DNA of 64,000 nucleotides from Promethearchaeia archaeon (GTDB lineage: Archaea > Asgardarchaeota > Lokiarchaeia > Sigyniarchaeales > SOKP01): contig JAHQWK010000001.1 of NCBI GenBank assembly GCA_029856145.1, forward strand, positions 96,001 through 160,000. Direction: 5' to 3'. Numbering within the stretch: the stretch's first letter is position 1; each line of letters opens with the position of its first letter. This document shows positions 1 through 64,000 of the stretch, piece after piece. Position numbers and translations under genes: made by a program. The notes under the pieces were generated by a model. The model made no database searches. It was not told the DNA's origin and worked only from the letters and a program-made list of their open reading frames with translations.

Positions 1-25
1 TTAGTAAGTTGCTATTTAATTTAAA

Positions 26-496
26 TTACAGCATACCTATAGAATCAGACCTAAACAATTCCTTTACTTCTTTACTAAGATCTGCCTGATCGGCTTGTAA
101 ATATCTATTTAGTATCAAAGATATTTTTGGAGCATATTTCTTCATAGTGGCTCTAATAAATCCTATCTGAGCATTTTTATCAGCTACAATACATAAAACG
201 CCTTTACCGACTTTCATCGAAAAAATCATACCTTCAAGATATTCTGTAATTTGAAGGTCTATAGTCCCATAACCTAGAATATGGCCTTGTTCCTCTCCTG
301 CCACAAAGACTGCGCCCCCAATAGCACCAATCTTTTCTACAGAAATTCCATTCTGATCAGAAAATTTAAATTTAGCTTGACTTAGAATTGTTATCCCTGT
401 ATCATCAGTGATGAGAGCAAACTTTAATCCTGGCGTACTATTTATGATTAAAGTTAAAATCTTCTTTAATCTAAGCTCATCCTCGGAATAACTCAA
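26..496 (-). CDS. Roadblock/LC7 (MglB-like) domain protein
   Basis: ALITDDTGITI...EKIGAIGGAVF...VLCIVADKNAQIGFIR is a roadblock-fold pattern. Confidence 0.75.
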   Translation of the reverse strand: MSYSEDELRLKKILTLIINSTPGLKFALITDDTGITILSQAKFKFSDQNGISVEKIGAIGGAVFVAGEEQGHILGYGTIDLQITEYLEGMIFSMKVGKGVLCIVADKNAQIGFIRATMKKYAPKISLILNRYLQADQADLSKEVKELFRSDSIGML

Positions 497-704
497 ATAT
501 TTATCAGCCTATTAATTAATATCTCTTTTTATATCAGTTTCTTTAAGGTTCAAAAATATTTATTTAAACCAAACTTTATATTTTTACCTTATACTCTCTT
601 TAGTTAATGAAGATATTATAAATATAAAAATTTAAGTAAACCATTTGTTTTTCTACGGTACGCAATAAAAAATAATTATAAACTCTGTTCTGTAAACTTT
701 TTTC

Positions 705-1040
705 TTAGAAAAGCTCCTGTGATTTAATTAAACCTTTTAGAGGTTTTAATCGACTCTTATATTCTTTTGATTTTTCTAATAATACCAATAATTTGTAATT
801 TTTAGATTTGTCTAAATTTTTTTTGATTTGAATAAGATGAGAATCTTCTATAAAACCCCCTTTTTTGACAATCGCAGATAAGGCTAATGTATTTTCGAGT
901 ACCCATAATTTCTTTGATATTTTAGACGCTATCGGGAAACCATGACGATCAGTAATAATTCCCGCAACAAAGCTCGGGAAAGTTTTCTCTATCCTGTATA
1001 AAAAATAATTAACCTCACTTTCGTTTATTAGCTTATCCAT
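705..1040 (-). CDS. Roadblock-like hypothetical protein
   Basis: VAGIITDRHGFPIAS resembles a roadblock N-terminal motif. Confidence 0.5.
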   Translation of the reverse strand: MDKLINESEVNYFLYRIEKTFPSFVAGIITDRHGFPIASKISKKLWVLENTLALSAIVKKGGFIEDSHLIQIKKNLDKSKNYKLLVLLEKSKEYKSRLKPLKGLIKSQELF

Positions 1041-1216
1041 TCTTATTGCACCTAATCTATCAATATGATCTAATTGAAGTTAATATAACATTAAATGTTA
1101 TAATATGAAGATAATACTAATTTTAAATTAGAAGAAGGATAATATTTTAAAAATTGAGACATTACACCTGTAATATAAAGATAATATGGTTAAATATTAG
1201 GAATTTTGGGATTATA

Positions 1217-2194
1217 TTATTTATTGTTTCTCTTTAATGATATCCCCAAGTTCAAATTTTCTACGAGTTCACTGAAGCGATTTCGAACAGTAACTTCTGT
1301 TACGCAACTAACACGAGCAATTTTTCTTTGAGTTCTCCTTTCATTAGATAAAATACAAGAAGCATAAATGGCTGCTGCACAAACCCCAGTAGGCCCTCTA
1401 CCAGAGGTTAAACCCCTTTCTTCTGCCATTCTAATTATTATCTTTGCCGTTTTTTGGCATTTATTTGTCAACCCTAACTCTGAAATAAATCTTGTAAGAA
1501 AATCGATCGGTTTGGTAGGATTTAATTCCAAAGATAATTCATTTGATATAAATCTAAAAGATCTACCAATCTCTTTCTTATCAACTCGTGCAACTTCGGC
1601 TATCTCTTTTAATGTACGTGGAACCTTATACATTCTACAAGCAGCATATAAACTAGCAGCAGCTACTCCTTCTATACTTCTTCCACGAATTAAATGAGCA
1701 TGAACTGCATCTCGGTATATTTTAGCTGAGCATTCTCTCAAATTCTTTTGAAGATCAAGGTTAGAAGCCATACGATCAAGTTCGCTTAATGCAAATGTAA
1801 GGTTTCGTTCAGTTGCATCAGATACTCTAATACGACTCTGCCACTTTCTAAGTCTATATATTTGTCCTCTCAATTTAGCAGGTATCTCTTTCCCAAAAAT
1901 GTCTCTATTTTTCCAATCTATCATAGTACTAAGCCCTTTGTCATGTATCATATAAGTCATAGGAGCACCTGTCCTTGTTCTCTTCTTTTTTTGTTCAGCA
2001 TCAAAAGCTCTCCATTCTGGACCACTATCAATATGTTTTTCTGAATGAACTAAACCACATTCCTCACAAACTAATAACCCTCTATTCTCATCAAAAAAAA
2101 TGTTTTTTCCACATTCATTACAAATATCGATTTCTGTATTCGAGTCGTCATCTAATGCAGATTTCACATCTCTCCAACTTGAGATAAAATACAC
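1217..2194 (-). CDS. tfb: Transcription initiation factor IIB (TFB)
   Basis: Zn ribbon CxxC..Cxx[13 protein letters not shown]-reader, RGRS cyclin repeats, VTEVTVRNR. Confidence 0.97.
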
Positions 2195-2247
2195 CTTTTT
2201 TTATAATAATCTTGATTTTTAAAAGAATCGTTAAAAATTGTTATAAA

Positions 2248-2502
2248 CTAACTTATTTTTGTAAAGATTTTATCATCGGGATTAAACGATTGATTAGGTA
2301 AGGCTTTAATTGAAATGAAAGGAGAATCTTCAGGACCAAATACGTCTTTAATGAATCCAATTTTCTCGTACTTTTCGTTATAGATAGAATTTTTAATAAT
2401 TTGTTCTAATTTATTATTCCATTGTTTCGCTCTAAAAATTTGATGATTTTTCGATGATTTTCCAACATAGAATAGACTCAATTTAACCCAGTTCTTTTTC
2501 AA
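2248..2502 (-). CDS. gar1: H/ACA RNP protein Gar1/Naf1
   Basis: KIGFIKDVFGPEDSPFISIK motif; usual position upstream of tfb. Confidence 0.8.
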   Translation of the reverse strand: MKKNWVKLSLFYVGKSSKNHQIFRAKQWNNKLEQIIKNSIYNEKYEKIGFIKDVFGPEDSPFISIKALPNQSFNPDDKIFTKIS

Positions 2503-2654
2503 GAGATCCCCTTAGCTGAGTGGATGAAATTAAATTTAAAATAAATGATGGTTGTTAATATTTAAATATAATGGTTTTTATTTCCCATCCTTACAAAAAT
2601 GGAAATCTGGTTTTTAACAAACTATAAATGATTTTGTTGTCGAATTAGTCATTT

Positions 2655-3755
2655 TCAAATATAATTTTTCTGTAGTTGATATTTTTTTTTACAGACACAC
2701 TCATATTCCTTCTGCTCCAGCTCATTTAAATTTTGTGAAAGCACAAAGTTCCTAAGTCTTTCTTTTGCAGAAATCTCACATTCTTTCTTTAAACAATTAT
2801 GAATTCCTCTTTTTGTTCCCGCCCCAGAAGGATCAGATAACAATCGTATGCTTTTTAAATCCTCCTGACTTACAGATTTTTTTATACATTTAAAAAGTGA
2901 ATAATACCAAGGTGGTCTATATCTATTCTGGAACCACAAATGTTCTGCTAAAGTTCCTTTTTGAATATTAGTAGGATTAATAGATATTGAATTCACCCCT
3001 AAATCTATTAATGTTTTTATAGAATACGAGCAATCATCAATCGCTGCTTGTTCATTTAGAAAAAGTGGTTTAAACAACAAATACACTTTCACACCTATAT
3101 CTAGTTCTTTACATTTATTTAAAGCACTTTTAAAATCTTTAAATAAAACTCCCTTGTTTATAAAATTATTTCGGATATAATCATCTACACTCTCAAGCCC
3201 AATAGCAATTTCAAGATATTTCTTATTAAAAATCTCTCTTATTTCTCTTAGCTTTTCTGATGTAATATATTCTAATCGTGATTCAATAACTACTTCTTTA
3301 ATTTTTTCAACCATTGAAATTTTTTCATAGATATAGTTTCGGGCTTCTTTAGGTATCTCATTTTCATCTAAAAAACTTCCAGAATTAAAGATTTTGAGAA
3401 TATAATTATAAGAATCTTGTTTAATTTCATTTATTTTATCATTAAATGCATAATCAAATTGACTTATAAGTTGGGAAGTCGAAACATTTTTAGTAGTAGC
3501 ATCCAGATAATATCCACACATGGAACATCCTCCATACTTACTTAATGCCCAACTACATCCTTTAGATCGTAAAATAATTGTGAATTCTTTTCCAATTTTA
3601 TCTCTAAGTCTCTCTTTTTTCGTCCAAAAACTAATTGGACGATTTAATTGCTCCTCTCTATAATTAACCTTTCGTTTTAGAGCATTTTGCTTAATAGAGT
3701 TAATCTTCTCAACAATATCATTATAATTTTCAAGAAAAAAATTTTTATCATTCAT
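2655..3755 (-). CDS. Archaeosine biosynthesis radical SAM protein (RaSEA-type)
   Basis: ILRSKGCSW...GGCSMCGY, KIFNSGSFLD, YRPPW, RGIHNC; overlaps arcS. Confidence 0.88.
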   Translation of the reverse strand: MNDKNFFLENYNDIVEKINSIKQNALKRKVNYREEQLNRPISFWTKKERLRDKIGKEFTIILRSKGCSWALSKYGGCSMCGYYLDATTKNVSTSQLISQFDYAFNDKINEIKQDSYNYILKIFNSGSFLDENEIPKEARNYIYEKISMVEKIKEVVIESRLEYITSEKLREIREIFNKKYLEIAIGLESVDDYIRNNFINKGVLFKDFKSALNKCKELDIGVKVYLLFKPLFLNEQAAIDDCSYSIKTLIDLGVNSISINPTNIQKGTLAEHLWFQNRYRPPWYYSLFKCIKKSVSQEDLKSIRLLSDPSGAGTKRGIHNCLKKECEISAKERLRNFVLSQNLNELEQKEYECVCKKKYQLQKNYI

Positions 3756-5823
3756 TGATTTTTACAATTCTCCCACTTTTAGAATTTTTTAAAAAATTAG
3801 ATCCAACAATTAACTCTCCGCATCCTATAACCTTTTTCTTTCCTTTCTCTAATATTACTACTTGATTACTAGGGATAAGATCTAGGCTATAATCTAAAAT
3901 TCCAGTTCTAAATAATGTATTTCCTTGTATTTCTTCTCCATCAAAAACAATATAATTTGTATTTATAGAGTGATGAGAATGAACTAGCCTTTCAAGTCCT
4001 AGAATGGTTAGTTCAATTTGACCTGTTGATTTTTTAAACACACCTAGTTTTTCTTGAGTTTTTAGGTCCATTAAATCAATCTGATTGGTTGATCTGCTTC
4101 GAATTGGTTTTAGACCATTAGAAATAATATTAATACCTACACCTTGACCAAATTGATAATCTAAAATTTTGATAAATTTCCTGGTCCAAGTTTTTGAGTA
4201 ATTTTCATATTTTAAACTACTTTTTTTAGGCTTGTATTCGTTCTGATATTCAATAATTAATTTCTCTAAAGATTGGAGGGAATCATTAGAAGTTATCTTA
4301 TCAGAAATTTCAGAGAAAATGAAATTATGAGATAATTTCGAAGCAGCTCTCTTTATAATTTCGAGATATTCATTTTTTAAATGACAAATGATAGGGATAT
4401 TTGGATCATATTTTTCGATTATTTTAACAAGCATTTCTGATGTGATAATTATTTCTTCATTATCCCATTCACCAGTAACGGAAATATCGTAAGAATTAAC
4501 AGGATAAATATTTTCTAATTGTCTAGGAATGCATCCCAAAGGTGAGGTTAAAATTATTTCTTGGAAAGTAGGAAATTTTGGAAACTTTCTAATAATACTA
4601 TAAAATTTTTTATGAGATTTCGATTCTGAATAGGGTTTCTTAGCTGAACATGGGAGTAAAATTATTAATGTTGTCCATGGTTCAGGTTCGAAATTATTAA
4701 TTGTTCTTTCCCTAAACTGTTGAAAATCTGGTCTATTATATGATGACGGTCCAAGACACCTTATTATTTTACTTTTTTGTTTTATTGGGGTTTCATATTT
4801 AATAATATCATAATATTCTTTATCCAAAATCTTTAACATCGAAATTAGGTTAGTATCATCAAAAGAAGACTTTTCCACAAATACTCTAAAATCTTCATAA
4901 TTCAAATATTGCTTGATTTTTTTCATATAATTATTTGCTGTGATTAAATTATGTAAGCTCAATAAATCAATCTTTTCAGCAGAGTATTTATTGTCTAATA
5001 TTTCATTTAAATTACCTTTACATGCCAAGCAAGAACAAGGTAAATATTTTATTTTATATATCGGTAGTAGATATTCTATCGTATCATAGAAATTTTCAGC
5101 AGATAAGAACAATGAGTAGGAAGAATCAATCAAATCTATTCCTAGGTAAATTAATAATGGATAATATTTCGGGATTATTCTTCCAGAAGCCATTATAATT
5201 AAATTATTATCCAATTCTGTTTTTATTTTAACGATACTTTTTAAAATATTCCTGAAATTACTAAGGTTGTCAAAAAGCCCAACTAGGTTTATAATTTTTA
5301 TATTTTCAAATTGCATAAAAATGGGTATATAGAGCTCTAATAACTCAGCATATTCAAAGATTTTTATAGATATGCCAAAATTTAAATCTGGATGTTTTTC
5401 TAAAATTTTTTGAACGATAAAAAGATAATGTTTTATTTCTTTTAATGCAAATTCCTTACTTATACTGGTTGTTGGAATATTAAATGGAATAAGTGATATT
5501 ATATTATCTTTAGATAATACATTACTATTTTTTATTAATACTTCTTCAAATCTTTGTAAAGTACCTGGATAAGTAAAAATAAATCCATTATTTTTAAATT
5601 TCTCTCGTATAAATCCAACTTTCAAGAAAAATTCTTTAGAAATTGTAAATAAATCATGATTTTCAAATTCTTGAACAAAACTAAATTGTTTCATTAAGGA
5701 ACTTTTTATCGGGATGATTATATTAGGAGTTTTGATATACAATTTCCGTTCCTTAGAAAAGATAATACGCCCTATTCTTGAATAGCCAATCTGACTGGAT
5801 AAAATTTCAAAGAAATGTTTCAT
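3748..5823 (-). CDS. arcS: Archaeosine synthase ArcS (TGT-like domain plus PUA)
   Basis: CSCLAC..HN Zn site, LLPCSAKKPYSESKSH, ILTSPLG.IPRQLE.YP..YDISVTGEW, C-terminal PUA. Confidence 0.88.
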   Translation of the reverse strand: MKHFFEILSSQIGYSRIGRIIFSKERKLYIKTPNIIIPIKSSLMKQFSFVQEFENHDLFTISKEFFLKVGFIREKFKNNGFIFTYPGTLQRFEEVLIKNSNVLSKDNIISLIPFNIPTTSISKEFALKEIKHYLFIVQKILEKHPDLNFGISIKIFEYAELLELYIPIFMQFENIKIINLVGLFDNLSNFRNILKSIVKIKTELDNNLIIMASGRIIPKYYPLLIYLGIDLIDSSYSLFLSAENFYDTIEYLLPIYKIKYLPCSCLACKGNLNEILDNKYSAEKIDLLSLHNLITANNYMKKIKQYLNYEDFRVFVEKSSFDDTNLISMLKILDKEYYDIIKYETPIKQKSKIIRCLGPSSYNRPDFQQFRERTINNFEPEPWTTLIILLPCSAKKPYSESKSHKKFYSIIRKFPKFPTFQEIILTSPLGCIPRQLENIYPVNSYDISVTGEWDNEEIIITSEMLVKIIEKYDPNIPIICHLKNEYLEIIKRAASKLSHNFIFSEISDKITSNDSLQSLEKLIIEYQNEYKPKKSSLKYENYSKTWTRKFIKILDYQFGQGVGINIISNGLKPIRSRSTNQIDLMDLKTQEKLGVFKKSTGQIELTILGLERLVHSHHSINTNYIVFDGEEIQGNTLFRTGILDYSLDLIPSNQVVILEKGKKKVIGCGELIVGSNFLKNSKSGRIVKINE

Positions 5824-5978
5824 AGTTTATATTTAGAGGTATTATTTTCATGTATAAATTTTTACTCTTAAATTATGAAATCTCTCAAAGTTATTAAGAA
5901 TTTAGTCATTTAAAGAAAAATTCATACTTAATAACTAAAGTGACTTGTAAAGATTGTAGTTGTTATAATACACTTGAA

Positions 5979-7283
5979 CTAAAAAATTGAGAAATTAACA
6001 TATGGCTTTAACTCATCTAAAACAAAATTTGTATATGTATCTTCTATTTCCTCTGAAATATATAGATTTTTTATAAAAGTTGCATAATCTTCAATTTCCT
6101 TTACTCTTACGATTGCAAATAGTCCATATTGTTCGCCTATTCGAAATAAATCTGTAATATTTTTATTTCTATCCAATCTAAGGGCAAGTTCATTATATTT
6201 TGAAGGATCCTTTGGTTTAATACGAACAAGATATTTTCCTTTAAAACCTATTTCTTTTGGATGAAAGTTTACTGTATAATTTAAGATAATACCTCGTTGT
6301 TCGAGTTTTTTAATTCTGTTATGAATAGTTGATTGGGATATTTCCATTTTAAGTTGTTCTTTAAATAAGTTTCTTATTTCATAAGTGGATATTGGTTTAA
6401 GTCCTTGACCATCACGTAATATATTTAGAATAATATAATCAATATTGTCTAATTCAAAATCGGGCTCAATATCTTTCTTATCTAATTTTATTCCCGTTTT
6501 CCTTATATTTTTAACAATTTTATCAATTACTAAATCCACTTTTGTTGCACTCTTTAAACCAGTCACAATTATTTTACCACTTGAGAAAATTAAAATTTTT
6601 ACTTGTAAATTTTCAATTTTCATAACTAGACCCGGAAATTTATCCGGACTATATTCAATATCTGCGCTTTTTGCAGCAATTTGATTTAAGTCAATTTTTT
6701 CTGGAATTTCTATAACTACATTCTCACTTTCATAAACCTTCTTTTCTTTTAATACATCAGTTAATTGAGCCACAAGTTCTTCTTCAATAGACATTTTTGA
6801 CTTTCTAAGGCTAATTCCATTTGTTTTAAACACTTTAATAGTTTCAATAATTTGATATTTTTTAAAATATGATTTTGCCATTATTTTATCAATATTATTT
6901 AATATCTGATAATATTCTTCAGGGGATTTAAAGATAAATAAGGCGAATAAAGAAAAATCTCCAATAATACCATCTAACATTCTTAGTTGGGGGATTTCTA
7001 ATAATTCATTTACTAACTCAGGCTCTTTTGGATTGGTTTTAATTTCAAGCATTACATATTTCAAGGTATTGGGACGAATATTTGGATCAATATTTATTGT
7101 AAAATTTGTAATTATTTTTTGATCTCTCAAATCATCAAGTTTGTTTTGATATGTTTGCCTAGAGAGCCCAATCACACGTGAATTTTTTGATATAATAAAT
7201 TTAGTTTTTCCACTTAAGTTTTTTATAAAGTTTTGGGCTTCTACCCTATCTATCACATTATTCAAATTATGACAATTTTGCAA
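5979..7283 (-). CDS. Tandem Lrp/AsnC regulator with an inserted single TBP-repeat domain
   Basis: Two HTH+RAM modules (GLSRQTYQNKLDDL..IITNFTINID; LDNIDYIILNIL..ISQSTIHNRIKKLEQRGII) flank YSPDKFPGLVMK..ILIFSSGKIIVTGLKS. Confidence 0.85.
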   Translation of the reverse strand: MQNCHNLNNVIDRVEAQNFIKNLSGKTKFIISKNSRVIGLSRQTYQNKLDDLRDQKIITNFTINIDPNIRPNTLKYVMLEIKTNPKEPELVNELLEIPQLRMLDGIIGDFSLFALFIFKSPEEYYQILNNIDKIMAKSYFKKYQIIETIKVFKTNGISLRKSKMSIEEELVAQLTDVLKEKKVYESENVVIEIPEKIDLNQIAAKSADIEYSPDKFPGLVMKIENLQVKILIFSSGKIIVTGLKSATKVDLVIDKIVKNIRKTGIKLDKKDIEPDFELDNIDYIILNILRDGQGLKPISTYEIRNLFKEQLKMEISQSTIHNRIKKLEQRGIILNYTVNFHPKEIGFKGKYLVRIKPKDPSKYNELALRLDRNKNITDLFRIGEQYGLFAIVRVKEIEDYATFIKNLYISEEIEDTYTNFVLDELKPYVNFSIF

Positions 7284-7397
7284 TTTTTTTGATTATTATT
7301 AATTAAATGTTAAATTTTTCTTATAAATCATTGCATTCGACCAAAAAAACATTTAAAAATTAATTAAAACTAGAGATCTTAAAAATTATAAATTGAA

Positions 7398-8678
7398 TTG
7401 AAGAAAAAAATGACAAATTATAAAATTGCTGATGAGAGCTTAGCAAATCAAGGGAAAGAGGCATTATATATTGCAGAAAATAAAATGCCTGTTACAGCAA
7501 GAATTATTCGGGAACGGTTTTCTAAAGAAAAACCTTTAGAAGGTATAACTATCGCCGGTTGTTTACATATAACAAAAGAAACGGGTAATCTTGCTCGAAC
7601 TTTAAAAGCGGGGGGAGCAGAAGTATATCTCTGTGGGAGTAATCCATTATCGACTCAAGATGATGCAGCGGCAGCATTAGTACAAGAAGGGATTAATGTT
7701 TTTGCTTGGCATGGTAATACCGACGAAGAATTCTATTGGTGTATTAGGCAGTGCTTAGATGCTAAACCAAATATCCTTATTGATGATGGCGCTGATATGA
7801 TTGTAACTGCACATCAGGAATATGAAGACCTAATAAAATCAGGTACTATTATCGCATGTCAAGAGGAAACTACAACAGGTGTTAAAAGATTTAAAGCAAT
7901 GGAGAAAAGAGGACTTTTGAAAGTACCTCTATTCCCTGTTAATGATGCCCGATGTAAAAATCAATTTGATAATGAATTAGGCACGGGTCAGGGTATAGTA
8001 TCTGCAATATATGGGATGCATGTTCTTTTTGCAGGCAAAAATGTAGTCATCGCGGGATATGGTCATTGCAGTTCAGGCATGGCACTCAGAGCACGAGGAT
8101 TAGGCGCGAACGTAACTGTAACAGAAGTTGACTCCATAAAAGCATTGCAAGCAATATTTGCTGGATATACTGTCAAGCCTATTGAAGATACTTTACCTAA
8201 TGCGGATATTATTTTAACAGCTACTGGTTGCAAGCATGTCATTGCTCCTAAAAAAGAGTTATTTGATAGTTTAAAAAATGGAGTTATCCTTGGAAATCTT
8301 GGACACTTTGATATAGAGATTCCTACTAAAGAACTATATGAATATGCAAAAGAAATAAAACCTATTCGACAAAATGTAGAAGAATTAATTTTTCCTAATG
8401 GTAAGAAAGTTTATCTATTAGCTAAAGGAAGATTAGCAAATTTAGTCTTATCAGAGGGGCACCCAAGTGAAGTAATGGATATGTCGTTTGCTTTACAATC
8501 ATTAATGTCAGAATATATAGTTAAAAATAAGGACTCCCTAAACCCAGGTATGGTTGATGTACCTATGGATATCGATGATAAGGTTGGTTTTCTCAAATTA
8601 CAATCAATGGGCGTTAAAATAGATAAATTATCTGAAGAACAATATAATTATATCCATGGATTTCTCGAAGGCACTTAA
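7398..8678 (+). CDS. ahcY: Adenosylhomocysteinase
   Basis: GCLHITKET, SNPLSTQD, DDGAD, EETTTG, GHPSEVMDMSFA; true start may be ATG at 7410. Confidence 0.97.
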   Translation: MKKKMTNYKIADESLANQGKEALYIAENKMPVTARIIRERFSKEKPLEGITIAGCLHITKETGNLARTLKAGGAEVYLCGSNPLSTQDDAAAALVQEGINVFAWHGNTDEEFYWCIRQCLDAKPNILIDDGADMIVTAHQEYEDLIKSGTIIACQEETTTGVKRFKAMEKRGLLKVPLFPVNDARCKNQFDNELGTGQGIVSAIYGMHVLFAGKNVVIAGYGHCSSGMALRARGLGANVTVTEVDSIKALQAIFAGYTVKPIEDTLPNADIILTATGCKHVIAPKKELFDSLKNGVILGNLGHFDIEIPTKELYEYAKEIKPIRQNVEELIFPNGKKVYLLAKGRLANLVLSEGHPSEVMDMSFALQSLMSEYIVKNKDSLNPGMVDVPMDIDDKVGFLKLQSMGVKIDKLSEEQYNYIHGFLEGT

Positions 8679-8717
8679 TTCATATAAAATATTTATTTTT
8701 TAGCTAATTTTTTTTAT

Positions 8718-9743
8718 CTAAGTTTTAGGATTTAAAATTTCATCTGCATAGACATTTTCTCCATAAACTTCGAAAGCAAGAGTTCTCAAACCATCTAATC
8801 CGATAGGTTCTTCTTTAAGTTTACTTGATTGCCAAATTTTTAACTTTTTAAATTCTTTTTTGATTTCTGTAGCATAATTAAGTTGAAGTGATCTAATTTT
8901 ATGGCAAAAATCACATTTCTTTGGTTCAGGTATAATCATATTTATATGAACTCCCTCTAATTTAATATATCGTTTTGTTAAATCTCTAGCTCTTTTAATT
9001 TCTTCAAAGCTTGGTTTTTCAGCTATAGTTACCAATCTAAGTGAACCAATATCGTGAATTAGATCTGAAATTCGTTCTCCGCGCTTTTCTAACTCAACAA
9101 TCATATTAAAAATTTCCCTTCCTAACTCTCGTCTTTCTTCATAATTATCAAATGGTTTGATTAAATTTCTCCACACTTTTGAAACGTTTCGAATCGCACC
9201 CTTAATAGAATTATAAAAATTTAATGAATATTTTAGTACTACTTTTACTTGGTCTTCGGGAATCTCAAAAAGAGTAATCATATTTGCCGTGGGGGGGAAA
9301 TCTGCAATTATAATATCATATTGAGTATCTTGAGTATTAATGTCTTCTGCATCTAAAATTTTTTGAAAAAACATGGCATTTTTTAACGCAAGCGGAATTG
9401 AATCAGCTGTAAATGTTGTGTCTATAAACTTCTCGATTTGAGGAATCCTTCCTACAAGAGGCATTTGCTTTGTAAGGGTTTTCATTTTCTCTATCAAATC
9501 TTTAGTGTATTCCTTAGCATAAATATTAGCATCAGGTTCAATACCCCATAAATTTTTCGTTAGGGGGGTTACTTTGTTTCCAATCTCCAATTTGAATAAG
9601 TCACTAAGGTTATGAGCCATATCAAAAGAAATCAGAAGAAAATTTTTATTAGGAAGTAAGTCTGAGAGTAAAATTGCTGTTGCAGCACTAATTGAACTCT
9701 TTCCTACACCACCTTTCCCACCAAGAACGATAATTTTTTCCAT
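8718..9743 (-). CDS. ArsA/Get3 family ATPase
   Basis: GGKGGVGKSS P-loop, DMAHNLSD, C-terminal CxxC, EPIGLDGL. Confidence 0.88.
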   Translation of the reverse strand: MEKIIVLGGKGGVGKSSISAATAILLSDLLPNKNFLLISFDMAHNLSDLFKLEIGNKVTPLTKNLWGIEPDANIYAKEYTKDLIEKMKTLTKQMPLVGRIPQIEKFIDTTFTADSIPLALKNAMFFQKILDAEDINTQDTQYDIIIADFPPTANMITLFEIPEDQVKVVLKYSLNFYNSIKGAIRNVSKVWRNLIKPFDNYEERRELGREIFNMIVELEKRGERISDLIHDIGSLRLVTIAEKPSFEEIKRARDLTKRYIKLEGVHINMIIPEPKKCDFCHKIRSLQLNYATEIKKEFKKLKIWQSSKLKEEPIGLDGLRTLAFEVYGENVYADEILNPKT

Positions 9744-10272
9744 GATTAATTGTAGATTTAAAACGTCTAATTTATAATATCAAAAATAAAAATTACATAA
9801 AAAACTAACCAAATAAATTAGAATATAAATGTTATTCATTTAGCAAAAAATAAATTGATTGTTTAATTTTATAAGGATATAATACAAATTATTTTCAATA
9901 ATATTTATTAAAGTATCAATTTAATTAACCAATCATATTAATATATTTAAAATATTAGATTTACATGTAAAAACATCAAAAATTTTCACAGATTAATAAA
10001 ATTAATTAAAATAATAGCAAAAAAATTATCAAAATTATAATCAGTTCAGTATATCAAAATTATTGTTCAGGCTTACAATTAAATATAAGAAGTAGGTTCA
10101 ACAATTCAAGCTTAATAAAAATTCATAGCATTTTATCAATAAGTTAAATGTATAAGAATTCAATTAGAAATACTTAACTTCACATATTTCTAATTTATGT
10201 AGCTAGATACTACTTCTATTGTATAGTTCTTCCTTTAGATTTTGATTTATTGAGCAAAAAATAGAAAAGGAA

Positions 10273-11460
10273 GTGATTAAAATTACAAGTCAAAATGAGT
10301 TTACAACTAAATATATTATAGAAGTTAAGTGTATCATTAAAGGTGTTGTTGAAAAGTCTGATATAGTTGGCGCTATTTTTGGACAGACTGAGGGTTTACT
10401 TTTAGATCTCGACTTGAGAGATCTTCAAAAATCAGGACGAATTGGACGGATAGAAGTAGAAACTGAGGCAAAAGAAGGGGTTTCCAAGGGGACTATTAAA
10501 GTTCCATCTTCCTTAACTAGAAAGGAGACTGCTTTATTAGCTGCAACTGTTGAAACTGTTTCTCGAGTTGGTCCATGCGAAGCAGAATTTTCTCTTATAG
10601 AAATTCGAGATGTTCGTGAAAGAAAACGAAAAAAAATCATAGAACGAGCAACAGAACTCTTAAAAGAATGGGATCAAAAATCTTTAGAACAAAGTGAAAT
10701 TGAAGAAAAAATTGATACAGATATCAAACTTGGAGAAATTATCACATGGGGGTCAGACAATCTCCCTGCAGGTCCAGAAGTAGAAAGTAACCCCAATTTA
10801 ATTATTGTAGAAGGTCGGGCTGATGTTTTAAATCTATTAAGAATAGGAGTTAAAAATACGATAGCCGTACAAGGTACTCAAATCCCCAAATCTGTAATTA
10901 AATTAGCTAAGCAAAAAAAATCAGTGACAGCTTTCGTTGATGGAGATCGCGGAGGTACAATTATTCTTAATGAACTTTTCCAAATCACTAAAATTGATCA
11001 TGTAGCTAGAGCTCCTGAAGGTTTTGAAGTTGAAGAACTAACAAGGAAACAAATGATAAAATCTTTACAAAACGCAAAACCAGCAAAAAATTTCAAAGAT
11101 GTTAAAGTAAAAGATATCAAAGAGAATGGATATGGAGGAGTTACTGGAGTACTTCAGAAGATACTAAAAAAATTTAAAATTAAAGATGAGACCATAATTC
11201 TTGATGCAATTAAGAATATAGGAGCCGGTTTTGCTATCGGGTTTAATAAGAATCTCGAGAAATTATTTGATATTCCTGTTGGAGAAATTTTCGAAAAAAT
11301 TAGAAACTTTAAAGATGCCCAATATTTAATTATTGATGGAATTCTAACAAAAAGACTACTCTCGCTTTCAATAAATATGAAAATAAAATTCATTGCAAGT
11401 AGAAATAAAGAAGAACAATTAGTTATTCCTGCGCAAATAGCAGTGTATTTTTATAAATAA
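10273..11460 (+). CDS. dnaG: Archaeal DnaG (primase-like, exosome-associated)
   Basis: GAIFGQTEGLL, GRIGRI, IIVEGRADV, DGDRGG TOPRIM, EVEEL. Confidence 0.96.
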   Translation: MIKITSQNEFTTKYIIEVKCIIKGVVEKSDIVGAIFGQTEGLLLDLDLRDLQKSGRIGRIEVETEAKEGVSKGTIKVPSSLTRKETALLAATVETVSRVGPCEAEFSLIEIRDVRERKRKKIIERATELLKEWDQKSLEQSEIEEKIDTDIKLGEIITWGSDNLPAGPEVESNPNLIIVEGRADVLNLLRIGVKNTIAVQGTQIPKSVIKLAKQKKSVTAFVDGDRGGTIILNELFQITKIDHVARAPEGFEVEELTRKQMIKSLQNAKPAKNFKDVKVKDIKENGYGGVTGVLQKILKKFKIKDETIILDAIKNIGAGFAIGFNKNLEKLFDIPVGEIFEKIRNFKDAQYLIIDGILTKRLLSLSINMKIKFIASRNKEEQLVIPAQIAVYFYK

Positions 11461-11479
11461 ATATTTTTCTTCTAAAGAA

Positions 11480-11719
11480 TCAAGTAAAAGGTAGTGCTAC
11501 AGAAAAGATTAATTGAATTATATAGGAAAGAACACCTAAAATCAAAATCCCAATAGCACATATTTTAAAAACTAAGAAATAGTCTTTTCTACTAGGTTTA
11601 TTTGCAATTTTAGCTATTCTTTTTGTATTTTGGAAAAAGTTGACTATTCTATCGTAATAACTTAGTTTTTTCTGCTTTTCGCTTGTACTATATTTTTCAT
11701 ATTTTGGGTAGGTAGACAC
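11480..11719 (-). CDS. secE: Protein translocase SecE/Sec61 gamma
   Basis: RIAKIANKPSRKDY plus single C-terminal TM; follows ftsY. Confidence 0.9.
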   Translation of the reverse strand: MSTYPKYEKYSTSEKQKKLSYYDRIVNFFQNTKRIAKIANKPSRKDYFLVFKICAIGILILGVLSYIIQLIFSVALPFT

Positions 11720-11781
11720 AAGAAAAAAGAAAGTACTGTAAGATAAAAAGTTATCTTTTAAGGAGAGTATATATCTTTAAA

Positions 11782-12672
11782 TCAAGAAAGGTCTAGTATA
11801 TTTGATATAAATATATCTCGATCAAATGGTTCTAGATCTTTATAGCTCTGTCCAGTCCCAACAAAAATTATAGATTTTTTAGTTTCAAACGAAATCGACA
11901 ATGCAGCACCACCTTTTGCATCAGCATCAAGTTTAGTTAAAATATTGGCGTCAATTCCAACATGTTTTTTAAACTCTTTTGCTTGAAAAAGAGCGTCGTT
12001 GCCCGCAAGGGAATCTCCCACAAACACCTTACAATCAGGTTGAGCAACCCTGCAGATTTTTTGTATTTCTATCATCAAGTTTTTGTCTGTAACTTGTCTT
12101 CCGGCTGTATCGACTAAAACAACATCAACATTTTTGGCTTTAGCATGTTCGATAGAATCATATGCCACTGATGCAGGATCAGATTTATATCCATGCTTTA
12201 TTACGCGGATTCCTACATTTTCCATATGATAAGACAACTGTTCGATTGCTGCTGCTCGAAATGTATCTGCCGCCGCTGCTACAATCGAAAATCCCTCTTT
12301 TTTTAAATAATGAGCGATTTTAGCCATGGTTGTAGTTTTTCCTGTTCCGTTAACGCCAAGAAAAACTATTACATAAGGCTCGTTTTTTTTTCTAATCTCT
12401 ACGAGCAAATCAAGGTCTTCTTCAGGTGTTAAGATCTCCGTGATAATTTCTTTTAATACTTCAAATAACATTTTTTGGGTTGATGTTAAGCGCCCCACTT
12501 GTTCGTTTTTAAAAGATTCAGTGATTCTATTGCATATTTCATCAGCAGTGTCGATTGCTACATCGTTGCTTAAAAGGAGTAATCTAAGTTCATTAATAGT
12601 GATATCTAACTTTTTTTCTGTTAAAGTTTTTTTAACAAATGATGAAAAAGCGTTCTTCAATTTCTCAAGCAT
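11782..12672 (-). CDS. ftsY: SRP receptor FtsY
   Basis: GVNGTGKTTT, DTFRAAAIEQL, DTAGR, TKLDADAKGGAALS. Confidence 0.97.
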   Translation of the reverse strand: MLEKLKNAFSSFVKKTLTEKKLDITINELRLLLLSNDVAIDTADEICNRITESFKNEQVGRLTSTQKMLFEVLKEIITEILTPEEDLDLLVEIRKKNEPYVIVFLGVNGTGKTTTMAKIAHYLKKEGFSIVAAAADTFRAAAIEQLSYHMENVGIRVIKHGYKSDPASVAYDSIEHAKAKNVDVVLVDTAGRQVTDKNLMIEIQKICRVAQPDCKVFVGDSLAGNDALFQAKEFKKHVGIDANILTKLDADAKGGAALSISFETKKSIIFVGTGQSYKDLEPFDRDIFISNILDLS

Positions 12673-12738
12673 TTACTTCTCCATAGATCTTTATAATTTG
12701 ATTAAAAATATAATGAGATTGAGGTAAAAAATCTACTT

Positions 12739-13158
12739 TTATGTATAACCTTTTTGAAAATTTTGAGAAATTACTTGTAGGTTTACATCTATATTTCGTA
12801 TTTGAGTTGTTATATATTGAATCTGTTGGTTGATTTTTTCAATTATTTTATCAAGATATTCATTAGCTTCATCTAAATCCTTTTCAATTACTACATCTTG
12901 TGTAACCGCTAATAAAACCTTCTCTGGTTCTTTAATAGATGCTTTTACATTTACTAATCCCCCGATTGGAACCAATATTTCATCATCTTCTTTGACTCCA
13001 TCCTTTAAATTTACTATAGTATTTTTAGTATTTATAACATTACCTAGAGAAGCATTTACGATTTCTAGTTGTCCTTGAAGCATATCACGCTGTTCCTTTA
13101 AATATCGCAATTTTATTAATTGCTCTTGATATTCTTGAGAAGGTTCCATTCTTATCAA
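12739..13158 (-). CDS. pfdA: Prefoldin alpha subunit
   Basis: EILVPIGG hairpin flanked by coiled coils; conserved synteny. Confidence 0.92.
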   Translation of the reverse strand: MIRMEPSQEYQEQLIKLRYLKEQRDMLQGQLEIVNASLGNVINTKNTIVNLKDGVKEDDEILVPIGGLVNVKASIKEPEKVLLAVTQDVVIEKDLDEANEYLDKIIEKINQQIQYITTQIRNIDVNLQVISQNFQKGYT

Positions 13159-13181
13159 ATCCTATATTTATTATTTTTTAA

Positions 13182-13409
13182 TTATTCTGATAATTCTCGA
13201 ATAAGATGATCTTGAGATTCTTCCAGACTTATTTCTTTTACTTCTTGAATGTTGATCTGACGTCTATATATCCCAATTGAAGTAATTTGACTTAATACTT
13301 TTTCAAGAGCGTCCTTTTCCTTCAAAGCTCGTACTTCTTTTCTAAACAAATATTTTTTATGATTTTTTTTGTAGTTACCAATAATTCTGAAGATTTTAAT
13401 CTCTGACAT
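13182..13409 (-). CDS. rpl18a: 50S ribosomal protein L18Ae/LX (eL20)
   Basis: FRKEVRALKEKDALEKVLS...RRQINIQEV; synteny. Confidence 0.9.
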   Translation of the reverse strand: MSEIKIFRIIGNYKKNHKKYLFRKEVRALKEKDALEKVLSQITSIGIYRRQINIQEVKEISLEESQDHLIRELSE

Positions 13410-13543
13410 AACTAATTATAACCACTATTTCAAAGCTATTAAAATAGCATAATATTCTAAAAAATATTAAATTTTGTATTTTATCAACAGTGAGAATTTA
13501 AAGAAAATTATTTTTCAAGTAAGGATAATTTATTATACAATTC

Positions 13544-14215
13544 TCATAAGTTTAACACACTTGTAATTCTCATCATTTCTGGACCTGTACAATAACTACC
13601 AAAAATCCCACTTTTATCATTAACAATTGCTCCTGAACTTAAATACGGTATACCACGATTAACTGTCGATACATCAACCTCATTGACTTTTAAAATAGAA
13701 GAAATAAATTCGATTTCTTCATCTGTTGATAAAGGATGAATTAAACAACCATAATTATTGGCTAAAGATATTGAACCAGGAAGGTAAAAGTCTGCAAATT
13801 CATAAACTACGGTCTCAACATTTAAAATATCTTCAATCTTAGTTTTGTAATTTTCCAAGAAAGAGCTAATTATTGCACCCTTATCATTACATAAGATTAA
13901 ATTTCCTAATGCATTATCGATTGATTTCAGAATTCCAATATTATATGAGTCATTCATATATGACTTTAAATTATTAAGTTCATCTTCTCGTATAATATGT
14001 GGTACAATTATTCCATATTTATTTGATGCAGTATATACTCCTAATAAATTAGAATTATTAATTGTAAGAGGGTAAAAAGGTTCCTCAAAAATTGTTTTGA
14101 ATTTTTTAAGTAAAGGGTTTATTAAAGATGATGGATAAAGAATAAAAGCATTATTCGCCGTTAAATATACTCCTATCAAGCTACGCCCAAAGATTTGGGT
14201 CCTAAGAATTGCCAT
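13544..14215 (-). CDS. eif6: Translation initiation factor 6
   Basis: IGVY, ALGNLILCND, STVNRG, GPEMMRI. Confidence 0.93.
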   Translation of the reverse strand: MAILRTQIFGRSLIGVYLTANNAFILYPSSLINPLLKKFKTIFEEPFYPLTINNSNLLGVYTASNKYGIIVPHIIREDELNNLKSYMNDSYNIGILKSIDNALGNLILCNDKGAIISSFLENYKTKIEDILNVETVVYEFADFYLPGSISLANNYGCLIHPLSTDEEIEFISSILKVNEVDVSTVNRGIPYLSSGAIVNDKSGIFGSYCTGPEMMRITSVLNL

Positions 14216-14245
14216 TTTTATGACTCTTTAAAGATCTAGAGTATT

Positions 14246-14683
14246 TTAAGCTAAATAGACGACTACTAGACCATCAATGTTCTTGGTTGCTCTCACTTTT
14301 AATTTTCTTGGTGGTTTTTGAATTGATCGCTCCCAAATCTTTTCATTTACTTCTTGAGTAATAACTAAAGATTCTGGTTTAAAATGACGCATCATATATT
14401 CTCTTAGATATCTAATTGCTTTTTTACTTCGTTTATTTCTAGGACCTTTACGTGCTTTTGCAAGTGGGATTATATATATCCTCTCATCAATGATTTCTTC
14501 TTTGGGTGCTTCTTCTTCCTCAATTTCTTCTCGTTCTTCAAAAATCTCACTTATTTCTTCTTCTTCAGAAATTTCATCTAAACTGAATTCTTCGATCTCT
14601 TCAATTTCTTCCTCAGGTTCTCCAGTATCTGCTAATTCTTCTTCTAAATCTTCTAAATTAATTTCTTTTTCTTTTTTCGCCAT
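14246..14683 (-). CDS. rpl31e: 50S ribosomal protein L31e with acidic N-terminal extension
   Basis: ERIYIIPL..RSKKAI..VNEKIWERSIQKPPRKLKVRA; first ~60 aa Glu-rich. Confidence 0.95.
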   Translation of the reverse strand: MAKKEKEINLEDLEEELADTGEPEEEIEEIEEFSLDEISEEEEISEIFEEREEIEEEEAPKEEIIDERIYIIPLAKARKGPRNKRSKKAIRYLREYMMRHFKPESLVITQEVNEKIWERSIQKPPRKLKVRATKNIDGLVVVYLA

Positions 14684-14710
14684 ATTATTTCAACTTTATA
14701 ATAAGTAAAT

Positions 14711-14872
14711 TTAATCTCGTTTTAATCTTGTATTCCGCCATGACCTTCTCGTATAAGGGCTACTACTCACTCTGCGATTTGTTTTTATTGTTACCCAATT
14801 TGGAATCGATTGACTTTGTTTCATTTTTTTTGCTCTACGTAATTTTGATCCTAAATTTTTATTACGAGCCAT
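14711..14872 (-). CDS. rpl39e: 50S ribosomal protein L39e (not in ORF track)
   Basis: Hand translation: MARNKNLGSKLRRAKKMKQSQSIPNWVTIKTNRRVSSSPYTRRSWRNTRLKRD*. Confidence 0.95.
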   Translation of the reverse strand: MARNKNLGSKLRRAKKMKQSQSIPNWVTIKTNRRVSSSPYTRRSWRNTRLKRD

Positions 14873-14892
14873 TTTCCTTACTCTTTTTTTAA

Positions 14893-15234
14893 TTATTTTT
14901 TTATATTAAATTCTTTTTTTCTTTCAAAGGAAGAAATTTGTTCTAAAAGTTTTTTAAATGCATTATCTGGCAAAGGTGTTGCACCTCTTAGTTTTCCCGC
15001 TTGAAATAGTTGAATCAATTGTATTTCTATTTGTTCAGCAAATTTAGGTTTAACCATTCGAATATTTTCTAATCTCTGCCTGCCTTCCGGTGATAATATT
15101 TTACGCATTAATTGGTATTTTTTTGTTTCAAAATCTCTTTCTTGAACTTCTGCTATTTGTTGTTGTGCTGCTTGTTGCTTTAATTCTTCTAACTTTCTTC
15201 TTCTAATTTCGTCCAAATCTTCGTCGTTACTCAC
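14893..15234 (-). CDS. PDCD5-family DNA-binding protein
   Basis: DLDEIRRRKLEEL..ILSPEGRQRLENIRMVKP..IEIQLIQL. Confidence 0.93.
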   Translation of the reverse strand: MSNDEDLDEIRRRKLEELKQQAAQQQIAEVQERDFETKKYQLMRKILSPEGRQRLENIRMVKPKFAEQIEIQLIQLFQAGKLRGATPLPDNAFKKLLEQISSFERKKEFNIKK

Positions 15235-15259
15235 TCTAAATCCCTAAATAATGCAAATA

Positions 15260-15685
15260 TTATGTTTTTTGCCTTGAAATAACGTATGCCGTTCTTTCTA
15301 ATAGACTCATTCCTTCTGCAGAAACTACTCTTCCTTCTTTTTCCTTTTTTTCAAGTAATTTTGCATTTTCTAATTGTTGCAAAGCCACTCTTACAATTTT
15401 GCCACTTCCTTTAGCAGAGTGATTGAGTCCTGGTCCTCTTCTATTTCGCCCTCCATAATACTTTCTAAGTTTATTTACACCTATTGGGCCATACTTCTTT
15501 ACTTTTCTAAGAATTGAAGCACATCTGATATACCAAAAATTCTTAGTATCTTGTGGTGCTAATTCTTTAAAAAACGCTGTTTTCCAAAATTCTGAACCAT
15601 CTGGAGGTGAAATTTCTGGATACTCCTTAAGTTTTTCCGCAATTGCCTCAATGAGCATATCTGCGTTTACTAGAAAAATCGACAT
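15260..15685 (-). CDS. rps19e: 30S ribosomal protein S19e
   Basis: WYIRCASILRK, GVNKLRKYYGG, KGSGKIVRVALQQLE. Confidence 0.96.
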   Translation of the reverse strand: MSIFLVNADMLIEAIAEKLKEYPEISPPDGSEFWKTAFFKELAPQDTKNFWYIRCASILRKVKKYGPIGVNKLRKYYGGRNRRGPGLNHSAKGSGKIVRVALQQLENAKLLEKKEKEGRVVSAEGMSLLERTAYVISRQKT

Positions 15686-15780
15686 GTTAATCTTTAATTC
15701 TATCCTTCTTTATTAAATATAATACGTTTTAAAAGTCAGAATAGATTAAAAATTTTTCGTATTTTCTGTGTTCTGGGACC

Positions 15781-16053
15781 ATGAGTTATCAAAAAGAATT
15801 TAAAAAAACTTTACTTTCACAACCACATTGCATTTTAGGCAAATATGGAGTTTCAGATGAATTTATCAGTCATGTTACCAAGTTATTAAAGAGATATAAA
15901 ATAATAAAAGTAAAAGCATTAAAGTCTGTAGCTACTAAATCGAATATAGAAGAATTAGCTCAAAAAATCGCAAAGTTAACAAACTCTTATTTAATAGATA
16001 TTAGAGGTAAAATTTTCATACTTTCTCTATATGACATTAAAAAGTTTAATTAA
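15781..16053 (+). CDS. YhbY/CRM RNA-binding protein
   Basis: ILGKYGVSDEFI..IIKVKALKS..IDIRGK. Confidence 0.85.
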   Translation: MSYQKEFKKTLLSQPHCILGKYGVSDEFISHVTKLLKRYKIIKVKALKSVATKSNIEELAQKIAKLTNSYLIDIRGKIFILSLYDIKKFN

Positions 16054-16075
16054 AATTCCTATCAAGATTATTTAG

Positions 16076-16420
16076 ATGCCTAAACGTAATAAAAATACAA
16101 AATATATTGTAAAAGAAATTGCACATTCCCGTATACTATATTTATTTCAAAAAGCTCATGAAGTTTTTCCCGAAAATAAAACTTTAGCAAATCGTTATAC
16201 GTATTTAGCAAGACGTTATGCTCAAAGAGCTAAGATAAAAATACCATTTGAATGGAAAAAACGTATATGTCATAAATGTAAAATGTTTTTATACCCTGGG
16301 CTAAATTGTAGAGTTAGAATGCATTCACAAAAAGGAAATGGGTCTCATATCTCCTTAACTTGTTTTGAGTGTAATAAAACTACAAGGTATTTCATTAAAT
16401 TAAAAAATAAAAAGAAATAA
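16076..16420 (+). CDS. rnp4: RNase P protein component 4 (Rpp21)
   Basis: IAHSRILYLF..LANRY..KRICHKC..LYPG..TCFEC. Confidence 0.93.
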   Translation: MPKRNKNTKYIVKEIAHSRILYLFQKAHEVFPENKTLANRYTYLARRYAQRAKIKIPFEWKKRICHKCKMFLYPGLNCRVRMHSQKGNGSHISLTCFECNKTTRYFIKLKNKKK

Positions 16421-16454
16421 TATTATTAATTGAACTAGTTTTAAGAAGCTAAAA

Positions 16455-17129
16455 ATGCCATTAATCTTAGTTTTAGTAGAATGCGGATTAGAATTGATAC
16501 CAAAACATATAAGAGATCATCCTGCTGTTAAGAAAAACTTGTCATCAAGGATTTATTCTTCACAACTCTTAGATAATTCCTTACATTTTTCTGCTATGAA
16601 AAACTTGAAGAATAGGGAAAAGAGAGGGCGACCTGATATAATCCATAGTTGTTTACTTAACGCTCTGGGATCCCCCCTAAATAAGAATAGAAATTTAATT
16701 ATATTCATACATACAATTAATGATAAAATTTATGAGTTCAATCCAGAAATTAGAATCGCGAGAAATTATAACCGATTCAAAGGATTAATGTCGAAATTAT
16801 TAATAGATGGTAGTATAGAAACAGGAAATTCAAAATTAATAACTCAATTTAAAGGTGATTTAAAGGAACTTATAACAAAATTTGAAGATCCTGAAGTATG
16901 TATACTTTCGAGTAAGGGTAAGTTGATAAATGAATTTAAAGATTTGTTTATAGAGGGTATAGATAAAAATTATATTGCAATTATTGGCGGTTTTCAAAAG
17001 AGTGGTTTCTCAAAAGACATTTTTAATATGTCAAAAAATTTGATTTCTATTTCCCCACACACACTAGATGCGGGGGTAGTGACCAATAGAATTATTACCT
17101 ACTATGAGCTTACTTATAGAATCCTTTAA
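16455..17129 (+). CDS. nep1: 16S rRNA pseudouridine methyltransferase Nep1/Emg1
   Basis: KRGRPDIIH, SPLNK, RNYNRFKGLM, IGGF. Confidence 0.93.
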   Translation: MPLILVLVECGLELIPKHIRDHPAVKKNLSSRIYSSQLLDNSLHFSAMKNLKNREKRGRPDIIHSCLLNALGSPLNKNRNLIIFIHTINDKIYEFNPEIRIARNYNRFKGLMSKLLIDGSIETGNSKLITQFKGDLKELITKFEDPEVCILSSKGKLINEFKDLFIEGIDKNYIAIIGGFQKSGFSKDIFNMSKNLISISPHTLDAGVVTNRIITYYELTYRIL

Positions 17130-17191
17130 AATCACTAAAGTTAAAAGAAATGATGAATTTTTTATCATACACTAATTTCTAAATTTCGTAA

Positions 17192-17284
17192 GCGCGATTA
17201 GTCTAGTGGTTAGGATCTCGGCCTTCCATAGGTAGAACTAACTGAAGATAGCCGATGACCCGGGTTCAATTCCCGGATCGCGCA
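17192..17284 (+). tRNA. tRNA-Gly(TCC) with canonical 37/38 intron (17229-17249, 21 nt)
   Basis: GCGCGAT/ATCGCGC acceptor; TCGGC-CT-TCC-A[intron]A-GCCGA; CCGGG-TTCAATT-CCCGG; CTTC/GAAG BHB helix. Confidence 0.93.
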
Positions 17285-17571
17285 TTTATAACCTTTTAAA
17301 CTCATTTAAGAAGGGATTAAACATTAATAAATCTTCGTGAAAGGATGGTTTCACGATCTATTGTTTTTGTATAAAAATTATTTTTTTATTATTTCAAAAT
17401 ACAAAAAGTTAAATATACAAGTTTGTATGTTACTGTTGAAAAAACGCCCGCTAAATACATTCCATTTCCATATTAGATCACTTCAAAATTTGTATTAAAA
17501 AGGCGTTTTTTCTCTTATTTTGAATTTTCATATACGTCTCGTTCATTAATCTTAAATTCTTTATTTTATTA

Positions 17572-18738
17572 TTGACCAATACTAAAACAATAATCATTAT
17601 AATGGTCAAGTACATTTATCAAGAGTTTAAATCGGTCTTAAATAAATTAAAATTTCCCGATTCATGGTTTTGGGCTCGATATACTTTAAACACATATTCT
17701 GGATGTGCTCATGCTTGTATATATTGTGATGCTCGAAGTGAACGATACTATATAGAGGATTTTGAAAATGAAGTAATTATAAAGACTAATTTCGATAAAA
17801 AACTGGATCAGAGACTTAAAAGAGCTCGTACATTATTGCCTGATGTTATTGCTCCCGGTGGTGTAAATGACGCTTATCAGCCTATAGAAAAAAAGATTGA
17901 ACATACTAGAAAAGTTTTGGAAGTCATAGCAAAACATAAATATCCGATTAATATTGCTACGAAGTCAAAGCTAGTCACTCGGGATATTGACATTCTTAAA
18001 AAAATTGCAGACGACACGTGGTGTACTGTAGGTTTTTCAATAAGCACTACTGATGAAGAACTAGCTGAATTTTTAGAGCCTTATTCATCCTCTCCTTCTG
18101 AAAGATTAGAAGCATTAAAGATCTTAAAAAAGGAAGCACCTCATATTCAGGTAGGTACATATTTTATTCCAATTATTCCATTTTTAGCCGATGATGATGA
18201 AAATCTAGAGAATATAATAAAGCAATCTAATAACGCTGGAGCTGATTTTGTATTATTTTCACCTGGCTTAACTATGCGTGATTCTCAAGCTAAATATTTT
18301 TTAAAAAAATTAAAAGAAAGTAATTATAAACATGTTGTTAAACCGCTACTTGAATTGTTTAAAGGTCAGATGCATCCCCCCTCAGAATATCATAAAAAAT
18401 TTAATAATAAGTTATGGAATTTATGTCAAAAATATAAAGTCAATGTGCGAGTAAAACGTTGGATTCCTTCAGACTTCCGTAAATGGAATTATAAACTATC
18501 AGAATTACTCTTAAATAAAGAGTATATAGATGCATTAAAAACAGGTAAATCGAATAAAACTCTAATGTGGGCAGGATTAAACCTTAATAACCTAGAAGAA
18601 TCGATATTAGATGTTTATAAGAGAGGTGAATTGCACACTATAAAAAACTTTAATCCCAAAATAATTGAAATTATCGAACCTTACTTAGAAAAAAGTAAAG
18701 AATTAAAACAAAAAAAGGGGTTAGAAAAATTTCTATGA
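17572..18738 (+). CDS. SPL-like radical SAM DNA-repair protein
   Basis: NTYSGCAHACIYCDAR, DAYQPIE, TKS..RDIDIL, EP....ERLEAL; start likely 17602. Confidence 0.85.
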   Translation: MTNTKTIIIIMVKYIYQEFKSVLNKLKFPDSWFWARYTLNTYSGCAHACIYCDARSERYYIEDFENEVIIKTNFDKKLDQRLKRARTLLPDVIAPGGVNDAYQPIEKKIEHTRKVLEVIAKHKYPINIATKSKLVTRDIDILKKIADDTWCTVGFSISTTDEELAEFLEPYSSSPSERLEALKILKKEAPHIQVGTYFIPIIPFLADDDENLENIIKQSNNAGADFVLFSPGLTMRDSQAKYFLKKLKESNYKHVVKPLLELFKGQMHPPSEYHKKFNNKLWNLCQKYKVNVRVKRWIPSDFRKWNYKLSELLLNKEYIDALKTGKSNKTLMWAGLNLNNLEESILDVYKRGELHTIKNFNPKIIEIIEPYLEKSKELKQKKGLEKFL

Positions 18739-19478
18739 TAAAGAAAATAACCCAAGAAATAATTGAAGAATTGAAAAAAACTGCTCCTAAATTAACTCCC
18801 GAACAGATTAAAAGGAGGAATAAAATACTGAATTCTGATAATCCTAAATTTATTGGCTACGGCCATAAAATCTCTGAAATAGAAAAACTCACAAAAAAGA
18901 TATATAAAAAATATCAATGTAACTATGAAGATTCCCTTGTTATCTTTAAAAATCTTGTTAGCTCCAATATTCATGAAGTTAAATTTGCCAGTATCTTTTT
19001 TCTGAACCATGTGAAAGGTAATTTTAATCAAGCTACAATTGATATCATTGAGGATGCGTTTTCTAAATACTGTGATACATGGGCATTTTGTGATAGCAGC
19101 TGTATTAGAGTTATCGGACCATTTCTCGGAAAAAAGAATAACCAAATCTTAGCTGATAGGACTATTGATAAATGGTCTAATTCTGAAAATCTATGGATTA
19201 GACGAGCGTCACTGGTAATTTTACTTAAGATTATTATGATTAAAAAAGAATTTAACGATGGGTATGTTTATGAATTTGTTGAGAAAATGCTTAAATATCC
19301 TGAGGATTACATTCAGAAAGGAATTGGATGGCTCTTAAAAACATGTTCAAAATATAATCCAGATTTAATTTTCAAATACTTAATGAAAAATAAAGGAAAA
19401 CTCTCCCGTTTGATCCTTAGATATGCAAGTGAAAAATTATCAAAAGAAAAGAGAGCAAAAATCCTACTCTTTGATTAA
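18735..19478 (+). CDS. AlkD-family DNA alkylation repair protein
   Basis: DTWAFCD, WSNSENLWIRRAS, YIQKGIGWLLK; overlaps upstream stop. Confidence 0.88.
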   Translation: MIKKITQEIIEELKKTAPKLTPEQIKRRNKILNSDNPKFIGYGHKISEIEKLTKKIYKKYQCNYEDSLVIFKNLVSSNIHEVKFASIFFLNHVKGNFNQATIDIIEDAFSKYCDTWAFCDSSCIRVIGPFLGKKNNQILADRTIDKWSNSENLWIRRASLVILLKIIMIKKEFNDGYVYEFVEKMLKYPEDYIQKGIGWLLKTCSKYNPDLIFKYLMKNKGKLSRLILRYASEKLSKEKRAKILLFD

Positions 19479-19550
19479 TTTATTTTAACACTTATAGATT
19501 TATGTCGAAAATATTATAAACTAAACATCGTTTAATACAAACTAACCTCT

Positions 19551-21602
19551 ATGATTTCCCGTGAAAATTTAATGAGATCAAAACTAAATTTTAAGAAAAA
19601 AATAATAACTGTATTGATCTTGTTCTCTTTCTCAGCTATAATTACTACTACTTTCAATTTTTCTCAAGTAGAAACTGATAAAAGTTCGGACTTTTACGAA
19701 GATACTAATTTAATTAACCTAAATTTGAAAATCTCAAAAATATCGGAAAAAATTCATATTTATGATAATTGGTCTGCTGCTAAGTTTGATGGAATATGTA
19801 CGGGGAATGGTACTTATTCCAATCCGTATATTATAGAAGATTTAGTAATCGATGGTAGTGGTTCAGGAAGTTGTATTTGGGTTGAAAATTCAGAGGTTTA
19901 CTTTATAATCGAAAATTGCACTCTCTATAATTCGGGAGGTTATTGGGATGATTCAGGAATCCGATTATCATATGTTAAAAATTCCCAAATAATTAATAAC
20001 ACATGTTTAAACAATTTCTATGGGATATTTTTATCTGGTTGTGCTAATAACACAATTACAGAAAATACCGCAAATTCTAACAGGGATGGAATATACTTGA
20101 ATGGTGGTGCTTTTAACAATGTTTCGGGAAACATCGCAAATCGCAATGATCATTTTGGGATTACTTCATATTCTAATCAATATAACACCATTTCGGAAAA
20201 TAAAGTGATTAATAATTATTATGGAATAGAATTATTTGAGAGTTATAATAACACAATTTCAAACAATTTTGTATATAGCAACGATAATACAGGGTTACGT
20301 TTACATTCAGGACGTAATAATACAATCTCTGGAAATAGTGTGATCATAAGTTATAATGGGATATATGTTTCTATTAGTAATAACAACACTATTTCAGGAA
20401 ATTCAGTAAATGACACCGTTTATGGGATACGTATGAACTTCTGTCACAATAACAATATTACGGGAAATAATATAAACGACAATCTAATTGGCCTAAATTT
20501 ATATGAGTGTGAAAATACCATTGTTTCGGGCAATCTAATGAATAAATGTGGAATTTGCATATCAGGCTCGTTAAAATCACTAAGATCCTATGATATTGAT
20601 ACTACTAATCTAGTGAATGGAAAACCGGTATATTATTATAATAATAAATTGAATTTGGGAACAAATGATTTAATTAATGCTGGGCAGGTGATATTAGTTA
20701 ATTGCAATTATTCAATAGTATCAAACTTACACATTTCTAATGCTTCTCTTGGAATTTCATTAAACTATTGTAATAATATTAGCATTTCAGGAAATGATGT
20801 AAGCTATAATAAGATTAATGCAATCGGTTTATATTATAGTTATAATAATATCGTTTCGGGAAATAACGTATGTGATAACTTGAATGGAGTGTATTTAGAT
20901 AATAGTGATTTTAACACTGTTTTGGAAAATACCGTAGTTAATAATAATTATGGGCTATATATATTTAATAGTACTGGCAATAATGTTTCGGGAAACACAG
21001 TATGTAATGACAATGTTCATGGGATACATTTAGATGGTAGTAATTCTAACTTTGTTTTGGAAAATACCGTATTTGATAATTCTTTTGGAATATACTTAAG
21101 TTTTTATAGTAACTATAATACTATTTCAGGAAATAACGCAAATAATAATTCCTGGGGGATATATTTAGAAGTTAGTGATTATAACACTGTTTTGGGAAAC
21201 ATTGCTAATAGTAATACTGAATCTGGGATTTATGTAACTTTGAGTTATCATAATACGGTTTCAGAAAACATCGCAAATAATAACAATGAATCTGGGATAT
21301 TTTTATTTAATAGCGATTATAACACTATTTCGAGAAATACAGCAAATAACAACAATGAGGGGATATATTTATATTATAGTAATTATAACAGCATTTCAGG
21401 AAATACCTTACTGGGAAATATTGAGTGCATTGTAGAAGAAGATTGCGAAGGAAACACTTTTAGAGATAATGGCTCTTGTAACTACGGTGTAGTTACTCCG
21501 GACTTCTCAATATATATTTTGTTCTCTATACTTAGCATTCTATCCGCATTCTTACTTATCCTAAGTATAATAATAAAAAAATCTAAAAGATTCAATTCTT
21601 AG
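19551..21602 (+). CDS. NosD/CASH parallel beta-helix membrane-anchored surface protein
   Basis: N-terminal hydrophobic segment, GNGTYSNPYIIEDL, many GIYL..S.NN.ISGN repeats, C-terminal TM plus basic tail. Confidence 0.88.
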   Translation: MISRENLMRSKLNFKKKIITVLILFSFSAIITTTFNFSQVETDKSSDFYEDTNLINLNLKISKISEKIHIYDNWSAAKFDGICTGNGTYSNPYIIEDLVIDGSGSGSCIWVENSEVYFIIENCTLYNSGGYWDDSGIRLSYVKNSQIINNTCLNNFYGIFLSGCANNTITENTANSNRDGIYLNGGAFNNVSGNIANRNDHFGITSYSNQYNTISENKVINNYYGIELFESYNNTISNNFVYSNDNTGLRLHSGRNNTISGNSVIISYNGIYVSISNNNTISGNSVNDTVYGIRMNFCHNNNITGNNINDNLIGLNLYECENTIVSGNLMNKCGICISGSLKSLRSYDIDTTNLVNGKPVYYYNNKLNLGTNDLINAGQVILVNCNYSIVSNLHISNASLGISLNYCNNISISGNDVSYNKINAIGLYYSYNNIVSGNNVCDNLNGVYLDNSDFNTVLENTVVNNNYGLYIFNSTGNNVSGNTVCNDNVHGIHLDGSNSNFVLENTVFDNSFGIYLSFYSNYNTISGNNANNNSWGIYLEVSDYNTVLGNIANSNTESGIYVTLSYHNTVSENIANNNNESGIFLFNSDYNTISRNTANNNNEGIYLYYSNYNSISGNTLLGNIECIVEEDCEGNTFRDNGSCNYGVVTPDFSIYILFSILSILSAFLLILSIIIKKSKRFNS

Positions 21603-21806
21603 AGATCCAAGTGAGAAACTACTAAAGGAAAAAAGAATGGAGATTTTAAAATAGTAATTATTGATTTTTTTGTATTTTTAATTCTCTCAATTTTATTATA
21701 AATCCAGAGTTTTGTAACAAATTCTAATCTTAAAATAATTTCAGTATAGACAAAACATTTAAATATCTGAATCCAATATATATTTGCAAATAACTTTATC
21801 TTCTGG

Positions 21807-23735
21807 ATGAAAATAAAATATAGAAATTCCAATTTAACTAAAATGACTAGGTTAAAATTAAATTCAATAACTTTAGGAATTCTATTCATATTCTCAATTA
21901 TAATTGGTGCTAGTTTGAATTTTAATGCAGGATCATATAATTATGGTTTTAAAAATAGCGTCGAATTTACTTTAGATAATGTAAATTTAAAGGCCTCAAA
22001 AGTATCAGGAAAAATTCATATTGATAATAATTGGACTGCTGCTGAGGCGGCTGGAATATGTACGGGGAATGGTACTTACTCCAATCCTTATGTTATAGAA
22101 GACTTGATAATTGATGGTGGTGGATTAGAAAATTGTATCTGGATTGAGAATTCCAGCGTTTACTTTAGAATTGAGAATTGTACTTTATATAATTCTGGAG
22201 ATTATAATTACGCAGGAATCCAATTATCATATGTTAATAACTCCCAATTAATTAATAACAATTGTTCCTCTAATTTTTATGGGATTTGGTTATGGAACAG
22301 TAATAATAACACGATTTTGGGGAATAACGCAAATAATAACGAAGAGCTTGGGATATATTTACTGAACTGTAATAATAACACGATTTTAAACAATATTATA
22401 AATAACAATATTTGTGGGATATATTTAACTGGTTGTAACAATACAATTTCCGGAAATATTGTGAGTAAGAATCAGGTTGGGATACATATATTTAATTCTG
22501 ATGATACAATTGTTTCAGGAAATATAATGAATAATTGTGGGTTAATTGTATCAAGTTTACCTTATACAATAGGTTCCCCTAATATTGATATTACAAACTT
22601 AGTTAATGGAAAACCATTATATTACTACTTTAATGAAGGTAATTTAGGATCGAATGATTTTACGAATGCTGGCCAAGTTATATTAGTGAAATGTAATGAT
22701 TCAATAATTTCAAACTTACAAATTTCTAACACTTCTGTTGGAATTTCATTACACTATTGTAATAATATTACCGTTTCAGGAAATGACGTAAATAATAATA
22801 AAATTTGTGCGATAGATATATACTCTGGTTATTATAACAATATTTCACGAAATAACTTAATTGACAACGGGATGGGGATATATTTAAGAGAAAGTAACGA
22901 TAACATCATCTCGGGAAACACAGCAAATAATAATACTCATGATGGGATAACTTTATATAGTAGTTGGTACAACGACCTTTCAGGAAACACTGCAAATAAT
23001 AACAAGGGAATTGGAATATTTCTATCTTTGTGTTATTATACCATGATCCGGGGAAATAATTTAAATAACAATATGAACGGGATTTGGTTAGATGCTAGTA
23101 GTTTTAACACTGTCTTGGAAAACACAGCAAATAATAACAAGGGAATTGGAATATTTCTATCTTTGTGTGTTTATAACACTATATCGAAAAACAACTTCAA
23201 TAATAATACTCATGATGGGATAGCTTTATATAGTAGTTGGGACAACGACCTTTCAGGAAACACTGCAAATATTAACAGTAAAAATGGGATTAAATTAGAT
23301 TATAGTTGGCGGAACAACCTTTCAGGTAACATTGCAAATATCAACAGTAAAAATGGGATAAAATTATACGCTAGTGATTATAACGACCTTTTAGGAAACA
23401 CTGCAAATGAAAACAACCAAACAGGGATAAAATTAATAGAAACTAATTACAATATTATTTCAGGAAATATTGCAAATGAAAACAACCAAACAGGGATAGA
23501 ACTAATAGAAAGTGATTTCAATCTTATTACGGGAAATACTTTAATAGGAAATAATATCTGTATATCAGAAGTAGATTGTGTAGGAAACTACTTTAGAGAT
23601 AATGATTGTCGTACTTCTAGCGAAGTCACTTTAGACATTTCAGGATATAGCCTTTTGTTTCTGCTTGGTATAATATCTCTTGTATTTATCACTTTTAGCA
23701 ATAAAATAAAGAAATCTTCAAGATTCAATTCTTAA
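21807..23735 (+). CDS. NosD/CASH parallel beta-helix surface protein (paralogue 2)
   Basis: Same architecture; ISGY-TM-KIKK Loki-CTERM-like tail. Confidence 0.88.
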   Translation: MKIKYRNSNLTKMTRLKLNSITLGILFIFSIIIGASLNFNAGSYNYGFKNSVEFTLDNVNLKASKVSGKIHIDNNWTAAEAAGICTGNGTYSNPYVIEDLIIDGGGLENCIWIENSSVYFRIENCTLYNSGDYNYAGIQLSYVNNSQLINNNCSSNFYGIWLWNSNNNTILGNNANNNEELGIYLLNCNNNTILNNIINNNICGIYLTGCNNTISGNIVSKNQVGIHIFNSDDTIVSGNIMNNCGLIVSSLPYTIGSPNIDITNLVNGKPLYYYFNEGNLGSNDFTNAGQVILVKCNDSIISNLQISNTSVGISLHYCNNITVSGNDVNNNKICAIDIYSGYYNNISRNNLIDNGMGIYLRESNDNIISGNTANNNTHDGITLYSSWYNDLSGNTANNNKGIGIFLSLCYYTMIRGNNLNNNMNGIWLDASSFNTVLENTANNNKGIGIFLSLCVYNTISKNNFNNNTHDGIALYSSWDNDLSGNTANINSKNGIKLDYSWRNNLSGNIANINSKNGIKLYASDYNDLLGNTANENNQTGIKLIETNYNIISGNIANENNQTGIELIESDFNLITGNTLIGNNICISEVDCVGNYFRDNDCRTSSEVTLDISGYSLLFLLGIISLVFITFSNKIKKSSRFNS

Positions 23736-23885
23736 ATATGCTTACGAAAAATTCTATAAGGATTTAAGAATCAATTCTAGATTTGTTATTTGTATATTTT
23801 AACATTTAGATCTTTTAATCAAAATATTTAAATATTTGATTATGAATATTTTTTTACATCCTCTTATATTCTCAGCATAAATGAC

Positions 23886-25661
23886 ATGAAATCAAAGGCA
23901 AAAGCAAAAATAACAATTTTAATAATTTTGGGAATTTTCTTCAACTTCTCAACTTTAATTATGACGAATCTCAAATTTAATACTGGAAATTTTAATAACG
24001 TCTTAGACTATAGTGATGATTTCAATATTGATACCAAAAATTTGAAGATCTCAAAAATCTCGGTAAAAATTCATATAATTAATAACTCAGGTTGGGTAGA
24101 TTTTAGAAATGCAGGATATTGTTCTGGTGAAGGGACTTATTCTTATCCTTACGTCATCGAAGATTTAGTAATAGATGGTGGAGGTTCGGGGAGCTGTATC
24201 ATTATTGAAAATTCCAACGTGTATTTTAGGATTGAAAATTGTAATGTGTATAATTCTGGTGATGATTATTATTATAATGGCGATGCGGGAATTAGTCTAT
24301 TCACGGTTCGTAATGGAATGATAATTGATAATAATTGTTCAAATAACTATCTTGGGATACGTTTATATGATTGTAATAATAACACCATTTCAGGAAACAT
24401 GGTTAATAACAACAGATATGGGATATATATAGTGCATAGTAATTTTTCTACCATTTCAGAAAATAACGTAAATAAAAACGGGTTTGACGCGATAGCTTTA
24501 CGTTTTAGTAATTCTAATAATATTTCAAGAAATAATGCAAGTTTCAATTATAATTGCGGGATATGTTTATATAATTGTAATAATAACACCATTTTGGGAA
24601 ATACAGCTAATGATAACGCATATGGGATATCTTTAGGTTATAGTGATTTTACCACCATTTCAGAAAATAAAGCAAACAACAACAACTATTATGGGATATA
24701 TTTATCTTTTACTTATTCTAACAATATTTCGAGAAATATAATGAATAAATGTGGTTTAAGGATAAAAGGTTCTCTTGAAGAATTAATTTCTAATGAAATC
24801 GATACTACAAATTTAGTGAATGGAAAATTTTTGTATTATTATACTAATCAAATGAATTTAGGACCAAACAATTTTACTAATGCTGGACAGGTTATATTGA
24901 TCAAGTGTAATAATTCATCAATAACAAATATAAATACATCATACAGTTCTATTGGTATTTATTTATATTGCTGTAATGACAACACGATTTCGGGAAATTA
25001 CGCAAGTTTCAATAAGGATGATGGGATACATTTAGATGGAGGTTCTAATAATATCATTTCAAATAACACCACAAATAACAACAGATATTATGGGATATTT
25101 TTAGGTGGAAGTTCTAATAATATCATTTTAAATTGCACCTCAAATAACAACAGATATTATGGGATATTTTTAATTGGAAGTGATAATTCTATCGTTTCGG
25201 GAAACACCTTTAATAGCAATATCAAAGGGATAGATTTAAGTTATGGAGATAATTGCACAATTTCGGAGAATAATGTATGTGAAAATAGTGGTAGTGGGAT
25301 ATACTTATATATAAGTAATAATAATACTATTTCGGAAAACACAGTAAATTACAACGATAATGGAATATGTTTAGAAGATGAGAGTGATAATAACACCGTT
25401 ACAATGAACACCGTAAATTACAACGATAATGGGATAATATTGAGTTCAAGTGATTACAATATAATTTCAAGAAACATTTTAAATGGAAATGATATTTGTA
25501 TTAGTGAATTTAATTCCGAAGGTAATGTTTTTGTAAATAACTATTGTTATGATCCATTTCAAGACAAAATTCTATTCTTTCTACTTGTTACTCTTTCCAT
25601 TGTATCAGTCATTATAAGTTTTACGTCAATCTTTATATATAAAAAAACGAGAAAATTTTAG
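23886..25661 (+). CDS. NosD/CASH parallel beta-helix surface protein (paralogue 3)
   Basis: Same architecture; GEGTYSYPYVIEDL, IDTTNLVNGK insert, C-terminal TM. Confidence 0.88.
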   Translation: MKSKAKAKITILIILGIFFNFSTLIMTNLKFNTGNFNNVLDYSDDFNIDTKNLKISKISVKIHIINNSGWVDFRNAGYCSGEGTYSYPYVIEDLVIDGGGSGSCIIIENSNVYFRIENCNVYNSGDDYYYNGDAGISLFTVRNGMIIDNNCSNNYLGIRLYDCNNNTISGNMVNNNRYGIYIVHSNFSTISENNVNKNGFDAIALRFSNSNNISRNNASFNYNCGICLYNCNNNTILGNTANDNAYGISLGYSDFTTISENKANNNNYYGIYLSFTYSNNISRNIMNKCGLRIKGSLEELISNEIDTTNLVNGKFLYYYTNQMNLGPNNFTNAGQVILIKCNNSSITNINTSYSSIGIYLYCCNDNTISGNYASFNKDDGIHLDGGSNNIISNNTTNNNRYYGIFLGGSSNNIILNCTSNNNRYYGIFLIGSDNSIVSGNTFNSNIKGIDLSYGDNCTISENNVCENSGSGIYLYISNNNTISENTVNYNDNGICLEDESDNNTVTMNTVNYNDNGIILSSSDYNIISRNILNGNDICISEFNSEGNVFVNNYCYDPFQDKILFFLLVTLSIVSVIISFTSIFIYKKTRKF

Positions 25662-25909
25662 TAAAATTAAATAATCTCATAAAAAGACTTTAAATGATAT
25701 TTTTTCCTTTTTAAATTTTTAAAGTTAAATAATAAGAGATAATAAAAATCCAAGAGAATAGATTTTGGTATTTTTTATTTAAATGCCTATAAAATTATAT
25801 GATTTTATATTTTTAGAATAAAATATTAAATAAAAAGAAGTGATAGTTTTGAAAATAAATGGAGAAGAGACTTTCTTTGGAGAAGATATTAGCACTCCTG
25901 AACAATTTA

Positions 25910-25966
25910 TCTTGTATTTATCACTTTTAGCAATAAAATAAAGAAATCTTCAAGATTCAATTCTTA
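25910..25966 (+). repeat. 57-bp exact copy of the 3' end of beta-helix paralogue 2 (23678-23734)
   Basis: TCTTGTATTTATCACTTTTAGCAATAAAATAAAGAAATCTTCAAGATTCAATTCTTA at both sites. Confidence 0.9.
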
Positions 25967-26128
25967 GATAAATTTTAATGAAAAATTACTAAAATAAATC
26001 AGGATACTGATTTTAACAAGTAAACGATATACATGAAAAAACTTTATATGATATTTTTTCCTTTTTAAATTACGAATTTTGATATTTTAAAAACTTAAAT
26101 GTTTTATAAAGTAAAAATTCTCAACCTA

Positions 26129-26290
26129 GCCAAGGTGGCGTAGCCTGGGAACGCACTAGAATCATCAGAATTACTGATAAAGGTGAAACTGAAGATCTAG
26201 GTATCGAGTAAAATGGGCTCTTCGTCCATTTTCGGGAAAGTTCAAAGGGATTCGCCTTGAACGGATTCCGGAATCATCTCTCCCTTGGCA
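26129..26290 (+). tRNA. tRNA-Phe(GAA) with three non-canonical introns (30/31: 26160-26187; 51/52: 26209-26238; 58/59: 26246-26275)
   Basis: Spliced product GCCAAGGTGGCGTAGCCTGGGAACGCACTAG|ACTGAAGATCTAGGTATCGAG|AGTTCAA|ATCTCTCCCTTGGCA folds as a full cloverleaf; each intron forms a hairpin with BHB-like ends. Confidence 0.85.
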
Positions 26291-26303
26291 TAATTCTTCC
26301 CAT

Positions 26304-26870
26304 TTAACTACGATAATAATCAGGATTTATTTTTCGCATATGATTCATTTTTCCTCTCAACTCATAACTTTTAAAATTTAGAAAAGTTTGATAAAATTCT
26401 AATGTAGACGGAGCTCTACCATATTTTTGGTAGTATTTTTCGCTAAAATCATACACCTTTTGATGTCTGGTATTCTCATCCGTATATAATCCCTTATCCT
26501 TTAAATGCGTAATTATATATTTTTTAAGGTCTGGTTTTTCTATTAAAAAATCCCGTAATTGAACACTTAAAACACCTTGGTAATGGATCCTTCCATTGGG
26601 ATTTAACTCTTTGAATTGATTAATATGATTAGTTAATTGTTTGTTTATTGATATTAAATCTTTTACTTTCAAATCTCCTTCTAAAATGGAGATTATTTGT
26701 TCCTTTTCCATTTTCTTTTTAGTTTCTTGCGGCTGTTTTTTTGCAATTTCATTAATCCTATTCAATCTTTTACGATTTTGTTTTAAAGTATTAAATTCTT
26801 CTACAATATTCTCAATATTTGAAAATTCATAGTTTTTGGCATAAAGTGTACCATGATGTCTATAACGCAT
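26304..26870 (-). CDS. Hypothetical protein (possible C-terminal HTH)
   Basis: 188-aa ORF directly downstream of tRNA-Phe; no recognised family. Confidence 0.5.
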   Translation of the reverse strand: MRYRHHGTLYAKNYEFSNIENIVEEFNTLKQNRKRLNRINEIAKKQPQETKKKMEKEQIISILEGDLKVKDLISINKQLTNHINQFKELNPNGRIHYQGVLSVQLRDFLIEKPDLKKYIITHLKDKGLYTDENTRHQKVYDFSEKYYQKYGRAPSTLEFYQTFLNFKSYELRGKMNHMRKINPDYYRS

Positions 26871-27053
26871 ATTTTTCCTTTCATCAACTTTTAATTTAGC
26901 TTCATTATTTGGTTTAATAATCCAAATTTAAAATTTTTTCAAGAATTAAAAGATTTAATTAGTTATACTTTAATTAAGAATGAAAACTCAGCAAGATCTC
27001 TAATAAAAGCTTTTTTAGATTTAAATGCAATTGAAATACTCGTAATTGATAAT

Positions 27054-27755
27054 TTGGATATAACTTCTAAGGTGTTAATGGATGAGGCCGTTCTACAATT
27101 AAGAGAGATATACAAAAGTGAAGATACTATTCCTTTTAATGAATTGCAAATGAATTTTGTAAAAATCACTTCAGAAATCTTAAGAAAATCTGTTGAATTG
27201 TTGAAACTTGAAGGTCGTATTAAATTAGAAGCAGAAAACTTAACTAATAAAATTAAAAATAATTATGAAACAGTAAAATATGTAATTGGATTGATCATGG
27301 GTTGTTTCGACTTGTTAGAAAATAGATTAAGTAATAAATTTAAAAATTATTTTCACCCAAAAAAAACTCCTTGGCAGCTGTATTTTCCTCCAAAAGATCG
27401 AAAAGAAATCCGACTATGGTTAAAGGATTATTTTAATCTCCCTCAATATGTTAATCAATATCATTCACTTTCATTTTTATTTGAAGAATGGATTTTTACG
27501 CATTTTCGGGAAGTAAGACATTTCAAAGCTCATAAGGAGATTGATACAGCACAAACTATATTGAAAAATAATCTTTATAAAATTGAATTTGATAACAACG
27601 AATATAAATATACGCTATACCAATTGAGAGAAATCTACAAAGATTCTTTTGGCTTTTTATTATGGATTAAACATCTAGTCGCTAAAATTTACTTTAACCA
27701 AGGAGATCAACCATTAAATGAAGATTTGAATAAATATTTACTCAAGAATTATTAA
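27054..27755 (+). CDS. Hypothetical protein, candidate HEPN-like
   Basis: Helical ORF with Rx4H motif (VRHFKAH). Confidence 0.5.
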   Translation: MDITSKVLMDEAVLQLREIYKSEDTIPFNELQMNFVKITSEILRKSVELLKLEGRIKLEAENLTNKIKNNYETVKYVIGLIMGCFDLLENRLSNKFKNYFHPKKTPWQLYFPPKDRKEIRLWLKDYFNLPQYVNQYHSLSFLFEEWIFTHFREVRHFKAHKEIDTAQTILKNNLYKIEFDNNEYKYTLYQLREIYKDSFGFLLWIKHLVAKIYFNQGDQPLNEDLNKYLLKNY

Positions 27756-27867
27756 AATGCAAGCTGGGAAGTGAAAGAGAATCCTTAGAAAGATATAAAG
27801 AATCTTTGTAGTTTTTTCAAAAAAATGATTTTATTGAAAATTAATGAAAGAAATTTGAATAAATAAA

Positions 27868-28983
27868 ATGAATGATAATTGGGAAAAGGAAGGACTTAAA
27901 TATTTGGATAAAATTTTTGGGGAAGTACTATCTTTAGAAGAATTTGAAAAGAATTTGCAAAAAAATACAAATAAAGAGTTATTGTTTTCCTTTTTTAAAA
28001 ATGTAATAAATTTTTTAGGGATGTCTTTTAAACTCAGTGAAGAACTTAAACAATATATCCAATTAGATATGCCCCCTAAAAAATATATAGAGACAATTTT
28101 AAAAGTAACTGCTCAATTTTCTAAGAAAAATCCTAAAATTGTAAAACAAATTGAAGATGTAGTTAAAAATATTGTACAAATTTTTCAATCTTTAGATTTC
28201 CATAAAGAATTACTTTCCATTTCTACGAGTAATGAGTTTGAAGATTTGATAAAAAAAAGATTTCTCGAAGAATTGGATAGAGCAGAGCAAATAAATAGAA
28301 ATTTGGTAGCAGAATCATTTAAATTAGCTCTTAAATATGTAGAACGCCAGCAACAGCCAGATAAATTATTTACATTATCGAGTTATAATAAACTCGGGAT
28401 ACAACTTGAAAACCTGAAAACCGATACAACAATGAACCTTATTGTGAGTTTTTTGGAGATGATTCTTACAAAAAAACAGGAGATATTCAAGCTTTCCGAT
28501 GATGAACTTGTGGACTATTTGAATGAATTCGTGAGCAGGTTAGGAAGAGCCATTGAACCCTATTTAAAAGCAATCATTGTTACCATTTATAATCTCCAAA
28601 AAATATGCCAAAAAGAAGATTTTGATGATTTTGAGAAAGGATTTGGGTATTACCTAAGTCCACGCAGTTCCTTACGAATCCAACATTCCAAAAAAGAAGA
28701 TTACATTGATTATCGAAATGCAATTAACCATATAAGTGGATTTGATGTATCTTTTAATCGGAAGCTAGAAGATATAACGATAAAATTTTACTTAAAACGG
28801 GAAACAAGAGGTAGACTATATTGGAGCAAGGCTGTAGAAATGGGATTAAAAGAATTTGAAAAGCTATTTAGGGATTTTCGTAAGTTTCAGAATTCATTTT
28901 TCACTTTCTATGATGTTTATATCAAATCCGTTGATAAAAACTACGAATATCAAATCTTCCCTTTCAAAGATATCTTTAATTAG
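27868..28983 (+). CDS. Hypothetical protein, candidate C-terminal HEPN domain
   Basis: GRAIEPYLK helix and YRNAINH (RNxxxH) motif. Confidence 0.55.
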   Translation: MNDNWEKEGLKYLDKIFGEVLSLEEFEKNLQKNTNKELLFSFFKNVINFLGMSFKLSEELKQYIQLDMPPKKYIETILKVTAQFSKKNPKIVKQIEDVVKNIVQIFQSLDFHKELLSISTSNEFEDLIKKRFLEELDRAEQINRNLVAESFKLALKYVERQQQPDKLFTLSSYNKLGIQLENLKTDTTMNLIVSFLEMILTKKQEIFKLSDDELVDYLNEFVSRLGRAIEPYLKAIIVTIYNLQKICQKEDFDDFEKGFGYYLSPRSSLRIQHSKKEDYIDYRNAINHISGFDVSFNRKLEDITIKFYLKRETRGRLYWSKAVEMGLKEFEKLFRDFRKFQNSFFTFYDVYIKSVDKNYEYQIFPFKDIFN

Positions 28984-29134
28984 TAATAAATAAAAAACCG
29001 AAGTTTGGAATTCTATGAATGAAAATAAGGCAAATATGCAAAAATATAGTAATGTAAAACCAGATCAGAAACAAGTTCTCTTAGAAATTGAGAGGTTTAC
29101 AAATGCTGAAATACCGGATTACCAAAATGTAACC

Positions 29135-29908
29135 TCAGAGAATTTTGGTATAGTTCTTGAAAATATTAAAACTTATATGTAGAGTTTTATTATGTTTATG
29201 AATATGTATGGAACCATCAGTATCAACTAATCCTTCAATTATTTTTTTCCTTGATATTGTAAATTTAATTGCATCTGCGTCTTTTGGTTCATATATTCCT
29301 GGTCTCTTGTTTAATGTCTTTTTCATCAGTTCATAAACATATAGAGCATATTGAGATTCTTGAGATCTATTTAATGTAACTCTGAAACGACGTCCATAGT
29401 GGGGGATACATCCGTCTCCAAGACCAATACAAATTTTTTCTGCCAAAGCTTTACTTTCTTTTAATTTCCCACTTGGATTTTCTTTGAATTCTAAATCTTT
29501 TTTATCATGTTCTTGTATATATTCCTTTAAACTTAAATTTTTAAGTTGATTTTCAAACCTATCATTCTCATCTGATTTTATTCTCTTATCTTTTAAACTA
29601 TGCACTTTTTCTTTTAAATTAACTTCCTTTTTTTTAGTATTCTCCTGTATAGAGGCTTTTTTTTCATCTTTTTCATCTTTCGGCGTGAATTTTACTTCGA
29701 ATTGTTCATCATTGCTTCTTAGTTCGTCCCCAGATTCAAATGTATCACCAAGATCTTTATCAAAGTCCAAATCTTCATCCAGGGGGTCAAATTCATTTTC
29801 TAAGTCAAGCTCATTCATGTCCTCTTTTTCATTAAATTCAGTTTCTTTATCATTCTGTTCTTCATCGAATTCTTCACTATTATATTCTCCCATAAATTCA
29901 ATCCTCAC
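29135..29908 (-). CDS. LAGLIDADG-like endonuclease remnant with acidic N-terminus
   Basis: LAEKICIGLGDGCI and IEGLVDTDGSI motifs; ends soon after motif 2, so probably truncated. Confidence 0.65.
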   Translation of the reverse strand: MRIEFMGEYNSEEFDEEQNDKETEFNEKEDMNELDLENEFDPLDEDLDFDKDLGDTFESGDELRSNDEQFEVKFTPKDEKDEKKASIQENTKKKEVNLKEKVHSLKDKRIKSDENDRFENQLKNLSLKEYIQEHDKKDLEFKENPSGKLKESKALAEKICIGLGDGCIPHYGRRFRVTLNRSQESQYALYVYELMKKTLNKRPGIYEPKDADAIKFTISRKKIIEGLVDTDGSIHIHKHNKTLHISFNIFKNYTKIL

Positions 29909-30207
29909 GCTTTATGTTTATCATATTTTAACTTTTTATATTAGTCATTTGTATCCTCTTTTTTGGTCAATATCTGGTATAATTTGGTTTTTCATAGTAC
30001 CATTTGCAGGTTTATTTGCCGAAAAGTACTTAAGATTCGACTACAAAGCTAATAGAATACCAGAACCAAATGAAGAACTTAATAAAAATATAAAAAAAAT
30101 TTACAACGAAGCTTCAGCCATTTTTAAATTATCTCCAATAATAAATATTATATTTCGACATTCCCTATCTATTTCTTGACAAATTAGGTTAAAAAAAGGA
30201 ACCCAAG

Positions 30208-30600
30208 TTGAAGGATAGAAATAGGCTTAAATTAACAATAATTACTTGGAAAACTTTAAACGGCCTCTGTATTCTGTTCAGTGCATTTTTATTAATGAGT
30301 ATTTTAACAGCTATTTATTATCTCATTGCTGATCCTCCAGATTTGCCTTGCCTTATGTGTGCTGGATGTCCCTGTCCATATAGAGATTTTATCATAGCCA
30401 GAACTTATTATCTTAATTTTTTATTCCCAACCTTGATTTTACTTAATACGATATTTATCGCTATTTGTATTATTTTAATTGCAATTCTGAAACATAAGTA
30501 TGACTCTCTCAAATTAACTCTTTTTAGAAAAAAATATGGAAACAGTGAGGATTTATTCAAAAAATATAAAGCTACACTTCAATCTAATGAAGTACATTAG
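30208..30600 (+). CDS. Two-TM membrane protein with Cys-rich loop
   Basis: TM - PCLMCAGCPCPY - TM. Confidence 0.55.
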   Translation: MKDRNRLKLTIITWKTLNGLCILFSAFLLMSILTAIYYLIADPPDLPCLMCAGCPCPYRDFIIARTYYLNFLFPTLILLNTIFIAICIILIAILKHKYDSLKLTLFRKKYGNSEDLFKKYKATLQSNEVH

Positions 30601-30772
30601 AACTAGATTTATTAGAAATGTTGATGCCCATTCTCTCTATGTTCAGATGCGGTTTTTCAAAGGAATTTTCATTGAAATCAGACTCTGAATTTACCATTCA
30701 AGAAATTGGTTTATTTAAAAATTTCTATGTTACTAATGAAAGTTTCTAGTTTGCGAAACTATCGTAATTTAA

Positions 30773-31213
30773 ATGACTATGATATATGCATATAGTATAG
30801 TGCCAGGAAGTAAAAATCCAATAGAATCACATAAACATACAAAAAGAGAAGATCAAACAAGAAAATTAAAAGAATCAAATTATAAGTTGGAAATAGAAAA
30901 GTGGTACAAAGAAGGAAGGAAATTATCAATGAGGAGCCAGTTAGAAGAGATATTAATTAAAAAATCTGGGCTACCCCTATATAAATTAAGAATTTTGATA
31001 GATATATACGAAGGGAATGATTTTCGAAAACGTAAATCTTTCAAAAAAATAATCGATTATTTTCAGAACCTGAATCTTATTGAAAAGAAAGGAAATCAAT
31101 GGATTGTGTCGAAAAAGGGTAATTTATTAATGATAAAATTGTTTCCATTTTTAATAAAAAGTCTTGAATGGAGACCTAGTATGCTATTTCCAGAAGATTC
31201 TAGGGTATATTAA
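30773..31213 (+). CDS. Hypothetical protein with probable C-terminal winged helix
   Basis: FQNLNLIEKKGNQWIVSKKGN wing pattern. Confidence 0.5.
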   Translation: MTMIYAYSIVPGSKNPIESHKHTKREDQTRKLKESNYKLEIEKWYKEGRKLSMRSQLEEILIKKSGLPLYKLRILIDIYEGNDFRKRKSFKKIIDYFQNLNLIEKKGNQWIVSKKGNLLMIKLFPFLIKSLEWRPSMLFPEDSRVY

Positions 31214-31398
31214 AAAAAAATCAATCAATTAACCAAAATTCTTTCCTTGAATGGATTTATAGATTACTCTTTTTGTTTCTATAATTTTATAAGATAAATT
31301 TGATTTTTATTGCTAATAAGCCATACACACTCTCTATTTTTTAGCATTGCATTATATTTTTCTTTCTGATAAACATTTAAAAAAGACTCTTAATTTAC

Positions 31399-32607
31399 AT
31401 GTTTAGATTTAAAATGAAATACAATTTTGATCGAATAATTGACCGTTTTGGTACTAACTCAGTTAAATGGGATAAGCATTTTCTTAAAGAAAAATTTGAA
31501 ACTGATGATATTTTACCACTTTGGGTTGCAGATATGGATTTTCAATGCCCCAAACCCGTGATTGATGCTTTAAAAAGGAGAGCTGCTGACGAAATTTTTG
31601 GATACAGCTTGTATAAAACTCCTACATATTTAGATGCTGTTTCAAACTGGATGAAACGAAGACATGGTTGGAAAATTGATAGTGAGTGGATAATATTCAG
31701 CCCTGGGATTGTTCCAGCTATTTATATGATAGTTCAAACTTTTACTAATGTGGGAGAGAAAGTAATCATCCAACCACCAGTATATTATCCATTTTTTAGT
31801 GCTGTAGAAAATAATGGACGTATTCTATTGACAAATCAATTACAGTATGAGAATAGGAGGTATACTTTTGATTTTGATGATTTTGAAGCAAAAGCTAAAG
31901 ATCCGCTAACGAAGCTGTTTATTCTCTGTAGTCCTCATAACCCTGTAGGGCGTGTATGGACAGAAAAAGAACTTAGAAGACTTGGAGATATATGTTTAGA
32001 AAATGATGTTTTAATAATTTCAGACGAAATTCATCATGACTTAATTCTTTCGGGATATAAGCATACTCTTTTTTCTACAATATCAGAAGATTTTGAGAAA
32101 AACACAATTATGTGTACAGCACCAAGTAAAACTTTTAATATTGCTGGCTTAAAAACTTCTAATATAATTATTCCAGACGAAAAGATGAGAGAATCATTCT
32201 CAAATACAATATCCAAGAGGAACAGTGTGATGAGTCCTAATGCTTTTGGTATAGTTGCATTAATAGCTGCATATAATGAAGGAGAAGAGTGGTTAGATCA
32301 AGTAATGAAATATATAGAAGCTAATTTTGAGTTTTTAAAGGAATTTGTTAATGAAAAACTCCCTAACGTTGATTTTATTGAGCCTGAAGGAACTTATCTC
32401 GCTTGGTTAGATTGTAATAGATTGGGAATGGATGATGAAAAACTTAGTGATTTTATGTTAAAAAAAGCAAAAGTTGCATTAGATGATGGTAAAATATTTG
32501 GTCCCGGGGGAGTAGGATTTGAAAGAATAAATATAGGATGTCCACGATCAATATTAAAAGAATGTATGAATAGAATAGTTAATGCCTTAAAAGAAAAATC
32601 TCCCTAA
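31399..32607 (+). CDS. MalY/PatB-family PLP-dependent C-S lyase
   Basis: SVKWD, LWVADMDF, CSPHNPVGRVW, SDEIHHD, APSKTFNIAG, EGTYLAWLD. Confidence 0.92.
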   Translation: MFRFKMKYNFDRIIDRFGTNSVKWDKHFLKEKFETDDILPLWVADMDFQCPKPVIDALKRRAADEIFGYSLYKTPTYLDAVSNWMKRRHGWKIDSEWIIFSPGIVPAIYMIVQTFTNVGEKVIIQPPVYYPFFSAVENNGRILLTNQLQYENRRYTFDFDDFEAKAKDPLTKLFILCSPHNPVGRVWTEKELRRLGDICLENDVLIISDEIHHDLILSGYKHTLFSTISEDFEKNTIMCTAPSKTFNIAGLKTSNIIIPDEKMRESFSNTISKRNSVMSPNAFGIVALIAAYNEGEEWLDQVMKYIEANFEFLKEFVNEKLPNVDFIEPEGTYLAWLDCNRLGMDDEKLSDFMLKKAKVALDDGKIFGPGGVGFERINIGCPRSILKECMNRIVNALKEKSP

Positions 32608-32634
32608 TTTTTATATCCCACACTTGTAGTAAAT

Positions 32635-33162
32635 CTAATAAATTAATAAGGTTTGATTCCTTCTTGAATCGCTATTTATTAAATCTCTAAATTTTTCATT
32701 ATCTTCATCAATAAATTCCCAGAATTCATTATAAATTTCCTTAAGGGTCATTTTTCTTTTCTGGGACGCAATATTTTGATTATTTAGGCACTTTTTTACA
32801 TCGTTTTTGGGTATCTTAGGTCTATATTCAAGATAATTACCCTCCAAAATTAAATTATCAAAAAGTTCATTGTCATTTTGTTTGAGATTCCTAGAATTAG
32901 AATTCTTTTCTTGATTTAACTTATTCTCAAATTCAAAATCGACTCTTTGATATCCACGTACCTGGAACTGTTTATCCACAAATGCTTGGAACTGATGATC
33001 ACATACCAATCCTCTTGCAATTGACATTGTAGTTAATTGTTTTGCTTCAACAATAACAGAATTAGGAATTTCTAATAATTTCTTTGATTTGCAAACTGGA
33101 CAAATAAATTCAACCTTAGATGTATCGATACTTATATTGGTCTTAACTTCTGTAACTGCCAT
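32635..33162 (-). CDS. Zn-binding hypothetical protein
   Basis: CPVC...CDHQFQAFVDKQFQVRGYQ; related to N-terminus of 53826-54422. Confidence 0.6.
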   Translation of the reverse strand: MAVTEVKTNISIDTSKVEFICPVCKSKKLLEIPNSVIVEAKQLTTMSIARGLVCDHQFQAFVDKQFQVRGYQRVDFEFENKLNQEKNSNSRNLKQNDNELFDNLILEGNYLEYRPKIPKNDVKKCLNNQNIASQKRKMTLKEIYNEFWEFIDEDNEKFRDLINSDSRRNQTLLIY

Positions 33163-33282
33163 TATAACACCTTCTTGAGATTATCTAAAATTAATAATAA
33201 AAACCCCATTTAATTGTTAGAAATTGGGATAAGATTTAAGAAAAGAGAGATAAAACATTAAGTAATTTATTAATATTCCCTA

Positions 33283-33798
33283 TTAGGTATTATCGGGATC
33301 AAATTTAATATTCATATTACTTTCATCTAATTCAAAAATTATCTCTAAATTTGTTATAAAATCACTCTCTACTTTGAAAACGTGTTCACCTTCAGTAAAC
33401 ATTTTCAAGGAATTCTCATCTACTTTGATTAAAACGCTAATACTATCACCTAAGTCAATAGTTCTTCCACTAAGTTTGCCTTCCAAAACATCATTAATAT
33501 TAAATGACTCTCCTATATGATAAATCAATAAACGATTCTTAATATTATCTAAATTAAAACTTTCCTTAGTAAAATTTAATGGTATATCATCTAAGAGAAG
33601 TTTACCATATTGTGATATATCAAAACTATTAGAATCAAATTCTTTTAAACTAAAATCTCCTATTTCAATATGTTCGGGAATAACAAATGGTATAATTAAA
33701 TTCAGAACTTTTATTTGGAGAGAATCTGCATTTCCATTACTAGTAGTATCTACAGTAAAAACACTTTTCTTACTGGGAAATAGCTTCCTTAGGAGCAC
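33283..33798 (-). CDS. Hypothetical beta-rich protein
   Basis: 171-aa ORF; frame stays open slightly upstream, so start uncertain. Confidence 0.55.
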   Translation of the reverse strand: MLLRKLFPSKKSVFTVDTTSNGNADSLQIKVLNLIIPFVIPEHIEIGDFSLKEFDSNSFDISQYGKLLLDDIPLNFTKESFNLDNIKNRLLIYHIGESFNINDVLEGKLSGRTIDLGDSISVLIKVDENSLKMFTEGEHVFKVESDFITNLEIIFELDESNMNIKFDPDNT

Positions 33799-33882
33799 TT
33801 TAAAGGCAGATAAATCATATGGGATAAGCGTTCAACCTATTAATTTTTCATGAATTATTTATAAATTTAAATATTTAAAATA

Positions 33883-34917
33883 TTAAAATTTTTCTACTTC
33901 AGAAATCTTTATGGGACGATTCTCTTCATATGATTTCTGAGCAGCTAATGCAATTAGAACATTTTGTAGTCCATCTTCCCCGTTTGGCTTAGGTTCTATA
34001 TTTTTACGCAAACATTCAAAGAAATACTTCAATTCATTTGAATATGATTCCATATATCGTTCCATGAAAAAATATGGTATCTTATCAATATTAGTATATT
34101 CAGCAGTATAAATACGAACAGTGTTAGTTACCTCATTATCAGCCACTACACATCCTTTAGAACCAAATACTTCCACACGTTGATCATACCCATAAACGGC
34201 CTGACGAGTATTATCGATTATTCCTATAGCACCACTTTTAAATTTTAAAATGACCACAGCAGTATCTATATCTCCTGCCTTCCCAATTTCAGGATCAATA
34301 AGTACTGCTCCAGTTGCATAGATTTCCTCGACTTCACTCCCAGTTTGGAATCTTGCCATGTCCCAATCATGGATGGTCATATCAAGAAAAATTCCTCCTG
34401 AAACCTTTATATAGGCTATTGGAGGGGGCACGGGATCTCGAGAAGTAATTTTAACAATTTGAGGTTCACCAATTTGACCAGAAGCAACTGATTCATGGCA
34501 CCTCATAAAATTGCGATCAAAACGTCTATTAAACCCAATCATGAGTTTTATACCCATTTCTTTAACAACTGAAAGTGTCTCTTTAATTCGCTTTATATCT
34601 GTATCAATAGGTTTCTCACAAAAAACATTTTTATTCGCCTTGGCAGCATCTTGAATAAATTTCGTATGAGTGTCTGTAGAAGAACAAATCACAACTATAT
34701 CAATTTCAGGATCATTAATAATTTCATATGCGTCTGAAGTGAGTTTAGGTGCCCCAATTTCTACTGCCCATTGCCTCAATTCATCCTTGATTTCTATGTC
34801 AGCTATGATTTTTAAATTAACATCGCGGATTTTCCGTAATAGATTTTTAATATGTATTTTGCCAATTCTACCGGCCCCGATTACTCCTACAGTAAATATT
34901 TTTCCCAAATATATCAC
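33883..34917 (-). CDS. iolG: Inositol 2-dehydrogenase (Gfo/Idh/MocA family)
   Basis: GAGRIG, CEKP, GFNRRFD, SGGIFLDMTIHD, YGYDQRVEVFGSKG. Confidence 0.88.
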   Translation of the reverse strand: MIYLGKIFTVGVIGAGRIGKIHIKNLLRKIRDVNLKIIADIEIKDELRQWAVEIGAPKLTSDAYEIINDPEIDIVVICSSTDTHTKFIQDAAKANKNVFCEKPIDTDIKRIKETLSVVKEMGIKLMIGFNRRFDRNFMRCHESVASGQIGEPQIVKITSRDPVPPPIAYIKVSGGIFLDMTIHDWDMARFQTGSEVEEIYATGAVLIDPEIGKAGDIDTAVVILKFKSGAIGIIDNTRQAVYGYDQRVEVFGSKGCVVADNEVTNTVRIYTAEYTNIDKIPYFFMERYMESYSNELKYFFECLRKNIEPKPNGEDGLQNVLIALAAQKSYEENRPIKISEVEKF

Positions 34918-35068
34918 TTAAAACCTTAAAATGTTTAAATTTCAGAATTTTTAAAGAGTGTTCTACCTTTAAAATTTCTGATAAAGAATTATAGATTTAT
35001 ATTTATTTAAGTCTAAATTGATTTAATTAATTAAAATTTTATTATCAAAAAATAAAAGTGTTAGCTTA

Positions 35069-36274
35069 ATGACTGAAACGAATATTCAAATTTATAGATC
35101 TCGTTGGAAAGTTCTTTTACTCTTTATGTTTGTAAATATTACCTTACAAATGTTATGGATAAGTTTTGCTTCAATAACAATTGAAGCAGCAGTTTTTTAT
35201 GGTGTAGCAGAATTAGAAATTCTTTTTTTATCTTTGGTATTTATGATTGCTTATATACCAGTTACATTCTTAGCTTCATGGATAATTGATAAATATGATT
35301 TTAGAATTGGGGCAGGAATTGGTGTTATACTTGCTGGAATTTTTGGGTTTTTACGATTTTTTGCTGGCAATGATTATATGTTGCTGTTAATATTTCAGAT
35401 AGGAATTGCGATTGGTCAACCCTTCCTTTTAAATAGTATTACTAGGCTTTCAGCAAATTGGTTTCCAGAATCAGAAAGAACCTCGGCAACAGGATTATCT
35501 ATGATTTCTCAATTTATTGGAATTATGTTAGGAGTGTTAATAACACCATTTATTGTTGAGGCTGTTAATATTCCAATAATGATATTAATATATGGAATAT
35601 TAGCTTTAATTTCTGGAGCACTTTTTATTATTTTTGCGAAAAATAAACCACCCACTCCCCCCTCTAGTGAAAGTTCAAGGGAAAAAGTTTTAATGGGCGA
35701 GGGTTTGAAGCAATTATTTTTGAATAAATACTTTTTAATATTATTTATAACATTCTTCTTTGGATTAGGTATTTTTAACTTTATCACATCCTACATTGAA
35801 TTAATTGTATTTCCGAGGGGATTTGATGCAACTGATGCTGGACTTCTTGGCGGTTTAATGCTAATAGGTGGAATTGTTGGTTGTGTTATAATGTCAGCTC
35901 TATCTGATAAGTATAAAAAGCATAAAATGTTACTTATTATTTCAATTCTAATAGCAACCATTTCGTTATTTATAATCACTTTTTCCTACGATCCAATACT
36001 ATTATACTTGTTTAGCTTTCTTTTAGGCTATGGAGTTTTGTCTGCAGGGCCAGTAGCCTTAGAATATGCTGTAGATTTAACAAAACCCGTTCCAGAAGCA
36101 AGTTCGAATGGTATGTTAATGATGATTGGTCAATTTGGAGGAATAATTTTTATACTCTTTTTTGAAGGATTTACAACCCCATTAGGAGATTATTTTCCAA
36201 CGTTGTTGCTGGAATCGATTTTTCTTTTAATTGTATTGGTTATAGTTTTCTTTCTAAAAGAAAAATCAGATTAA
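35069..36274 (+). CDS. MFS transporter (FLVCR-like)
   Basis: About 12 TMs; YRSRW, GQPF..SANWFPESER, EY..TKPVPEASSNG. Confidence 0.88.
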   Translation: MTETNIQIYRSRWKVLLLFMFVNITLQMLWISFASITIEAAVFYGVAELEILFLSLVFMIAYIPVTFLASWIIDKYDFRIGAGIGVILAGIFGFLRFFAGNDYMLLLIFQIGIAIGQPFLLNSITRLSANWFPESERTSATGLSMISQFIGIMLGVLITPFIVEAVNIPIMILIYGILALISGALFIIFAKNKPPTPPSSESSREKVLMGEGLKQLFLNKYFLILFITFFFGLGIFNFITSYIELIVFPRGFDATDAGLLGGLMLIGGIVGCVIMSALSDKYKKHKMLLIISILIATISLFIITFSYDPILLYLFSFLLGYGVLSAGPVALEYAVDLTKPVPEASSNGMLMMIGQFGGIIFILFFEGFTTPLGDYFPTLLLESIFLLIVLVIVFFLKEKSD

Positions 36275-36371
36275 AACTAACTTTTTTTTTTTTTTAAAAT
36301 TTTTTATAGAAAAGGATATAGATCTATTAATATCAGTATAGTTGAAAATAAAAAAAAGGAATGAATTTTAG

Positions 36372-36854
36372 TTATATTTGTGCTCCACAATATGCACAAT
36401 ATTGCGCATTTTCTTTTGTTATAGGCGTTCCACAATTAGAACAATATTTCGTTCGTTCTTCTGAAACAACTTCTTTCTCTGGTATTGATAGGTGTTTAAT
36501 CTGCCCAGTAGTTGTATTAAATTTTCCTATTAATTGACTTGAAGCTTTCAAATCTAAAATGATCGCATGAATATCTTTTCTTGAGATTCCTGTACTTTTA
36601 CTAATATCTTCTATGGTTGCCTCTGGATTTTCTTGAAATTCTGCCAAAATAACATTTCTTAATTTACTTCTATTTGTTATTGCATAAATTTGACTCATTA
36701 AAATCGCTATTCCAATACCCGTTGAGATAAAACCCCACCATGACCATGCATCCCATGGAATAAATGAGGAAATCCCCCAATAGAGGAATGCACCAGCAAT
36801 TATTAACGCACAAATGGAGAAACCTTCAGAATATTGATTTTTTTCATATTTCAC
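36372..36854 (-). CDS. Two-TM, winged-helix and zinc-ribbon protein
   Basis: TMs, ATIEDISKSTG HTH, YCSNCG..YCAYCG. Confidence 0.7.
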   Translation of the reverse strand: MKYEKNQYSEGFSICALIIAGAFLYWGISSFIPWDAWSWWGFISTGIGIAILMSQIYAITNRSKLRNVILAEFQENPEATIEDISKSTGISRKDIHAIILDLKASSQLIGKFNTTTGQIKHLSIPEKEVVSEERTKYCSNCGTPITKENAQYCAYCGAQI

Positions 36855-37007
36855 TTTAATTCACTAATGTTTTTTTTATTTACATAATTTATATAGAATA
36901 TTGGTAAGTAGTTTGGAAATTTTATAAATATTTAGATTACTTTTTATAAGCTTAATATCAATTAACACTTTAAAAACAAAACAAGATGGACAGATTATAA
37001 TTCCTGG

Positions 37008-37364
37008 TTAATTTGTTTTAACACATTTATTTATAACATCAAAAATTTGAGAAAAATCTAATTGATCATCCAATAATGTTATAATTATTTTACCCATAAA
37101 TTTAATTGAAAATATATAATAGTTGCTTGCATGAATTAAATTAAAATCAGGGTTATGAACTCCAATTTCCAAGGCAATTTCTTCGGCTAATTCATATAAC
37201 TGCGACATATTTAACCCTATTGAAGTTTTATTAAATTCTTGGTTAATATACGATTTAATGACAGCACCATTCTCAGAAGTAATTATAACAAAATATAATC
37301 CTGATTCTCCAAATTCTTTGATTAAAGAGTCAAGAACTAAATCGACTTCTAGAGTTACAGTCAT
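37008..37364 (-). CDS. Roadblock-like protein
   Basis: FVIITSENGAVIKS plus helix plus beta-meander. Confidence 0.5.
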   Translation of the reverse strand: MTVTLEVDLVLDSLIKEFGESGLYFVIITSENGAVIKSYINQEFNKTSIGLNMSQLYELAEEIALEIGVHNPDFNLIHASNYYIFSIKFMGKIIITLLDDQLDFSQIFDVINKCVKTN

Positions 37365-37489
37365 TGTGATATAATTTAATGGTTTGCTTATTTATAATTT
37401 TAGGTAAAATTTAATATTTCTATTCTAAATCTTACAGTAATTCTAAATTACTAAAAATAATTGCTTTAAAAGGCTGTTTTAGATACTAT

Positions 37490-38308
37490 TTATATCTTAA
37501 AATATTGGTCAATCACACCTTCAAATTCATGAAACGGGCTCAAATCCCCTTTAAACCCTATTACATGAGAAGTATAATATGTATCTAAGAACTCTTCTAC
37601 AATTAATTGCATATATCTTTTAATATTTTCAGATCTCTTATTTTTATCAATAATATATGCAAAAATAACATTTTTCTTAGTTTTTAAGAATAAATGACAA
37701 CCCCCAAGATTTACATCCTCAAGTTTTAATCCGTATTCTTCACCAGCAATAAAATCTTGAGCATATATCAATATCGCTGAAATAAAGCCAGCGATTTGGA
37801 AATTGTTATTTGCCATATTAGGTCTATTTTTATTCACTTTTGAAAAATATAAAAACCCAGCTTTATCTATAATAAAAAGACCAATTAATCCTTTGGCTTT
37901 GGGAATAGTGATTATATTATGACATATTTTTCTTAACCCTGTTTCCAATGTGTCAGAACTTATATTATTGTATATTCTTTTTGATAAATAATATAGGTTG
38001 GTATAGTTCATTAGATTTTCTGTTTTATCAATGTACATAAGAATTAACTTACTATTTTGCTTTATTTCAAAGAAGTTAATATACACAGTAAGATTCCCGA
38101 TATTATCTTTTATATATCCTTGTCTTTTAGTAAGTATGTCATTTTTATATAAATCAATAATTTTTCTTGTAAGTGTGATACCAATTCCTTTTTGGAAAAA
38201 AATCTCAAGATTTCCCTCTATATTTATCTCTGAGATAGTAAAACCTCGTAATTGATAAATTTGGAAATTTTCCTCTAATTCTTGGTAGTTATTATTTATT
38301 GTAATCAT
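37490..38308 (-). CDS. Longin/roadblock-like domain protein
   Basis: GLFIIDKAG..IAGFISAI..NVIFAYII..F.GDLSPF..FE pattern. Confidence 0.55.
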   Translation of the reverse strand: MITINNNYQELEENFQIYQLRGFTISEINIEGNLEIFFQKGIGITLTRKIIDLYKNDILTKRQGYIKDNIGNLTVYINFFEIKQNSKLILMYIDKTENLMNYTNLYYLSKRIYNNISSDTLETGLRKICHNIITIPKAKGLIGLFIIDKAGFLYFSKVNKNRPNMANNNFQIAGFISAILIYAQDFIAGEEYGLKLEDVNLGGCHLFLKTKKNVIFAYIIDKNKRSENIKRYMQLIVEEFLDTYYTSHVIGFKGDLSPFHEFEGVIDQYFKI

Positions 38309-38715
38309 TGATTTATAATAATTTTTTTGTGCTTATTTTTTCCTTTTGTGTTAATAAATTAATCACGATTAATATATTTAAATCTTTTTGGATTAAAAAA
38401 CTTTAAAACAATAAAGATTTTTGACAACAAAAAGTGAACCAATAAGATCTTTAATTTATAAAAAATAAATTAAACAATACCATCTAAATTAATAAAATAG
38501 AATTCCTGGAATTTTATGAAATAAAAATGATTAGAATTTATTTGTTATTTAAATAATTTTGTACTATGTCAAAATCAGATTATCTAAAATAAATAAGCCC
38601 CTTATGTTTTATAACGGAATAGTTCAGGATTTGCATTTATCAGCATGATATAAAATGAATGTAAAAATAATAAGAGAAAAAAAAAAAAAAGTATAATATA
38701 TCATCTCAATATATT

Positions 38716-39549
38716 TTACTTTTCATCAATAGTTAATGAGGTTTTTAATTCTTCTGCTAATGTCCCTAGTTTATGGGCCGTAGATGTTACTTCTTCCATT
38801 GAAGCAGTCTGTTCTTCTGCAGAAGCACTAATTCCTTCCATAGCACTAAACGAATAATTAATTTTATTAATTACTTCTTTGATCTTATTGTTTGTTTCTC
38901 GGACAGCACCTTTTGATTCCTCAGCTAATTTTCTAACCTCATCTGCGACTACCGCGAAACCTCTTCCTTGCTCACCAGCTCTCCCCGCTTCAATACTGGC
39001 ATTTAAAGCTAATAAATTAGTCTGATCTGAGATGTTTGTTATAATACTCATTACACTGTTAATCTCGTTAGTTGATCTCATAACGTCTTGAGTATTAGTT
39101 GTCATTTCTTGGGTTGATGAAGCTATTTCTTCTGATGCTGCGTTCACTTCACTGGCACTTGCAGCAAGTTCATTAGCAATATTCGCTACATTTATGCTTG
39201 CATTTGATGCGGCCTCAATTACTCCTTTCATATTGTTACTCGATTTTTCAAGTTTTTGTTCTAAGAAAGGAATGACAGCAAAAAATAAAGCAACTACTCC
39301 CATAAACAAAGCAAAACTTTCACCAAAAGCATCGGCATAATCCGAATTCCATAGTTGCCACTTATCAAGAAGATTCCCTAGAGTATATAGAGCACCTCCA
39401 ATTACAGAAAATACGTATATAGCGTTTGTAGGTGTCCTTTTTTTATAATAAATAAACACAGATATTAAAACTGCGATAAAAAAGAAAAGCATACCCACTA
39501 AATTAAGCCCACCGTCAAGCAAATCTGCTGGATCTATTTGTAATAACAT
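38716..39549 (-). CDS. Methyl-accepting chemotaxis-like protein (3 TM plus short signalling hairpin)
   Basis: [38 protein letters not shown]. Confidence 0.93.
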
Positions 39550-39557
39550 TTATTTTC

Positions 39558-39866
39558 TCACCGCTCCATCTTTTTGGTTGGTAATTTGATTTGTTTTCCT
39601 TTTAAAACTTTATTGTAGTACTCGTAAATTGCTGCGAGACAGAATAAAATTCCTGCTAGCATCGAAAAAAAGTGTTCCATGAAATTAAAAGTCTCAGGTG
39701 CTATAAAAGCTTCTAGGTTTGTTGAAAGGAATGTCATAAAAACACAATAATAACCTGGAAACCATTTCATAATATCCCGCCTCTTCTTTAAAAGATAGGG
39801 AGAAAATGCCACTGGAATGGCTAAGATTATTAAAACGGTTAATTCATTTATTTCTAAACTTGGCAT
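39558..39866 (-). CDS. Small three-TM membrane protein
   Basis: Three hydrophobic segments; lies 8 bp upstream of the MCP gene. Confidence 0.7.
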   Translation of the reverse strand: MPSLEINELTVLIILAIPVAFSPYLLKKRRDIMKWFPGYYCVFMTFLSTNLEAFIAPETFNFMEHFFSMLAGILFCLAAIYEYYNKVLKGKQIKLPTKKMER

Positions 39867-40067
39867 TTAGTATTCATTTCTTAAATGGTTTGCAAAACTA
39901 TTCTATAAAATAAAATCCCTTCCTTTGATTTTATTTTAAGATGTTTTTTTATAACTAATATTAGTTTTTGTATATAAATATTTCTTTTTTGACCCTTTTT
40001 ATAATGCTCTACACAAAAATCATTTATAAGGCTATATCTGTATTTTGTCATTAATGAAAAACCTCAA

Positions 40068-40265
40068 AAAGAAAAAGGAATTTTATTTGAAAAATTCGGT
40101 AAAATTGAACGATATGGCATGGATTTAGGGGTTGATATTGAAGGTTCTGGGCTTGGATTATACATTTCAAAAGAAATAATTGAATTACATAACGGTCAAA
40201 TTCTCGTAGAATCTGAAGGAAGACATAAAGGAGCTCTATTTACTGCTAGATTATTTAAAAATTAG
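40068..40265 (+). pseudogene. Histidine kinase HATPase_c C-terminal fragment
   Basis: Hand translation KEKGILFEKFGKIERYGMDLGVDIEGSGLGLYISKEIIELHNGQILVESEGRHKGALFTARLFKN* (F and G2 boxes only). Confidence 0.85.
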
Positions 40266-40269
40266 GGAA

Positions 40270-40344
40270 TGGGCCAGGCAGGATTCGAACCTGCGATATC
40301 CCAGTCCGAAGCCGGGCACCCTATCCAGACTAGATTACAGGCCC
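40270..40344 (-). tRNA. tRNA-Arg(TCG), intronless
   Basis: Reverse complement GGGCCTG..CCCGG-CT-TCG-GA-CTGGG..GCAGG-TTCGAAT-CCTGC-CTGGCCC-A (one U-U pair in acceptor). Confidence 0.92.
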
Positions 40345-40476
40345 TAAAATTAAGGGTAAAAAACTTGTAAGTTAAATTACTTTCATTCATTATTTCTAAA
40401 AAATCTTTTTGTTTAACTATAATGAATGTACAAACTCATTCTTGAGCTCATTAAAAGAAAAGTAAGTAAAATAAAA

Positions 40477-40911
40477 TTATTTCAGTTTTTTAAAACCATT
40501 GTTTAAATATACCAAGAACATTCGAAATAATTTTATAAATCTTAAACCTTGAGAGAGATCTCCATCAACCTTTATTAATCCTTTCATAAACGCATCAGTT
40601 CCATACATTTCGCGCTTTAAAATTTTGATTAGTATCTCTTTAGTGTATTTAACTGTAAATGATGCGCTTCTGTTAATTCCTTTTTTATAAATAATTGAAC
40701 CATTAGATACTTTTAACCAAAAATTAAAATTTAAGTCAGTAATGATGATTTGGTATATATAATTGTAATCTTCTATTTCTTCTCTTAAATCTTCAGTATT
40801 TATGAATTTATCAACTGCGAAATTGATGAGTTTGTCTAATACCACGATTAATTCTCCATCGTGTTTTTCTATATTATTAAGAACCGAATTGAAACTCTTC
40901 GAATTAAGCAT
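40477..40911 (-). CDS. SCP2 sterol/lipid-binding domain protein
   Basis: DAFMKGLIKVDGDLSQGLRF. Confidence 0.85.
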   Translation of the reverse strand: MLNSKSFNSVLNNIEKHDGELIVVLDKLINFAVDKFINTEDLREEIEDYNYIYQIIITDLNFNFWLKVSNGSIIYKKGINRSASFTVKYTKEILIKILKREMYGTDAFMKGLIKVDGDLSQGLRFIKLFRMFLVYLNNGFKKLK

Positions 40912-41130
40912 AGTATAGATACTTGATACTAATTCAAATATATTATATTGTTATACCTAAATATTCCTTATAATCTACATCCCCTTTAAGCAATATAAAT
41001 CTTTCTATTGGATGTAAAACAAGCTTTTCAGAATAAAATTTTTATATTTTCATATATTTTCTATTCTGAGAATATAAATTTATATAATAAAACTTTTATA
41101 TACTCATCTGTATTTAATAAAAATGACTTT

Positions 41131-41238
41131 GCGGCTATAGTGTAGCCCGGTCTAGCATTCGGGACTGTCACTCCTGCGACAATGCGTGACTAAACGTCGC
41201 TCATCGTGAAGCGGGTTCAAATCCCGCTAGCCGCGCCA
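41131..41238 (+). tRNA. tRNA-Asp(GTC) with non-canonical intron at 48/49 (41181-41210) and encoded CCA
   Basis: GCGGCTA/TAGCCGC; CGGGA-CT-GTC-AC-TCCTG; CGAC[30 nt]GCGGG-TTCAAAT-CCCGC; TGCG/CGTG BHB helix. Confidence 0.9.
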
Positions 41239-41395
41239 CTTTAACATAATTTCATGAATTCTTAATTTTCAATTAGATAAAAAAGTTAGTATAATTTATT
41301 GAGATTCTAAATTGAACTTTATAGATTGAATTAATAAAAAAAAAAAGAAAATGATTCTTTGAAAGTCTTTTAGGTTGTTTCTATTTGTTCCTTTC

Positions 41396-41842
41396 TTATA
41401 GATCTTCTACAAGATCCTCGTAAGCTTCCAAGGCTAACTCTATAATTTCTTGGAAAGCCATTGCGTCCTGGAGATTACCTTCTACTGTAATATCGCCGGC
41501 CATATAAGCTGAAGTAGCGTCGACTTCTCCCATAAGAATTCCTGCACCGACTTCAAGCGTCGAGGACATTGTAAATGAAGGATTATCGACATCTCCTTCA
41601 CCGTATTCCAAAGTCCCTTCCTTAACTGTTAGCCAGTACTTTTTATCAATATCAGTTAATATCTGGGATATAGCTATGTCCATATCCTCAAGTTCTTCTT
41701 TGAGATCTTCATTTTCTGTTGAGATTTGCTTAACAAAGTCGTACATAAGCATTACGTCTGCGTCAGATGCGGAGGACGCTCCAGCATCTTGGGCTGCTTT
41801 TATTTTTTTTAATAATGATTCGTCAACCATTTTAATTTTCAA
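41396..41842 (-). CDS. Acidic SCP2 sterol/lipid-binding domain protein
   Basis: GEVDATSAYMAGDITVEGNLQDAMAF. Confidence 0.88.
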   Translation of the reverse strand: MKIKMVDESLLKKIKAAQDAGASSASDADVMLMYDFVKQISTENEDLKEELEDMDIAISQILTDIDKKYWLTVKEGTLEYGEGDVDNPSFTMSSTLEVGAGILMGEVDATSAYMAGDITVEGNLQDAMAFQEIIELALEAYEDLVEDL

Positions 41843-42314
41843 CCTTCTTTTATATTTTTATTGCCTTATTTTAAATATATATTGTATAAATAACAATATT
41901 AAAAGGTTATAATGATATAAAAAGGTTTTATTTCTTTTTTTTTTAAAATGGATATAATCCACTAGAATATATTAGATAGTTGAAAATAGTACCTAATAAT
42001 ATATTATACGTATATTATTTTGCCTTAAAACCACGTTTTAGAAAATTTAAGTAGTTAATGCAAAAAATTAAATCATTACATTTTCATTATGTGTTTGAGA
42101 TAAATCGACAAATTTTGGTATTAGGTGTTTTAATATAAAAATAGTTTTAGAACGATTACATGAAAGCACAGATAACCTTGTAAATCAGCAGTTTTATAAA
42201 GATGGTCGAGATATAATTATAGGTAGAACACCTGAAATTTCTCTGAAAATAAGCAACTCAGGCCAAATAATAAGGAAATTTAAAGATTTATTTAACGAAA
42301 ATTTAGACTTATTT

Positions 42315-42758
42315 TTGGATGGTAAATATTTAGAATTTCTTAGTCTTTTCAAAAAAATTAAAGGTTTGGACGAGAATTATATTAGAGAAATCTATCAAGA
42401 TCTCCAACTTAAATTTGAAAACTTGAAGGAGGCTGAGCATATTAATGCCGTTATTTTGTACTCCCTTGTTTTAAATTCTCTTATTTCAAGTATACGAGAT
42501 CTTAATTTTGGAGAAGCAATTAGAGAAATTAAAAAACGGATATTAAAAAAATTAAAAATTCATGAAAATAAGATTCAAGCAGAACTAGATAAATTATTTA
42601 TGAGAAATGATAAAAACGTTTCAATTTTATATAATCTCTCTTACCTCGATACATTAGCAGAATCTTTCAATTATAAGAAGGTTGCTCGTATTTGCAAAAT
42701 TCAAAAGAGTAAGTTTATGAATCGAATTGTGAAACTCATTATCTCATCAAATAATTAG
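42315..42758 (+). CDS. Hypothetical helical protein
   Basis: 147-aa ORF, no motif recognised. Confidence 0.55.
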   Translation: MDGKYLEFLSLFKKIKGLDENYIREIYQDLQLKFENLKEAEHINAVILYSLVLNSLISSIRDLNFGEAIREIKKRILKKLKIHENKIQAELDKLFMRNDKNVSILYNLSYLDTLAESFNYKKVARICKIQKSKFMNRIVKLIISSNN

Positions 42759-43512
42759 GTTCATTTAAATCCTCGAAAAAAACATGAGCGAGAGTTTTTA
42801 TAACCATTTTTTTCAAATTCTCATCATATAATCGTATTCGATCTGAAAATTCAATCTGAATTGTTTGACTTTTTGGAATACGAGAAGCACCATATTGTGT
42901 TGTTGTATAACCTCCAGTTAACACATACTCTTTTCTTCTAGGATGACCTGGAGCAATTGGTATATCTAATAGGAGCAATTTCTGAATTATTTTTCCGCGA
43001 ATATTTTTTTCCCAATCTCTCTTTTGAATTGGTTCAGAAAAAAATGATTCTAGATTATTTGTGCCTAAAATTACTTCAACATCTCGAAAACCCGGAGGAC
43101 GAGCGTCTTTTTCAAAGCCATGTATATCTATCAGTAAAGAACGATTATACTTTTCTAGATTTTTAAAAACCCATTCCTTAATTTTATCATGGTAAAATCT
43201 ATAAATTTCTCTAGCAAGAAATGAATTTTGATTATATGCTTCATACTCACTACGATTTAAATCAATTTTACTTCGTCGTACCCTTGAACTAATGTAAAAA
43301 GGTGTTTTAAATCTCAATTTTTCGTTTTTAAAATTGATACTAATCTGCTTAATTAAATTTTTAGCTAATTTTATAGTCCCTTTATCAATTCCTAAAACAC
43401 CTTTTGTTCTTTGAGGAATAGAATCACACTCTAATATTCCACCATGGGGAACAGACAAAATTAATGGGATATTACCTTTTTCAAACTCTATATAATCTTT
43501 TATTTCATGCAT
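42739..43512 (-). CDS. N-formylglutamate amidohydrolase-family protein
   Basis: ILSVPHGG, IDLNR, LLIDIHG, GGYTT, IQIEF. Confidence 0.8.
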   Translation of the reverse strand: MHEIKDYIEFEKGNIPLILSVPHGGILECDSIPQRTKGVLGIDKGTIKLAKNLIKQISINFKNEKLRFKTPFYISSRVRRSKIDLNRSEYEAYNQNSFLAREIYRFYHDKIKEWVFKNLEKYNRSLLIDIHGFEKDARPPGFRDVEVILGTNNLESFFSEPIQKRDWEKNIRGKIIQKLLLLDIPIAPGHPRRKEYVLTGGYTTTQYGASRIPKSQTIQIEFSDRIRLYDENLKKMVIKTLAHVFFEDLNEPNYLMR

Positions 43513-43547
43513 TTCTTTTAGAATGATAATTAAAAAAAAAGATTAAA

Positions 43548-43997
43548 TTATTGGAGAGTTAAATATCGAAGTATTATGAAGATGCTGATCCAGATTCCAA
43601 ACCCTATTATTCCGAATGTATAATAAGCAAACGCACTTTTTTCTTTTTCAAACGTAAGATATGCGAATAACCATGTTCCAAGCCCACCTAATGCGCATAA
43701 AAGAACATCAGTAGTCATATTCGCCCAACTGTCAGGTCGGTTTTCAAATTTCCAACCTAATTGAAGAAATAATGTGTGTTCAATGATTTCCCAAACTACT
43801 GCGCATAAAATCGTAAGGATAAAAACAAACAATAATGAGAAGATTGGAATTCTACCTTTTTTTTTGGGTATTGTATAAAACAATGACCAAAATAAAAATA
43901 GTCCTATTCCAAAACATATATGCCCTATCGAAAAAAAATCAAAAACAGAAATCCCTACTTCATCAGCTGTGGTTGCGAACCATAGATTGAGTAACAT
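43548..43997 (-). CDS. Membrane protein (HxxxG / WExxE / DSxxNxxxD family)
   Basis: DFFSIGHICFG, WEIIEH, DSWANMTTD. Confidence 0.65.
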   Translation of the reverse strand: MLLNLWFATTADEVGISVFDFFSIGHICFGIGLFLFWSLFYTIPKKKGRIPIFSLLFVFILTILCAVVWEIIEHTLFLQLGWKFENRPDSWANMTTDVLLCALGGLGTWLFAYLTFEKEKSAFAYYTFGIIGFGIWISIFIILRYLTLQ

Positions 43998-44138
43998 ATT
44001 CCTAACTCCTTATTAGATTTTAAGTAATAAATCACGTAACACTAATTTAAGTTTAAGTATTATACTAAACTGGAGAGTCATCTTAGAAAAATTATAAGTG
44101 TTGTAGATTAATAGAATTTTTTTGATATAACTGATAGG

Positions 44139-45437
44139 ATGAAAAATTTGTCTAAAGATTCTGCTTTAGTTGTATATTATTATAAGAATAATATCTATAG
44201 TTTCAATGCTTTAGTCGGGGCATTGGAAACAGATAGCTACTTCGATGATTTTAATATTTACTTTATTAAAAAAAAAGACGAATTAATTTATGGGTTAAAA
44301 GACATAATTAAAAACCACAAATCAATAATTGTTGGATTTTCCTTTTTCACTTCTCAACTATGGGAAATTTATGATTTAATTTCATTATTAAAAAATAAAT
44401 ACAAAGATAGTATTCTTTATATCGCAGGGGGTCCACATGCTACAGGTGATCCCCTAGGAGTACTTAAACTTGGGTTTGATTTTGTCGTTGTAGGTGAGGG
44501 TGAAGAAACAATAATAGAATTATTGAAGAAAGTAGATTTAGGTTCTGATTACGAGAGTTTAAAGGGAATTGCTTTTATTAATGATTCTAATGAATATATT
44601 TTCACCGGAAAAAGAGTGGCTATTGATTTAGACGATTATCCTCCATTTCCTTTAAAAAATCAGAGATTTGGGGCAATAGAGATAACCAGAGGTTGTCCTT
44701 ATGTGTGTTATTTTTGTCAAACACCCTATATTTCAGGGACAAAACCAAGACATAGAAGTATTGAATCTATATGTAAATATATACAAATACTGTATAATCA
44801 TTATGGGGATCTTACTGATGTAAGATTTATCACCCCCAATGCATTTTCATATGGATCTCTGGACGGAAAGGTGTTAAATCTAACAAAACTTGAAAATCTG
44901 CTTAAAAAAATAAGAGGGATAATAGGAAAAAAGAGTCGTTTATTTTTAGGGACTTTTCCATCAGAGGTGAGACCTGAACACGTTACTAATAACTCACTAG
45001 ATTTAGTCTTAAAATATGCTGATAATGATAATATCACCATTGGAGCACAGTCCGGTAGTCAAAGAATCTTAGATCTGTGTCATAGAGATCATACAGTTGA
45101 AGATATATATAATGCTGTCAAATTGACGGTAGAACATAATTTAAAAATTAATGTGGACTTTATTTTCGGTTTACCTGGAGAAAATGAAGAAGATATATTG
45201 CTCACAATTTCTATGATGAGAGAATTGTCAAATAAAGGTGCAAGAGTACATGCTCACTCATTTATTCCTTTACCTCAGACTCCCTTTGCTAAGGCACCTG
45301 TTAATAGAGTTAAAGATTTGTATAAAAAGGAAATTACAAAGTTAATATCAAAAGGATTTGCATTTGGTGATTGGAAGAAACAAGAAAAATTAGCAATCAA
45401 GATAGCTAAATATATGAAGACGATGAAATTAGAATAA
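44139..45437 (+). CDS. B12-binding domain radical SAM protein
   Basis: AGGPHATG, GEGEET, IEITRGCPYVCYFCQT, FPSEVRPE. Confidence 0.88.
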   Translation: MKNLSKDSALVVYYYKNNIYSFNALVGALETDSYFDDFNIYFIKKKDELIYGLKDIIKNHKSIIVGFSFFTSQLWEIYDLISLLKNKYKDSILYIAGGPHATGDPLGVLKLGFDFVVVGEGEETIIELLKKVDLGSDYESLKGIAFINDSNEYIFTGKRVAIDLDDYPPFPLKNQRFGAIEITRGCPYVCYFCQTPYISGTKPRHRSIESICKYIQILYNHYGDLTDVRFITPNAFSYGSLDGKVLNLTKLENLLKKIRGIIGKKSRLFLGTFPSEVRPEHVTNNSLDLVLKYADNDNITIGAQSGSQRILDLCHRDHTVEDIYNAVKLTVEHNLKINVDFIFGLPGENEEDILLTISMMRELSNKGARVHAHSFIPLPQTPFAKAPVNRVKDLYKKEITKLISKGFAFGDWKKQEKLAIKIAKYMKTMKLE

Positions 45438-45443
45438 AGCTCT

Positions 45444-46325
45444 TCATGTTTTTATATTAATAGTATCATCCGTAATCTCAATGAATCCTTCTTTTTCCAA
45501 TTGATTAAGCATATTATTTATTTTTTTTTGTTCGTTACTATCAAATACTCTTTGAATATTCTTTATCTCCATTTTTCCTTGTTTAATTAATAATTCTAGA
45601 ATCTTTCCTCTAATTTGCCTGGTCGATCCTTTAAAAGGTGCTTGCTTTCGATAATGAGTACTTTTTTTATTCAGTTCTGGATGAGCCTTTTTGAGCATTA
45701 CACCATAGTCCATTAGAGCATAATACCATTCGCGAGGATTAGCATTATCAACTGAATTTTTAACGATCGGCAAAATTTCTTTATCATCAATCTTCCTTTT
45801 ATTAGGAAAGAAAAAGTAAATATAAACCCTTCTTATATTCGTTTCAATAAAAGCTGTAGACCTATTAAAAGCAAATGTAATAATTGATGATGCTGTATTA
45901 TGTCCTATTTGTGGAAAAGATTTTAAAATGTCTATTGAATCAGGTAGTTTCCCTTCAAAATTTTTGACAACAGTATCTGCAATCGTTTTTAATGCTATTG
46001 CCCTTCTATTATATCCTAAACCTTTCCATTCCTTAAGAACTTCTTCAAGCGAAGCTATAGATAATGATAAAAAATCTGGAAATTTTTTTTTAAATTTTAA
46101 ATATTTTTCTGATACTCTCCTTGTTTGGGTTTGTTGGAGCATAATTTCTGATACTAGAACATTATAGGGTGTTATATTTTCCCTAAAAGGAAATTTTCTC
46201 TTATGATTTTTATAATAATCATAAATAATTTTCTGAAATAAGTCTATTACTTCAGAGGTTAAACCTCTTTTTATAAAAAGTCTGTGAAAGTCACTGATAA
46301 ATAATTCTTCTCTAATTTTAAACAC
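45444..46325 (-). CDS. mutY: MutY-like HhH-GPD adenine glycosylase (no Fe-S or NUDIX domain)
   Basis: VSEIMLQQTQ, WKGLGYNRRA, ETNIRRV, ALMDYG. Confidence 0.8.
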   Translation of the reverse strand: MFKIREELFISDFHRLFIKRGLTSEVIDLFQKIIYDYYKNHKRKFPFRENITPYNVLVSEIMLQQTQTRRVSEKYLKFKKKFPDFLSLSIASLEEVLKEWKGLGYNRRAIALKTIADTVVKNFEGKLPDSIDILKSFPQIGHNTASSIITFAFNRSTAFIETNIRRVYIYFFFPNKRKIDDKEILPIVKNSVDNANPREWYYALMDYGVMLKKAHPELNKKSTHYRKQAPFKGSTRQIRGKILELLIKQGKMEIKNIQRVFDSNEQKKINNMLNQLEKEGFIEITDDTINIKT

Positions 46326-46420
46326 AGAAAAAATGATAATTATGTAGTATATATAGATAAAGGAATAGTAAAATTGAATTTATGGATTTTAAAATATAAT
46401 TCATACTTGATATTCTTTAA

Positions 46421-48328
46421 TTAAGAAAGATCAAACGCGAATATTGTAACTCCTCCCTCTATTCTTTTCAGGTTTAGCAAATATCCTGAACTATTAATAA
46501 TATGAAGCATTGGTTTATTTTCAAGTAGAATTGATCCAGTAAATGTTCGGTAATTAAGCTCTTTGCCAATTTGTACTAAATAATTCAATAAAAACTTAGT
46601 AATCCCTAGTCCTCTCCAATCCTTATGAACTACAAATGCTATCTCTGCAACAGAAGGTTGAACTGTTTTGAAAAATGCTCCTAATGCAATAATTTTTTCT
46701 TCTCCATTTTCACCATATTCTCCTCCCAAAATCATATCTGTTGAGTAATCAATATTAACCATTGGTTGGATTTTTTTATGGCGAAAATCTTTAACAGGAG
46801 CAAAAAATCTCAAATATCTATCTTGCTCATCCAGGGAATAATGAAGTTCTTGAATCATTCTTTCATCTGTGGGTTTTACAGGGCGAATTTTTATCTTTTT
46901 TCCATTTTGAAGCTTTATTATTAATTCATACTTTTCTGGATAAACACTTATTCTTCCATCTATAGATATTGGCAACTTTTGATCTGAATATATATACTTC
47001 CATTTTTTTGCATGTTCTAATAATTCTTCTCGAAAATCTGGATGTGCAATATTAATCATTTCAAGAACTCTTTCTCTAATACTTTTTCCATAAAGATAAG
47101 CAATACCCCATTCAGTCACCACGTAATGGATATCTCCTCTTGTAATTACAACACCAGAACCGGGCTGAAGATAAGGAACTATTCGAGAAACTATGGTTCC
47201 ATCTTTTAGAGTTGCCGTAGAAGGCAAGGTCATAATTGGCTTTCCATTAATTGCTCTTCCAGCACCTCTTACAAAATCAACTTGACCGCCAATTCCGCTG
47301 TAAAATCGGTGACCTAAGGAATCTGAATTTACTTGTCCTGTTAAATCGACACTTAGAGCTGCATTTATAGCTACTTGTTTTTTATTTTTACTAATAATAT
47401 AGGGATCATTAGTATAATCACAAGGATGGAATTCCACCATAGGATTATCATCAACAAAATCATATAATCTTTTTGACCCCATTACAAAGGAACAAATGAT
47501 CTTATCTTTATGTAAAGTCTTTTTTTTACATGTTATTACGCCTTCTTCCACAAGATCAACTATCCCATCCGAAAATACCTCACTATGAACACCTAAATCT
47601 TTTTTCTCCTTTAATTCTTTAGTAACTGCATTTGGAATCTGACCAATTCCCATTTGAATAGTAGATTCATCTTCAATTAAAGAAGCTACAAATTTAGCTA
47701 TTCTAGTGGAAACATCATCGAGCTCACCATAAGTGAATTCAATAATATCGTGATCACTAAGTACATATGCATCAATATCATTCATATGAATGAATGAATC
47801 ACCTAAAGTACGTGGCATTTTAGGGTTTATCTCAGCTACAACTTGGTCGGCAGATTCAGCTATGGGTTTTACAATATCCACATTGATTCCATAACTACAA
47901 AAACCGTATCTGTCTGGTGGACTCACTTGAATTAAGGCTGTATCCATGTGAATTTTTCCAGAGTTGAATAGTTTAGGAATTTCTGAAAGAGGCATTGGAG
48001 TATAATCTGCTTGACCAACTTCCACATATTTTCGCAGTGATTTTCCAATAAAAAATGCATTATGTCTAAATAAATCTTCTATTCCTCCAGCTGTTTCATA
48101 ATAATCTAAATCGCTGAGACTAAGAAAATGCAATATCTCAACATCTGGAAGTTGACGTCCCATTTCAATTAATTTTTTTGTAAGATCAATTGGTTCTGAA
48201 CAACCAGAATCAATAAAAATTCGATTTCCTGGTTTGATATATTTCCTAATCGCTGTGTCTAATGGCACTTGTTTCTTACTATGATTATTTAATGTTTTTA
48301 AGAGATCTTTATTTGAGATTGGCACCAA
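46421..48328 (-). CDS. Acetyl-CoA hydrolase/transferase fused to GNAT domain
   Basis: QMGIGQIP, GVHSE, SGIGGQVDFVRGA, VTEWG; C-terminal IRPVKPTDE..AEIAFVV..RGLG. Confidence 0.92.
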   Translation of the reverse strand: MVPISNKDLLKTLNNHSKKQVPLDTAIRKYIKPGNRIFIDSGCSEPIDLTKKLIEMGRQLPDVEILHFLSLSDLDYYETAGGIEDLFRHNAFFIGKSLRKYVEVGQADYTPMPLSEIPKLFNSGKIHMDTALIQVSPPDRYGFCSYGINVDIVKPIAESADQVVAEINPKMPRTLGDSFIHMNDIDAYVLSDHDIIEFTYGELDDVSTRIAKFVASLIEDESTIQMGIGQIPNAVTKELKEKKDLGVHSEVFSDGIVDLVEEGVITCKKKTLHKDKIICSFVMGSKRLYDFVDDNPMVEFHPCDYTNDPYIISKNKKQVAINAALSVDLTGQVNSDSLGHRFYSGIGGQVDFVRGAGRAINGKPIMTLPSTATLKDGTIVSRIVPYLQPGSGVVITRGDIHYVVTEWGIAYLYGKSIRERVLEMINIAHPDFREELLEHAKKWKYIYSDQKLPISIDGRISVYPEKYELIIKLQNGKKIKIRPVKPTDERMIQELHYSLDEQDRYLRFFAPVKDFRHKKIQPMVNIDYSTDMILGGEYGENGEEKIIALGAFFKTVQPSVAEIAFVVHKDWRGLGITKFLLNYLVQIGKELNYRTFTGSILLENKPMLHIINSSGYLLNLKRIEGGVTIFAFDLS

Positions 48329-48686
48329 AAAAACACCCTATTTTTTTCATAATACACTTTAATTAGTGTCTACATGATTTTAAATATAATTATAAGAGAT
48401 GTAAAAATGAAAATATTCTTTAATTAAAATCTCAAGGGAAACGGCCTAAAACAAGACAAAAAATTGGACTTAAAGATAAATTAGCTGCTTTAAAAACCAT
48501 TAAACAGAGTGAATCATCAGAAGAACTTTAAATATACAATTTTTTTTTTCAATTGTTCTTTTTAGAATGCTTTCTTTTTGAATGATATCCTTCAATTGTT
48601 CTTTTTAAAGCAAAATAAACAATAATAAATATTCGCTTTCCTTCTAGAACTTATATTTTTATGAAAATGATTTCCTACGATTACAT

Positions 48687-49025
48687 ATGGCAAAAGATAA
48701 AGTCGATATTGAAGATCTAGAAGCGTTTATTAATGGCTTAAAGCATTCTTTTGATACTTTGGAAGATATTGATCCAACACAATCAAAAGGATTTCAGGCG
48801 CAATTAGCAAAAGCAATATCAGATTTAAGGATAAAAAGAGCTGCCAAATTTGAACCTCTTCCAAAACACATTGGTCAATTTACCAAAGATGATCTCAAGA
48901 ATTTATTACTAAAGGAGTTAGAATCTTTACAAAATGATTTAGATTCTTCTGATTATAATTGGAGAAAAAAGTTTGAATTAGTAAAAAAAATTGCTCTTGT
49001 ACGAGAGCAAGTAAATAATATGTAA
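48687..49025 (+). CDS. Hypothetical protein
   Basis: 112-aa helical ORF upstream of tatD. Confidence 0.55.
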   Translation: MAKDKVDIEDLEAFINGLKHSFDTLEDIDPTQSKGFQAQLAKAISDLRIKRAAKFEPLPKHIGQFTKDDLKNLLLKELESLQNDLDSSDYNWRKKFELVKKIALVREQVNNM

Positions 49026-49068
49026 TCCGTTTATTCTCTCAGTAATTTTAACATTAATCCTTGAGGTT

Positions 49069-49830
49069 TTGAAAATGTTAATAGATATCCATTGTCATGC
49101 TAATCTCTATCTTAATCTTGAAAAAATTATTAAAGAAGCGAAAAATGTTGGAGTAGAAAAGATTATTTCTGTTGGTATGAGTTTTACTAGCCTAGAAAGG
49201 ATATTAGAAATATCTGACAAATATGATACAATTTATCCTGCTTTAGGAATCCATCCTGAAGAAGTGAGGATGAATAAAAACATTGGTAATCAATTAGATT
49301 TAGTAGTGGATATTATTAAAAAAAATAATGCAAAAATTTGTGCTATAGGGGAGATTGGTTTAGATTATCATTTTGTTAAAGAAAAGGAGTTATATCCTCT
49401 TCAAAAGGATATCTTTAAGATTATGCTTGGATTAGCGCAGGAATTGAATTTACCTGTTAATTTACATACTAATGGGGCAGAAAAAATAGTTTTTGACATG
49501 CTACCCTCATATAATATCCCCAATGTTAATATTCATTGGTATTCTGGACCTGAACAATTTTTAAATTTAGGAATAGATAGGGGATACTTTTTCTCAGTTA
49601 CACCTGCAATTAGTTATTCACCAGCAGTTAAGAATACTGTTTTAAAAATTGATAAAGATTTCATTCTTCTCGAGAGTGATGGGCCAGTAAAATACTCAGG
49701 AAAAATCGGCACTCCTGCAATGATTAGAGATGTGTTAAATGCAATATCTAAGCTAAAGAAAATTGATTCTAAAGAATTAGAAATACAAATAGAAAATAAT
49801 ACTAAATTAATTTTCCCAAAAATCTTTTAA
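49069..49830 (+). CDS. tatD: TatD-family nuclease
   Basis: DIHCH, GIHPE, IGEIGLDY, HWYSG, ESDGP. Confidence 0.93.
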   Translation: MKMLIDIHCHANLYLNLEKIIKEAKNVGVEKIISVGMSFTSLERILEISDKYDTIYPALGIHPEEVRMNKNIGNQLDLVVDIIKKNNAKICAIGEIGLDYHFVKEKELYPLQKDIFKIMLGLAQELNLPVNLHTNGAEKIVFDMLPSYNIPNVNIHWYSGPEQFLNLGIDRGYFFSVTPAISYSPAVKNTVLKIDKDFILLESDGPVKYSGKIGTPAMIRDVLNAISKLKKIDSKELEIQIENNTKLIFPKIF

Positions 49831-49935
49831 GAAATAATCATATTATTATGGTTTACTTCACTCAATTATTAAGTTTCCAACATCTATGATATTTTTAGGA
49901 AAGTTTTGTTAATTAATTTATAATTTAGTATTTAA

Positions 49936-50811
49936 TTAATTGGGTTTTTCAGCGATAATAAATATTTGATGTTCTGGTACAACAGGTTCATCAATTCCAA
50001 CATATTTGGTTTCAATCACATCAAATCCATATGATTTCAGAAGTTTTTTCCATTCTTCCACCTTAAGGAAATTAAGAGGTACATTGATATCTTCATCCCC
50101 AATTACTCGATTGTAAAACCAATCAAAAAAGCTATTAGTCATCCTAATATCATCTTCTTCAACATAAGCTTCTTTAATAATTAGGCGATGTTTAGTTACT
50201 CTCGTTGCTTCCTCCAATAAATGTTCGGGGTCGCTCGCATGATGTAAAACAGTATATAAAATTGTAGTATCTACTTCCCCATCTGATAACGGTACTTTAC
50301 CCTCTGGATTGTATAAGATCAATGGTAGGTTCGTATAATTATAATCTACAATATCAACAAGTAAGACTTCTTTATCAAGCTGTTCTTTTATTTCTAGCGC
50401 TAAAAGCCCATTTCCTGCACCAAGATCAAGTATCTTCTTTCCTACGATGTAGTTTTTAACTTTTTCACACCTTATTTTAGCCTGTTTGAATTCTTTAGCC
50501 TTGAGATCTTTTTCATTATCGACATGTTTTCTGATAAATTTTCGAAATGCTTCTTCAACTTTAATAAGAGGTGTTCCTTTTTTCAGGCCTCTAGTTATGG
50601 TTCTATTTACATAAAACCAAAAAATTTGTCTTTTAAAAAAATTTAAATTAGCATTTTTCATGGCAGATAAAAATAATGACCGAATTTCATTCCAATAGTA
50701 CCTATTTTTTTTAATTTTCTTAGAAAATATTGGATATATGAGACTTTCCACAACATCAATATCGTTTTGATTAGCAGGTTTGTAAAATTTAATTATTTCT
50801 TCTTGAATCAA
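49936..50811 (-). CDS. Class I SAM-dependent methyltransferase
   Basis: ILDLGAGNG, VLHHASDP..LLEEATRV. Confidence 0.85.
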   Translation of the reverse strand: MIQEEIIKFYKPANQNDIDVVESLIYPIFSKKIKKNRYYWNEIRSLFLSAMKNANLNFFKRQIFWFYVNRTITRGLKKGTPLIKVEEAFRKFIRKHVDNEKDLKAKEFKQAKIRCEKVKNYIVGKKILDLGAGNGLLALEIKEQLDKEVLLVDIVDYNYTNLPLILYNPEGKVPLSDGEVDTTILYTVLHHASDPEHLLEEATRVTKHRLIIKEAYVEEDDIRMTNSFFDWFYNRVIGDEDINVPLNFLKVEEWKKLLKSYGFDVIETKYVGIDEPVVPEHQIFIIAEKPN

Positions 50812-50840
50812 TTATTTATCACAACCACTTAATTTTTAAG

Positions 50841-50886
50841 TAAGTGAGTATTTACTCACTTATAAACTTTATGAGTAATTGCTCAT
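50841..50886. promoter_or_regulatory. Candidate TetR operators
   Basis: Perfect palindrome TAAGTGAGTA-TT-TACTCACTTA (50841-50862) and weaker ATGAGTA-AT-TGCTCAT (50871-50886) between divergent genes. Confidence 0.7.
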
Positions 50887-50900
50887 TTAATATTATTATA

Positions 50901-51515
50901 ATGTTAAGTAAAAAATTTTCACGGAATAAACAAGAAAAAATTAACCGGATTTATGATACATTTTTTAACTTAATCTTAAAACAGGGATATCACAAAACAA
51001 GCACAAATCATGTTGCAAAATCAGCTAAGATTAGTATTGGTACGATTTATAAATATTTTCCGAAAGGGAAAGAAGATATTATAAGAAAATATTTTGAAGA
51101 ATCGATGGAAACTTTTTTGGATAGTCAGGATCTAAGTAACATGACTGATGAAAATATAAGAGTTTTTCTTAATCATTTTGTTTTAGATTTATTTAAGAAT
51201 CACGAGGAAAATAAAGGATATAATATAGCTTTTAGGTCTGCTATACAATCTGATCAAAAATTGCATGAAGCACACAAGGAGAAGATTTTTATTTTTTTTA
51301 AAGGTACAGCGCAGAAATTAAGGAAGATAAATAAAAACTTTAACCAGATACCTGAGGAAAGATTGGTTGAAACATTTATCTTTATTTATAATCTTATCAA
51401 TGCGATTTTATATCATCATTTATCTATAATGGAATTATTTGATACAGATGATAAGCTAGTTGATTATCTTACAAATTTAGTAGTTTTTTCATTGGAATAT
51501 TTACTTCAAAATTAA
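50901..51515 (+). CDS. TetR/AcrR-family regulator
   Basis: GYHKTSTNHVAKSAKISIGTIYKYFP; start moved to ATG 50901 because the longer ORF runs through the palindrome. Confidence 0.9.
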   Translation: MLSKKFSRNKQEKINRIYDTFFNLILKQGYHKTSTNHVAKSAKISIGTIYKYFPKGKEDIIRKYFEESMETFLDSQDLSNMTDENIRVFLNHFVLDLFKNHEENKGYNIAFRSAIQSDQKLHEAHKEKIFIFFKGTAQKLRKINKNFNQIPEERLVETFIFIYNLINAILYHHLSIMELFDTDDKLVDYLTNLVVFSLEYLLQN

Positions 51516-51536
51516 AGATATACTAAAAAATAGTTT

Positions 51537-51668
51537 CTATGATTTTTCTTCTTTTTCCATCATTTTAATAATTTCTTCTGGAAGTTCTCCTTTATTTTTC
51601 ATACGGTTTAACATATCTTTTACTTCAGAGATGGTGTTTCCATAAATATGTAAAGAATTGCTAAAATC
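51537..51668 (-). pseudogene. Duplicated thyA 3' end fragment
   Basis: DFSNSLHIYGNTISEVKDMLNRMKNKGELPEEIIKMMEKEEKS*; 35 of 40 aa identical to the 54641-54763 tail. Confidence 0.9.
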
Positions 51669-51832
51669 TTTTAAAGTTTCTTCATTTTGTGTTAAGAGAT
51701 TTTTCTATATCTTCCCAGAGCCCTGATAAATAAATTGAACCAAGAGTAAGATCATATAACCCGTATCCAGGGTGTCTTTTTTCCCCCAAATCATTCTTCC
51801 CGGATTAAATTTATATTTTAAACAATCTTTAT

Positions 51833-53134
51833 TTAAATATTTCCTTGTTTGATTATATTTGATATATTTAATGAATCTAAATCCTTTTCTACTCTTATAT
51901 AGCGTTTTTCAATTTGATTTTTTTTGACATATTTGTCTATTATCTTTAGAACCATTTCTCTATCAATATTTCTGTTTACTGCTTTTTCTACTGGAACTAG
52001 CTTTTTAAGTAGAATTGATAGACTAATTTCTTTAAATTTTGCAATATTGTTGATGATATTCTTTTCTATGACATTAGGAATATTGATATTTTCAAATGAC
52101 TTGCAATCAATTTTACATATGAATATTATTTTTTCATCTTCAGACAAATTTTTAATAAAATTTGTAGTTATCTGTGGTGGTTTACTTCCATCTTCATAAC
52201 CAAGGAATTTTTTCATAATCAAATAATCAAAAACTTCATTAATTCCTTCACCAGTTAGAGCAGATGTTTCAAAATAAGCATAATTGTAATTTTTTGCTAA
52301 TTCTAAGGCTTGTTTCTTAATATCCTCTCTATTTTTAACAATATCAATTTTATTCCCTATAATTATAAACGGAATCTCCTTACTAGCAACAAATTGTTGA
52401 GCTTCTTTAATCCAATCCTTAAGTTTTATAAGGGTTTCAAATTTAGAATAGTCGAATAGAATAAGAATTGCATGAGAATATTTATAATAATATCTCCGCA
52501 CTTTTCCAAAGCTTTTTAAGCCTGATAAATCAAATAGATTTAATTTTAGGTTAATATCATTAGTTATCTGTAATTCCTTCTCTATTATTGAAACTCCAAT
52601 TGTAGGGTTATATTTTTCTATAAACACATCCCTTTTATACATTCCCATCAATGCAGTTTTGCCAACAGCTTCAGATCCTATAACAATGATGTTTCTACAA
52701 TTTGTGGTTAAGGCTAAATCATCATTTTGATTTAATTTTGGAGTGATCGAACAAGGATCAAAATTATTCAATATCAGTGATGCTTGATTAGCTATGATAT
52801 GAGAATAAGGTAAGAATTTGTCTAAATGAGAATAAGGACTTCCAATTAAAACAAAAATAGCGTTGGAACTTTTCCCTAATTCTATATAATACAAATGAAA
52901 ATCATCCATAACAAAAGAACCACTACCTAATTCTGTGTTTGTATATATTTTAATTCTATTTAGCGTTTGATCTAGAAGTGTCATTATACCTCCAATTAAA
53001 TCTTCATTGAATTCTTTTACTGACTTTTTTGCTACAATAAAACCATTAAAATCTACAATTAAAGCCGCTGATATATCTGGAACTTCAGTAAGCAAATGGG
53101 CTAGTAAATCCTCTATTATTGGTAATTTGTTCAT
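51833..53134 (-). CDS. Roadblock plus Rab-like small GTPase plus C-terminal wHTH-like fusion
   Basis: N-terminal AALIVDFNGFIV; G1 GSEAVGKT, G2 YNPTIG, G3 DLSG, G4 NKID, G5 ETSA. Confidence 0.88.
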   Translation of the reverse strand: MNKLPIIEDLLAHLLTEVPDISAALIVDFNGFIVAKKSVKEFNEDLIGGIMTLLDQTLNRIKIYTNTELGSGSFVMDDFHLYYIELGKSSNAIFVLIGSPYSHLDKFLPYSHIIANQASLILNNFDPCSITPKLNQNDDLALTTNCRNIIVIGSEAVGKTALMGMYKRDVFIEKYNPTIGVSIIEKELQITNDINLKLNLFDLSGLKSFGKVRRYYYKYSHAILILFDYSKFETLIKLKDWIKEAQQFVASKEIPFIIIGNKIDIVKNREDIKKQALELAKNYNYAYFETSALTGEGINEVFDYLIMKKFLGYEDGSKPPQITTNFIKNLSEDEKIIFICKIDCKSFENINIPNVIEKNIINNIAKFKEISLSILLKKLVPVEKAVNRNIDREMVLKIIDKYVKKNQIEKRYIRVEKDLDSLNISNIIKQGNI

Positions 53135-53341
53135 TTCTTTGATAATTCATTAACACTAATATTCTTAAGAATTAACTCATCCGATTATGATTAATGTTTA
53201 GGAAGAGTTTTTTATATTTAAAAAAATTTACACCTATTTGATAATTTTATTCATTAATATGTGTTTTTAATCTATTTTTTACCTCTGCTTAACCAAAATT
53301 TAACGATTTTTTAGTTTTATAAACATTAAAAAAAAAAAATA

Positions 53342-53839
53342 TTAAATAGTAAAATCCATTTCAATATGACATATTTCAGCAGCTTGAAGTCTATTCTTAG
53401 TAATGTGAGGATCTATGCCCCTAGCATAAGATATCGCTCCTGTTAAAATACCTCCCACTGGACATGCGGTATTTCCTTCGAGATCATAACCTCCTATTCT
53501 TTTTGGACAAATTAAGCATTTTTGAACTACTAATCTAACCTTTTCTTCATCAACATCCACATCTAATTCTTCAGCAAGGTTAATGACACCCATTAGTGCG
53601 TTTATTAATTTTTCATCACTATCACTTACTTTAATAAGCTTTTTGTCTAACATTTCTTTCATTATTTCTCGACCAATCCAGATGCTCAATGCGTCCATTG
53701 CATCTTGTGTAGAAACACTGAATTCTTTGTTTAGGATGAAATCTCTTGTTTTAATTAATCCATATCCTAACCCAATAATTATTTTATTTAGGTAGGTTGG
53801 ATCTGTAGTTATTATATCTCTTTTTTTAAATATTGGTAT
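53342..53839 (-). CDS. V4R/MetOD1-like Cys-containing ligand-binding protein
   Basis: CLICP...CPVGGIL...CHI; frame open 47 codons upstream of the track's ATG to an ATA preceded by GAGGGGGT. Confidence 0.6.
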   Translation of the reverse strand: MPIFKKRDIITTDPTYLNKIIIGLGYGLIKTRDFILNKEFSVSTQDAMDALSIWIGREIMKEMLDKKLIKVSDSDEKLINALMGVINLAEELDVDVDEEKVRLVVQKCLICPKRIGGYDLEGNTACPVGGILTGAISYARGIDPHITKNRLQAAEICHIEMDFTI

Positions 53840-54422
53840 CTTTTACCCCCTCTTTAGGTAACTCTAAATCTTTAAATTCTATAAAATCTTTCTGAAATTT
53901 TACAATTTGCTTTTTTATAATTCCTTTTTTAATATACTTTTCAGTAACTTTAAGAATTGCATCTTGATCTATTTTTCTATTAATTGCTTTTTCGATATTG
54001 GAAAGCTCCTTAATCAATATAGCAATACTAATCTCTTTGTATTTTGCTATAATCATGATTATTTGTTTCTCAAGAATATTGGGTATATTTTGCTTTTTTA
54101 AAGAATCACAGTTATAATCGCAGGTTAGAATTATTTTTTCTTCAGAAGACATATTAGAGATAAAATCAGAAGTCATAAGCTTTGCCTTAATGTGATTATT
54201 CTCTACTTGGATATTTTTCTTCTCTAAAATGTTAAAAACAGGTTGAACCCCACGGACTTTAAAGTGGGCATCAACATAAGCAATTAATGTCTTTTTACAG
54301 TGTTCTATGACAAAGGGAATGGGATAACTATTAGAACGAGAAACTAGTTCCTTATTAATGTCAAAAATTATAATCTTTTTACAATGCGGACAATTAGCCA
54401 TTATACTAATAGTTTCAGCCAA
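53826..54422 (-). CDS. Zn-binding domain plus wHTH-like domain protein
   Basis: CPHC..HC..IAYVDAHFKVRGVQ; C-terminus homologous to that of the GTPase fusion. Confidence 0.65.
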   Translation of the reverse strand: MAETISIMANCPHCKKIIIFDINKELVSRSNSYPIPFVIEHCKKTLIAYVDAHFKVRGVQPVFNILEKKNIQVENNHIKAKLMTSDFISNMSSEEKIILTCDYNCDSLKKQNIPNILEKQIIMIIAKYKEISIAILIKELSNIEKAINRKIDQDAILKVTEKYIKKGIIKKQIVKFQKDFIEFKDLELPKEGVKDTNI

Positions 54423-54640
54423 AATTGATTACCCTAATTAGTTTTAAAACAATTTAATAAAAAGACTTGCTAAATTATTTGGAGAATTATAAAGATAATA
54501 AAATAAATAGTATATAAATATTATATGTTCATTGTTATTTCTCTTATAAGAGTAATAAAATAATTGGTTCAAACAACTTTTTTCAAAAAAAAAGAATCAT
54601 TTAATATTCTATTAATTCTCAAATGATTAAAAATGAAAGA

Positions 54641-55645
54641 TTATTCATTTTCCATTAATTTAATAACCTCTTCTGGTAGTTCTCCTTTATTTTTCATGCG
54701 AGATATCATATCTTTTACTTCAGAAATAGTATTTCCATAAATATGTAGAGAATTGCTAAAGTCTAGATAATGACCTATATCAACTCCTAATTGATCAGCA
54801 ACAAATTTTTGAATTCTAATCATTCCATTTACATTAGCTTCCCAAGCTCTAAATAAGTCTCTACTTCTCCAAGTTGTTTGCATTATCAATTTTCCTTCTT
54901 TTATACGCATATAAATTCTTTGTAAACAAGGAGGATCAATGTGAAAAGGATCAACTAACGGTCTCCATGTTATCGCTTGTGCTCTACGGCTATATGGTTT
55001 TTCTTTTAATTTTTGTATAATATAATTGATTTGATTAATTCTCGGAAATTCGAATAGAGCGATTGGAATTTCTTCAATTCCAATTTGTTCTGAAATTTTT
55101 TTATCTAAATCAAATTCAACACCATTTTTCAATTTCCAGATATTAGATTCAGGTGTACTTTTTACCTTGTCAGCTTTTATTAACTTTTGATGTCCTTTCA
55201 CAAACTCATTATTGATAATTTTGAGATCATAATTTTTATGAATCGTATCTTCAAGAGAGAAGGGAGCGTAATTGTAAATTCTATCATGATAAGAGTATGG
55301 AAAACTCACATCAGACTCACTTAATAAATTGTCATTTATCCCATCCATGATTTCTTCAATATATCCACTCTGAATAGAACCGATTAAATATATATCTGCT
55401 AAACAACCATAAACTTCATAAGAATTACCGAATTTCGATCTAATTTTCATGATCTTATCTTTACGCATAATAGGACTACTAAATGGTTCTGTAATCTCTA
55501 TTAAAACCGTAGCGTCTTTTGAAGGTGGGTCTTCCGGCTTATCATATTCAGTTTTAATATCATCACCAAAAAATAATACCTGTCCAACAACAGAAAGCCA
55601 TGCATCTCTAATACTATTTTTAGAAATAAAAAACACTTTAGCCAT
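54641..55645 (-). CDS. thyA: Archaeal-type thymidylate synthase
   Basis: FPYSYHDRI, SRRAQAITW, DPPCLQ, WRSRD..AWEAN, SLHIY. Confidence 0.82.
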   Translation of the reverse strand: MAKVFFISKNSIRDAWLSVVGQVLFFGDDIKTEYDKPEDPPSKDATVLIEITEPFSSPIMRKDKIMKIRSKFGNSYEVYGCLADIYLIGSIQSGYIEEIMDGINDNLLSESDVSFPYSYHDRIYNYAPFSLEDTIHKNYDLKIINNEFVKGHQKLIKADKVKSTPESNIWKLKNGVEFDLDKKISEQIGIEEIPIALFEFPRINQINYIIQKLKEKPYSRRAQAITWRPLVDPFHIDPPCLQRIYMRIKEGKLIMQTTWRSRDLFRAWEANVNGMIRIQKFVADQLGVDIGHYLDFSNSLHIYGNTISEVKDMISRMKNKGELPEEVIKLMENE

Positions 55646-55880
55646 TTTTTGAACAATTCCTTAAGATTTTTTCAGTTTAGAATGATATAGATATTTACTG
55701 TTTACACTATTAGAATTTATTTATTACAAATTTAATAAAATTCTATAGAGTATTATAAATTTTTATATCAGCTTTATCCAAATATTTGAAATAGCTAAAT
55801 TTACATTATTTTATTATAAGAATATACTCACAACTATAAAGAATTATTATACAATATAATTAAAGAGAGTGTTAACCTTC

Positions 55881-56051
55881 ATGGGAGGATTTGGAAAAAA
55901 ATTAAAAAAAGGATTAGCCAAGGCTACTGGAGGACTTGTTGAAAATGTCACAGGTAGTGAGGCTGCTGGTAAAGGTGTGAAAAAAGCAGTTAAAAAAGGT
56001 AGCGTGAAAAAAGGCGTCAAGAAAGCAATTAAAGAAGCAGAAGATGATTAA
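55881..56051 (+). CDS. Small Lys/Gly/Ala-rich protein
   Basis: MGGFGKKLKKG...KGVKKAVKK..KGVKKAIKE; purine-rich coding-like island in AT-rich DNA. Confidence 0.6.
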   Translation: MGGFGKKLKKGLAKATGGLVENVTGSEAAGKGVKKAVKKGSVKKGVKKAIKEAEDD

Positions 56052-56169
56052 GTACAAATCATTATTTTAAAACTTCTTTATTCTTTTTATTTTTTATTAA
56101 CATCAAATTTTTAATAATTTAATACCTTTAAATTCTTAAGCTAAGTGAATTGAAGGGTTTGCTTAAAAT

Positions 56170-56460
56170 TTGAAATTAAGTCTTGAATTTTCTCCACCAT
56201 TTAATGAGATAACTAAAAATCTTTTTGAAACACTTGAATTTGATAAAGAACTAACTTTAAATGAATTGATAGAATTTTTTAGACAAAAGTTTGGAGATAG
56301 ATTTACAGATTTAGTTTGGGAAAAGGGAGAGAAGGGAAAATTTAACAAACTTCTTTCTATTATTATTAATGGAAGAAGTTATCAACATGATAAATTTTTA
56401 GAAACCAAGCTAAAAGATGGAGACCAAATTGTTTTTATTTATGTTTATTTTGGCGGGTAA
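56170..56460 (+). CDS. MoaD/ThiS/SAMP ubiquitin-like protein
   Basis: IIING..TKLKDGDQI..C-terminal GG. Confidence 0.85.
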   Translation: MKLSLEFSPPFNEITKNLFETLEFDKELTLNELIEFFRQKFGDRFTDLVWEKGEKGKFNKLLSIIINGRSYQHDKFLETKLKDGDQIVFIYVYFGG

Positions 56461-56488
56461 AATCACAAATAATTGATAGATTCTAATT

Positions 56489-57520
56489 TTAGAGTAAAAA
56501 TATTATCCACATAACAAACCCAGTCAACAATGGATTTAATATATTGTCAGAAATATTCTTGGTATAAGCATCTATAAGCATAAATAATAAAGTAGCAGCA
56601 AAACTCATAATAATAATTTTCTCGATAGCAATAGGCATCCAAGGATGATAGAAAATCGAAATTAGATAAACTATTATAAATGTCGTTAAGCCACCGGCGA
56701 TAAGACCTTCAACAGTCTTTTTTGTATTTGTCCTAAGATTATGTTTTCCATATTTCTTCCCTATAATACAAGCAACTCCATCTGAACCAGTAGTTATTAA
56801 GGCAACAGCAGCAAAAATCGGAAACGGCGCAAAAATGAATGGTGAAAAAGATAAAACTAATGGAATAGAGGCTATAAATGTATGCAATTCATTCTGTTTT
56901 ATATCTAAATACCACTTTTTAGCCCAGTTTGGAAGCATATAATATTTATTTAATCGAGCAAGGTCGGCTACTTGGAACATAAACACAAAACCATAACCAA
57001 CAGTAATTGTTAACCAATAGGAAAAACTATAATTATCTAAACCCCATTGAGTTAAAACACCGAGATCACTAAGGACAGTTCCTAATGTCCAAAAGAAAAA
57101 AATTACAAAACATGTAAAAAGGTGCAGAAATTTACGACCGACTTCAGATTTTAAGTCATCAACCCAATTATTGTCAAATTCTTCACAAAATTTACCATAA
57201 TCTCTATCTGCCATAATCTCAGGATTCGTTTTTGAAATAACAGTATTATATATTAAAGTTATTGCCCATACTCCCATTTCAATTAAAAAAACGACAGAAG
57301 TAAATAACCATAAAAAATTTAATGAATTCTGACTCAAATTAGGTGAATGAGAACGATACATAAATGGATAAATAATTCCCGCCATCAAAAATAATACTGC
57401 AATTAATAGTTCATTGAGAAATAAGTGTTTTTTAATTTTATTTTTTCTATTCTTTATTGTATAAACTAAGGTTAAGATAAAATATCCTACTAAAATTAAG
57501 CTTGTAGGCAAAAAATACAT
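56489..57520 (-). CDS. Phytol/dolichol kinase-like membrane protein
   Basis: EVGRKFLH, SDGVACIIGKKYG, KKTVEG, ISDNILNP. Confidence 0.8.
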   Translation of the reverse strand: MYFLPTSLILVGYFILTLVYTIKNRKNKIKKHLFLNELLIAVLFLMAGIIYPFMYRSHSPNLSQNSLNFLWLFTSVVFLIEMGVWAITLIYNTVISKTNPEIMADRDYGKFCEEFDNNWVDDLKSEVGRKFLHLFTCFVIFFFWTLGTVLSDLGVLTQWGLDNYSFSYWLTITVGYGFVFMFQVADLARLNKYYMLPNWAKKWYLDIKQNELHTFIASIPLVLSFSPFIFAPFPIFAAVALITTGSDGVACIIGKKYGKHNLRTNTKKTVEGLIAGGLTTFIIVYLISIFYHPWMPIAIEKIIIMSFAATLLFMLIDAYTKNISDNILNPLLTGFVMWIIFLL

Positions 57521-57586
57521 ATTGTTAACCTTAAAAGGTGAATGATTTAAATTTTTTCTGCTTCTAAAAGGATCTCAAACTCACAT

Positions 57587-58690
57587 TTAAATCCAGTTTA
57601 TAATAATTGAATAATAATTAAAATCAAAAATGAATCTGATTAATAAATAAGCCACGCTACACCCAATCGGGATTAGAAGATTATCTGATATTTTGATTGG
57701 TTTGTTTGTTAAAATGTCAAATATCAAAAATAAATAAGTAAAGATTAGAGCCCAAAAAACACCAACAAAAAAAAAGCATATCAAAAAGGTGGTTAATAAT
57801 CCGGCTATAGTTCCCTCCCATGTCTTATTTTTATTCCATAATATATAGCTTTTCCCATATCTTATACCAACTTGACTTGACATTAAATCACTAATCGAAC
57901 TAATACCCAATATAGCAAAAAATATCATAGGGGGGCAAGTAAAAGCAGTAAACATTTGGCCAATAGCAAAATATAGATAAGTTCCATAACTTTGTGTTTC
58001 TTCATAAGATAGGTATAGTTTAGGAAAAACATTAAAAGGAAAATTAAGAAAACTAGATTTTCTGGTAATTTCATTAGCAATCATGAATAAACATAAAATA
58101 TAAAAAAAGAAAAATAAAAGATAATAAAACCATCCAAATGAAAAAAGAACATCGCTAATCGAATTTGGTTTATTCAATATTCTGAAGTATACCATAAGCA
58201 TGTTATTTTCTTCAGGAATCATCCCAGCTGAAGTACCAGTAAAGGATTTGACGACAAATAGTCCAATAAACCAAACAATTAGAAGACCTATGAAGATTAA
58301 AACATGATTGAGTTTTCTAAAAGTATCTTTTTTAGCTTTACTCCACATTTTATACTTTTCTTCTACTTTGTTAATTAATTTTGATAAATCTTTGTTAACG
58401 ACTTTTTTAATAAAAAAAGCTACTCCTGTAGAGATTATGATTAATACTGCCACAGTAATTAGTGGAATCCCTAAGACCATAAGCCATAAAGGTACAAAAA
58501 ATGGTTGAAGCCCAATATCTTGATTCATCAATGAAATAAATATTATAAGATGAATAAACACAAAAAATAACGAGCCAATTCCAAAAATATTATTTAGGAT
58601 ATCTGGTTTATACGAAAAATGCATATAAATGAAAATAATAAAGAAAAAAGATAATATAATTAAAAAATACCAAAAAGGAAAGTTTTCCAT
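57587..58690 (-). CDS. Phytol/dolichol kinase-like membrane protein (paralogue)
   Basis: DTFRKLNH, SDLMSSQVGIRYG, KTWEG, ISDNLLIP. Confidence 0.8.
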   Translation of the reverse strand: MENFPFWYFLIILSFFFIIFIYMHFSYKPDILNNIFGIGSLFFVFIHLIIFISLMNQDIGLQPFFVPLWLMVLGIPLITVAVLIIISTGVAFFIKKVVNKDLSKLINKVEEKYKMWSKAKKDTFRKLNHVLIFIGLLIVWFIGLFVVKSFTGTSAGMIPEENNMLMVYFRILNKPNSISDVLFSFGWFYYLLFFFFYILCLFMIANEITRKSSFLNFPFNVFPKLYLSYEETQSYGTYLYFAIGQMFTAFTCPPMIFFAILGISSISDLMSSQVGIRYGKSYILWNKNKTWEGTIAGLLTTFLICFFFVGVFWALIFTYLFLIFDILTNKPIKISDNLLIPIGCSVAYLLIRFIFDFNYYSIIINWI

Positions 58691-58864
58691 AATTTTGATA
58701 GTCGAAAATATAATTAGTATATACTTGGTCTTTAAAATTAATTAAATATATGTTTTATCAACAGAAGAGACATTATTAATTTTGAAATAAACTATATGTA
58801 AAGATTTACTAAAAAAATGATCTTATAATAAGTTAGGTTTCAATTCAAAGAAAATGGAAATAAC

Positions 58865-59482
58865 TTGAAAAAGATTATATTAGCTTCAAAATCCATTGAT
58901 CGAAGTGAAATACTTAAAAGAGCAAAGGTTCCATTTGAAACCTTCATTACAAACATTAATGAAGATATATATAAAGTAAAGATTTCAGATGCACATAACC
59001 TAGTAAAAGAACTCGCAAAAGCAAAAGCATTACTCGCAAAAAAGAATTTCTTGGACGACACTTTAGATGCAATAATTATTGCCGCTGATACTGTAGTAGT
59101 ACTAGATGGAGAAATTATCGGGAAAGCGAAAAATGAAGAAGAAGCATTCAATATTCTTAAAAAATTAAATGGAAGGACTCATGAACTAATAACAGGAATA
59201 GCTATTACTGAAACTAATAATCCAAAAATAATAGACGATACCGTTACTACAAATGTTCAATTTATTAATCTTTTTGACGAAGAACTTAAACTTTATATTA
59301 AAAATGGTGAATGGAAAGGTCGAGCTGGAGCTTATTCAATAAAAGACAAAGCAAGCTTGTTTACAAAAAAAATTAATGGATCGGCATCTAATGTAATTGG
59401 GTTACCTATGAATAAACTGTTTGAAATATTAAGAAAAGAATTTAGCTTTAATTTATTTCAACTTGAAGATTCTGAATTTTAA
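58865..59482 (+). CDS. maf: Maf-family nucleoside triphosphate pyrophosphatase
   Basis: IILASKS..R, AADTVV, GRAGAYSI, NVIGLP. Confidence 0.92.
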   Translation: MKKIILASKSIDRSEILKRAKVPFETFITNINEDIYKVKISDAHNLVKELAKAKALLAKKNFLDDTLDAIIIAADTVVVLDGEIIGKAKNEEEAFNILKKLNGRTHELITGIAITETNNPKIIDDTVTTNVQFINLFDEELKLYIKNGEWKGRAGAYSIKDKASLFTKKINGSASNVIGLPMNKLFEILRKEFSFNLFQLEDSEF

Positions 59483-59484
59483 TC

Positions 59485-59771
59485 ATGGCTAAAATGTATA
59501 TCTGTGTGGGTTCTTTAAATCCAACAAAAATAAATGCTGTCTAATTAGCATTTAGTAGATATAGAATTTTAATGTTTACAAGTTAGTTTTCATAGGAAAA
59601 CTAGCAAACAATAAAAATTTGAAAAATAAGTCGGGAACTATCAGTTTTTTAAGTAAAAATACTATAATAAGAACAGAAATTCTAACCCACGCTGTAATAT
59701 GTGCTTTACTTCCTTTTATCAATACAAAATTGTATAATACTGGTGAAAAGAAAAAGAGTAAAAGTTTTTGA
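59485..59771 (+). pseudogene. Inosine/xanthosine triphosphatase (YjjX/DUF84) pseudogene
   Basis: MAKMYICVGSLNPTKINAV*LAF start with in-frame stop, middle missing, C-terminal KSGTISFLS..RTEILTHAVICALLPF. Confidence 0.75.
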
Positions 59772-59773
59772 GT

Positions 59774-59944
59774 TTATTTTTCTGAAAATTCCTTCCAAGC
59801 TTTTAAATCTTCATAAAATTTTAAGATCTTCTGAAATTTCGAAATTAGATTATTATAATAAACGTGATCAACATATTTTCCTTTAGATAACTCTTTTGCA
59901 GTAGTAATTCCATTCTTATACTGTAATATTTTTTCTTCAATCAC
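59774..59944 (-). CDS. Possible small protein (56 aa)
   Basis: GTG-start frame VIEEKILQYKNG...YEDLKAWKEFSEK*; upstream ATGs are out of frame across an A10 run. Confidence 0.35.
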   Translation of the reverse strand: MIEEKILQYKNGITTAKELSKGKYVDHVYYNNLISKFQKILKFYEDLKAWKEFSEK

Positions 59945-60027
59945 ATTTTTTTTTTAATCATGTTCATATTTAAAATACAAAAATATCACGGTATTATGCA
60001 ATGAAAATCATTGAACTGCTTGAAAAA

Positions 60028-60972
60028 CTATTTTAATGATAAAATTCTCTTTAGATCATCTTCTTTAACGTTCAATAACTCTACTTCTGGTAATCTTTCT
60101 GTAAGTAAACGCCAATTTTTTTCTTTCTTAAAAATCTTTTTAAATAAGACTAGAGCTTCATCAATTTTTTTATTATTCGCCAAAGATACTGCTGTCCAGT
60201 ATTTCATTTCAAGATTGTCTGGAATCTTTTCCATGGCAGCATTATATTCTTCAAGTGCCTTACCCACATCACCTTTTTCAATCGCGAGATCACCATTATT
60301 CATATGTTCATATGCTCGAAATATTTTCAATAGTCTGTTTAATTCTTTCAATGGCTCAATGTGATCCTCTACTCGGAGATCAATAATAGGATCCTCCCAT
60401 TTATTCTCGGTCGATTCACCAGTAACTACTAATATTGCAGCAGATTGTTTCCCTCTTATGTCTCCTCCAACAGACTCAGCAGCTTCTAAACTTTTAATTA
60501 TTCGCTCCGGTAATGATAAATTGTTGAATTTTTCAAAAGCTTCCGCCATTGCTGGCCATACATTGTCAGAAAGCATCATGTTTGCTTGAACAGAAAAATT
60601 ATCACCTATTATATGACCAGCTTGTTTTATACATTTCGATCCTGTATGTGTAGCCACTCTACCTTGAGTGTCTAAAATAGCAACTTGTCTTACATCTCTT
60701 CCCTCATCATCAGAAAGAAGGGTCTCTACAGCTTCTTTAGGTGTCATACATTGCTTTAATAGATCAAGTCCCCGTAAACCAAACGATTTATTAACTAATG
60801 ATTGTGTTGCTACAACACCCAATCCAGCTTCTCCCCATGAAACAAGACTGCCAACTGAGAACCAATGACTTTGGACTCCAACACCCATTTCTCCTGTTTT
60901 AGGATCCCTAGCAACAATAGAATAGGTATGTGCAAAAATCTTATTATTTGAATGATTATTCTTAGGAATCAT
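60028..60972 (-). CDS. DUF1028 (Ntn-hydrolase-like) protein with C-terminal TPR
   Basis: HTYSIVARDP, GVVATQS, GGDIRGKQSAA, DLRVEDH..PLKEL.RL. Confidence 0.9.
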   Translation of the reverse strand: MIPKNNHSNNKIFAHTYSIVARDPKTGEMGVGVQSHWFSVGSLVSWGEAGLGVVATQSLVNKSFGLRGLDLLKQCMTPKEAVETLLSDDEGRDVRQVAILDTQGRVATHTGSKCIKQAGHIIGDNFSVQANMMLSDNVWPAMAEAFEKFNNLSLPERIIKSLEAAESVGGDIRGKQSAAILVVTGESTENKWEDPIIDLRVEDHIEPLKELNRLLKIFRAYEHMNNGDLAIEKGDVGKALEEYNAAMEKIPDNLEMKYWTAVSLANNKKIDEALVLFKKIFKKEKNWRLLTERLPEVELLNVKEDDLKRILSLK

Positions 60973-61114
60973 AATTATTAGATTGGTTTATATACTAAAT
61001 AAAGTTTTATTAATCACATTCTAAATTGATTGATATACTAGAAAGGAAAACATTAAATTCTTTTATAATTTAGAAATTTATTAAAAATCATTATTTCAAA
61101 CGAGATGATATCAA

Positions 61115-61444
61115 ATGGCTAAGAAATACAAAAATGATAGTATAATGAAATTCTTAACTGTTATTGGGGGTTTAGTAGCTTTAGCTAGTCAAATATTTAC
61201 AATTGCTGATATTCCGTGGATCATTCCACATTATGTCGGATATTATGACATAGTATATGCAATTATTGGAATTGTTATCTCTGTTATAACAATTTACACT
61301 GCAATTAACCCTAATAATCCATTTCCATTTCATTGGTTATTTTTATTTGTTTTAGGAATATTACTTGTGATTTTTGCTGGTGGAATATTAGCCTGCGTAC
61401 TTTTAATCATCGCAGCTCTTATTGGTTTAATTGAAGTTTTATAG
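61115..61444 (+). CDS. Small membrane protein
   Basis: Three to four hydrophobic segments. Confidence 0.65.
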   Translation: MAKKYKNDSIMKFLTVIGGLVALASQIFTIADIPWIIPHYVGYYDIVYAIIGIVISVITIYTAINPNNPFPFHWLFLFVLGILLVIFAGGILACVLLIIAALIGLIEVL

Positions 61445-61512
61445 TGAAAAATTCGAGAAATGAATTCTTAAACATAATTCAAATTTTTTTCTTTTTATTC
61501 TATACAAAAATA

Positions 61513-62385
61513 CTAGTTACTAGCACTTTTTAGAAAGTAATCAATAATTTCACTTGCGATATTTATATCTGTAACTTTTTGTAATGCAGTAAATCCAGGA
61601 ATTGAATTAACCTCCAGAACGGAAAGTCCATTTTCACTCTCTATTATGTCAACTCCAGCAATTTCTGTTTTAGTTATCTTTGCTGCATTAATTGCGAGTC
61701 TTTCCATTTCATTTGATATTTCTATAGGTTCTGCTTTCGCACCAGCATAGATGTTGGTTTTCCAGCTATCACTAACCCTATACATCCCGGCGATAACCTT
61801 ATCTCTTAATACTAAAATTCTAATATCTCGATTGTAATGTTCAACAAATTCTTGCAAATAAAAAACTTGATTTATCTGACCAAGGGAATAAATAACATTT
61901 TCAGCGAAACTTCTATCGTTCAACCTAATTATTCCTATCCCTTTTGATCCATACAGAGGTTTTAAGACACAATCTCCTCCCAATTCATCAAAAGCTTCTA
62001 AAGCTTTATGTGGATCTTCGCAAATTATCGTTTTTGGTGTAGGAATGTTGTAATTTTCTAAAAAAACCGATGTTAAAAATTTGTCACTAGCAATCTCTAA
62101 TGCTTCTCTTGAATTGATTAATTTGACATCATATTCTTCTATAGCTCTTAAAATATCAAGCCTAAAAAATATCTTTTGAGTAACTGCTGCTCCAAATCCT
62201 CTTACAAGAGCTGCTTTAGGTTTAAGAGATTCAAATTGTTTGTAAAAACTACGTTGGAAACCAACACCTACCTTTATTGTTGATGGAATAAAGTATTGAA
62301 CCTTAAAGCCACGCTTTTCGAATTCAGTAGATAGAATTTGAACTTCTGGGTCTTTTGAATTTGGAGTTATAATCATTGATTCCAT
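61513..62385 (-). CDS. RimK/LysX-family ATP-grasp ligase
   Basis: DKFLT, VLKPLYGSKG.G, QEFV..RDIR, WKTN, AGVD, EVNSIPG. Confidence 0.9.
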   Translation of the reverse strand: MESMIITPNSKDPEVQILSTEFEKRGFKVQYFIPSTIKVGVGFQRSFYKQFESLKPKAALVRGFGAAVTQKIFFRLDILRAIEEYDVKLINSREALEIASDKFLTSVFLENYNIPTPKTIICEDPHKALEAFDELGGDCVLKPLYGSKGIGIIRLNDRSFAENVIYSLGQINQVFYLQEFVEHYNRDIRILVLRDKVIAGMYRVSDSWKTNIYAGAKAEPIEISNEMERLAINAAKITKTEIAGVDIIESENGLSVLEVNSIPGFTALQKVTDINIASEIIDYFLKSASN

Positions 62386-62466
62386 TTCAATTTCACTTTA
62401 AAATAAATTACTTAATTAATCTATAGCACTAATTTTTAAATAAATTTAAGTTCTTATAAAATATAT

Positions 62467-63096
62467 ATGAAATCAATGAATGCTAAAGACACTGAAAATG
62501 AAATTGAGAAACTATCACGTATGCTAAGTAAGATTCAAAATCTTTACTACAAGAAAAAAGAAGAACTTGAAGAGGTAAAATCAGAGATAAATGAATTAAG
62601 AGATATTTTAAATCTCTTAAATTCTCTTATATCAAGTAAGTCATTTCATAGCGCAGACGAAATTTACTCAAAAGTATTAATTGAAAAAGCAGATAAGCCA
62701 ACTGAAGAAGAATATTTCGTTAAAGAAATATCAAAAGAAAAAGTTGAAGGAACTAATATAAAAAGAAAGATTTTTTCTAAAAGTAAAGGTAATGATGAGG
62801 AATTATTATGTATTTTAAATTTTTATGATTTTAATAGGGTTGAGATTAAATTTATTGGCCCAGAGAAGAGATCAATTAAAGAAACTTCTGAGATTTTCAT
62901 CCGTACTTTTTTAAAAGGAGCTCTTATTAAGATTAAAGAAACTAATCAAGATATGAGTTTGAATTATGAATACTTTAAAAATTCTGAGTTAATTGAACAT
63001 ATAATAATTTCTCAATTAAAATCTATAGATGAATATGATTTAATTACGTTGAAAATGAGAGAACTTTTAGCAAGTGAAGTCTCTTCTGATATTTGA
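62467..63096 (+). CDS. Hypothetical protein with N-terminal coiled coil
   Basis: 209-aa ORF; SFHSADE motif after coiled coil. Confidence 0.6.
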   Translation: MKSMNAKDTENEIEKLSRMLSKIQNLYYKKKEELEEVKSEINELRDILNLLNSLISSKSFHSADEIYSKVLIEKADKPTEEEYFVKEISKEKVEGTNIKRKIFSKSKGNDEELLCILNFYDFNRVEIKFIGPEKRSIKETSEIFIRTFLKGALIKIKETNQDMSLNYEYFKNSELIEHIIISQLKSIDEYDLITLKMRELLASEVSSDI

Positions 63097-63210
63097 TTTA
63101 GTAAGTTTTATAATAAAAGGTTGAATAAATTTATTTTAAATCTATTAAAAATATTAAGATTTTTTGTATAAGAAATTCCAATTAAATAAAAAACATAATT
63201 TTTAAAGAAA

Positions 63211-63978
63211 ATGATAAAAAGAAAATATTCAATTTTAATGGTTTTAAGTATTATTTTAATTTCTTTATCACTCCAAAGTATAATTTTTGTTTCTGGGACT
63301 AAAGATACAATTACAGATCCTGAGAATGATGTTTACAAAGATTTTGTAAATCCTAGTGATTATTTTGATGAAATTGATATTGTTAAATTTGAAGTCGAGG
63401 ATCAAATTGGGAATCAAATTATTAATTTGACCGTTGCGGGTAATTTGAGTGATTGGGGCGGATACATCACTCCAGCGTATAAACTTGGTGAGGTTTTTTT
63501 ATTTGAAAATTTGGATTACGATTACTATAAAGCAAATCAAAACTTCACATATCCTTATTACAAAGTTTCATATCAAAATTGGACTGGGTCAATAAATTTT
63601 GATGTCTTTTTTATTAGGTATCTAACTTATAGTAGTGTTAGAGAATATTGGACCGGTGCTGGTTATTCTACTGATAAAAACTTTGCGGAATCTATCGGTA
63701 ATGGCTCAGGTAGCGTAATTACAGCAAACATTTCAAAAACGGATTTTGAAATCAATGCTACTACTACATATTTTGCTCGTACTTGGGTTACTACACAAAA
63801 GTTGGTAGGTGAAACTATATTCATACATTTCTATTATGACTATGCCCCTGACCATTTTAACCCATATAAACTACCTGGTGGTATTCCCGGTTATGAGATA
63901 GGTATCTTTATTAGTTCTATGATCGGTCTTTCGATAATTATAATAATAAAACAGAAAAGAAAAACAAATCAAAAATAA
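63211..63978 (+). CDS. Secreted or surface protein with Loki-CTERM-like anchor
   Basis: Signal peptide, ITDPENDV..IDI motif, IPGY-TM-KQKRK tail. Confidence 0.75.
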   Translation: MIKRKYSILMVLSIILISLSLQSIIFVSGTKDTITDPENDVYKDFVNPSDYFDEIDIVKFEVEDQIGNQIINLTVAGNLSDWGGYITPAYKLGEVFLFENLDYDYYKANQNFTYPYYKVSYQNWTGSINFDVFFIRYLTYSSVREYWTGAGYSTDKNFAESIGNGSGSVITANISKTDFEINATTTYFARTWVTTQKLVGETIFIHFYYDYAPDHFNPYKLPGGIPGYEIGIFISSMIGLSIIIIIKQKRKTNQK

Positions 63979-64000
63979 TTAAATTTCCTTTTTTTTTTAA

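Follow-up and report, generated by a model that had tools for sequence, protein, structure and literature searches.

A tandem Lrp/AsnC regulator of a Lokiarchaeia archaeon, encoded divergently from the SAH hydrolase gene ahcY, carries in the linker between its two Lrp modules a single repeat of the TATA-binding protein (TBP), copied from the N-terminal repeat of the main tbp. Each part of this protein is known, and the literature searched gives no account of the combination; the fusion is real, conserved but optional. The gene lies in a 64,000-nucleotide stretch of contig JAHQWK010000001.1 (positions 96,001 to 160,000), which as a whole is called the window here.

Gene architecture and predicted fold

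The gene occupies a single uninterrupted frame of 434 codons (5979-7283, minus strand); relatives begin six codons later, and TTG at 7265 is for this reason the likely start (Table 1). The Pfam TBP profile (PF00352) matches residues 187-262, in a single stretch only (E 1.7e-20, 73 bits against a cut-off of 22.9), and the Pfam AsnC ligand-binding domain is matched in two stretches of the protein. The best PDB sequence matches are archaeal TBPs for residues 188-268 (E 2.4e-24) and Lrp proteins for residues 278-426. An assembly artefact is ruled out by 95 distinct aligned inserts from independent Lokiarchaeia assemblies. The insert is present in 94 of the top 121 database homologues, and the relatives belong by database name to Promethearchaeota/Lokiarchaeia. 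A weak search for fusions longer than 760 aa found none.

In an AlphaFold model built from 143 sequences all five domains are folded (mean pLDDT 87, pTM 0.80), with the insert at a pLDDT of about 80-88, and the N-terminal HTH, which has a weak Pfam score, forms a full winged HTH in this deep-alignment model. The predicted insert superposes on a TBP structure with Z 9.5 and rmsd 3.0 over 87 residues; each predicted Lrp module has the winged HTH plus RAM fold of archaeal Lrp structures (Z 11-14), and in the Lrp parts of the model, taken together, 276 residues align with NirDL, a fused pseudo-dimer (Z 17). The host is predicted to be an intramolecular pseudo-dimer with its RAM domains paired within one chain, and such pairing would leave one half-TBP per pseudo-dimer. 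The RAM loops are strongly conserved, and effector binding is at present a prediction.

A reading of this DNA made from the sequence only had proposed an Lrp-TBP-Lrp fusion in one frame, and the Pfam and PDB matches and the 95 distinct inserts confirm it. Both intercalating phenylalanines that it noted are present (F216 and F233), in a repeat whose strand 1 is about four residues shorter, and its two complete HTH plus RAM modules hold in the predicted fold. It had placed the insert at residues 187-266; the TBP repeat does lie there, but the insert is longer, extending over about residues 160-267. The additional segment, residues 160-186, is absent from 24 of the 95 inserts and represents, at least in part, what is left of the N-terminal extension of TBP.

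Table 1. Positions of the features discussed; entries beginning with L refer to loci of other genomes, all others to the window
Feature	Position	Strand	Remarks
Tandem Lrp/AsnC gene with TBP-repeat insert	5979..7265	-	likely start TTG 7265, 428 aa; longest frame from 7283
RAM domain 2	5982..6248	-	residues 346-434; dN/dS 0.07
Winged HTH 2	6249..6455	-	residues 277-345; dN/dS 0.12
Single TBP repeat, copy of main tbp N-repeat	6483..6725	-	residues 187-267
Insert 5' part, helix and loop	6726..6806	-	residues 160-186
RAM domain 1	6807..7073	-	residues 71-159; dN/dS 0.04
Winged HTH 1, divergent but folded	7074..7265	-	residues 7-70; dN/dS 0.08
Candidate operator (site A), TTAA-N7-TTAA	7299..7313		over the putative lrp start site; operator role and binding proposed
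Candidate lrp TATA box and BRE	7320..7335	-	putative, from consensus and conservation
Candidate ahcY BRE and TATA box	7340..7359	+	putative, from consensus and conservation
Candidate site B, TTAATTAAAA	7360..7369		follows the ahcY TATA box immediately; 61 bp to site A; function presumed
ahcY (SAH hydrolase), likely regulated gene	7410..8678	+	TIGR00936 above cut-off; likely start ATG 7410
C-terminal TBP-repeat protein	L246:1312-2277	-	also L247, L248, L249, L257-L259, L263, L265
TBP-GTPase-ArsR protein	L250:2280-3803, L253:3-731	-	also L276, L277; P0122-P0127
ahcY inserts of family f21	L222:737-766 (-), L223:3128-3157, L226:2309-2337, L239:679-707 (-), L240:3128-3154		candidate introns

Origin of the insert

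The genome encodes two complete TBPs and no other lone repeat, including no lone C-repeat partner. To the N-repeat of the genome's own main tbp the insert is 69% identical in DNA over 237 nt and its core 63% identical in protein; identities to the donor N-repeat core span 33-67%. When the phylogeny proposed in the sequence-only reading was carried out, the inserts grouped with N-repeats and apart from C-repeats (support 100/99). Some inserts retain DYKIEN, the TBP segment that precedes strand 1, and then have a gap of four residues, from which it follows that the 5' half of tbp was copied. The suggestion that a YEPE stirrup had become YSPD was mistaken: the acidic YEPE stirrup that binds TFB is on the C-repeat of TBP, the stirrup of the donor N-repeat reads YNPE, and YEPE was therefore never part of the insert. 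The motif GI-x-L stands on both sides of the insert, and these repeats may have aided the insertion event. Ongoing gene conversion with the host tbp was not seen (synonymous identity 0.53 to the own tbp and 0.52 to others, p 0.27), and synonymous sites between insert and donor are saturated (0.53 against a baseline of 0.51).

Several observations concern the TBP genes themselves. The main tbp (G000:C4:25316-28323, L001) lies directly downstream of genes that are small-GTPase-like by motif, on the same strand, and the second two-repeat TBP is divergent (G000:C13:79678-80301, L003). Many Lokiarchaeia genomes have 4-10 TBP-repeat matches. The main tbp of genome G149 (L171, G149:C18:18716-19393) has an internal TAA between or near the repeats, which may point to either an error in sequencing or a gene that is split.

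Gain, loss and probable movement of the insert

Orthologues with and without the insert, which had been suggested as a search in Asgard genomes, were both found, and 35 of the 111 family loci carry it. In a DNA tree of the Lrp parts only, 34 carriers and 10 non-carriers form one branch (99/99), and a carriers-only clade is rejected (p-AU 0.005). Three insert-less groups are nested in this branch and have three different junctions; one of them is the group nearest to the present gene. The simplest and most likely account from these trees is one gain and at least three deletions. Most orthologues never had the insert, which is optional. The insert type represented by G043 and P0078 retains more TBP-like ends and could, on weak support, come from a second copying event. 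Natural versions with and without the insert are 75-85% identical in the rest of the protein.

The distribution of the insert requires 13 changes on the arcS tree, which follows genera, and 4 on the Lrp tree. Carriers of different genera cluster, for example G075 with G140 and G149 (100/100), and so the insert allele seems to have moved between genera in place. Such movement is by itself no proof of benefit, because ahcY is similarly shuffled.

Selection and surface conservation

The insert is under purifying selection. Its dN/dS is 0.215 [0.197-0.233], up to about 0.23, and neutrality is rejected (2 delta lnL 304). The donor repeat has a value of 0.008, so that constraint on the insert is about 30-fold weaker than on its donor; the Lrp domains lie at 0.04-0.12. 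Values by site class were computed with our own GY94 code, on classes assigned from yeast TBP numbering. They are 0.15 for the core, 0.18 [0.15-0.22] for the DNA face and 0.31 [0.28-0.35] for other exposed sites, the last being the practical baseline since a similar value, about 0.31, was obtained for loose segments. What the DNA face shows in added constraint is modest, and folding or protein contact could account for it instead.

Conservation within the repeat is uneven. The DNA face is net basic in 95/95 inserts, and the stirrup FPG, the IFSxGK motif and the helices are retained. F216 is present in every one of the 95, and P217 is nearly invariant; both phenylalanines occur in 83, and the second is missing in 12. 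There is drift at several phosphate-contact positions (the equivalents of R105, R110, T118 and T124), and conservation within the insert is lowest on the outer surfaces of the helices. Strand 1 forms the two-fold interface of the TBP saddle; its VVAT motif is 97-100% conserved in 69 donor repeats and 0-2% kept in the 95 inserts. Judged by these residues, the insert retains the binding face and has lost the pairing edge.

The ahcY locus and the shared spacer

The neighbours ahcY, arcS, raSEA, gar1 and tfb were all confirmed. Among 134 other genomes in the family, 125 encode the tandem Lrp, at one locus per genome where examined, and orthologues of about 310-320 aa are found in other Lokiarchaeia and several other Asgard families. 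The divergent arrangement with ahcY, already remarked from the sequence, has proved to be a supported link: ahcY adjoins the tandem lrp in 109/111 family loci (the remaining two are at contig ends), 5/5 other Lokiarchaeia and 12/13 loci of other Asgard classes, and the divergent orientation recurs in several Asgard lineages, where the insert is mostly absent. The functional tie once suspected with the arcS-raSEA-gar1-tfb side found no support, although those neighbours are there: arcS adjoins the tandem lrp within the family only, has shifted away from it in several genera and does not neighbour the distant orthologues. Because the ahcY adjacency persists while the arcS side loosens, the conserved partner is ahcY and not tfb, and the protein is a probable ahcY regulator common to several Asgard lineages.

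In the lrp-ahcY spacer the BRE/TATA-like elements of the two genes stand back-to-back. Column identity at site A is 0.80-0.92 by group, and the site is kept with and without the insert; site B is 0.97-0.99 identical within the insert clade and 0.68 outside it. No promoter change tied to the insert was found, the same elements occurring in carriers and losers. When a wider regulon was sought with a site A weight matrix, its own site ranked first and there was no clear SAM-cycle gene in the top 25. The second match precedes an unrelated gene; the motif is AT-rich and weak, so a wider regulon may still exist. A sigma-70 scan, with a model unsuited to archaea, gave matches at chance level.

Some further observations were made on ahcY and its surroundings. 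In family f26 an amidohydrolase that is MTA/SAH deaminase-like by motif is convergent on the tandem lrp (L219:2109-3281, L220:2473-3645, L221:2471-3643), in line with an SAH-linked role. The tree of ahcY (window 7410-8678) strongly conflicts with genus labels, with 26 changes against 10 for arcS, which suggests frequent in-place replacement at the ahcY locus. In f21, another Asgard family, an insert of 27-30 nt that is bulge-helix-bulge-like interrupts ahcY at one and the same position in 5/5 fetched loci (Table 1), and one of these genes has a second, 56-nt insert (L239:791-846, minus strand). Although the inserts differ in length, all five genes regain the frame (TKWEFDN) when each bulge is cut behind its second base, and we regard these inserts as candidate spliced mRNA introns in a protein-coding gene, of which the literature searched gives no account. 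In a genome of family f31 ahcY is broken by a short hairpin-folding insert with an in-frame stop (L232:3551-3584), possibly another such intron.

The same half-TBP on other proteins

Additional hosts were traced through genomes with odd numbers of TBP matches. One, encoded in nine genomes, is a protein of 319-324 aa that carries the repeat C-terminally and has relatives of 225-270 aa without it; its body may be longin-like (the Atlas lead is NPR2, score 0.87), and the dN/dS of its repeat is 0.21. Another, of about 507 aa, has an N-terminal repeat followed by a Ras-family (Rab-like) GTPase and an ArsR-type HTH, and it too has relatives without the repeat. The GTPase-like genes upstream of the main tbp may be relevant to this fusion. 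Genome G097 encodes a stand-alone single TBP repeat of 96 aa with strand 1 intact (L251:3089-3376, minus strand). The extra half-TBPs all resemble the N-repeat (41-55%) more than the C-repeat (29-33%). Separate copying is suggested for the GTPase and longin-like sets, each of which groups on a branch of its own (100/100 and 95/95, respectively) and has retained ancestral ends unlike those of the other; a single shared origin of the three fusion families is not rejected (p-AU 0.49, 76 columns). It would seem that part of the general transcription apparatus has been reused as an optional add-on.

Discussion

We tentatively favour, at a little short of an even chance, the interpretation that the insert is an optional accessory DNA-gripping domain of a pseudo-dimeric regulator of ahcY and lrp. 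The single-chain Lrp pseudo-dimer would bind the short spacer and control ahcY and its own gene, with an effector that is probably a SAM-cycle metabolite or an amino acid. The short linker between the Lrp modules would have received, in one lineage, an in-frame copy of the main tbp's 5' half; there the half-TBP would fold alone and its phenylalanine-bearing concave face would grip or kink AT-rich DNA beside the operator. Against this reading stand the repeated deletions, the unchanged promoter, the weaker constraint than in the donor, the drifting phosphate-contact positions and the 12 inserts that lack the second phenylalanine. The presumed outcome, and with it the sign of regulation, would be either that affinity is raised or that the host TBP is hindered. 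The insert would neither rebuild the saddle, recruit TFB nor replace TBP; every carrier checked keeps a full TBP, for which reason the insert is not a TBP replacement.

The possibility that comes nearest to this, though rather unlikely, is that the insert is a tolerated passenger, a chance in-frame fragment of tbp in a permissive linker that is kept folded only to spare the regulator and is shed by clean deletion. The three or more deletions, the promoter that is unchanged between carriers and losers, and the fact that the Lrp modules have a similar dN/dS whether or not the insert is there (0.07, 0.09, 0.06) all fit such a passenger, and the shuffling of ahcY between genera means that spread need not mean benefit. 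However, constraint is stronger on the exposed DNA face than elsewhere on the exposed surface, with F216 and P217 nearly invariant, the insert has persisted to synonymous saturation against its donor, and the same repeat is under selection in another host protein. Constraint on the face might also reflect contact with protein and not DNA, the concave face or the helices binding the host TBP, another TBP-binding regulator or a neighbouring pseudo-dimer. Hydrophobic face residues do have a lower dN/dS than polar phosphate-contact residues (0.14 against 0.21, with intervals that nearly touch), and Lrp-type activators such as Ptr2 work via TBP contacts (PMC2995911), but the net basic face of all 95 inserts, the poor conservation of the outer helix surfaces and the location of the TFB-binding acidic stirrup on the other repeat make this improbable.

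The sequence-only reading had envisaged either two half-TBPs that pair into a saddle or a decoy for TFB. Both are unlikely, given that the insert has a broken pairing strand and, as an N-repeat, does not include the C-repeat stirrup to which TFB binds, and that the Lrp modules are predicted to pair already within the chain. In its elaborated form, in which an effector joins two pseudo-dimers so that their half-TBPs make a promoter-specific TBP, the saddle draws on the retention of both phenylalanines in most inserts, on the effector-dependent higher oligomers of Lrp dimers (PMC2995911) and on the existence of single-repeat TBP proteins (PMC3597702). It is nevertheless more doubtful still than protein contact: nearly all inserts have lost or exchanged the strand-1 residues that lie at the two-fold axis, an N-repeat paired with an N-repeat would lack the TFB stirrup, the genome has no lone C-repeat partner, and carriers keep full TBPs and ordinary promoters. 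That the host is an enzyme resembling the siroheme decarboxylase NirDL/AhbAB, likewise a fused Lrp-like pseudo-dimer, is hardly credible even with NirDL as the top structural match (Z 17), given 13% identity, the absence of the HxYxR motif, AhbA/B model scores of 19-21 bits against cut-offs of 125-140 (Lrp models reach 56-64) and a neighbour that is ahcY and not a haem gene.

Returning to the accessory DNA-gripping domain, a broader proposal, which we advance as speculative and on balance doubtful, is that the TBP N-repeat is a portable DNA-bending module copied more than once, onto tandem Lrp, Rab-like GTPase-ArsR and longin-like proteins, so that proteins sensing a ligand or GTP could act directly on TATA-like DNA, either competing with the general TBP or priming it. 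Models of TBP origin assume that one TBP domain can work alone, and the known single-domain cases are either ancient without a traceable donor or poorly characterised. Since the donor of the insert has been identified, natural versions exist both with the repeat and without it, and three host proteins carry the same half, half-TBP function is directly testable. If the insert is a passenger only, its value falls to that of a clear example of domain capture and loss.

Comparison with known systems

The literature searched, in which coverage of subscription papers is limited, contains no account of an Lrp-TBP fusion, in keeping with the earlier impression that the architecture had not been described. 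Among archaeal Lrp/AsnC (FFRP) proteins, PH1519/FL11 (2cyy, 2e1c), LrpA (1i1g) and Ptr2 resemble the present protein in the winged HTH and RAM domain of each module, and archaeal Lrp/AsnC regulators resemble it in having a divergent target gene and a candidate operator over their own start site. They differ in that here two unlike modules are fused into a single chain whose linker contains a TBP repeat. Ptr2 activates through contacts with TBP, a separate protein (PMC2995911), whereas the Asgard protein carries half of one. NirDL/AhbAB (4czc, 4czd) has the same fused HTH-RAM-HTH-RAM geometry, but its enzyme motif is absent from the Asgard protein. SahR, which is ArsR-type, belongs to a different protein family. 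In Proteobacteria it is a SAH-responsive regulator of ahcY and of itself (PMC4239095), and the likeness is in proposed role only; the Asgard effector is a proposal, and no wider regulon was found.

With canonical archaeal TBP (two copies of PF00352; 2z8u, 1mp9, 1ais) the insert shares the N-repeat core of its donor, the stirrup and the helices. Unlike it, the insert is one repeat with a broken strand 1 (N-x-V, VVAT) and no C-repeat stirrup, and it is dispensable. Single TBP domains are known from halobacterial TbpA, the monopartite proteins of Thermococcales, RNase HIII and DNA glycosylases (Brindefalk et al. 2013, PMC3597702); that study never mentions Lrp and describes two isolated fusions to N-terminal DNA-binding domains, without homologues. 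TbpA is like the insert in being one TBP domain close to the full TBP of its host. The TBP domains carried by RNase HIII and the glycosylases are too diverged for a donor to be named, whereas the donor of the insert is plain and relatives with and without it coexist.

Follow-up and report, generated by a model that had tools for sequence, protein, structure and literature searches.

A tRNA-Phe(GAA) gene with three relaxed-motif introns and a 7-nt internal exon in a Loki-type archaeon

Positions 26129-26290 (+) of the window, i.e. the whole 64,000-nt stretch of contig JAHQWK010000001.1 (assembly GCA_029856145.1, Promethearchaeia archaeon) analysed here, raise the question of whether a tRNA-Phe gene broken at three places is functional and, if so, how its transcript may be spliced and how its introns arrived. 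The first-pass annotation had proposed that removal of 28, 30 and 30 nt at positions 30/31, 51/52 and 58/59 yields a complete tRNA-Phe(GAA). This was confirmed with a covariance-style, motif-free parser written for the analysis, which permits inserts anywhere and recovers a structure of four exons (31, 21, 7 and 15 nt) and three introns within the 162 nt:

26129..26159 (+): exon 1, tRNA positions 1-30, with 17a
26160..26187 (+): intron 1, 28 nt, position 30/31; central helix CACT/GGTG paired 4/4; detached inner hairpin
26188..26208 (+): exon 2, positions 31-51; anticodon GAA at 26191-26193
26209..26238 (+): intron 2, 30 nt, position 51/52; central helix 3/4; 9-bp h' hairpin
26239..26245 (+): exon 3, 7 nt, AGTTCAA, positions 52-58
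26246..26275 (+): intron 3, 30 nt, position 58/59; central helix 3/4; 8-bp h'; 4-bp h
26276..26290 (+): exon 4, positions 59-73; CCA not encoded

Predicted spliced product and uniqueness of the gene in the assembly

The spliced product is a 74-nt tRNA-Phe(GAA) with G20 and A73, in which all four stems are paired. It is identical at 72 of 74 positions to an intron-less homologue (L042), the two differences making up one compensated T-stem pair. Removing the inserts restores a canonical tRNA, as it does for archaeal BHB tRNA introns. The 7-nt exon that had been noted between introns 2 and 3 is where it was claimed to be, and the hairpin described within each of the three introns is present. Introns 1 and 3 can each be slid by one base (to 31/32 and 59/60) with the product unchanged; these placements were discarded on BHB geometry, which picks 30/31 and 58/59, and the 30/31 register is also fixed by homologues in which intron 1 has a first base other than A (e.g. 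L027). A split or permuted tRNA was ruled out, all exons being collinear inside the 162 nt.

As had been anticipated, standard scans overlook this gene: ARAGORN, run in the window, and Rfam cmscan both missed it. In the assembly (3.55 Mb, 30% GC, 97% complete, 32 contigs), a genome-wide scan gave it a score of 51, with the best non-tRNA at 25, and in a census 39 tRNA genes, one of them for Phe, stood clearly apart from the rest in score (45 vs 25); about eight expected isoacceptors are absent from this census. Pattern search, census and a forced-GAA scan all returned this single Phe gene and no other credible one, a uniqueness that holds for this assembly. Phe codons account for about 5.4% of long-ORF codons. 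It is very probably the only phenylalanine tRNA gene of the organism. Two ARAGORN predictions of tRNA-Phe elsewhere were rejected: that at C18:15577 is a Thr(CGU) gene interrupted at 37/38 by an intron with a 4/4 central helix, and that at C11:16642 is AT-rich non-tRNA sequence. The other matches of the forced-GAA scan were worse re-readings of Met, Gly and Cys genes.

Roughly 31 of the 39 tRNA genes have introns (12 with two or more, 4 with three), giving a load of roughly 1.2 per gene; where a class II variable arm runs into an insert, the numbers are approximate. Among the remaining tRNA genes are the following: 1) A three-intron tRNA-Ile outside the window (G000:C8:10419-10592, +) has a UAU anticodon reading; searches of this genome and of 60 related ones detected no TiaS (PF08489). 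2) In tRNA-Leu(GAG) (G000:C18:16916-17088, +), the introns at 14/15 and 30/31 are 87% identical to each other (shuffled maximum 0.80), possibly as a copy made within one gene. 3) A better reading of the ARAGORN 'tRNA-Trp' at window 17192-17284 (+) is tRNA-Gly(UCC), whose canonical 37/38 intron is 21 nt long. 4) A tRNA-Asp(GUC) at window 41131-41235 (+) has a 30-nt intron at 48/49 with a 4/4 central helix. 5) A tRNA-Sec is present on C8.

Intron occupancy among relatives and in known systems

The Phe anticodon arm is present in 89 of 135 family genomes, nearly always once. With a search pattern limited to genes that have no intron from position 31 to position 48, 91 homologues were parsed and found to contain 0 (3 genes), 1 (19), 2 (31), 3 (24) or 4 (14) introns at nine positions, with a mean of 2.3; these homologues are relatives, not independent samples, and the parse used a small BHB bonus, so that helix counts are partly circular. 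The comparison of occupancy across relatives suggested at first pass thus revealed variably filled sites. Each of the three sites is occupied in some homologues and empty in others, as is characteristic of BHB tRNA introns, with exon sequence near-constant and three genes intron-less. The three-intron design is ordinary for this family. Internal exons of 7 nt were found in 8 genes, of 8 nt in 13 genes and of 5 nt in one. A tRNA-Phe with five introns, the published maximum per gene, is present on a metagenome contig (L110:366-586, Ga0114925_10258855), its introns lying at 15/16, 30/31, 39/40, 51/52 and 58/59.

In raw counts across related genomes, a T-loop intron accompanies the 51/52 intron in 19 of 20 genes and introns at 52/53 and 53/54 in 0 of 13, and those at 15/16 and 19/20 occur together in one case only. 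One bin (G003) holds three different Phe genes (L025, L038 and L039), two of which fall with a different genus in the tree of the neighbouring gene, which suggests contamination.

The multi-intron gene itself is real, but the statement that such tRNAs are characteristic of Thermoproteales was too narrow, as Asgard examples have been published and such genes are the rule in the present family. In three Asgard genomes, 92-95% of tRNAs contain introns, over half with several (Valentin-Alvarado et al. 2024, PMC11291895). An Asgard preprint reports 2.2 introns per gene and up to five, gives a three-insert tRNA-Phe(GAA) as the example in its Fig. 2a, finds a two-subunit EndA in most genomes, and describes no link to mobile elements and no known route of intron arrival (Goswami et al. 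2026, bioRxiv 10.64898/2026.10.13.758758). The present gene resembles the tRNAs of both studies in its several short non-canonical BHB introns, its evasion of scans and the patchy gain and loss of its introns. Whereas those papers centre on Atabeyarchaeia and Freyr-/Jordiarchaeia, the text of the preprint making no mention of Lokiarchaeia, the genome studied here is Loki-type, and its intron load is lower than in those groups and near the 0.91 given in the preprint for other Asgard families. With Thermoproteales (Sugahara 2008 and Fujishima 2010, as relayed by PMC4090602), it has in common relaxed BHB introns, non-canonical positions and a predicted (αβ)2 EndA with the specific loop. Unlike the intron transposition of Thermoproteales, sharing here is between genomes at the same gene and not between genes of one genome; no look-alikes of the three introns were detected in the other tRNA genes of this genome (best 0.73, shuffled range 0.67-0.80). 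The gene adds to the known cases of a published Asgard trait and extends it to a Loki-type family.

BHB motifs, predicted splicing machinery and possible order of removal

All three junctions form BHB motifs of the relaxed type only, with central helices paired 4/4, 3/4 and 3/4 and intron-side helices of 0, 9 and 8 bp; the 4-bp central helix between two 3-nt bulges is thus present in relaxed form, above shuffles. Intron 1 combines a perfect central helix with flanking helices that are near absent (h'=0, h=1). With base-shuffled introns at the same sites, P was 0.008 for the 4/4 central helix of intron 1, and 1e-4 and 1.5e-4 for helix plus hairpin in introns 2 and 3, respectively. Among the homologous introns at 30/31, the central helix is 4/4 in 49 of 49, the partner base being G or A with exon T28 and always G with C28, and the intron hairpins show compensatory changes. 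To judge from these substitutions, the central helices are under selection. Introns 2 and 3 each have a mismatch (A46·G and G53·A, respectively) at the outermost pair of the central helix, which had been put forward as a shared feature. This was not supported, the pair in homologues being AG, AT, AA or AC at 51/52 and GA, GC or GT at 58/59. Since the pair varies freely at both sites, the A·G mismatch is tolerated rather than conserved.

The genome encodes two EndA paralogues, on different contigs (C11:135511-136107 and C24:98927-99544). The alpha subunit aligns to 3P1Z_B (E 1e-34), is closest to the alpha subunit of Aeropyrum pernix and, like the A. pernix (αβ)2 enzyme with its L1 loop (3P1Z), has the catalytic Tyr/His/Lys (Y139/H147/K178) and a Lys (K56) in the crenarchaeal-specific (L1/CSL) loop, aligned to the A. 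pernix loop. In the second paralogue, Asp occupies the column of the catalytic His; this protein is likely a non-catalytic beta subunit. This combination of an alpha subunit containing catalytic triad and loop lysine with a non-catalytic beta would classify the enzyme as (αβ)2-type, in agreement with the broad-specificity EndA that had been expected of this genome; its cleavage of the present substrates is a prediction. The L1 loop has been reported throughout TACK and Asgard and tied to relaxed-motif cleavage (PMC5829648). RtcB is also present, and the host thus has both the endonuclease and the ligase for BHB introns.

We consider it highly probable that the locus is a single functional tRNA-Phe(GAA) gene whose three introns are removed by an (αβ)2 EndA, with RtcB rejoining the exons. 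The alternative of a pseudogene broken by insertions, with a compact tRNA-Phe residing in unassembled DNA, could draw on the incompleteness of the assembly, in which several isoacceptors are missing from the census, and on the predicted minimum-energy fold, from which all three BHBs are absent (imposing them takes about 3-8 kcal/mol at 37 C, intron 1 being the costliest at 6.6-8.2 kcal/mol). It is nevertheless very improbable, since the exons are undamaged and their stems compensated, nearly all matching relatives have the locus in a single copy and the helix partners within the introns are under selection. For the functional gene we propose that i) transcription would yield a precursor of 162 nt or more, ii) the heteromeric (αβ)2 EndA would cut each relaxed BHB after the second base of the 3-nt bulges, iii) RtcB would ligate the exons, with CCA added afterwards, and iv) most likely, each intron would be excised and its junction ligated before the next is cut, because simultaneous cleavage of both neighbours would leave the 7-nt exon attached by no more than two base pairs.

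In terms of BHB geometry, the 7-nt exon gives one bulge base to the motif of intron 2 and four helix and two bulge bases to that of intron 3. The cores of the two motifs fit without overlap and both can form in the full precursor; therefore, the order of splicing is not forced. The 4-bp Watson-Crick outer helix of intron 3 can form only once intron 2 has been spliced, and the outer helix of intron 2 consists of three G·U pairs that compete with the core of intron 3. Since removal of intron 2 completes the outer helix of intron 3, removal of intron 2 before intron 3 would be mildly favoured, and ordered splicing is plausible. In the folding model, the motif of intron 3 becomes about 2 kcal/mol cheaper after removal of intron 2 and that of intron 2 becomes 1.2-1.7 kcal/mol cheaper after removal of intron 3, and the energies give no clear order. 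An obligatory order set by the 7-nt exon, with intron 2 first, intron 3 next and the anticodon-stem intron last, would agree with the dependence of intron 3's outer helix and energy on the 51/52 junction and with Cyanidioschyzon merolae, in which ordered intron removal tracking BHB stability has been shown experimentally (PMC3728597). We regard it as conceivable but rather doubtful, given the compatible cores, the reciprocal gain of intron 2 and the existence of relatives with intron 2 but not intron 3 and of others with intron 3 but not intron 2.

In addition, intron 3 contains TTGAAC, the exact complement of exon GTTCAA (window 26240-26270), which is not fully conserved in homologues; an alternative hairpin between the two could hide the 7-nt exon.

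Neighbouring DNA and a possible route of arrival of intron 3

Two features flank the gene:

26035..26049 (+): BRE/TATA-like element some 90 nt before the gene, within a conserved block; probably the promoter, to judge from its motif
26304..31213 (no strand assigned): variable block with six orphan ORFs between the tRNA and a conserved aminotransferase gene; not part of the splicing system

The upstream block matches about 50 related loci, mostly with 80-99% identity over 40-190 nt. The stretch 19551-25661 (+), immediately upstream of the tRNA, encodes three NosD-like beta-helix proteins in tandem, with hydrophobic segments at their termini; the Pfam check covered the last of the three. None of the downstream orphan ORFs has a Pfam match above the cut-off; one of them, encoding 188 aa at 26304-26870 (-), has homologues just downstream of tRNA-Phe, with patchy distribution, in four genera.

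The first-pass annotation had described a decayed island downstream and had linked it to disruption of an integrase target by the T-arm introns. The extra DNA stood up to comparison: most relatives lack the stretch of about 5 kb that here separates the tRNA from the aminotransferase gene, and in many relatives the aminotransferase gene or its neighbour was found within the fetched 1-5 kb downstream of the tRNA. Its nature as an island did not, since no tyrosine integrase/recombinase (PF00589) was detected in the whole assembly, as against 14 of 14 control genomes (the search covered tyrosine and not serine recombinases), no duplicate of the tRNA 3' end (att repeat) was found and GC is flat across the block. 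The notion that the T-arm introns are kept because they destroy an attachment site, the block being a decayed element, exists in the literature (PMC4090602) and fits the absence of the stretch from most relatives. It is improbable here, as the marks of integration are lacking, the extra DNA adjoins the gene despite two T-arm introns, and the Asgard census reports no association with mobile elements (Goswami et al. 2026). The downstream block is a variable slot rather than a demonstrable integrated element and lends no support to protection by introns.

Intron 3 is 93% identical to a 59/60 intron in another genus (L094/L105), a form known from a single genome; the median identity of introns across genera at a shared position is about 0.6. 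The proteins flanking the intron on the L094/L105 contig are closest to those of their own genus and 38-63% identical to those of the present genome. The same intron family is found at 58/59 in the five-intron gene, which is sister to a third genus, and a tree of one neighbouring protein rejected the carriers as one clade (p-AU 2e-11). The GGAA strand of intron 3 pairs 3/4 in both the 58/59 and the 59/60 registers, and some 58/59 carriers, with GAAC, GAGC or GGAT, pair 4/4. We tentatively propose that intron 3 moved laterally between genera, in a direction that we infer, by recombination through the near-identical tRNA-Phe exons, together with a slide of one nucleotide; the sequences of the 4/4 carriers would fit a pairing since restored in some of them. 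Slow evolution with repeated replacement, instead of lateral exchange, is also possible, as a few other introns reach an identity of 0.9 or more across genera. The core of intron 3 was not found in viral contigs, i.e. no viral donor was seen, and two bacterial matches to it were rejected as not being tRNAs. A literature search on intron sliding in archaeal tRNAs returned nothing relevant.

By conventional annotation, this genome would be wrongly scored as lacking tRNA-Phe. The occurrence of almost the same intron at neighbouring positions in different genera is relevant to how introns arrive and, if the proposed exchange is true, would provide a traceable route of arrival, which the Asgard preprint left open. 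The series of 91 genes at a single locus, together with the five-intron copy, provides a test set both for how splicing around a 7-nt exon is ordered and for the arrival of introns.
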